In this document: positions 1 to 64,000 of the stretch, one piece after another | Numbering within the stretch: position 1 is the first letter of the stretch | How the letters are laid out: each line of letters begins with the position of its first letter | NCBI RefSeq assembly: GCF_040938485.1 | Contig: NW_027271590.1 | Location: forward strand, 496,001-560,000 | Reading direction: 5' to 3' | DNA: 64,000 bases | Origin: Diadema antillarum | Taxonomy: Eukaryota | Made by a program: the position numbers and the translations under genes | Notes under the pieces: model-generated | Databases searched by the model: none | What the model saw: only the letters and a program-made list of their open reading frames with translations | What the model was told of the DNA's origin: nothing

Positions 1-27800: not shown

Positions 27801-28281
27801 CAGTGGCGGATCCAGAGGGGGGCGCACCGAGCTCAAAAAACAAAAGAAATAAAAGGAAAAATATGGGGGGGGGGCTTTAAAGGGATCGTAAAGTTTTGGT
27901 TGAGACCTAATTTCAGGTTTCTAACATTTTTGAAAGAGCATGTAATTCCTTGAGGAATTCAACATTTATTTGATGAAAATTGGTTTTGAAATGGCCGAGA
28001 TATCCAAAACAGAGCAATTCTAATAAAGTGTGGGACCCATCTTTATTACGATCGCTTTGTTTTCATACTTTGTTTTTGGATGTTTCAGTCATTCCAAACC
28101 TGATTTCCATCAAATAAACTTTGAATTCCTCTTAAAATGGTATGCTCTGTACTATTTCATAAGTGTTTTCTTGGTATCTCACAAAAAGTTGAAAGCCCAA
28201 TTCTCATCTCAACCAATACTGTACCATCCCTTTAATTTTGGAAAGCACCTCCCCTTTATGGAATTCTTGGATCCACCCCTG
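27801..28281. mobile_element. Second CAGTGGCGGATCC-type MITE, interrupted by the TTAA element
   Basis: Aligns to the reverse complement of 15169-15333 once 27881-28235 is removed. Confidence 0.8.
27881..28231. mobile_element. TTAA-flanked MITE (Kolobok-like AGGG termini), 351 bp
   Basis: TTAA at 27877-27880 and 28232-28235. Imperfect TIR agggatcgtaaagttttggttgaga / tctcaaccaatactgtaccatccct. Confidence 0.85.
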
Positions 28282-28326
28282 GAGTGGATTGGTTTGGACA
28301 TAACACATGCTTGGCACTACACTGAA

Positions 28327-28535
28327 TACTCCAAGACCAGACATTTTTGCATGCATTTTAATTTCGCAAATTTCGTGAGAGCCAAGATTCACAAAATTAA
28401 AATGCACGCAAAAGGTCTTGTCTATGCTAGATGCATTGAATAAAAGGTGCTATTCCCGAAAATTTCATGCTGCGAAAAAGGCCACCGGCTCCATCTGGCA
28501 AAAATGTCATGCCATGAATATTTCTTGCTTAACAG
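28327..28535. mobile_element. Copy of the TA-flanked CTGTA MITE family
   Basis: Homology to 2335-2526 and 12746-12943. Right end aacag|ta. Confidence 0.75.
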
Positions 28536-29838
28536 TATTAGTAACTTTGATTTGATAAATTGCCCTATACCACTTTATTCACACAGGACCAATATTTGAA
28601 AATGTCATCTATTTGCTGTGTAGAAGCTTGTGGTCTATGAATATAAACCAGTAAAAGCTGCTTAGCAGCAGTAACCAGCTCATAGTTGGTGCCACAGCCA
28701 CGTTGTCAATAAATAACACAATACTTAGGCTTTAAGCTGGGTTCCCAGCTTAGAATCCTTGGCATAATCTTTGCAGACCCACTGAACAAAATATTTCAAG
28801 AATTTAGAGCTCTGTAACAATATCACAGAGGACAGTTTTGATTGCACAATTTTGTACATATGTCAATGTGTGTACACATACTGACTGTTGATGAAAACTG
28901 TACATTGAGACAAGATCCTGAAAAATAATTTAACGCAATTACGATCAAATCTTTTTATGCTAAAAAAAGACCCATCCCACATGTGCTCACTCTATGGTCT
29001 TCAGCAAATGTTGTCATGAAGTTTTCCATGTCCATACTACACATGTATGTAGATTATAAGAAATTGTGTGGAGTCCAAACAATTCTACACTTCTTTAAAA
29101 TAGAATGCTGTTTCCCTATCCATATCTACACCTGTACTATCAGAGCTTGTAGTAAAGGTAGCAGAAAAAATGATCAGCCAGCTAAAAAGGGCATGCACGA
29201 TGAAGAGAAAGAACTTTTCTGCTTGAAATGTTGATCTCTAAAATGTGATTCTGATAAAAACATTCACAAAATTACAACAAGGCTCTTTTATTTTACATTT
29301 TTACATTATGTGCCATCCCCGTAACTTTCCAAAATTTGTGAATCACATACCAGCTGGAGCTCTGGGAATGGTACATTTTGTAGATGAAGTTTGCTTTTTA
29401 CATGTAATGGCAATAATCACATAATAATTAAAATGTTGTTGATGATGTTAATGGTAGAAACAATAAAAGTATTAACAATAGCAATTGTGATAATAATAGT
29501 GATAATAATTACATGATGAATATAATAACAATAATCATCATAACAACACAATTATTTACCCTGGGATGAGTTCAGCGGTTGCAATGATCATTCAAAATGC
29601 TCTGCCTAAATACAATGTACATCCTACATATTTCCACCAGGGTGAGCATTGATACATATTCATCCACCAGACACCTACGTCACAAGGAGCATGCAGGTAG
29701 AACATCTCATTCCAGGATGTCAAAACATAATGAGCAGGATTCAGAGTCCGGATCTTTTGACACGGCTTCCAGATCCTTGTTCACTACGCCAAAGCACTCC
29801 ACCATGCATGTTACCAACGAATGTACATAGGAACCCAC

Positions 29839-30051
29839 CTGAACAGCATCCTCAGTGCAGTGACTTATTGAGATATACCCCACCCAACAAACTGACACTA
29901 GGTGGACATAATTTGAAGATCTGCAAGCACATGGTTGGTCCATGGAACAAGTCTTGGCTCGCTCCTTCCAAAGAGATCCCACATGCTAGCTGGCACAAAA
30001 TACAGTCATCCTTCTTCCAAGACACTACAAACAGGTCTTCCACTGATTTAT
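29839..30051 (-). other. Candidate internal 5' UTR exon (213 nt)
   Basis: Acceptor gatttctctctttttccctgccag| and donor TTCAG|GTGGGT inside a GC-elevated block. No convincing coding frame. Confidence 0.35.
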
Positions 30052-32599
30052 CTGGCAGGGAAAAAGAGAGAAATCAATACTCTTGGTTCAAAGCCCCTCG
30101 TCCATTGACACAGTGGACAGTGGCGAGGGTTTCCTTTGAACCTCTTCAGGATTAGCATTCCGGGGCCAATGCCCTGGGGCAGCCCCCACTATTCATGCCA
30201 CCATCCAGTGGCTGGGTCTGCCTGGTGCTGCCGCAGCCACATCCAATCATTGTGGGGCTATGATATTGTCACTTTATCCGCCCTCACATTGACACGCTTT
30301 TTTGAAGATTCTGATAAATAAGACATATCTCACTGAACTGGAAGCAGGACGTGTCAGATCCTCCTCCTTGTAATCCAACACATAAACGCTGTGGTGGCTG
30401 TTGAGGTTGCTGGTAGCAAGTGCAGTAGCTTGATGATCATTCTTCTGAGAAGTCAGCACACAGGAGATCCCCCTCCCCCCCCCCCCTTTTCTCTCTCCCT
30501 GAAGTCAAAACTGAAACTGGAAGATTGGACCCCGCTGCTTTCGAGGGTCACCTTTCATGTTTGACCTTTGTCCTCAAAATTCAATTATGCAGCCAGTGTC
30601 ACGGACAACTGCTGAGAAAGTTCATCACCACCAGCATGGCTTCATGACTTTGTGAATGCCAATTTTAGCAGCCAGGAAGCATTCTGACTCCAGAGCAATA
30701 AGATCTATTCAAAACTCATAATCACGTTTACGGGGATTTCACAAAAATAATGCACCTAGGAACCTGAACGGTGCTTTGTCAGGACTAAATTAAGACTTGC
30801 ATGAAATATTGTCATGCATACCCATTCTCACTTGTGTTCTGTTACCACATAAGTATTTCATCACTAAGGCAGGGTCACCTCCTCTCCAGAGATGCCACTT
30901 CTTGTACTTTCTGGAGTTTTAATTCATCACAACTCTCCTCATCAAAACTAGTTTGTATGATACCAACAAATTGAACCTCTGCAGGAATGTAAAATGTTCA
31001 CATTTTGAGGAGGCCAGGCATCAAGAAGAAGAATTATTAGATTGCACACTCCACTACCAAAATTCTTTGAAAAATAAGTCTCTCTCTCCAATTCTTTTCA
31101 TTCTCAGGAAAATAAAACCTTCACCTGAAGGATTTGTTCATGAGCAAAAAGACAGAAAAAAAAATCATGAACAATTCCAGTGATATTAAAGATACAATAT
31201 TCAGCAGCTGTCGTGCATGTTTTGAAAATGGAGCATAACTAAGCAAGCGTGACGAAAGCGAATCCGCCAAACAGATGGCGCGCGGCTGAATCATGCCACA
31301 CGGTATGGCAAGCTCGGAAAACCCCACTTTATCTTGTCTAATTACACCTTAATGGTGATACGATGGGCGCATACGGTGATATTGAAGATGACAGGGAGAT
31401 GTCTATGAGTCACAACTGACATAAAAACACGACAGACTTCTGCGAGGGTCTTGACGGAAATCGACAGGCCCATCCTGTGACCAGCTTCGAGGCTTGCGAC
31501 ATGGCAACGAATCTTAAGCCTACGTAAAGTATTTAAATGGCAGATGTAGACATAAAGTAATGATGTGATGTCTCCTTTATATCTAAGAATGGAGACTACT
31601 GAATGGAGAGAAAATGAGCTTAAATATAACTGTAAAAGCAGACAAGAACAGTCAAAACCTCAAATTTTTCATGTACGACCAAGTCATAAAAGATATTCCC
31701 TACATGTACAATGTACATTAATCTGAATGCTGTTGACATGCACTTGATCTTTAGCAATTGTCATACAATGTATATTTCAGTACATATCCAATCAACAAAT
31801 CAAATCAAATAATACTTAGGAGGTACAGAATTTCCACAAGTACATTGATGAAATATTTCGCAGAATGGGGTAAGACATCATTTGATGCAGGAAATTTTAC
31901 AGGTACTGTAATTTCATATTATAGTGTCTCAATGAGAAACTACACAATGTTTATGAAGTAATAAAGGAGCTGCATGGAAATGCAACTAAGAAGATAAACA
32001 TGGATGTGCTTGCACAGGCATGGGAAATAAATTGTGGAATAGAAATAAAAAGAGCAGCATTTAAACAGAGAGACAGAGAGACGGACGGTCATCCCAAAAT
32101 GCAGGTCAAACTAAAACACCGCATGTGTAGCGTACACACAGAAGATACCTATGGAACCAGTGACTCACATTTTGACTATCAAGGAAGACTTACAGATGTC
32201 ACTTGGAGAACCAGCAATAGGAATGCATGACAAATGGCACTGACAAGAGGGATTATCATCAATTTAAGCTGAATCCCCCCTGAAAAGTCCTTTATTTTAA
32301 GAAAGGCTGTGCGGCCGCAAATCCTTTTCATCACAGACACTGAGTGAATGCCGTCAGGGTTATCTCAGAATGATCAAATCACAAACCCCTTCGTAAGAAT
32401 TATACATGTATCACAATGCTTTGAAAGTCTGCGCACAAGCCACTGCCCTGCTTGCATTTTCCTTTCAAATCTACTGTACCATGCAAAATCACACAATTAT
32501 ATGCCTGCTGTGAATGAAAAAAAAAAGTTATAAGAAAACAGACAAGAAAGTTGTTTACATATTACCAGTGATAGTACATGTATGTACAGGAATGAGGTA

Positions 32600-32763
32600 C
32601 TGTAAAACCAGAAATTTTTGTGTGCAAGACATTTTCGCAAATTTCAAGAGGAGCCACATTTCTCGATATCAAAATGCATGTAGAAATTCTTGTCTATACT
32701 ATGCACGGAATGCCAGATGCAATTTGCAAAAATTTGATGCCATGAAAATGTCTGGTTTAACAG
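32600..32763. mobile_element. Copy of the TA-flanked CTGTA MITE family
   Basis: TIR ctgtaaaaccagaaatttt / aaaatgtctggtttaacag. Confidence 0.75.
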
Positions 32764-33330
32764 AATATTAAAGTGACAATACAAATCTTCCCAAAATGCT
32801 GTTTTAAAGAATGAAGAAAATTTCAGAGTAGGGCCTATATTGCACAAATAGAAACAGACTGCAGAAAATAATCTGTAAATCAAATATATTCAAAATTTGG
32901 TAATTTTTCTCACAATACTATTCTTAGACTATAAGTCATGAACAACAAACATGATAAACCCCGTCGATATGTACAGCCCTAAAATACATATGTGTGTACC
33001 TGAAATGCTATTACCTGTAACAGATTTTTCTAATAAAAGGTAGAAGAATTAAAAGAATGTTTACACTCAATGACACACACACACAAAAAAAAATACATGC
33101 AAGCATTCGCAAATGAAATATATTGTTACCATTGACATGTAACGTGAACATCCAGCTGAGATGGCAGACTGCAGAGGAATGATCTGAAGAGCTTACTGAA
33201 TACTTTCAAGAAATGGCTGTATCATCACTTGAGGATGGGACTGAAATGAGGAGCACAAAGGAATCTCTACAACATCATGGATTCCTTCCTCTCCGTTTAA
33301 TCCATACGCACGACACCCATGGACTCTTAC

Positions 33331-33467
33331 TTCACAAACCATTGGGCAGATTACAAAACATCGCTGTCTCGATCGTTTCCTCTGGAATAGGATACACTTA
33401 GGAAGGAAGTGGGACGGCATATATGAGAAATAGATTTGTAATGCGAAGCGGACAATTCTCTCAGATC
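33331..33467 (-). other. Candidate internal 5' UTR exon (137 nt; alternative donor at 33197)
   Basis: Acceptor tttttgtttgtcttccag|GATC, with donors GAA|GTAAGA (33331) or TCA|GTAAGC (33197). Confidence 0.35.
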
Positions 33468-35872
33468 CTGGAAGACAAACAAAAATATTAATGATGATAA
33501 ACATGAACAGGAATTGATAATCAAGAATTCATGCAATGAATGCTGCCCCTCCCCGCCCCCAACACACACACACAAACACATGATAGTACTCTTGACCCCA
33601 TGTTTAGACAGAGGACTCACAAACGTAAACGAAACCAGCACATGGTAATTGAAAGTGTCACATGACAATGATAATCAAATTGCACACTCAAGTACGTTCC
33701 CACAGAGGCAGAGTGGGATTGAAAGAAAAACTTGATATCGTAGTCCAATCTAAGTTCTCTCAATCTACAATGTCAGGTACAGTCAACTTTGTACATCTCT
33801 CCCCAAAGAACAACTTGGGTTTTAGCCAAGCATGCTACATGATTACAAATCTTTTGTGTTCTTCCCTCGCCTACACTTCGTCTTTACTGGAAAGAGTTTG
33901 CGCCAACTCACACATGGTGCCTCTATAAAAATGAGTTTGTAAATACAGTCATTACTTCAAATGGTGTGTGAATTAAAAACAAAACAAAACAAAACAAAAC
34001 AAAACACTGACTTGAAAGTAGGCTTTTGAAGACAATATGTGCAATCTTATAGACCTTGTAGTGTGGAGAGTCATGGGTGGCCGTATTCATTTGCTGCCCA
34101 CCAGGGTACTTTCGGAAACCATGAATAGCATTGATTGGTCAGCGATAATGTGGTCGAAGCAAACCCCCATCAGTAATGGTCAACTCAAGTCGAGATTCTT
34201 CGACTGTGGGTGTGCTTGCACAGAGATTAGTAAAAAAAACTGTACTGAATTTGGTATGGGGATTCTCGAATATTCGAGTCAGGCAAGCCTTCCCAGTCCA
34301 TGGTATCCCCATGCTGACAGGGTCTTGAAGGTCAACAAGGACTTCTGCTCTGTCCCCTAAACTGCCCTCCCTTTGACTGCATGATTTCCTAAATTGCACC
34401 TCAATGATATAGCCTCTCTGATATCAAGGGTGAATCCTACCCCTTGGATTTTCCACATACCATGTTGTCCCCTTATTAAGGTGAGAAAATGTTTAATAAC
34501 CGTAATTTGCAGGGAGCACTGAGGGACTTCATGATTCATGTCTCTACAGAATGACAACTCAGAACAGATGAGTCTCGCAGCAATCAATTAATGAACATAC
34601 AGATGTCATAATATGTCATGTGACCGTTGCACAGTCCCTCTCAGAAGATGGTGACAAATGTACATGATTATGCAGCTGGAATGTGTGGGAAAATGAAATA
34701 CAGAGTTCAAGAAATGTTTTATCAACACACTGGAAAAGCTGCACAATCCAGTTTTCAATACAAATTACTGTAGGTGAATGAAACTGGGGCTAAATGAGGT
34801 TATATTGATGAACATTTCTGGGGATAATTGTAAGTGTACATGTAAGTACTTCTTGCCTTAACCTAAAAGGGGAAGGCCTGAAGAATGAGGATTATACTCT
34901 TTCAGTGACAATATACAGTGTAAGATGGACAAAACTGACTTATTGCTACAGCATGTAAAGCTGCAACTGCTGAAAGTCAAAATGATAGGTCCTCTCATCT
35001 ATGGAATATGGCCTCACTGTGTACACACACGTACATTAAAATATACTAAATGAACAGTCATGATCTGCACACTTCAATCCTCTCAGCCATGCTTTAGAAT
35101 AACAACAAAAGTGTGTGTGGGTTTTTTTTTTAAGGGATGAAAATGAGATGTTTGGAATGATCCCCTTACCCCTCCCTTGGTGGGTTACCAAACCTTTCAT
35201 CCTCCAGCCAAGGCAATGGCGAGATACTACTTCAGCATCTATTCCTCCTCATTTGGGCTTCACTCTACCACAAACTTCAAGTCAATCCGACCATAAATTT
35301 GCTCAACCCACTGGCTTATTGATCAATAAACCTTCATGGGGGGGGGGGGGGGGGGGGAAGGAGGAATTCGCAATTGGCTCGCATTTCCACAAGAAGTACT
35401 CTGCGCCGACAATCCACTTTAGGGCTAACCAGCTCTCGCTGCATTTGAGCTGCACTGGTAGGGACAATCTGACTGGAAACAGACCTGTTCTGATGCTGAT
35501 TCAGGTTGCCGGAGCCAGAATGGGGCACAGCTGTACTTCTTTCTTCAGCTGCCTTTATATCATACTGAAATCTTCTTCATTTATTTTTTGATTGTTTTAT
35601 TTGATTTACACAGCAATCATAGAACAAATTTGAACCCTGGGAATAAAAAGAAGAGTTTCTTGACTGCTGTGATTACGACTTACTGGCAGCACAGCAAAAT
35701 ATTTGACATTATTTGAGGGGTTTTTGTTTGCTGACACTGATTTCTTTTGAGAAGATCTTTGTACATTATGAGTTACAGATAGGTGCATACAGTATAGGCC
35801 TATAGAGCTAGAACAAGGAAACAAAACAAAAATGACATTTCATTCATTGCATGCACTGCTTTTATACTCTTA

Positions 35873-36438
35873 AGGGCTTTTTACACTTGTAAATTTTTGC
35901 TTAGCCCCGGACCAACGGTGGGGCTAAGGGGGGGCCTTAGCCCCACCGTTGGTACGGGACTATCCTTAGCCCACTTTCTGTTTACACTCGTTTTTGCCAA
36001 AGTGGGCTAGCCCCACCGATAGTACGGTACTATCTGGCCCTGCAAAATAGCAGGGGTTAGCACCGCAATTGCGGTGCTAGCACCGCAATTGCGGTGCCAA
36101 GCAAGTGAGTGTAAACAGAACGAAAAAATAATCCTGGGCTAAGCGACGGAGACGAAGTCCGACCCTCACTGACCAATCAGAAACGAGGTAATCAAGTGCT
36201 GCCGGTGCGTGTGTGTATGTGTACAGTACACAGCGTAATTATGAATATTCATGTGGTTTGGAAAGTCCGGGGCTAAGAAATACGAGTGTAAAAAGGTCAG
36301 GTTTCTCCTTAGCCCCGGACAAGAGATAGTACGGGACTAATTGGCGAGTGTAAAAAGCTGAAAAAATTGGTACGGGACTAACGATAGTCCTGGGTCAGAG
36401 AAAGTCCGGGGTTAAGAAACACAAGTGTAAAAAGCCCT
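35873..36438. mobile_element. PIF/Harbinger-like MITE, copy 1 (566 bp)
   Basis: TIR agggctttttacacttgt / acaagtgtaaaaagccct, flanked by TTA and TAA. A near-identical copy lies at 58589-59164. Confidence 0.9.
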
Positions 36439-38101
36439 TAACTAGGACAAATTGAAGAGAAAGAGCTTCTTGGTTTGTTTGTTGTTTTAGTTGCAGCTTA
36501 CATGAACTGGCCTGCATATACATGTGTATACAGAAAACTCCTGGCTACCTTGAGGATTACAATAAGTAAAATTAATATTCCAATGAGATTTGAACATTCC
36601 TCATGCAGTACTGTCACAACAGAACCAAAAATCTATTCCAACTTGGGCATTGAATTACCAAAGTACAAATTGTATGTTCTTTGCTGTCATAATCTAGAAT
36701 GCACTTTACTAACTGCAGGAGCCATGATCAATCCGTTTCTTGCAAGTATTACACATGATCATTGTCATTGTAGAGACCTTACAGTACAAGAGGATGATCC
36801 CATCCCTTTGATGCATCAGTGAAACACAGATTATGATAAAAGGTGGTACATGTATGTCCAAACTGGAGCTTTTCCGGTTTCACCTAGAAGGTGTACAAAG
36901 CAGTGTTGTTCCTGAATCTACAAGTTGTGTCATGGGTCATCTTGATTTGAGGTCAGCGCGCGAGTAGGGTTTATGTTATCTCGAGACAAATTGCCTCACT
37001 ATGGCTTAAAACCGTAATTCTTTTAACAAATGAATCATCGTATTAGACTAACAAAAAAGAAAAGACGTTAGCATTCACACTTTCAACAATCTATTTCATG
37101 GCAGCTGTACAAATCCTGCCAAAAAAAAAAGTCTCCAGGACAGCTTTACAGCATAATTTGCATCACAGCTTTCCATCCTACAGTACACAAATCTGTACAT
37201 GTCACACATCATCATCAGATTTCTAATTGTCACATTTGACCATTTCTTTTCTTTTTCAGCACATGAAAATGCTGTATTACTCATGCTCTCAGTAGGGCTA
37301 AGCTCTCATTAAAAATTACAGCACAGGTCTTTGCAACAGGCTTTTTCCCATTTTTTCCCCCTCAAGTATATCTAACTATGTCTTTACATGTTAATTCCTT
37401 TCAATTAGTATTAGACATATACACTAGCGGTACTTAGTGGGGATGATTTATTCATCAGCTTTCCCTGCACCCTTTAGCGCATTAACTGATGGTATTAAGT
37501 GTACCATATTAAGTGGCAGGTGCAGAGAACCAAGACAGGGCACAATGAACTTTAGCTCCTACTGGCTACCAAACTTTGGCTTAGTCTCTGCTGTCTCTAC
37601 AAGAACTGTGATTGTTTGCATCTGAAAAAAACAAATATTCAAAAGTCACTGAATTCATGATTCACCATTTGTATCTTTTTCTACTTATTTTATTGAGGGG
37701 GGTGGGGTGAAGGGAAAAGAAGAATATGATGTATGAAGATGCAGAATTTATTGTTCTATGACACTATTGACAGTCTAATTCACAATGTATAATGTAACCT
37801 AGAAATAGTCTGAACCACCCACAGCATTAATCAAGTTGTACAGTAGCACATAAATGACTCCAATGTCCTTCCTCTATCCTTGTATATGATACTTTGTTTG
37901 TTACAACACTGTGTAATCCTAGTCAGAGATAGGGGAGGGTATCGTTAGCAGCTAACCGTTGGGCAAGAAACACGCAGTACATACTGACACGGGAGTTATG
38001 ACCCCTGTCATCAATGTATCATGTATCGCTCCAAGGAATGATGCAGCTGCCTCTTTGCCTATTGCAGCATATAATGTATGTCTGCTATCACACAAATATG
38101 T

Positions 38102-38158
<57 letters not shown>

Positions 38159-38483
38159 GATGTACGTGTGCAGCTCTTGCTATAACAATTTTCTCAGTAT
38201 ATTCATACAATTGTATGCTTTGCTATATTGCAGCTTGGTTCTTGACAAGTTCTGAAAATATATATAATACCTAAAAACCATTCAGCAAATTCCAGACATT
38301 TCCTTTGACATTACCTATTTGCTGTCATAAATGTCTGCTTCACTTGCAGCAGAAACCTCCCGTCCACAATCACTTCCAGTAGAGGCAGACATCACAAACT
38401 AGAAGATATTTACAGTCAGCCATCCTTCTGTCCCTTTAAACATGACAATTTTGATCAATGATTAACGATGCTTGTTGCAATAC

Positions 38484-38650
38484 ACCGTAAAAACCATTGC
38501 GAATCACTGTTGGATTGCAAATTTAACAACATGCCAAAATAAAGCCCTGTACAGACAAGTGGCAAAGTGAACGATAGCCTCAGTATAATATCACAAAAAC
38601 AACATTTCGCAAAAATGTCTGTGACCTTCTCATTCACGAAAATATCTGTA
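38484..38650. mobile_element. Partial copy of the 16183-16412 subfamily
   Basis: Direct similarity to 16183-16385. Confidence 0.6.
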
Positions 38651-38814
38651 TCTATCTCTATCTGTATCTAAATATCTTGAAGCCCTTAATATTGAAAACT
38701 TCACACATTGGTTTATTTGTCCACATAAAATATGTTATCATTTCCATAACACATGTTGAAAAGCAAAGCAATAAATAACTAAATGGGGAACAAAATAGGC
38801 CAGTCAAAAGAAAT

Positions 38815-38965
38815 ACTGCGGTGTTGTCAAGAAGGCTTTTGGGCACTTGAACAGCAAAACCCTGGGTTCCAATCCAACTACACGTACGCCAGAGCATCAC
38901 TGGGCGAGATGTTCTTACCAACCATGTCCCTCTTGACCCAGGTGTATTCATGTGTACCTGGGGAT
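38815..38965 (+). mobile_element. Decayed tRNA-derived SINE
   Basis: B-box-like ctgggttccaatcc followed by ctgggcgagatg...tgtccctcttgacccaggtgtattcatgtgtacc. This resembles the conserved central domain (ACCCAGGTGTATAAATGGGTACC) of widespread metazoan SINEs. The A box is degenerate. Confidence 0.55.
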
Positions 38966-41900
38966 GCCATAGTAGCAACGCAGTAGGGTGCTCTGGGGAA
39001 AACTAGACACTAGGTAGAGGCTACCCTGGATGAACAGCACCATATTATTTTCATTATTATAATGTTTCAAGACGATCGGCAGTCTGACAAGTCTGGTGAG
39101 GTACGGGCCTGCTGCTGGGAACCGTGCCCTAGTGTGATATGTTCTCTTTAATAGTATACTCAACTTGTTATAAAAATGTGGCCTTGAATTATAATGTTTT
39201 CATAATTAGCAATGGCAACAGATGGCAAATATTTAATAATAACTACATGAAAACAAGGGACAAGAAGGGCAGGGAATTTCCCTTTCTACAGGAAATGCCT
39301 CGTATCTTCACCACTCTTGCTTCAAGAAATACATTTGCACATTGTATGTTGCTATAATCGAATGGCAATTGACAGTCACATGTTATGTAAGAAATGTTAA
39401 TTTGATCTGCCACTTGGATTCGTCACGGGAAATGAAAATGTCCTTCTATACACTAATGTTGTTTTGTTTATGAACACAGAATATAGGGGGGATGTTCCTT
39501 TAGCCTTACAGAAAATTATTTCCTAGAAGCAGTAACTCCTCAGTAAATGGCAAATCATGGCCACTCTGTATGAGTCAAGTGTCTTACCACAAAATGAGTT
39601 GGCAACCTGAAGTGGTCAAGGCGTCCATTTCTAATCACATTTCAACACTTTGCAGGCAAATGAGGTATAACTATAGAGCTCTCCTCATGAAATCCTTGTC
39701 CTTCATAACCATCATTTCTTTACTTATTAAGTGCTATTTTTATATAGAACTCAATAAATTTAATTCATACATAATATGTAACTTTGTTCTCTAATTATTT
39801 TTTACTCTGAAGTACCTGTAGACCTCTTTTTTTTCACCAAGAATACAATCCAGCCAAAACCTTAATGGGAAGCAAGCATGATAGTTTCCACATGGATGAC
39901 GATATTTCCGCTTGATGGCAAATAATGAATAATCTTCAGTAAACATTGCAATTCTACTCATTTTATTCTTGCAGAATGCCAAATATCTACTACAATGCAC
40001 AAGCTCAGGATTTACCTGAGTGCATCCATGCAGCAAAAGGTAAAGGGTTGACTCAGCAGAAACAGTTGCATTACACATCCGTTCATCTGCTTGTTCTTTT
40101 ACCGCGATGGTCTTAATTGGATACAAACGAGTGATCTATGGCGCTCCCACATCAGACGAGAGGAGCTTGTCACCGCCTGTGACACATTCTTTTGGTAAAC
40201 AAACACCCCCGGGGTTGGTATTATATGCCTACCCAAGAATTCCATCACATGAAGTGGAAGTATGATAGTGGTACAATTTCACAGACTACCAATGCACAGG
40301 GCCGTCGGGACAGGTTTGGGAACGGAAAGTGATGTCCACAGGTGCATTTAGTTTGGATGTCTTTGAATTCCCTGTTACAGTTCATTTTGCACCAGACACA
40401 AACACAACCCCCCCCCCCCAAAAAAAAAAAAAAAAAAAAAGATGCACAAAGTACTTATTTCAGCTCCTGACTGCTATCAAATGAGAGCTTCTGTGTGGGT
40501 TTTTGTGTGTTGCTGTTGTTGTTGCTGGACCTTCATGTGTACGAGTCTAAATGTGCTTTTGTGCCATTTCTCTGAAAGATTCATAGTCAACAACACTCAT
40601 ACTACTGAGGTACGGTAGATATAAAAAATAGTACATGATGATCTCAAATGGGCTATACAATGTGTGTGTGTGTGTGTTTCGTGTGAGTGTGTGTGTGTGT
40701 GTGTGTGCACAAGGAATGCATCATTAGCCTAAATGAATTTATAGTCTACATTGAGACATTCAACCTGGGCGTGATAGAATTGCATTCTCAATAAGAGGGA
40801 GAAAAATGTCTATTTCTTCCCTTCAGATTCACTTTACTAACATGAAACAGTATAAATACAAAAGTTAGCAAGGAAAATAAAAAAGGTTGGGCATTTAATG
40901 ATGTCTGAAGGGACTTGATTTGAACCCAAGCCTATTCACAATGGTAAAGGTGACATTTACACTGTAAGATGTTTAAAAGAAAAAAAGCAAAGTATACACA
41001 AACATACACAGAGAGAGACAGAGAAAATACACACATACATAACGTCATATTCATCTAGCCACAGACAAAACCAATTATGTTCCCATGATACTTTCTATCC
41101 TTTTTTTCGGGGGGGGGGGGGGGGGGTGGGGGTGAGACATGAAGAATAGGCCACAAGTGTGAATTCTAACAATTTTTCCAACAATGGACATTGGTGGCTC
41201 ACTAAAATACAAAATTGAAAAACTAAAACTAAAAAGGGCACAGTGGGAGCAATTAGGGTTCTCCCCCTCTCTCTCCCTCACTGCATTTGTGTCTTTTTTT
41301 TCTTCTCCTTTTTTTTACTGGTATTCTGTGTGACCTTATTATGAGTTTTCTGAAGTACAGTTCTACACACTGATATGGCAAATAGTGGCTGTGACTTTTC
41401 ATGAATTATTGCATTCTTTCTTCCGTTTCACATCAAACAGTAATTCAATTTTTCTTTGTTAGTGATAAAGTCTAGATCACACTACAGACAAATGTTTCCT
41501 TAAAAAATATTCTTTAACCTTCTTGATGAATTATTACAATATATATCTGATGATGAATTATAGCTCAGATTTGTAGTTTTTGAAGAAAAAAAAATAAATC
41601 TGGGGATATCAAATTTCAATAGTAACTCAATGATCCCATAAAATTCTGGATTACACATTTCCCTCATTCTTAAAATAAAATTCTCAACAACCCAATTTGG
41701 TATTTTCAAGGTCTTACTGGCTATTTGTGGAAGATGACTGTCACAACTGCGCTTTTTCTTTCCCAGTACTATGCTCTACAGTGCAACACAACTCTAGCCC
41801 ACTCTTCAAATAACGCTGTTTGAAAAACATTATCAAAACTTGATTGGTGCTATTAAGATAAACATTTGTTGTTCACACACACTGTTTGCAGTAAAAAGTT

Positions 41901-42157
41901 CTTATTGTTATTGTGATGGGGCGGGGGGGGGGGGGGGGGGAGTCAAAACTTCCACGTATCCTTCTATTCATAAGCACCCATCTTTACATTTAAGGCAAAA
42001 TACTGTACATACATGTATTTAAGTATCAATGATGTGTAAAAATATGTCACACAAACTTGTTCCATAAAGCATCCAGTAGTTTTTGTCCAAAGCATATGAT
42101 GTATGGAGGGTTCATTATATGACTAGTGCAATCAGTAGTAGAATACCCCAACCCCAA

Positions 42158-42592
42158 CACCCCCCCCCCCAAAAAAAAAAAAGGAAGTCTGGAATACAAT
42201 TTATCAAAAAAGCCAGTGATTAAAATTGTGTTTTCATAACATGTAATGAGCATGATATAAATAGTGTCAATCAGTGTCATTTCAATGTTTTCTGTGAAAT
42301 CATCTTTTGCTTCATCAAACCACTTTTAAATTCATTACCCTCTATTCATGTCAATACCACTGACACACTGACACCACCCCCCCCCCCCCAAAAAAAAAAG
42401 GAGTCTGGAATACAAGCTATCAAAAAAGCCAGTGATTAAAATTGTATTTTCACAACATGTAATGAGCATGATATAGGGACCTAAATAGTGTCAATCAGTG
42501 TCATTTCAATGTTTTCTGTGAAATCATCTTTTCCTTCTCCAAACCACTTTTAAATTCATTACCCTCTATTCATGTCAATACCACTGACACAC
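42158..42592. repeat. Tandem duplication of about 215 bp (42158-42368 and 42375-42592)
   Basis: Two highly similar adjacent copies, each starting with a C-run/A-run. Confidence 0.95.
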
Positions 42593-45190
42593 GATATACC
42601 AAGTGTAGCTGTATATTGTTTATTCACGCAAATCTAAAATCACATTGCTTGACCAGACAGAAATTCTATGTCTCAGGCCATCACACCTTTGCTTTGATGG
42701 CAAACATCCATGCTGAGCTTCCAGAAATTGAAGCATATAGATGTCATGCAATTTTTCAACTGCTTTACTTTTGTTGAAACTTATAAAAAGTAAATACCCC
42801 TTTCAAAGGTATTTCATGTCTGGCTATCCAGAAGCAAACACAGTTGTACTACTGGGTTATAAATTCATACACAGACACATGCACCTAGATGTACAACTGT
42901 AGTTGGAGCAAGCAGGCCAGGTAGGGCAATCTGCATTTATAAGCCACACCTTACAGTTTGACATAAGGTCAAGGGGTGTGATTTAGTAATAACATATGGG
43001 TACACACACCGGTCAATCTTCTGCAGAATGCAAATTTGTGTGCGGTATAATGTGTAGTACTCCAAGATGGTGTACAAAATCAAAACAAAGGACACTGCAT
43101 TTATTTTGGCCATCTGAACAGTTTTACATAGTATTTTTGACCAGATTTGAAGCTGATAAGTACAAACGTACATTGTAGGTACTCGCAGGAAATGATGTAG
43201 GCTGTTCTTGATTCAACATTAACTGACTACCGGGCATAAACAATGAAACATCTGATTCTTAAATAGAATCAGACAGAGGTTCTTTCATGAAAATCAAGTT
43301 TGTCTTAGAGAGTGTGTGTGACATTTTTCACTCTTCTTTTAGTTGGATTACAGATAAAAAGATCCGAACAGTTATTGCGTAGCAAACAGATTGACTTACA
43401 TGTGCTGTATATCTTGTACCCATATATGCATTCAAATGTGATAGATCTGATACTGTACCAACACAAACACTGCTGATAAGTAATCTATATACACAGTTGT
43501 ATCCTGTAAGTCAAGACGACAGAGAAAAACATGCCAATTCTTACGATATCCAGTGAGTTTAAACTTCTGATATTGCTCAGTTTAGATTAATCAAGAGCAT
43601 TCATTTTGAAGAGGCACAGTCACCTTTAATTAGCTGTGTCCTGAATTTGAGTGAATATTTGTACAAGTGTGCATCTCAGCAGATTTCATGAAATTTTCAT
43701 TTGAATCCCCCGGAGAAGTTGTACAAACTACATCTTCATTTTATACTTATTAGAAATGACAACAATTAAAATAATAACATTGATAACAATGCTGATATCA
43801 AATTAATAATAATGATGAACCATGATTTTAACTATGATAATTGAGTAAGTACCTAGATCATGATATATATTCAAGCACTACTCTCTGATTTGGATAAAGT
43901 ATATTGCCATGATTATCCAAACTCAAAACCTGAGCAGATAAAAGTTCAAATGAGACAGATATCAAAATTTGGATAGTTGTATACAGTACATGGCCATTCA
44001 CCATAAAACAAATATCAGCTGTATTTGGTACTTAAAATATCAATACATCATAAACTCTCCTACTGGCTGAAACATCCAATTCCCCTGAGCTTTTTTCCCT
44101 CAGTTTCATCATCTTTTTCTCATTGTTGTTGCTTTTTATTTGTTGGAGAGTGACCTTTGTTTGCCCTTCCATGTTAATTGAAGCTTTGGCAATATCACAT
44201 GCCAAAATTGAAACATAACCTGGCCTTCTTGGCTTCGACGTGAAGCAGTACATCTATGCCAATTTTAAAGTTGATGACTGAATCTATATCTAGATCCTTC
44301 TACAGCCAAACCAATTTACCCTCTGCCCTCTGCAAACCTGCAAACTGATCTCGATCTATAAATTTAGCAAAATGAATAACAAAAAAATGTTTAATCTTAA
44401 ATAACTGATAAAAACATTGAGTCTTTGAAATTAAAGATTCTGATGGCCAATAATTCAAATTAAAGTTTGAAATACTGGGAAGACTACCAGCACATGTATA
44501 TGGCATAGTTGGCCTTGTGTAGTGGGCCTATGAGATGACGATGCCCTCAAGGAAAGAACTGTAGGAGACATCAAATCTTTGAACTTGGCAAGCATAGAGT
44601 GCTCTATATCTAGTGTTACCTAAATATGGAAATTTACTCAAACGGTGCTTGCGCCAGATTTTGCAGTTCTGCTGAGCGGGCACGCTGCGATTGTGACTCG
44701 CAGATTGCTTTTGCACATGGGGTGGGCCAATAAGAGGAGGCTTCCGCCCAATATTTGTCCTCTGTGAATGTATTTATCATTCCTTTCAGCCAGAGTCAGT
44801 ACATTTCCTAGCTGGGTCTGGGGACAACATTAGCATGAATCTCTTCCCACTCTGATACGCTTACACTCGGAAGACGCCAGATTGCTGTGCACAAGGGGAT
44901 CTCTAGCCAACATTCTGATGCATTCTGCGATGACTGTTGATGTTATATGACTCACACTTTAGCACATGGCTTTCGTCTTTCACAAAATATACTTTGTTTG
45001 TGGATTTTTTCCTCTCTTTTTCTTACACCGTTGCCTTCTCCATCAATCAGTATAAATTTGAAAGATCGAGAGTAACATTCGAAGTGAAGGGGGGCAGGGA
45101 GTGTACATTGGGACTTGTAGACCAATTTAAAATAAAAATAATCTTAGAGGCATGAGACATCGGAGCAAGTGGTGGTCATGGCACACAGGG

Positions 45191-45247
<57 letters not shown>

Positions 45248-45848
45248 CATCCACACATACAAACTTTCACAGGAGTATATGTAAACACTCCTACTCACTC
45301 AAATATTTAGTAAAAGACTTGTATAATCTGAAGTGCACAGGGCAGGCTCTGCATACAGACCGGTATCAGCTGTCTCTTTCTTTTAAAACATAATGGCTGC
45401 TAAATGGAGTGTACCACTTGAATTTCCATCCTATTATCTGTGGTCATAGCATATTCATGTGGAGTGTTTTCCTGGGCCAGATATAACGGCAGAGGGGAAG
45501 AAAAGATGATTTACACAGGTGATTACTCGACCGCATTCCCATCCTTTGCATCACAGATGGGTAAGATTGAGAGTTCTTTGTTGCTGTTGGAGTTCTCTCT
45601 TGCTGGGTTGCTTTGTTTTGTTTTGTTTTGTGTTTTTTCATATGAGCAGTGGATTATCCATCACCTGCTCTTAAACAGTGTCCTAAGTCCTCTGAATTGA
45701 TGTAGAGGAATTTTTAAGGCATGTTCGCTATTGTTGGTAGATTTCATGCCAAGAGATTTCATTGGTTGACTCTGTGGACTTTACAATGTGTACCATCCAT
45801 TAATGGCGGGAATGAATCCCAAACAATGCATATTCATTAATTGTACAA

Positions 45849-46059
45849 CTATAAAAGTGGAAATTTTTACAAATTTTGCGTAACCAGAAACTAGCGAGAA
45901 AAATAATAGCACCCAAACATTTTTGCTTGTCATAAGGACAGCTATTTGATGTCTTGATTCCACACTATTAAAAACACACAAAATTATCTTATTCTTACCC
46001 TGCCGAGTACCAAAAAAAAAAAAAAAAAAAAAATTGTGTAAAAATGTCCACTTTCACAG
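45849..46059. mobile_element. Related TA-type MITE with an internal poly-A run
   Basis: TIR ctataaaagtggaaattttt / aaaaatgtccactttcacag|ta. Confidence 0.6.
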
Positions 46060-49000
46060 TAAATTGAAGATAATAAGTTGGTTTGCATTCACTTTATTAC
46101 AATCCTGAACAGTGGTAATTTATAGGATTATCACAAATAGTCACATGTGGCATGCATACTGATATCCCCATCATAAATCTACATGGCCAGCAGATAAGTA
46201 ATTTGCAATGTCCAATAGCACTAAGTGAATCAGTCAAGCAGTCTTTTCATACAGTTAGTACAATTGTACCAATTCACAGGAGCCAACCTACATGTAGGTA
46301 CACTACATTGGAGGATCAAAGGAACCTGAAGGATTTTTGGTTTGGGTTTCACTGTGTTTTTTATTTGAGAGTTGAACATTTATGTCATCATTCATCTTTC
46401 TTGCCAGACTTTGGATGGACATTGATTAAAAGTGTGTGACTGGCCTCTTGTACAGACATTGCAGCCTGTTATGACTATCTTCAAATCTGTCATGGTTCAA
46501 ATGCATTAATCTTTATAAAAACAGAATTTACTTGTGGTTGTTTTGGTGAAGAGATTTCTAAATCTGCATCTTACGGTTCTATACACTGTCAAAAGTTGAC
46601 TCCCGTAATGACAACATGTAGGCCTACACTAAAACTGCAACAAGAACTACAGTAAGAGATGATATTCTCACAGACTTTCAAATCAACAGTACACTATACA
46701 CCCTGAAAAGTTGTCATAATAGCTTATTATTAGCATAGAGGTCCTAGAAATTCACATGAAGATGTTTCCTAGGAAGATGCAGTGTAAGTGATGTAAAGTG
46801 TAACCAGTACTAAATACATGTATGGTATGCGGGAAATTTATTACCATAAACCATTATGATCTCTTGGCACGAACAGGTTAACCAATTGTTTGTTTGTTTT
46901 TTAATAATCATCAAGAACTCCCTTTTATGTCAGATGGTATCAATCTTTAAATGTAATTTTGCCGTAATCAACGATAAACATTGTGATCCATTTCGCTGTT
47001 AATTAAACATGCATTCCTTTTCTGTAATGATCTCTCATTTCCAATTCATGTGTGCAGTTCTTTGAGACAATTTAACTTGTTTTGAGGATGAGTCCCGAGT
47101 ATACTCGGACAGGTCTCTATGGAAAATGCGTGTTGTAGCAAAATCAGTCCGTCCTCAACAGGCTAACCTGTGGAAGGTGTGAGACAGTGTGAGGCCGATT
47201 TATTAATCTAACAATGACACAGTCTGTCACTCTCATACAGAGTGAATATTTGTGGGCGTGGGATGGGGGAGGAACTATTTACTACCCTCATTCAGGTATA
47301 AGTGGCGGAAACTGATGTTATACCACTGTTTTGTTCTCTGCTTCCCTTGGCATACCGCCTCACCCCCTCCCCCCCACTATCACTTCATATCCCACACATT
47401 GCACATGAACCTAGGGGAGAGTTTGTTGGGGGCCTCAGCGCACAAATCAGTAGCTGTGGTTTCACCGCAGTTTGTGGGCTCCGACAATGGCTTGACAACA
47501 ATCACACACTCTGCAGAACCTGCACGGGTGGTCACTGGAGCGGTGAAAAAACTGGGGAGAATTTGAGCCCCATGCCATAATATTGCCAGTGCACAGGGCT
47601 GTCGCCTTTTTGTGCTTGCCCTGTTGCAAATTCCATGGGGGCTACACATTTGTCGTGCATTGGGAGAGCCTCCCATACAACAAACATGAGTTGAGGTTCA
47701 GTGCCTTTGACTATGCGTGAGTCACATTGACCAGAGAATTACCTGCATGTCTTGTGCACAAACGAACACTTTGGAAATCCATTCAGAGGACATAATACAT
47801 GTAGTCCTACATGTACAGTGTGTAAAGCATAGTGTTTTTATACAGCAAACCTGCAAACTGCTTGAGCACTGAAACTCTCACTTCTGTCCAGACATGCACA
47901 TGTGTCAAACAACTACATAAATCTTTCCATGATGGCAGGACTGTAGCGCACAATATCACAGCACTGCATTTGTCAATAGGGACCAGATTTGGGATGACTA
48001 TCTTAAACACCACTTGTTTTGGTGTGTGTCATTATTTAAATTTTGTGGGGGGTAGGCCTATATAATAGACCTATGTCATTATCCATACATGTACATCCTA
48101 AGGATCACCTTTAAAATGAGCAAAAAGTTTGAAACTTATAACTCTTCTTTAAATAGCAAAACATTTGTGAATTGATAGGAGTGCTTTAGGTTTAAAAAAC
48201 AAATAAATGAAATACAATTAAAACAAACAAACAAACAAACAAACTACAAGTAGACAGGTAGTACAGTAGGTTGATATGATTGCACACAATACACAGTACA
48301 TCCAAGGCAAAAGGTACCACAACAAACTGAATTTCACATAGTTACTGATTCTAACATACAATACAGTGTACTCTAATATCATAGGAGACTAACAGCCTGC
48401 ATGTGTACACGAGGTTGTACCAAGTGTACTAGTACATCACAGACTTTGAACTCTGAACTAGCTGTGCAATGTTGAATTGTTCAATGATTAAACAATGCAC
48501 ATTCTTGAGCCTCACAATTGTGTGACCAACAGGAGGGGACTGACACATCAGCAACCCCTTTTCACAGCAAGCCCGGTCTTCGGCAAGAATTGCCCCCGGG
48601 CTATCTTTGTTTACCAGTACTCTTTTTATTAGGAGACACATCCAGGCTTACAAGGATTCACAGGGAAACTGCATTTTGACAAGATGCCATTTTTTCTCTT
48701 TTACTCTACCCACAATATGCAAAATATTCACAACTAGCATTAAATAATGCATAAATGTACAGCAAACACACTCACATACTTGGTATGCATGTAGCGTACA
48801 TGTAGGCCTATAGATGTGCGTATCTATACATGATACTGTATAGAGTACAACGAACAAGAAAGAGTCAGAGAAAGATAAAAGAAAGAGAAAGAAGCATATT
48901 TTACCAAGTAACGTTACTTGTAAAACATTATTACATGTAAAAACAAAACATATTTAAACTCAGTTACGCCAATTGGAATGGAAAAGAGGGCTTGAAATAC

Positions 49001-52000
49001 ATACGTATGTAGGCCTACATGAGGCCACGGTATTGTACAAAATGTACTTTGCACAGGTGTACATAAAAGGGCCTGAATTTACGTTTTGCCTGAAATCTGG
49101 CATCCCTGCAATACCATAGTGTAAAGCGTACAAGTACATTCAAGTAATTTCACCACATATTCGTCATTTCAAAGAAGACAAGTGCTTCCAATGTTCCTGG
49201 TACAAAGTAAGATTCACAGTTCTTTTTTTTTTTTAATCATGCAGAGATTCATAATATCACAGAAGAGCCAATCTTATTCTTATACAACCATATCCAACAC
49301 ATTCCTAAGGCTTTAGTCTAGGTGGAGATTGATTACCGTGCACATGTCATTACGAGATTTTACACGTGTCAACAAACATTCTTCAGGAAAGCGGGAAGGG
49401 CCGATAACCATCTTCGCATCTTGCTTATCTCACGCGGCACTGCGCTGGATACGCAGGCAAACATCCCAAACTGAAGTCCACTCAGGGCTGCCAACCTCCC
49501 TGACTGGCCAACATCATCCTACGCAGCGCAGTTGTACATCACCCTCAGCAGAAGTTTTTCCTTTTTTTTTCTGTGCAAATATTTTCAAGGTAGGGCCAAA
49601 GTTAATGAGTCATGTCCCAAGGCAACAAGTCGTTCCTCCGCGGAGTTAATATTTGATTTCCACCCTTGAAAAATAAACGCCGCAAATTAATAGCTGCATG
49701 ACAGTTGCAACTGCTCGTGGGCTATAACTCTTATGATCATAAACTGGTTTATGGGACTAATCATCGGACTGTAACTTTCGCAAAATAACCTTGTACGTAA
49801 TGTCCCATCTACCCCCTTTCCCTTTCCTGTCCAACAACTATTCCAGCAATCTCAACAGATTATGTCATAAAACAAATCAGGTTATTAGAGATTGCAACCA
49901 AAATGCAAACACAACCTGATTTCCAAACAAACAAGACACTGGAGATGAACTCTGGGCTTGACATCACGCCCAAACATTGGATCCCTAATGGTGAGACAGT
50001 TTAGTAGGTAGATATATAGGTCCTAGTGGTTACTTGGCTTAAAACATAACTGTACTTATGTACTGTACTAGTACATTAAGCTGCCATATCAAAAACATGG
50101 AATATTCCTTACAGTGTGGAAATTTACACAGATTTTGCATGACATGATATTGATGCAAAAATAAGAATGCGACAAGATATTGTACACTGCATTTTGTTCA
50201 CATGAATCTTTATCATCATTTCAGATGTGTAGACAGTCAATGAAAAACACAAAATTCACCCTAGCAGACCTGTAAAAGAAGAAAATCATGCAATAATTTC
50301 AGCTGTTAGTGTTACAGTAATTCATCAATTTTCTGGCACACTTACGAAACTCTATAATGTAAAGCAAAGTACAATGACTGATGTACAGTGTAGGATTGAA
50401 TCTATAATGCATAATCGAGTCACTGAAAGCAAAACTTGAAATGTAAAACATCTCTCTCGTCAGCATGTACACCCCCATGTATTTTCTCCAATTTACAGCG
50501 CTTGAATCATGTGCACAGTAAAAGCGATTACCACTTGCGGTGAATGGTCGTGTCAAAATTATTATACCAAACTATGTGGTTAGACAGGTTTAGCTGCAAG
50601 ATGTGAGGTAATTTTCAAATTTCCATGTGTTCCCATAAATGCTGATGCCATCATCACTTGCCACAGGATTTCAGAGGACAGACAAGCAGGTGTTACCGAC
50701 AACAGGAGCAAAAAACTTTCATGAAGTCCTAATGCATTTACTGTACATAAGCTGCCTCTGCTAAATGAACCAACATCTAATCAGATCCTCCCCTCTCTAA
50801 ATTTCATTCAAATTGTAACAGAGAGTGGACAAAGAGGGCATTACATCATGAATCTCTTCGTGCCAAAAAAAAATATCTTTTCACAAGGCAATTTTATCAT
50901 TTATTTCCTGGCAGCATTATCATACATTGGATGTTACTATCTTTCCAACCTATCTACATTTATAGCAACATGCAGTCCCACAGACTCATCATACAAAATA
51001 CCTCCTCCTACACCCTCCCCGATCTGTCCATTTTCGTAGACTGAGTTATACACCTAAAGACGCAGATGCGGAAAACGATGTGATAGATACCACATTAGCC
51101 ATTCACGTTGCCTTAAATGTTAATTTTGTCTACTTTGCGATGTACACTGTACATGTACTACGAAATTACAGGCAAATGAATAATGACATTAAACAATGTA
51201 AAATGTACATTTAAACATTTAAAAGTACAAGGCAAACGGTCAGTTTCTGTCCCAATTTGCTGGAATGGCATTTAGATTCAAAGAGAAAACTTCCATTTTA
51301 AGCTTTGAGGTTGCCATGGCAATCTATTGTAAGAGAAATCAATTATAGACCCATATTACTACTTCAATGTACAGTAACAGATGTTGGCATGAATTATATC
51401 TTCATTGACACAGTTTTTGACAATTTACTCCTACAAGAATTGTCTCTTGGTGGAGGGTGACGAGTAAGAGCAGCGGAGGTGCCACCTCCCTGGTAAAAGA
51501 GACAGACCAGGGTCCACCTCCCTGGACAGACAGACAGACAGAGGGAGAGATCAGTTGCCCAGCAGACACTTGAGACAGTGTTTAATCTGAAGCATGCTAA
51601 CAATCTCCTGGACTATCTGTGGCAAAGGACACCACAAATGCAATCAGCCAATGTTATTGTTTGGGTGTCACTCATACAATACAAACGTCAATAAACGTAG
51701 ACTGTATAGGCCTTCATCTGTACATTTGTACATTGTATACTGGTGACCTGTCATGTTACTTGAACAGTTAAGTAGCACATTAGAATAATGAAGTTTTTAA
51801 ATGAGGTGATTTCACTAAAAAATATCAAACTTGATATTGTTTCTCAAAACATGAAAATGCTTTGAAATTTTTTATTTCAATGTTTTTAAGTTCAAAGCAC
51901 TTTACTGAAGTGTTTTCTATTCATTTATGAGTATTGTGCTAAAATGCTTAAATACGACAGAGATCTCCTTCAAGCTCGGCTGCATCTGAACCTAAAAGAA

Positions 52001-52295
52001 GATGTTTCTCAACACTATCTATTTGGTTGCTGGTTTTTCTATGAAGTGGGACATAGACTGTGCAGAGTAGAGTCCAAAGAATTGGAGAATACCCAAATTT
52101 GCAAGTCAATGTTTAATGGCAACATTTTATTGGGCTTGCAGAGTAACAAGTGCAATGTAACCCAGTAGACTCTTTCAAACTCAGACAGTTTACAAACACA
52201 CAACATAAACACAGCCTGTGTGGGTCACTGCAATCTCATGTGAAATGGTCATTCTCCCCGCTGTGCTATCATATGATATCAACGTGACAACTAAA

Positions 52296-52321
52296 CCCCC
52301 CCCCCCCCCCCCCCCCCCCCC
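52296..52321. repeat. C26 homopolymer
   Basis: Directly visible. Confidence 0.95.
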
Positions 52322-53516
52322 AAGGTCTGGCATCTAGAGGCAGGGCAGACAACGGAAGGGACCCTTCAACAGGAAGAACCACTGGGAGAACCGCCCTTCA
52401 GACTTAAATCATCATCACAAACACACAGGTTTTCTTCAACTGACCAGTCAAACACAAGCTGTGGCTGAACTTCTATGTACTGTATTGTTTTGTATGCTTT
52501 CTCTTGTGAACACATAGTATTCAGCACATGTCTATTATTGTTTGTTTGTTTGTTTACTTTTTTGTATTTGGGTTTGACTGCTTTCATCATGCTTGGCAAT
52601 ATCTTGTCATTTTACTAAGTGTTTAAGTGATTCAACTAAGACTTTGATATGCTGTATAAGACATGCGCACTGATGAAAAAACATGTAATAAGTTCTCCAG
52701 AAACCTTTAAATGCATGGAAATATAAAGGATTTGGTCAGCCGTGCAGCAATGTGCATGATATGAAATGTTATCTATATCAAGACTAAACTCTGTGCTCTT
52801 ATTTTTTACATTAAGCAGCACACAATATAGTCTTTACCAAGAAAATGGTTCAGAACAGGTATTTGAAAACATGTAAACTTTAAAGAAAAATACCTCGGTG
52901 GATACTGCCAGCAACAAAACTGAATTAAACTAATAATCAAATGATCATATTTGTAATCAAATGTACACGTGTTCGTGTACAATATCGAAACTTTAGTCCT
53001 ACATGTACCACATCAGCCACCTCTATGCACATTATATTTTTATATTCCAATATACCCAGCATTACAGAGTCCCTCAAACACCAGGTTCTGCACAAGAAAG
53101 AGCTCCATGCATTGTATTTCTAGGGTTCCCCTCAATTCAATTGTTCTGTCAGCACAGATACTGTATGAACAATGTGAATGGTATGCCAGAAATGTGTACA
53201 TGTAGGTTTTTGCTCAGTGCTCTCAATCCCATCAGGGAGGTGAGACAATTAGACATTTGTATAATAAAGAGGCACACATGTATGTAATCAGAATCATATC
53301 CATCCCACCTTCTGTGAGTGGAAGTACAATTGTATTACACGCCAAAGGAACATACTGTAAAGAATGCACATTACCAGTACAGTACATCACTTCATGATAC
53401 ACAAATGATTCTATAAGAAGTTAAGACTTCAACATACAGTGTAAGAGACTTATTTTCAAGCAATATCATGCAATGTACAACATGGAAATTACTGAAGATA
53501 TTTCATGACACTCTTA

Positions 53517-53708
53517 CGCCCACATTCATAAAGGTGGTACAATCTCTGTCCATGGTTTAAACCATGGACAAAGACCGTAAGCGTAGTTTTGTATGGTATG
53601 GGACTGATTTCATAACGAAATAGGCCATGTGACACTTGGCACCCCATACAAAACTACCGTCTTTGTCCATGGTTTACAAAGATTGTACCACCTTCGTGAA
53701 TTCGGGCC
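53517..53708. mobile_element. Harbinger-like MITE (192 bp)
   Basis: TIR of about 28 bp (gcccacattcataaaggtggtacaatct / agattgtaccaccttcgtgaattcgggcc). TTA duplication at 53514-53516 and 53709-53711. Confidence 0.85.
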
Positions 53709-55257
53709 TTAATGCTTTAAAAATAATCAAATCATTAATTAGATGGAAGAGATGGCACTTTAAAAAAATGACTTTTGTAATTCTTCTGTCCTAATGTACA
53801 ATGTACATACAGGGTACAGTTTTGTCTGTGTATTGTAACATGAGTGAGTTGATGATATAATACCCTCACAACTTTTTGTGTATTCAATTAAAACTTGTAC
53901 ATCTACAAATGAAAGTCAGAAAATGTGTTATTTTTAGCTAACAAGTAAAAGCTAGTTCCCCTACCAAGATATATCAGAGTTAACATTTGCTCTTTTTTAT
54001 TTTGGGTGATTTTAAGACAAGTTTTATATTACACAGCTGAAATACGAAATTTTTGTCATTTCTGTAATCATATGAAATGAATAAGAAATTGTGAGAACAT
54101 GACATCGACAACTTGCTGATTTGAAGACTCACAGGGACTGGTCAAGAAATGTGTTAAGAAAAAATGTGAAATGTCAAAATGTCCTATCTTCTATTTTCCT
54201 ATCTTCCATTTATTTTTGTTTTTGTCATTTTTGCAATGTTCTGTAGGGAATATTTTTCTCTTTCATTTGAAATTCATTTTTTGGGTGGATTTCATCTTTA
54301 ATCATTATAGATAATGAATGATATCGATAAAAACAATAAAGACAAAAATGAAAATGAAGATGATAATAATCACCATAATAGTCATGAAATATATCTGCAC
54401 TTCTGTAATCCATGGAAGGTAGCCTCTGCAGTCATATCAATAGAGCTCTGCCATAGAGAGCCCTACCGTACAACGTACCAAAGTACCCTACAAACTGGTT
54501 TAAGAGAGACATTGTGAGCCAGACTTCTTGTCCTGGAAGGATGAATACAACACCAGCCTCACACATGTTTTGAAATCAGTACCTTCTGTATAAAAGTCTT
54601 ACAATAGTACCCATTACCTAAAAGTCTTACAAATAAAACAACACAAACTCTTTAAAAGTATTCAAAATTTCAAGTTGACATCGTCTTCAGCAGTTTTTGC
54701 TTGTTTGCTGTACAATTTGCGTTGCTTATTTCTTTTTACATTTAGTTTTACCTGTCCACATAACCTCAACTGGATGAACAGATACCCTCTTTTATACAGA
54801 CTGTATCACCAAGTGCTCTCTTTTCAAATGGTGGTTGGACTTGAATAGTCTTTATCTAACTTGATTGCCAGCCTTTTATATCAACTTTAAAAAAAAAAAA
54901 AAAATCAATTTTTTAGAGGTATCTGGTGGTAGATCACATTTGTACACAGCTCAGCAGTACCGGTACTCAAAAAATCTGCATCAAGTAGGACCTAACCATT
55001 CAGAATGCATTCCATGCAAATTTCAATTATGTGTCACTGTCTGCTTTTGTACATTTTTTTTTTTTAAGTTGTAGACATGATGGTTCTCACTAGATCTTTC
55101 ATAATATTCAGTCATCTACATGTACTCTTCTGAAGGCAGAAAGGTGCAAATTTACAACAAGACTAGACATCTATTTTTAAGTGGCTCGTAATTTTGTGGG
55201 TTTACATGATTAATACATCATACTGTGATGTGAGATGTGATGAGATAGGGCATGGCC

Positions 55258-56026
55258 TAACTGCGACCAGCCCCAACACGCAGTGTTGGGGCTGCGCATT
55301 GTAGCAGACATGATCATGACAGGCGAAGTGTAGCGCCTAAAAATCAATATGAAATCGCAAAAATTCTGCAATATGAAGACTTACAGGTGAAGATGTAATG
55401 TTGAAGACTGACTGCGTTCAACTTTTGGTTCTGGCAATAGTCCCTTTCTGCTCGGTTTGATGAGTTAAATGCGACTCGGTCGAGAGGAACTCGGGAGAAC
55501 TACATCTTATACGGTCAATGGATTTGAGATTTGTGCGCATGCGCTGGCCGTCAAGTCGTGTAGCTTTGTGGCAAGGCTTTATCATACTGTTGGCAAACCC
55601 TCTCGCTGTATATTGAGTTGCTTTCTGGGTGGGTGCGCGCGCGCAGGCCTTGTCAGAAGGCTAAACGCATTGCGACTCCGCCGGCACATGAATATTTACG
55701 TGCGCAGTGTACTGCATACTGATTTCGAAAATGGTGAATGGGATGGGGAGCTAGGACTACGGACCCGTATATGGCCGTGAAAAAAACGTTTTTTCAAGAT
55801 CATTGGACCAGTGTGAACAAGAACAAGGTGAACGAAGGGTATTAATTAGATAAGAATCTTATGTATACTATAAAAGTACGTTTTTTCCTCGTGATATTCG
55901 AAACTTACGGAGGTGCGAAAATCTGTGACAGACTGTGTATGTTTTTCAAGCTTACCGATATAGCACTCTATTGACTCAGGACGCTCCCACAGTGTGTAAC
56001 TGTGTATACGGAGCGTCCCGGGGTTA
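55258..56026. mobile_element. 769-bp non-autonomous element with 9-bp TSD and subterminal hairpins (MULE-like by TSD length; unclassified)
   Basis: Perfect flanking direct repeat ggcatggcc at 55249-55257 and 56027-56035. Termini TAAC...GTTA. Hairpins at 55268-55294 and 55979-56018. Confidence 0.8.
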
Positions 56027-56155
56027 GGCATGGCCATGGTGAAAAGAATTTAATGCTAGCCTAACGTTTCAGGTAACATGAATAGCACCAGTACGACGCT
56101 GATGAAAATTTGGTTTTGTAAACTACACTGTAAAGTGTAACATCATGCAGAAAAT

Positions 56156-56191
56156 TAACTGCGACCAGCCCCAAGGAGCGTCCTGGGGTTA
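56156..56191. mobile_element. 36-bp mini-derivative of the 55258-56026 element
   Basis: Consists of the first 19 nt and last 17 nt (one substitution) of the larger element. Flanked by gcagaaaat (56147-56155) and gtagaaaat (56192-56200). Confidence 0.8.
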
Positions 56192-56629
56192 GTAGAAAAT
56201 CAGCAACAAACAACACCATACATTTCAAAAGACACAAGGTTATAAATATCGCCTTTGACGCCGCAGTTCCCATGTTTCCAGTTGATACCCCTACCATGCT
56301 TTATTTGTACACTGTCACTGTGTAAAGATTGTAGGTTGTACCCATCGTAGAATCTAGAACTATGTTGAATTGTTCTGTCTTGATGCCCAACATTACGTCA
56401 GTCGCCCATAGCCAAGCACAGGCAGCGCAGTGCGGTGGAATGCACGGCGCATAAAGACATACTGTACAGTCGGATCCTACAGCATGCAGCAGCAGCAATC
56501 CGCCAGCAGGTCTGGCCACCGTTGCGTTAGATACAGATAAACTCGATTATTTTGAACAGCATATGTGGATAATACGTGGGATAACAAGTGCGGTGTAATA
56601 CAGTGTAATACAGAAAATCATTGACTTAC

Positions 56630-56770
56630 GTCTGTAAACCACCACGGCCAGTAGTTTTCCAAATAAGTCAGTCTGTCTTGATGAGAAGTAATTCTCAGCT
56701 CAGGATGTGATCCTCAACGTTCCGTTGGTCGCGTAGTGTGTGTGTGTATGTGCAGCAATACCGGAAGTGC
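56630..56770 (-). promoter_or_regulatory. Candidate non-coding first exon and promoter of SIPA1L
   Basis: CpG-rich zone with an ETS-type site CCGGAAGT (56761-56768) and a consensus donor C|GTAAGT at 56630/56629. The TSS position is inferred. Confidence 0.55.
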
Positions 56771-56839
56771 ACAAAATACAAAAGACATCGCGCATCGACC
56801 GTAACCGTATGCGACGTGAACGAGAGGAGGCGTACTCAC

Positions 56840-56900
56840 CGAACTCCTGCGGCATACCTACAGCAGTAGCGGGCGTCGCCAACTAAAGAACCCGGTAACT
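56840..56900 (-). promoter_or_regulatory. Second candidate non-coding first exon on the minus strand
   Basis: Consensus donor G|GTGAGT at 56840/56839 in the same CpG-rich zone. The upstream boundary is unknown. Confidence 0.4.
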
Positions 56901-57139
56901 AAAGGCATAAAAAGTAGGCCTGCTACTATAGTTAGTAGTAGTTGTGGCAAAGTATTTATTTTATGATCTGACCAAGTTAGCTTATACGAGATGATTCATA
57001 TACTCAGTATTCTCCTCTAATAATATTCAGATCAAAGAGATCACAAAGATTTTCTTCGCAGCTGTGTCAAATAGGATAATGATATAATAATAATATAATA
57101 ATGTATTAGCTTAGGATCTGCACAAACAATGCGTCATAA

Positions 57140-57330
57140 TGATAATAATAGTATAAACGACGACGATGATGGTGATCATGATGATGATCATGATGATGAT
57201 AGTGATAATAATAATGATAATAATAATAATAATGATAAAGCAATAAGAATAAGAAGAAGAATATGAATAAGAATAATGAGAATGATACTTATTTTCATAA
57301 GTATTATCTGTTTTATTTTGTCTATATTAA
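57140..57330. repeat. ATA/ATG/AAG trinucleotide low-complexity tract
   Basis: Directly visible. Confidence 0.9.
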
Positions 57331-57795
57331 TCATCATCCGATCATCATTGTAGTCATCATCTTGGTGCTTGGCTGTCGTATTTTCAAGTTCTAAATGACA
57401 AGAAGCCAAGTCAGACACAATTAACGATCATAACGGTTGGGATTATAGGTAGAAAGGAGGGCATGTTTAATATAAAAAAAACTTGACCTCGGGAAATATT
57501 GTTCCATCAATGATTACTCAAATGACTCATTATAAATCTTGTGGTTGTTTAAGAAAGTTGTGTATATCATTATGACTTTTGAAGATTACATAGGCTTAGT
57601 GAAGAAAATTGAGATTGAATATAGATTTTGGATTTAGCGGTTAAAACCTATCTCGTGTCAAAGACACCTTTATCATAATTAAAATTATAACTTAAATGCT
57701 CTATCAAATCGGTATGATTGTGCTGCTGAGGAAGTTGAGTCAGTTGTCAGCGTGTAAGGCAAATGACACATGATTGTGATACGCAATGAAGGTTA

Positions 57796-57860
57796 TTCAT
57801 TCATTCATTCATTCATTCATTCATTCATTCATTCACTCATTCATTCATTCATTCATTCAT
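57796..57860. repeat. (ATTC)n microsatellite
   Basis: Directly visible. Confidence 0.95.
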
Positions 57861-58499
57861 TCATTCGTTCGTTCATTCATTCCCTGAAAGCTGAGCATGT
57901 CTCATCTATATAACATGTATTAGGTGGTATTATAAATTGATATGCGGTAATACATTATTTTTTCAATGTATAGCTGACTGAGTTGTAATTGTTTTCTGAA
58001 AATACATTGTAAGTGAAACTTCAAAATTATAGAGCATTATGATTAAGGATCGTCCGATACGAATAAAATCGTTTTTCATATGTGCGGCAGTATTCTGTTA
58101 TCAATGTCGAAGTGAAAGATACACATAATATTTTTATGATTATATTAGAGTTCCGGGCTGAAGTGCGACCAGGACATAATCTGCGTTTATGTTGTTAACG
58201 GAGGAGCATTAAGGAATGAGTCGCGCCGCTGGTTGAGTGTCTTGATATTTGGATTGAGATATTGCTGGAAATTGAGCAAGAAGCCTGTGTTAATGTGAAT
58301 TTGGTTGAGATGGGACTTCAGGTTTCCAACTTTATCTTTTAGATAACGAGAAACCTTTTGTGAAATATAAAAGAGCGTATATGTATATGATATTCTAAGA
58401 GAAATGCAAAGTATTATCATGGTTGTGAAATGCTAAGATATCTAAAACGATGTGATCCTAATAAAAGGTGGTAGGCCTACCCAACTTTTTTTTTCCGAA

Positions 58500-59231
58500 T
58501 ATAGGTTTGTTTTACTCGTCTTTGGAAATCTCAGCCATTTCAAAACCGATTTTCATCAACAGAAATTATAAACTTTGACGTCCTCTTAAGGGCTTTTTAC
58601 ACTTGTAAATTTTTGCTTAGCCCCGGACCAACGGTGGGGCTAAGGGGGGGGGGGGGGCCTTAGCCCCACCGTTGGTACGGGACTATCCTTAGCCCACTTT
58701 CTGTTTACACTCGTTTTTGCCAAAGTGGGCTAGCCCCACCGATAGTACGGTACTATCTGGCCCTGCAAAATAGCGGGATTTAGCACCGCAATTGCGGTGC
58801 TAGCACCGCAATTGTGGTGCCAAGCAAGTGAGTGTAAACAGAACGAAAAAATAATCCTGGGCTATTAAGCGACGGAGACGAAGTCCGACCCTCACTGACC
58901 AATCAGAAACGAGGTAATCAAGTGCTGCCGGTGCGTGCGTGTACGTGTACAGTACACAGCGTAATTATGAATATTCATGTGGTTTGGAAAGTCCGGGGCT
59001 AAGAAATACGAGTGTAAAAAGGTCAGTTTTCTCCTTAGCCCCGGACAAGAGATAGTACGGGACTAATTGGCGAGTGTAAAAAGCTGAAAAAATTGGTACG
59101 GGACTAACGATAGTCCTGGGTCAGAGAAAGTCCGGGGTTAAGAAACACAAGTGTAAAAAGCCCTTTAGAGTTGTATACCTATATGCTCTTTACGGCATCT
59201 CATAAAGTTGTGTCTAAATACTGTATGATCT
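58500..59231. mobile_element. Decayed relative of the 27881-28231 element, split by Harbinger MITE copy 2
   Basis: Shared segments gccatttcaaaacc.attttcatc, ataaactttga..tcctctta, tatgctct.tac and atctca.aaagttg on both sides of the insertion. Boundaries approximate. Confidence 0.6.
58589..59164. mobile_element. PIF/Harbinger-like MITE, copy 2 (576 bp)
   Basis: Same TIRs and a perfect TTA/TTA duplication. Differs from copy 1 by roughly 7 substitutions and 2 indels by eye. Confidence 0.9.
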
Positions 59232-59252
59232 ATGCGCATGTCATGCCTGCTT

Positions 59253-59394
59253 CAGGGGGGCGTTTCATCAACGTGTTCGTCGGAGGTTTTCACCGACAAA
59301 TTTGCTATCAGCCAATCAGACGCAAGGATTTCAGTAGCTTTTGACAGTTGTCGGTGTAAATCACCGACAAAAAGTTTCATGAAACGGTCCCCTG
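59253..59394. mobile_element. Harbinger-like MITE (about 140 bp)
   Basis: TIR cagggggcgtttcatcaac / gtttcatgaaacggtcccctg, with CWG-type ends. Confidence 0.7.
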
Positions 59395-60117
59395 ATATAA
59401 TTAGTATAGAATCATAAGCGCACGCACGTTGTGCGCTTAGAACTAAATTCTTTGGTGTAAAAGTACCCACTTATAAGCTGTAAGTGAGTAATTGTATGGG
59501 TTATGCTTATTCTTTATTTCTTCTCCCACGCCTTTCTCTCTCTGCCAGATTACACCTGATTCAAGAGTGTTTTATAGCCAATGCCTTATAAGTGAAATAA
59601 GGGTTGGATCGTACAAATGCCGAGTGCAAATAAAACGGTCAGTTTAATGACATTCCATTAAGATCGATATAGATATCATAGGAATTTTAAGCTGAAAGAT
59701 ATAGATTAGAAAGTCATAGATAGAACTAGATTGATAGATAGTAGACAAAATATAGATAGATGGATAGACAGACAGACGGACAAACAACTCAAGCAAATAA
59801 TATTACGTGTATTTCGAAGCATCGTGAGCATATACAGCCGACTCTGAAAGTAGGAGTTTGATAAGTAGGCCAAATTGACCGTCCTCATCATAATATTGTT
59901 TGAATTCACGCAAGTAGGCATATATACTGCATACACTAAAATACATTGAAATAAATTCCGGCCACAGAAATAATGGCCGCAGTTCATACTTTCATTGTCA
60001 TTGCATACGGATCACAAATACATTCTATCTAACTGCCCCAATTAAATACATCACAATCTTCTGAAATCGTGGAATATATATATGCCATTAATGGAATAAA
60101 GAAAAAAAATAATTAAT

Positions 60118-60875
60118 TGGTAAAAGAGCTAAAGGTCTATGATTAGAAATATTCTTATCATTTTTATACACAGGTACTACCTGCACCTTAAGCTTGTTGG
60201 GAACAACTCCCTGTAATGTGATTTGTTAAATTTATCACACATCAGGGGCTCTGCAAACAAAATATAATGAAAACATTCTTTGACTACCCTAGGGGCAATA
60301 TCATCAGACCCACTTGACTTTCCTGGCTTAAGGGTCGAAACAACTTTTGAGATTTCAAAAATGGAAGTTGGTTTTGAAAATAGAGACCCATTATCCCTAG
60401 TCGGCTGGATCTGGATCTGGTGAGATACTGCACAAACTCCCACATCAGGGATATAAACGTGCAGGCATGGTCGAGCGAGCGGAGTGTTTATATATTGCTT
60501 TAAATACTGATGTGAAGATTTATGGACAGAAGAAATTTCACTGCTTAGTTTATAGCTGGCAACCTAATAAAATATTGATTAAAACAGTCAGCCTTCTTTT
60601 TTGAAGCCAATAAACGACCTTCATGGAACGTATATATCTTGGGGAAACATTTGTTTTTTAGCCCGTCCCAATATATCATTAATATGCGACCATGTATATC
60701 TCTCACAGCTTCCTGAAACAAAATCTTGTAAAATCTTTGTTTGGCTAGCTGGAGAGTAGTGACTAGAATATTTTTATAATCAACATACTTTTTTCTTGTC
60801 AACATCAGTCGGTCTAAATAGGTAAAGTTTGTGTTTACGATTTATTGATTTCATACGGCCATTGGTAACCCAAGG
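60118..60875 (-). pseudogene. Decayed LINE ORF2 fragment (CR1/L2/Crack-type), endonuclease-RT linker and start of RT
   Basis: Frameshifted peptide PWVTNGRMKSINRKHKLY...KKYVDYKNILVTTLQLAKQRFY...PTSIFEISKVVSTLKPGKSSGSDDIAPRVVK...PL...FP...LKVQVVPVYKNDKNISNHRPLALLP. This matches the canonical PW.T..I / K.K..G.D.I / V.P.YK...NYRPISLLP motifs. Confidence 0.85.
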
Positions 60876-61189
60876 CCTTATTACATGTAGATATTTTAAC
60901 AACAGGAAAACATTTATCTTTTTTCTTGTACATCTGTATATAAATGTATATGTTATAAAATGTTTTAAATGTAATAACTGTTATTAATGTTGTGAATGTT
61001 TTTATATGCTATAAATGTTTATATGTTATATAATACAGTAGGCCCCACTCACAAGCTGTGCTTCTTGGGGACTGTGTTTGGTTAAGTTTCCAATGAATTT
61101 GAGTAAAATACCACAGTATAGACCTACTATAGACCGATTCAAGCGACTGTTCATGGAAGTGCGCCCTCTTAAGGCGACGCCATAACTGG

Positions 61190-61450
61190 GGGGCCAAACA
61201 GGCTGGGTCGGCAAGCGCCCTGCGTGCGTAGCAAGGGTGCCAGCGGCAGCCAGTGCTTTTACCAACCGGCGCCAGCCGGCCAGCTAGCTATCTCTGGCGC
61301 TGGCAGCGATCGACGCATCTGGCTTTGTGACAACAAGAGTCTACTTTTCTTTTTTCGCTAGCTAATTAAAAAAAAAAATTAAACAACTTATACCGACTAT
61401 GAGCGAATGGGTAGATGACATACGGCTGTAGCCAAAACTTGAATTTCAAG
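61190..61450 (+). promoter_or_regulatory. Candidate first exon of a divergent plus-strand transcription unit
   Basis: GC/CpG-rich block ending in donor CAAG|GTAAAT at 61450/61451. No coding evidence. Confidence 0.35.
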
Positions 61451-62589
61451 GTAAATATCGGCACGATCCGTGAATGTTTGTAGACTATTTCTTTGGCGAT
61501 GACTTGGGTACTCGCGTGTAAGCCCCGTAGATTCACATTTGTGGAAGAGAATAAAAACCGCTGGGGAGAATTATTGCTAGGCGCAGGCAGACGTCTTGCT
61601 AATAAGCCTAGGCTGTTGACAAGTTAACTGATATATAATTAAATACAAATAATGAATAAGAATCTTGAGCTAGATATGGCGCAATAAATTGCAAGCTATC
61701 AGTTAACTTAACCTAATTTTAGGGCAGGCTAGGCTTTACTCGGGAGTGTCGGGCCAGCAGGGTACAATCTGTCTAACGTTAGATCTTGTCTAGAAATCTA
61801 GGCAAGAGTCCAGACTAGATCTAGACCTATTGACTTCTAGAACCCGTCCCTACACGACGGGTGTCGATAACTTCAGGCAAGCCTAACTAAGCAAACCAAA
61901 CGGAATATAAATCTAGGCGTTTCTGATAGGCCGTATATGCCTAAACTTACGAAACGACTACGTCGCCTGATGTCTACAACCAAAACTTCTACTGTTTTAG
62001 GTCTAAGTAACCTTGCATAACATCACGCTAACGCCTAATATCATAATCTACAAAAGTGATTTTTAAATCATACTTTCTTAGTATGATTATGAAACGGATG
62101 TTTGCCACCATCCATGATTTAATATTTATAAGTATCACTTTATCAAAAGTCAAATTCAGAGTTCCAGGCCAAAATTGAATAGGCCTATGGTTAATTCAGT
62201 GCTGAACATTGAAGAAGTGCAAACAATATAAGAATTCAACGCATCTTGAAACATTTATTTAGCTGTAGTGTAGGCTGTAAAATGTTTGTCATAATAATAC
62301 AGTCTAGCCAGGAAGTGTATTCTAACTTTGGCAAGTAGGACACGAAGGATTTGTAAAAAAAAAAAAAAAATCAAAAAAAAAATCAAAAAAAAAAATCAGT
62401 GAATTATCAAATTCTTTGATCTTTGATCTAAACTTGTCTTCTAAGATGAACAACATATTTTACGAATATTCAGTGATAACCTAATTAAATAGAGAATCTA
62501 GTAGACATAGTTTGTTTCGAAATCTGTGCATTTTTATACCGTTGTATTTCACTTAATTGTCTTTAATTTTGCCTTGATTTATTATGCGT

Positions 62590-62781
62590 CAGCGGTGTCT
62601 GAATTTCACACACTGCCGTGCAGTCTCCATTTCCATTTTTCTGTTATTTGTGTACCCAACAACTGCACGATGTGTTTTCCTGATCCTTCCTTTGAAGCTT
62701 TCAAAGTAGATCAATATGTCTGAATCACTCAATTTGTCCAAAAGAAGGGCATTAAAAGCCGCTGAATGACTTTTCCACACA
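62590..62781 (+). promoter_or_regulatory. Second candidate plus-strand first exon
   Basis: Donor CACA|GTGAGT at 62781/62782, followed by a very GC/CpG-rich stretch. Confidence 0.35.
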
Positions 62782-63006
62782 GTGAGTAAACAATCACAAT
62801 TGATTAGCGCGGCGCCGGCGGTCGCCGGCCGCGGCGCAGCGGCCAGGCCCGGCTAACTATGCGCGATGGGTACGCTAGGCTGCTAGCTGCAAGTGCAACT
62901 CGCTGGGTAGCTAGCTCGCGGAAGCCCCCGTTGGCCCCCAGTTATGGCGACCGTTATAGCGCCGCTAGCGGCGGTAGGTGAATAGGTCATCGAAATTGAA
63001 TCGGTC

Positions 63007-63330
63007 TATTGACCGATTCTGTGACGCGCTATGTGTATTTTTGGCATGCGCGCAGCCATACTGGGTGTATCATCCGACCCCCCCTCCACACTCCCCCACC
63101 CCTCTCCCTACATTAGCACGCGCGCAGAATGAAAAACTGCTTTAGCCAATAGGCGTCTCGTATACTGAGTGCGCGAATGCTTGCTTAGTGCGCGAACCTT
63201 TGTTACAAGTGCGTGATAAACATGTTGCCCCGGGGTGGGGGAGAGCAGGGGGGGTCGGCTGATACACACCATGGCTGCGCCCTGTGCCGTAAAATGTCTG
63301 CTGCCCTCAACGAACCCGAATCGGTCAATA
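63007..63330. mobile_element. 324-bp fold-back MITE with TA-bounded ends
   Basis: Outer IR tattgaccgattc (63007-63019) / gaatcggtcaata (63318-63330). Inner imperfect IR of about 55 bp (63050-63102 versus 63232-63290). Confidence 0.75.
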
Positions 63331-64000
63331 ACGCTCTACTAAAGTACAGTACTTGTAAAATACCAAATCAGTGTGATGATAAGATATAGGGGCAAGGGGG
63401 CGCTCTTCATTGTGTACTCCAGTGCCGTATATTAAGAGAGTCTGGCCAACTCATAAATTGGACGCCATGTCGTTACCCAGCGTACAGTGCGCTTATGGTT
63501 TAAGCGTGTGCGCTTGGAAGTTAGCGTCCCAAAGGCGCAAGACTGTGTTGCTTGACTTTTTTTTTTTCAATAGAGAGAGAGAGTAGTAGAGAGGGAGAGA
63601 GAGAGGGGTGTAGATTGGGGGAGGGACATTCTTTCATTCCATCCACATTGAACAAAGCCAACAATCAATCATTTTTACACATTCAAATAGACACAAGTAG
63701 TTATGGGGCGGCTGTCTAAAGGACATAATTCCTGAATATAAATATGATAGATTATTGCTGTCAAAATAAAAGAAGAATTCATAGTATGCAGCTTCGTAAA
63801 CTTTCACTAGACCTTATGCTATATCGTATTTAGCAAGTTGTCCAGGGAACAAAAGTATAATATAACAAAATGATATATAAATTTACAAGTCTATAGCTGT
63901 GCACAGACGATAGACAAATTCCACAGTTATTACTGTTTCGCACGTAAGGAACCATCAATTACCATACCATCCTATTTAGTACCATATGTATGAAACTGAC

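What the first reader, a model, noticed from the sequence alone, without database searches (positions are those of the whole stretch)
55249..56035. 769-bp element with 9-bp TSD, 4-bp TIR and asymmetric subterminal hairpins
Seen: perfect ggcatggcc duplication on both sides and termini of only TAAC...GTTA. There is a 12-bp perfect stem with a 3-nt loop near the left end (55268-55294) and a different, interrupted stem near the right end (ggacgctcc/ggagcgtcc plus cacag/ctgtg, 55979-56018). Established: 9-bp TSDs typify Mutator/MULE (and some Merlin) elements, whereas subterminal hairpins without long TIRs typify Helitron/Helentron elements, which make no such TSD. The combination fits neither well. 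Inference: possibly an undescribed non-TIR DNA transposon family. It is CpG-rich, carries a perfect NRF1/P3A2-type site TGCGCATGCGC (55534-55544), and sits about 600 bp into the putative first intron of SIPA1L, so it may affect regulation.
Basis: partly seen in the sequence, partly recalled or inferred. Interest (0 to 1): 0.7.

Follow-up and report, generated by a model that had tools for sequence, protein, structure and literature searches.

The report
Young hairpin-ended DNA transposon, enzyme unknown
This is a real, very recent and still polymorphic insertion of a roughly 200-copy, gene-less cut-and-paste DNA transposon whose two ends match over only four bases; elements of this kind are already known, and I could not find the enzyme that moves it.

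Summary
Window 55258-56026 is a 769-bp element, TAAC...GTTA, flanked by the exact 9-bp duplication GGCATGGCC. It has a strong hairpin 4 nt inside the left end and a different one 8 nt inside the right end. Beyond 4 bp, the similarity between the ends is no better than in shuffled sequence.

The genome is a sea urchin according to earlier scan notes, which I did not verify. It holds about 200 copies that are 99.4% identical on average, and 29 of 32 have a perfect 9-bp TSD, each at a different site.

An empty allele with a single copy of the 9-mer exists in another individual and probably in the assembled one. The insertion is therefore recent and polymorphic.

New here: insertion sites follow a palindromic motif, G-Y-W-N [GC-rich 9 bp] N-W-R-C, whose best form (GTTA..TAAC) equals the element's own tips. 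Other short TAAC-ended elements with 9-bp TSDs exist, so this family belongs to a wider group. Copies sit in DNA that is not depleted of CpG.

It encodes nothing. No autonomous partner was found among nine Mutator, Mutator-like and Merlin loci.

The combination "9-bp TSD, almost no TIR" has precedents: VANDAL and Curupira MULEs, and the BuT5/P element. My best reading is a non-autonomous Mutator-type (less likely P-type) transposon. Interest is moderate.

The parts
55249..55257 (.). left copy of the 9-bp target-site duplication GGCATGGCC
   Evidence: D15. The empty allele keeps one copy (joint 55248->56027, 9 shared letters).
55258..56026 (+). 769-bp non-coding transposon copy (TAAC...GTTA)
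   Evidence: at least 40 full-length copies at 99-100% identity; 205 left ends and 159 right ends; mean pairwise identity 99.4%; no Rfam match, and no Pfam match for the four longest ORFs (53-103 aa).
55258..55261 (+). left terminus TAAC (with 56023-56026 GTTA, the only terminal inverted repeat)
   Evidence: It equals the preferred flank of the target motif.
55262..55298 (.). left subterminal hairpin: 4-bp outer stem, 2-nt bulge, 12-bp perfect stem, 3-nt loop
   Evidence: I10.: -17.7 kcal/mol, z = -5.4. One variable site in 32 copies.
55534..55544 (.). palindromic TGCGCATGCGC (NRF1/P3A2-like motif), part of every copy
   Evidence: no variation in 32 copies. Binding or promoter function was not tested.
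55979..56018 (.). right subterminal hairpin: 9-bp outer stem and 6-bp inner stem
   Evidence: I23.: -15.3 kcal/mol, z = -5.0. The inner stem loses 2 bp in the 767-bp subfamily, which still spread.
56023..56026 (+). right terminus GTTA
56027..56035 (.). right copy of the 9-bp target-site duplication
56147..56200 (+). older ends-only remnant of the same family: 19 nt of the left end plus 17 nt of the right end at 56156-56191, with TSD gcagaaaat/gtagaaaat (8 of 9)
   Evidence: (D1, D2). Present on the X2 contig that lacks the 769-bp insertion (record 10).

Best explanation
A non-autonomous class II (cut-and-paste) DNA transposon. An enzyme encoded elsewhere, of the DDE (RNase H-like) transposase type, recognises the two different hairpin-bearing ends. 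It cuts at TAAC and GTTA and joins the element into a target with a 9-bp stagger. It prefers GC-rich 9-mers flanked by G-Y-W-N and N-W-R-C in CpG-rich DNA. Repair of the stagger gives the 9-bp TSD. Excision followed by interrupted gap repair leaves ends-only remnants.

The most likely enzyme is a Mutator-like (MULE) transposase of a non-TIR lineage.

Shown:
- Mobility, copy number and youth.
- The empty allele.
- The exact 9-bp TSD.
- The target motif.
- The lack of any coding capacity.

Inferred:
- The DDE chemistry.
- The MULE assignment.
- The hairpins (palindromes in duplex DNA) acting as enzyme binding sites.
For: - 29 of 32 copies have a perfect 9-bp TSD at unrelated sites.
- An empty allele with one 9-mer is seen in X2, on a 982-nt contig that spans the site, and in X1.
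- Mean pairwise identity is 99.4% and two copies are identical to this one.
- No Pfam hit for the four longest ORFs and no Rfam hit.
- The target motif is palindromic and extends 4 bp beyond each side of the TSD (p = 5e-7 at -2, 4e-6 at +4). This is expected for a symmetric transposase complex and is reported for maize Mu.
- TSD GC content is 56% against 39% in the flanks.
- The flanks of copies are not CpG-depleted: 19 of 30 against 10 of 40 control tiles, Fisher p = 0.0016.
- Many ends-only derivatives have breakpoints inside the hairpins and carry filler bases, typical of abortive gap repair (tables 5 and 5c).
- For the MULE assignment: 9 bp is the modal MULE TSD, and non-TIR MULEs with 9-bp TSDs are described, including in an animal (Curupira).
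- The genome carries intact, multi-copy Mutator-type genes. One is a 558-aa ORF in at least 9 copies near 100% identical (8 with the 558-aa frame intact). Others are 680- and 682-aa ORFs in three copies each.
- Merlins of this genome make 8-bp TSDs and have 25-33-bp TIRs starting GGCAT.
Against: - No autonomous partner was found. None of five Mutator-type lineages (L037, L038, L039, L067 and its 8 paralogues by coordinates) has the family's ends (checked against the lists).
- No left end diverges into other sequence at position 45, or at position 38 apart from six places I could not inspect.
- The termini do not resemble known MULE TIRs. This rests on my own knowledge.
- A P-superfamily precedent with a 3-bp TIR and 9-bp TSD exists. 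Earlier scan notes report many P-type elements in this genome, and P-type transposase genes were not searched.
- The end-matching test assumes that the partner shares the ends almost exactly.
Confidence: 0.42

Rival explanations
1. A non-autonomous P-superfamily element, moved by one of the genome's P-type (THAP9-like) transposases. It would be analogous to BuT5 and its divergent P element, which have 3-bp TIRs and 8-9-bp TSDs.
For: - BuT5/P precedent: about 1-kb non-coding copies, 3-bp TIR, 13 of 17 TSDs are 9 bp.
- P elements also have asymmetric ends, GC-rich palindromic target motifs and a preference for promoters. This rests on my own knowledge.
- Earlier scan notes (unchecked) describe several P-type families in this genome.
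Against: - The TSD is 9 bp in all 32 copies sampled (29 exact, one with a single mismatch, two rearranged) and none has 10 bp; no 8-bp TSD was noticed, though 8 bp was not scored separately. BuT5 mixes 8 and 9 bp, and P elements are mostly 7-8 bp.
- No sub-TIRs were found, whereas BuT5 has 16-17-bp sub-TIRs.
- P-type genes were not searched here, so there is no direct evidence either way.
Confidence: 0.2
2. A member of an undescribed superfamily or lineage of DNA transposons. A distinct transposase would recognise hairpin-bearing, non-inverted ends with the terminal motif TAAC, and the whole TAACT-N5-CAGCC group with 9-bp TSDs in this genome would belong to it.
For: - No partner was found among the MULE and Merlin lineages examined.
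- The ends have no TIR.
- There is a wider group of TAAC-ended elements with 9-bp TSDs, with 5 independent loci against 0.7 expected.
- The element's tips equal the target flank motif. I have not seen this described for MULE or P elements; that rests on my own knowledge.
Against: - Failure to find the partner is weak evidence.
- One relative in the group has ordinary 28-bp TIRs (L034:2251-2317).
- Every individual feature has a precedent in known superfamilies.
Confidence: 0.14
3. A Merlin or other known 8-9-bp-TSD superfamily element with degenerated TIRs.
For:
- Merlin transposase genes are abundant and intact here: 86 hits, including a 479-aa ORF in four copies.
Against: - Four Merlin lineages were examined and none shares the ends.
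- Where their ends were seen, they have TIRs starting GGCAT, of at least 25 nt in L040 and 33 nt in L041. The L040 element has an 8-bp TSD.
Confidence: 0.06
4. A Helitron/Helentron-like or IS200/IS605-like element that moves as single-stranded DNA by an HUH enzyme. This is suggested by subterminal hairpins at unequal distances from the two ends.
For: The layout is a hairpin 4 nt from the 5' end and a hairpin 8 nt from the 3' end, with no TIR.
Against: - These mechanisms do not duplicate the target. Here 29 of 32 copies carry an exact 9-bp duplication of variable sequence, and the empty allele has one copy.
- The termini are not TC...CTRR.
- There is no fixed insertion dinucleotide.
- The 767-bp subfamily spread with a damaged inner right stem.
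Confidence: 0.02

Closest known systems
Non-TIR Mutator-like elements: VANDAL (Arabidopsis and other Brassicaceae) and Curupira-1/-2 (Schistosoma)
   Same: They have a 9-bp TSD and no terminal inverted repeats or only degenerate ones. Curupira is listed as '9 bp, TIR none' in an animal (PMC6446971 Table 1). They transpose by cut and paste.
   Different: Those families are defined by their own MULE transposase genes, whereas no gene is linked to this family. Strong subterminal hairpins and tips that equal the target flank motif are not reported for them in what I read. There is no sequence similarity to the MULE loci of this genome that I examined.
BuT5 MITE and its divergent P element (Drosophila repleta group)
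   Same: BuT5 is a non-coding element of about 1 kb with many similar copies. It has only a 3-bp TIR and TSDs of mostly 9 bp. It stayed unclassified for years until a partner sharing only the ends was found (PMC3698922).
   Different: BuT5 has 16-17-bp imperfect sub-TIRs and mixed 8/9-bp TSDs. This family has no sub-TIR, and only 9-bp TSDs were seen in 32 copies.
Helitron / Helentron and IS200/IS605-type hairpin-ended elements
   Same: They have no TIR, and a stable hairpin a few nucleotides inside the 3' end (here in both ends).
   Different: They make no target duplication and insert at fixed short sequences. This family makes exact 9-bp TSDs at variable GC-rich sites.
Maize Mu target preference
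   Same: Mu has a 9-bp TSD, a palindromic target motif that reaches beyond the TSD, GC-rich targets and insertion near gene 5' ends (CCyCyCnsnGrGrGG).
   Different: The motif here is G-Y-W-N [N9] N-W-R-C, with A/T-rich positions just outside the TSD. Mu has roughly 200-bp TIRs.

Membership tests
Class II cut-and-paste (DDE-type) DNA transposon, non-autonomous | Fixed-length target-site duplication of variable sequence at every copy | tested here: met
   29 of 32 copies have a perfect 9-bp TSD, one has a single mismatch and two are rearranged; none has 10 bp.
Class II cut-and-paste (DDE-type) DNA transposon, non-autonomous | Presence/absence polymorphism with a clean empty site | tested here: met
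   joint 55248->56027 skipping 778 bp with 9 shared letters, in X2 (982-nt contig) and X1.
Class II cut-and-paste (DDE-type) DNA transposon, non-autonomous | No coding capacity of its own; a partner that encodes the transposase and shares the ends | tested here: inconclusive
   No coding signal. The partner was not found. The search was limited by caps.
Mutator / MULE superfamily | TSD of 8-11 bp, typically 9 | tested here: met
Mutator / MULE superfamily | Long TIRs (tens to hundreds of bp), absent in recognised non-TIR lineages | tested here: not met
   Only a 4-bp TIR, with end similarity below the shuffle mean. This is compatible only with the non-TIR subgroup.
Mutator / MULE superfamily | Related autonomous element that encodes a MULE DDE transposase | tested here: inconclusive
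   PF10551 gave 22 hits and PF20700 gave 64 hits in the genome. Four loci were read (L037, L038, L039, L067), and the 9 copies of the 558-aa family were checked by coordinates. None carries the family's ends.
P superfamily | TSD of 7-9 bp and short-to-31-bp TIRs, with sub-terminal inverted repeats or binding sites | tested here: inconclusive
   The 9-bp TSD and 4-bp TIR fit the BuT5 precedent, but no sub-TIR was detected.
P superfamily | Partner that encodes a P/THAP9-type transposase | not tested
Merlin | TIRs of 20 bp or more (starting GG) and an 8-9-bp TSD, with an IS1595-like transposase | tested here: not met
   This element has no TIR. Merlins of this genome have TIRs starting GGCAT (at least 25 nt in L040, 33 nt in L041), the L040 element has an 8-bp TSD, and none shares the ends.
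Helitron / Helentron | No TSD; insertion between A and T (or T and T); termini 5'-TC...CTRR-3' | tested here: not met
   Exact 9-bp TSDs and termini TAAC...GTTA.
Helitron / Helentron | Hairpin about 10 nt inside the 3' end | tested here: met
   The right hairpin ends 8 nt from the 3' end. This is a resemblance of layout only.
MITE (strict sense) | Small (under about 600 bp), TIR-flanked, high-copy, homogeneous, non-coding | tested here: not met
   The family is homogeneous, non-coding and has about 200 copies. But it is 769 bp long and has no real TIR.

The most novel reading that the evidence does not exclude
The 769-bp family and the other TAAC-ended elements with 9-bp TSDs in this genome (shared left motif TAACT-N5-CAGCC) could be the non-autonomous members of an undescribed lineage, or even superfamily, of animal DNA transposons. 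Its enzyme would recognise non-inverted, hairpin-bearing ends and choose targets whose flanks mimic the transposon tips (GTTA-N9-TAAC). That would explain repeated insertion into the very same 9-bp site.
Probability: 0.14. Interest if true: 0.7.

Novelty: new member of a known kind. Interest (0 to 1): 0.38.

Why it matters
As it stands, this is a well-documented example of a currently or very recently active non-autonomous DNA transposon in a sea urchin. Insertions segregate in the population and lie preferentially in CpG-rich, probably unmethylated DNA near genes. That makes it useful as a marker and as a source of regulatory variation.

Three features make it a good test case for how a DDE transposase handles two unlike ends. 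Its ends are almost TIR-less and carry hairpins. Its target motif mirrors its own tips. And it inserts repeatedly into the same 9-bp site next to related elements.

If its enzyme proves to be a non-TIR MULE, it would extend that rare type to echinoderms. If the enzyme is neither MULE nor P, it would define a new lineage.

Tried and rejected
1. Longer 'copies' as autonomous candidates. L031 (8,039 bp), L032 (1,697 bp) and L034 (1,529 bp) are 769-bp copies with nested insertions of other transposons. In L031 the insert has its own TIRs and a 4-bp TSD, and in L032 there are two palindromic MITEs.

2. Pairing left-end and right-end lists. Only the first 100 rows of each are shown. Right ends without a listed left end (L034-L036) proved to be ordinary or rearranged copies.

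3. Patterns with an excluded base, to find ends joined to other sequence.
- One search gave none.
- One search gave one, an ordinary copy with a SNP.
- One search gave variant left ends that are minis carried inside another repeat, apart from one 771-bp full-length copy (L061).
- One search gave 9 T-variant right ends, all minis.
- One search gave six places where the left hairpin is followed by G. I could not inspect these.

4. The 66-bp 'ends-only' form reaches depth 651 in reads. I first took it for a self-mobile mini element. It is a passenger inside another multi-copy repeat (L053), so the depth says nothing about its own mobility.

5. Candidate enzymes. Three PF10551 MULE loci, four PF12762 Merlin loci and one PF20700 locus showed no end similarity and no TAAC..GTTA pair with a 9-bp TSD.

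7. Metagenome scans for the ends gave nothing, apart from two chance 19-mers.

8. Covariation in the hairpins cannot be tested because the copies are too alike. There is one variable site in the left 45 nt.

9. Two of my scripts mostly printed low-complexity noise. Only the L040 Merlin result was used.

10. Dfam and Repbase were not available.
Full report
**1. The observation**

The window shows a 769-bp block at 55258-56026. It starts TAAC, ends GTTA, and is flanked by GGCATGGCC on both sides.

The left end holds a perfect 12-bp stem with a 3-nt loop (55268-55294). Folding extends this by a further 4 bp, so the hairpin starts right after TAAC. As single-stranded DNA, 55262-55298 folds at -17.7 kcal/mol, z = -5.4, and none of 200 shuffles folds as well.

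The right end holds a different two-part stem (55979-56018; -15.3 kcal/mol, z = -5.0) that stops 8 nt before the terminus.

Local alignment of the left 70 nt against the reverse complement of the right 70 nt scores below the mean of shuffled sequence. Apart from TAAC/GTTA there is no terminal or sub-terminal inverted repeat.

The element's CpG observed/expected ratio is 1.11. The left flank has 0.29 and the whole window 0.48. TGCGCATGCGC sits at 55534-55544.

**2. It is a mobile family**

The window's own assembly has 1.75 Gb in 2,963 contigs. Earlier scan notes call it the sea urchin Diadema antillarum, which I did not verify.

- A search returned at least 40 full-length copies at 99-100% identity.
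- A 44-nt left-end pattern occurs 205 times and a 44-nt right-end pattern 159 times, with 0 in the reversed-pattern controls. The deficit of right ends is explained by a 767-bp subfamily with a 2-bp deletion inside that pattern.
- In 32 distinct copies read with flanks, 29 have a perfect 9-bp TSD, one has a single mismatch and two are rearranged. None extends to 10 bp, and all sites differ.
- Mean pairwise identity is 99.4%. Two copies are identical to the window's copy.

**3. Empty allele**

I laid Logan contigs of four public runs on 54600-56700. They show a joint from 55248 to 56027 that skips 778 bp, with 9 letters fitting either side.

- In run X2 the joint is on a 982-nt contig that spans both flanks.
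- In run X1 the joint has a flank-like depth of 12.2, while another X1 contig ends exactly at the element boundary.

The insertion is therefore absent from at least one other individual. It is probably heterozygous in the best-matching sample.

The X2 contig still carries the 36-bp ends-only remnant at 56156-56191, which is therefore older.

**4. What it does not contain**

There is no Rfam match at E <= 1. The longest ORF is 103 aa, and the four longest ORFs (53-103 aa) have no Pfam match at E <= 10. The element is non-autonomous.

**5. Target choice (new)**

I aligned 32 reconstructed empty sites. They give a palindromic pattern that reaches 4 bp beyond each side of the TSD.

| Position | Preferred base | Count of 32 |
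|---|---|---|
| -4 | G | 19 |
| -3 | T or C | 27 |
| -2 | A or T | 30 |
| +2 | A or T | 29 |
| +3 | A or G | 27 |
| +4 | C | 18 |

Chi-square p is 5e-7 at position -2 and 4e-6 at position +4.

The TSD itself is 56% GC, against 39% for the surrounding 24 bp.

The best form of the motif, GTTA-N9-TAAC, is identical to the element's own last and first four bases. Several sites have exactly gtta and/or taac next to the TSD.

This would make each TSD copy beside an inserted element a good target again. I found two cases of two different TAAC-ended elements sitting in tandem and sharing one and the same 9-mer three times over: L014 1430-2278, and the L045/L050 repeat.

Flanks of 30 copies are much less CpG-depleted than 40 control tiles. 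The median o/e is 0.82 against 0.44, and 19 of 30 against 10 of 40 exceed 0.75 (Fisher p = 0.0016). The control set is small and ad hoc.

**6. A wider group (new)**

Within the 364 kb I held, other short elements have TAAC...GTTA ends and exact 9-bp TSDs but are not this family.

- A 53-bp element at L014:1439-1491.
- A 67-bp perfect palindrome with 28-bp TIRs at L034:2251-2317.
- A 57-bp element ending GGCTA at L045:1395-1451.

The left-end motif TAACT-N5-CAGCC is shared by the 769-bp family and at least 5 independent other loci. By chance 0.7 are expected (Poisson p = 8e-4).

So TIR-bearing relatives exist, and the 769-bp family's unlike ends look like a derived state within a larger group.

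**7. Ends-only derivatives**

Reads and the assembly show many forms that keep 19-37 nt of the left end and 17-44 nt of the right end. Their breakpoints lie in or beside the hairpins, and some carry filler bases (tables 5 and 5c). This fits interrupted gap repair after excision, and so a cut-and-paste mechanism.

Two abundant forms are not evidence of self-mobility. The 66-bp form and the 55-69-bp T-variant forms each sit at one fixed site inside another multi-copy repeat.

The 767-bp subfamily has 7 of the 32 copies, each with its own TSD. It lacks 2 bp of the inner right stem, so that inner stem is not needed for transposition. Otherwise the copies are too alike to test covariation.

**8. 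Search for the enzyme**

*Longer copies.* These are nested insertions of other transposons.

*Patterns for ends joined to other sequence.* These gave only ordinary copies, passenger minis, and six places I could not read.

*Pfam families searched in the genome.*
- MULE (PF10551): 22 hits.
- Merlin (PF12762): 86 hits.
- Mutator (PF20700): 64 hits.

*Loci read.* I read eight loci.
- MULE ORFs of 1,201, 853 and 656 aa.
- A Mutator-type 558-aa ORF.
- Merlin ORFs of 479, 471, 531 and 348 aa.

None has similarity to the family's ends, and none has a TAAC..GTTA pair with a 9-bp TSD.

*The 558-aa Mutator-type gene.* It lies in an element of at least 11 kb that is present in at least 9 copies near 100% identical. 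It is the youngest Mutator-type family I saw. None of its contigs carries a perfect end of the 769-bp family, and its termini could not be read.

*The Merlins.* They have ordinary TIRs starting GGCAT, and the L040 element has an 8-bp TSD.

*Limits.* P-type transposases were not searched. This negative result is therefore weak.

**9. Comparison with what is known**

- The exact 9-bp TSD excludes Helitron/Helentron and HUH single-strand transposition, whatever the hairpin layout suggests.
- Near-absence of TIRs together with a 9-bp TSD is described for non-TIR MULEs. Examples are VANDAL, and Curupira, which PMC6446971 lists as '9 bp, TIR none, Platyhelminthes'.
- It is also described for the divergent P element and its 1-kb MITE BuT5 in Drosophila, with 3-bp TIRs and 13 of 17 TSDs at 9 bp (PMC3698922).
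- A palindromic target motif that extends beyond a 9-bp TSD is reported for maize Mu.

I rank the readings as follows.

| Reading | Confidence |
|---|---|
| Mutator-type | about 0.42 |
| P-type | 0.2 |
| Undescribed lineage | 0.14 |
| Merlin or other known superfamily | 0.06 |
| HUH (single-strand) type | 0.02 |

**10. Gene context**

The 459-aa ORF at 17769-19148 on the minus strand has no Pfam domain. It does have relatives, among them a fish protein with Rap-GAP domains (E = 1e-12, 32% identity over 38% of the query).

A SIPA1L-like gene therefore runs leftward. The element lies 36 kb upstream of that coding exon, next to a stretch that is not CpG-depleted (o/e 0.97 over the 3 kb to its right).

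Whether the element is '600 bp into intron 1' depends on an unverified non-coding exon. No expression, accessibility or methylation data were examined.

**11. Verdict**

This is a real, young, polymorphic, non-autonomous cut-and-paste transposon family with unlike hairpin-bearing ends. It is a new member of a known kind as far as I could check. Its target motif mirrors its own tips, and its mobilising enzyme has not been identified.

Noticed in passing
window 56147-56200: A 36-bp ends-only remnant of the same family (19 + 17 nt) with an 8-of-9 TSD lies 130 bp from the young copy. Its right end has CCTGGGG instead of CCCGGGG (a CpG-to-TpG change). It is present on the contig that lacks the 769-bp insertion, so it is older.
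   Followed up: partly
window 17769-19148 (minus strand): A 459-aa ORF without a Pfam domain whose relatives include a Rap_GAP protein (P0010). It is probably the large N-terminal coding exon of a SIPA1L-like gene.
   Followed up: partly
L014:1430-2278: A 53-bp TAAC...GTTA element and a 769-bp copy sit in tandem and share the same 9-mer GGAGGAACT three times. This means two insertions into exactly the same 9-bp target.
   Followed up: partly
L034:2251-2317: A 67-bp perfectly palindromic element with 28-bp TIRs TAACTATACACAGCCCAGTCGCTGTACA and an exact 9-bp TSD CCGGGTAAT. It is a TIR-bearing relative of the TAACT-N5-CAGCC group.
   Followed up: no
L045:1395-1517, also L044 and L048-L052, and L054-L057 and L059 among the loci: A multi-copy repeat carries a 57-bp TAACTACAC.CAGCC...GGTCAGGCTA element and a 55-69-bp mini of the 769-bp family side by side, sharing the TSD GTCTAGACC. 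The minis spread as passengers of that repeat.
   Followed up: partly
L067 (G000:C525:55701-63700); copies listed: A Mutator-type (PF20700/PF10551) 558-aa ORF lies inside an element of at least 11 kb. The element is present in at least 9 copies near 100% identical, and no TIR is visible within 8 kb. It looks like a recently active large MULE.
   Followed up: partly
L037:8433-8627: An array of four 29-nt palindromes (TAGGTGATACGCTATCAGCGTATCACCTA) lies 1.8 kb upstream of an intact 1,201-aa MULE ORF. These are subterminal hairpin repeats in another Mutator-type element.
   Followed up: no
L036:7118-8001: A full 769-bp copy is followed after 18 bp by an inverted plus a direct right end (7906-8001). 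The TSD is not intact. This is a rearranged copy, possibly from an aberrant transposition.
   Followed up: no
L031:941-8207: A 7.3-kb non-coding element with TIRs GGGCATTTCCACAGTAAATGGGTAGTTTT and a 4-bp TSD (ATTT) is nested in a 769-bp copy.
   Followed up: no
L008:1200-2600: A 769-bp copy is inserted in a block of telomere-like (TTAGGG)n repeat. The block is itself bounded by inverted ends AGACGGCACAGATTGGGG / CCCCAATCTGTGTCGTCT, apparently the telomere-repeat-carrying MITE noted earlier in this scan.
   Followed up: no
G000 C63:2124926, C577:65184, C589:407735, C943:346961, C1320:703433, C1382:142919: Six places where the left hairpin is followed by G instead of C, which would lengthen the stem. 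None of the four whose contigs fall within the printed part of that list (C63, C577, C589, C943) has a perfect right 44-mer there. They may be remnants or a distinct subfamily.
   Followed up: no
L040:303-6947: A 6.6-kb Merlin element carrying a 479-aa transposase ORF, with TIRs starting GGCATAATCGTGATATAGTCCCCAC and an 8-bp TSD GAACAGTG. The ORF occurs in four intact copies in the genome.
   Followed up: partly

What the first reader, a model, noticed from the sequence alone, without database searches (positions are those of the whole stretch)
56147..56200. 36-bp 'ends-only' element with its own 9-bp target-site duplication
Seen: taactgcgaccagccccaaggagcgtcctggggtta (56156-56191) is the left 19 nt fused to the right 17 nt of the 769-bp element 130 bp away. 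It is flanked by gcagaaaat/gtagaaaat, a different 9-mer from the parent's TSD, so it marks an independent insertion event. The fusion removes everything between the outer arms of the two parental hairpins. It creates a new stem (cccc-a-agga / tcct-gggg), and the one substitution relative to the parent improves that pairing. Inference: either a mobile unit of only 36 bp that defines the minimal cis ends of this family, or a full insertion whose interior was later removed at the hairpins. Either would be unusual, and repeat finders would miss it.
Basis: partly seen in the sequence, partly recalled or inferred. Interest (0 to 1): 0.8.

Follow-up and report, generated by a model that had tools for sequence, protein, structure and literature searches.

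The report
Excision scar of a hairpin-ended transposon
The 36-bp unit is real, but it is best read as the scar left when a 769-bp DNA transposon lost its interior, one of at least about 100 such two-ends-only remnants in this genome, and not a 36-bp element that moves by itself.

Summary
Window 56156-56191 is the first 19 nt joined to the last 17 nt of the 769-bp element at 55258-56026. It has one CpG-to-TpG change and its own 9-bp duplication (8/9 match).

The "mobile 36-bp unit" reading is not supported. The "interior removed at the hairpins" reading is supported.
- The genome holds about 205 full-length-type left ends and about 180 pattern hits to ends-only units of 23-145 nt, roughly 100 independent.
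- Nearly all fetched units have their own clean 9-bp duplication.
- Junctions differ almost everywhere: 0-6 nt microhomology, 1-9 nt filler, and recurrent snap-back copying of the left hairpin.
- Unit lengths climb to about 80 nt and then stop. No unit keeps more than 37-38 nt of the left end or 44-46 nt of the right end, which are the inner edges of the two hairpins.
- The only high-copy mini (66 nt) always sits in the same larger repeat, so it is a hitchhiker.

The anatomy matches P-element excision footprints (duplication, end stub, microhomology or insert, end stub, duplication). The family also re-uses its duplications as targets, because its TAAC/GTTA tips rebuild a palindromic target motif.

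The transposase partner and superfamily remain unidentified. First-reader notes of this scan title similar footprints on other DNA of this genome.

The parts
56147..56155 (+). Left copy of the 9-bp target-site duplication of the mini unit (GCAGAAAAT)
   Evidence: matches 56192-56200 at 8 of 9 positions.
56156..56174 (+). Left-end stub: element positions 1-19, ending inside the 5' arm of the left hairpin
   Evidence: 19/19 identical to 55258-55276.
56175..56191 (+). Right-end stub: the last 17 nt of the element, starting at the 3' arm of the right hairpin, with C to T at 56184 (CpG)
   Evidence: 16/17 identical to 56010-56026. Junction has no microhomology and no filler.
56192..56200 (+). Right copy of the 9-bp duplication (GTAGAAAAT; mismatch at 56193)
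55249..55257 (+). Left 9-bp duplication of the neighbouring full-length copy (GGCATGGCC)
   Evidence: perfect match to 56027-56035.
55258..56026 (+). Full-length 769-bp non-autonomous element with no long ORF; a young family with TAAC...GTTA tips
   Evidence: 40 scored copies at 99-100% identity; all 30 fetched copies have clean 9-bp duplications; 205 intact left 44-mers genome-wide.
55268..55294 (+). Left subterminal hairpin (12-bp perfect stem, 3-nt loop; element positions 11-37). Its inner edge is the limit of left-end retention in all remnants examined
   Evidence: -17.7 kcal/mol, z = -6.6; no unit keeps more than position 37-38.
55979..56018 (+). Right subterminal hairpin (9-bp outer stem plus 6-bp inner stem). 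Right-end retention never exceeds 44-46 nt
   Evidence: -15.3 kcal/mol, z = -5.3..
56027..56035 (+). Right 9-bp duplication of the full-length copy

Best explanation
A full-length member of the 769-bp family once inserted at GCAGAAAAT and made the usual 9-bp duplication. The element was later cut out by its still unidentified transposase. The two broken ends kept single-stranded tails of element sequence no longer than the subterminal hairpins: at most 37-38 nt on the left and 44-46 nt on the right. The tails were trimmed and joined by error-prone end joining, which left 19 + 17 nt between the intact duplications. The unit is therefore an excision or internal-deletion scar, not a transposon in its own right.

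Shown: the anatomy, the genome-wide class of such scars, the variable junctions, the hard length limit, snap-back synthesis, and re-use of duplications as targets. Inferred: that a transposase made the breaks, and where the tails came from. They could be repair synthesis copied from the sister chromatid that collapses once the hairpin can fold, or a long staggered cut.
For: - Both ends are in the correct order and orientation with their own 9-bp duplication.
- Ends-only units by total length: 25-55 nt, 15 hits; 56-85 nt, 146 hits (about a third belong to one hitchhiking 66-mer); 86-115 nt, 4 hits; 116-145 nt, 2 hits. Looser anchors find units down to 23 nt. About 205 full-length-type left ends exist.
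- Of the 45 units scored for flanks, 33 have perfect and 7 have one-mismatch duplications, at different sites.
- Junctions are almost all different, with 0-6 nt microhomology or 1-9 nt filler.
- At least four units (L080, L081, C589, C1382; the two fetched have different duplications) extend the left hairpin by copying their own 5' arm (GTCGCA/G after position 37). This is the cis-templated 'snap-back' signature of polymerase-theta-type joining (PMC2895639, PMC4912351).
- The layout duplication / end stub / microhomology or insert / end stub / duplication is the layout tabulated for P-element excision products in PMC2895639.
- The locus is not a fresh insertion. The same unit is in contigs of two further samples of the same organism and in one of a second labelled organism. 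A 43-nt junction variant sits on contig C102 of the same assembly.
Against: - No allele with a full-length copy or an empty site at this exact position was seen in the runs examined or in the assembly, so past occupancy is inferred, not observed.
- The transposase and the cut-and-paste nature of the family are not established: no autonomous copy was found.
- The same 19|17 junction exists at one other locus (C144), which a mobile 36-mer would also explain.
- Ordinary aborted repair synthesis in flies gives a broad size range. Here intermediate sizes are almost absent, so the simple textbook version needs a hairpin-specific addition.
Confidence: 0.75

Rival explanations
1. Deletion in place without any transposase. 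The two very stable hairpins are extruded during replication and are cut or skipped, and the 690 bp between them is lost.
For: Both breakpoints lie inside the hairpins in every unit examined. The hairpins are very stable. Fillers and microhomology would arise from any double-strand break.
Against: Two simultaneous breaks 700 bp apart are needed. A single hairpin break with resection should give many one-sided deletions of intermediate length, but only 6 hits fall in 86-145 nt, and the four fetched 86-115-nt units are long through filler rather than extra retained sequence. There is no long homology between the two hairpins to drive slippage. Paired cuts at both ends are what a synapsed transposase does.
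Confidence: 0.12
2. The 36-bp unit (or minis in general) is itself mobilised by the family's transposase, so it defines the minimal cis ends.
For: It keeps both tips and has its own 9-bp duplication. The identical junction occurs at a second locus with a different duplication (C144). A 60-mer with one junction occurs at 6 or more places, and the three fetched (one with an extra G) have different duplications.
Against: There are only two independent 36-mer loci, and they share no private substitution. With about 100 junctions over a few hundred possible breakpoint pairs, coincidences are expected. The 60-mer joins at the longest available microhomology (CAGTGT), so recurrent formation explains it. 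The one truly multi-copy mini (66 nt) always has the same flank GGCTAAGCC and lies in a 700-860-bp repeat that is 95-99% identical between copies. Most minis are unique sequences.
Confidence: 0.06
3. Truncation at the time of insertion. Only the two tips of a donor were integrated, for example after the excised intermediate broke, so the site never held a full copy.
For: This gives the same end product. It cannot be told apart from excision scars by sequence alone.
Against: There is no known precedent at this frequency (about one mini per two full copies). Snap-back extension of a free 3' tail and the tandem structures duplication|mini|duplication|element|duplication fit repair at a donor site better.
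Confidence: 0.05

Closest known systems
P-element excision footprints (Drosophila)
   Same: The scar has the form duplication + stub of left end + microhomology or templated insert + stub of right end + duplication. Retention piles up near a fixed maximum. Joining is of the polymerase-theta type (PMC2895639, PMC7776569). A palindromic target motif is restored by the element's own tips, and second insertions sit exactly one duplication length away, as in singed-weak (PMC2577343).
   Different: The duplication is 9 bp, not 8. There is no 31-bp terminal inverted repeat, only TAAC/GTTA plus unrelated hairpins. Maximum retention is 37-38 and 44-46 nt instead of 17 and 17. No THAP/P-type transposase has been linked to the family.
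Abortive gap repair / microhomology-mediated miniaturisation of DNA transposons (origin of MITEs; Ac/Ds, Mu, Tc1, Ozma-Gnome)
   Same: Internal deletion keeps both ends. Junctions carry microhomology, inserts and template switches (PMC3814204).
   Different: Products there span a broad size range and some then amplify. Here the products are almost all 80 nt or shorter, bounded by the hairpins, and none is shown to amplify on its own.
Mutator-like elements lacking long terminal repeats (9-bp duplication)
   Same: 9-bp duplication, negligible terminal inverted repeat, many non-autonomous copies. Comparison from general knowledge, not tested here.
   Different: No MULE transposase is linked to these ends. 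Mutator-type cleavage is thought to hairpin the flanks and would not by itself leave element tails.

Membership tests
Excision / internal-deletion scar of a DNA transposon | Both termini of a known element, in order and orientation, with nothing else between them | tested here: met
   19 + 17 nt, no filler.
Excision / internal-deletion scar of a DNA transposon | Flanked by a duplication of the family's length at a site of its own | tested here: met
   9 bp, 8/9 match, different from the neighbour's duplication.
Excision / internal-deletion scar of a DNA transposon | Junctions differ between loci and carry end-joining marks | tested here: met
Excision / internal-deletion scar of a DNA transposon | Same site occupied by a full-length copy in another haplotype or relative | tested here: inconclusive
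   only the 36-nt and 43-nt scar alleles were seen. No full or empty allele was found, and only 4 runs were laid.
Excision / internal-deletion scar of a DNA transposon | Family moves by cut-and-paste with an identified transposase | not testable with these tools
The one P-like ORF fetched (L082) lacks the family's ends.
Self-mobile miniature element (MITE-like) | Many near-identical copies at independent sites with different duplications | tested here: not met
   36-mer: two independent loci. 66-mer: all copies share one flank and a host repeat.
P superfamily | 8-bp duplication and terminal inverted repeats of a dozen or more bp | tested here: not met
   9 bp. The inverted repeat is only TAAC/GTTA.
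P superfamily | Encoded or partnered THAP / P-type transposase | not tested
   The genome has 18 PF12017 hits, but none could be tied to these ends.
Mutator superfamily | 9-11-bp duplication | tested here: met
Mutator superfamily | MULE transposase partner with matching ends | not tested
   22 PF10551 hits. Their flanks could not be fetched.

The most novel reading that the evidence does not exclude
The family's transposase cuts the non-transferred strand deep inside the element, about 37 nt in on the left and 44-46 nt in on the right, at the inner edge of each subterminal hairpin. This would be a P-element-like staggered cleavage, but more than twice as long and set by hairpins. Every excision would then leave hairpin-forming 3' tails that are trimmed and joined. 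That would explain the hard upper limit, the pile-up of scars just below it, and the recurrent snap-back products.
Probability: 0.2. Interest if true: 0.7.

Novelty: new member of a known kind. Interest (0 to 1): 0.35.

Why it matters
For annotation, these 23-88-nt units are transposon scars and should not be called a new micro-transposon.

For biology, the family offers a natural catalogue of about 100 young repair junctions from one defined pair of ends. The catalogue shows a sharp hairpin-set limit and repeated snap-back synthesis. This makes two questions directly testable: where this transposase cuts, and how stable hairpins steer break repair.

The target-motif mimicry by the element tips extends an observation so far made mainly for the P element.

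Tried and rejected
- 66-mer as proof of a mobile mini: rejected. All copies examined share the flank GGCTAAGCC and a 700-860-bp host repeat.
- New stem in the 36-mer as a selected structure: rejected. z = -1.65, and the change is a CpG transition.
- Empty site in the assembly: none found with 3 or fewer mismatches.
- Full or empty alleles in reads: none in 4 runs. Only a 7-nt junction variant appeared.
- Autonomous partner: P-type and MULE domains exist in the genome, but loci could not be cut out. The one region fetched (L082, 974-aa P-like ORF) has no family termini. ORFs in the 81 loci gave only a TRIM-like host gene and a piggyBac-type fragment.
- Window ORFs: no Pfam hit.
- Literature search for the terminal 10-mer: primers only.
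- 'Local hop from the mini site to the neighbouring full copy': weakened. The mini carries 2 changes in 54 nt while the neighbour matches other copies exactly over 769 nt. Contig C102, which carries the 43-nt allele, shows no intact full-length left end in the contig-ordered listing.
- The organism was not identified.

Full report
**Observation**

The window sequence shows a 769-bp element at 55258-56026 with a perfect 9-bp duplication, GGCATGGCC. A 36-bp unit lies 129 bp downstream at 56156-56191. The unit is element positions 1-19 joined directly to the last 17 nt. The single difference is C to T at 56184, in a CpG. The flanks GCAGAAAAT and GTAGAAAAT match at 8 of 9 positions. Each end is found only twice in the window, against about 0.02-0.03 expected by chance.

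**The parent family**

The window is contig C702 of a 1.75-Gb assembly of 2963 contigs.
- The 769-bp query gave 1233 first-look candidates. The 40 that were scored are 99-100% identical full-length copies.
- All 30 fetched copies have sharp TAACTGCG...GGGGTTA boundaries and 9-bp duplications.
- An intact left 44-mer (2 or fewer mismatches) occurs 205 times.
- The ends are not inverted repeats beyond TAAC/GTTA. Each carries a very stable hairpin: left, element positions 11-37, -17.7 kcal/mol, z = -6.6; right, -15.3 kcal/mol, z = -5.3.
- The element has no long ORF.

**Is the 36-mer a mobile unit?**

The exact 36-mer is unique. With 3 mismatches it recurs only on C144, twice. Those two copies lie in a 96.8%-identical segmental duplication, so they count as one locus. 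That locus has its own imperfect duplication after three extra bases.

I then searched for any unit with a left anchor, a gap and a right anchor:
- 15 hits of 25-55 nt total
- 146 hits of 56-85 nt
- 4 hits of 86-115 nt
- 2 hits of 116-145 nt
- looser anchors add units of 23, 24, 26, 35, 40, 43 and 44 nt

Of the 45 units scored for flanks among the fetched loci, 33 have perfect and 7 have one-mismatch 9-bp duplications, at different sites. Junctions are almost all different, with 0-6 nt microhomology or 1-9 nt of filler.

One sequence is abundant: a 66-mer that makes up about a third of the listed 56-85-nt hits. Nearly every copy fetched has the flank GGCTAAGCC on at least one side (both sides in most), and all lie in a 700-860-bp repeat that is 95-99% identical between copies. 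It was multiplied as a passenger, not by its own transposition.

A 60-mer recurs at several places. The three fetched (one carrying an extra G) have different duplications. It joins at CAGTGT, the longest microhomology the two ends share, so repeated independent formation is the simpler reading.

Several short units occur on two contigs with identical sequence, probably haplotigs. The count of independent events is therefore roughly 100.

**The hard limit**

In the fetched units and the printed matches I read, no unit keeps more than position 37-38 of the left end or more than 44-46 nt of the right end. These limits are the inner edges of the two hairpins. The four fetched units of 86-115 nt are long because of filler, not because they retain more of the element.

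At least four units (L080, L081, C589, C1382; the two fetched, L080 and L081, have different duplications) continue after position 37 with GTCGCA(G). That is the complement of positions 10-4, so the 3' tail folded on its own hairpin and was extended. L078 and L079 carry other templated duplications.

Lengths rise from 23 to a broad mode near 60-75 nt and stop at about 80 nt. There are thus two classes, full-length copies and hairpin-bounded stubs, with almost nothing between.

**Mechanism**

This is the anatomy of transposon excision followed by end joining.
- For the P element, transposase leaves 17-nt 3' tails of element sequence on the donor flanks.
- The recovered products there read duplication, up to 17 nt of the left end, microhomology or templated insert, up to 17 nt of the right end, duplication.
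- Joining depends largely on polymerase theta, and aborted repair synthesis followed by joining is also common (PMC2895639; PMC7776569).
- Internal deletion by abortive gap repair plus microhomology-mediated joining is the accepted route to short derivatives of Ac, P, Tc1 and Mutator (PMC3814204).

I therefore read the 36-mer as such a scar (confidence 0.75). What is not settled is the source of the tails. One option is repair synthesis from the sister copy that collapses once the new strand can fold into the hairpin. The other is a long staggered cut at the hairpins' inner edge. The near-absence of intermediate sizes and the pile-up just under the limit fit a fixed tail length, as for P. The hairpin-collapse version cannot be excluded from sequence alone. 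I give the long-stagger version about 0.2.

**Age and alleles**

- Contigs from two further samples of the same organism and one contig from a second labelled organism cover the unit. The contig from the second organism begins a few bases before the unit, so its left flank is unknown.
- One sample shows a 43-nt version, with 7 nt inserted after 56170 and G to A at 56180. The identical 43-mer lies at C102:174178-174220 of this assembly. C102 is probably the other haplotype or a close paralogue.
- Both versions share the T at the CpG.
- No empty site exists in the assembly, and no full-length allele was seen.
- C102 shows no intact full-length left end in the contig-ordered listing. The neighbouring 769-bp copy matches other copies exactly.
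- The scar is therefore older than its neighbour, and a simple "hop from 56156 to 55258" is unlikely.

**Target choice and clustering**

Sixty-four reconstructed empty sites give a palindromic motif, G-Y-A-N-[9 bp]-N-W-R-C. The first duplicated base is rarely T and the last is rarely A. The element tips TAAC and GTTA supply the outer triplets, so each copy of the duplication remains a good target after insertion.

Consistent with this, a genome-wide search for any two family ends facing each other within 0-30 bp found three loci, all spaced exactly 9 bp.
- L050 reads duplication | mini | duplication | full copy | duplication, with GTCTATAAT three times, head to head.
- L071 is tail to tail in telomere-like repeats, with more family members stacked beside it.
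- L045 has two different-subfamily minis in tandem that share GTTTCATCC three times.

The same logic was described for the P element: a 14-bp palindromic motif restored by the last three bases of the repeats, and second insertions 8 bp apart, as in singed-weak (PMC2577343).

Minis also lie near full or related copies more often than chance would give: 129 bp here, 178 bp on C427, and others.

**What it is not shown to be**

The superfamily is open. A 9-bp duplication fits Mutator or Merlin. The one P-like ORF fetched has no family ends.

**Verdict**

The feature is real and correctly described. It is ordinary in kind, a transposon excision or internal-deletion scar. It is not a 36-bp mobile element.

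The genome-wide pattern behind it is a modestly interesting lead for transposon and repair specialists: a hairpin-set retention limit, snap-back junctions, and tip-restored targets.

First-reader notes of this scan title similar footprints on other DNA of this genome (s1-423895, s1-211335, s1-215326). I did not test those.

Noticed in passing
L053, L056, L060, L063, L065, L066, L069, L072, L073, L077 (about positions 1100-1975 of each locus): A 700-860-bp repeat family, 95-99% identical between copies, carries a 66-nt scar of the 769-bp family at a fixed internal site (flank GGCTAAGCC). One old insertion-plus-excision event was later multiplied dozens of times as a passenger.
   Followed up: partly
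L071:700-2250 (G000:C99, about 2.97 Mb): Telomere-like (TTAGGG)n tract holding a stack of family members: a full copy, a 67-nt mini, a roughly 430-bp relative with ...GGGGCTA ends, and a 57-nt mini of that relative, each separated by GGGTTAGGG or GGGTTAACC.
   Followed up: partly
L045:1452-1557 (minus strand as read): Two scars of different subfamilies (48 nt and 64 nt; the second starts TAACTACGACCAGC and ends GTGAGTTA) lie in tandem, with GTTTCATCC present three times.
   Followed up: yes
G000:C102:174178-174220: A 43-nt variant of the window's 36-mer (extra CCAAGGG, G to A) on another contig of the same assembly. Many other minis and full copies also appear twice on different contigs with identical flanks (for example L023/L029, L051/L052, L066/L077), so the assembly seems to hold haplotigs or recent segmental duplications.
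   Followed up: partly
G000:C1138:25815-25851: Third locus with two family ends exactly 9 bp apart (right end, GGGCGGATC, left end; head to tail). Whether the partners are minis or full copies is unknown.
   Followed up: no
L082:3128-6052 (G000:C284): Uninterrupted 974-aa ORF containing a P-element transposase domain (PF12017 hit at 84 bits) without the termini studied here. It could be an active P-like element of another family or a domesticated THAP9-like gene.
   Followed up: partly
L078:1-744 (minus strand): Fragment of a piggyBac-type transposase (PF13843, E = 2e-28) about 750 bp from an 88-nt scar.
   Followed up: no
L051:2-1153 (minus strand): Single-exon RING plus B-box (TRIM-like) ORF of 384 aa, 350 bp from a 74-nt scar. 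The locus is duplicated in inverted orientation on the same contig (L052).
   Followed up: no
window 57060-57300 and 57779-57890: Dense AT-rich trinucleotide (ATGATA-type) and ATTC tetranucleotide microsatellites just downstream of the finding.
   Followed up: no
window 17769-19148 (minus strand): 459-aa open frame with no Pfam match.
   Followed up: partly
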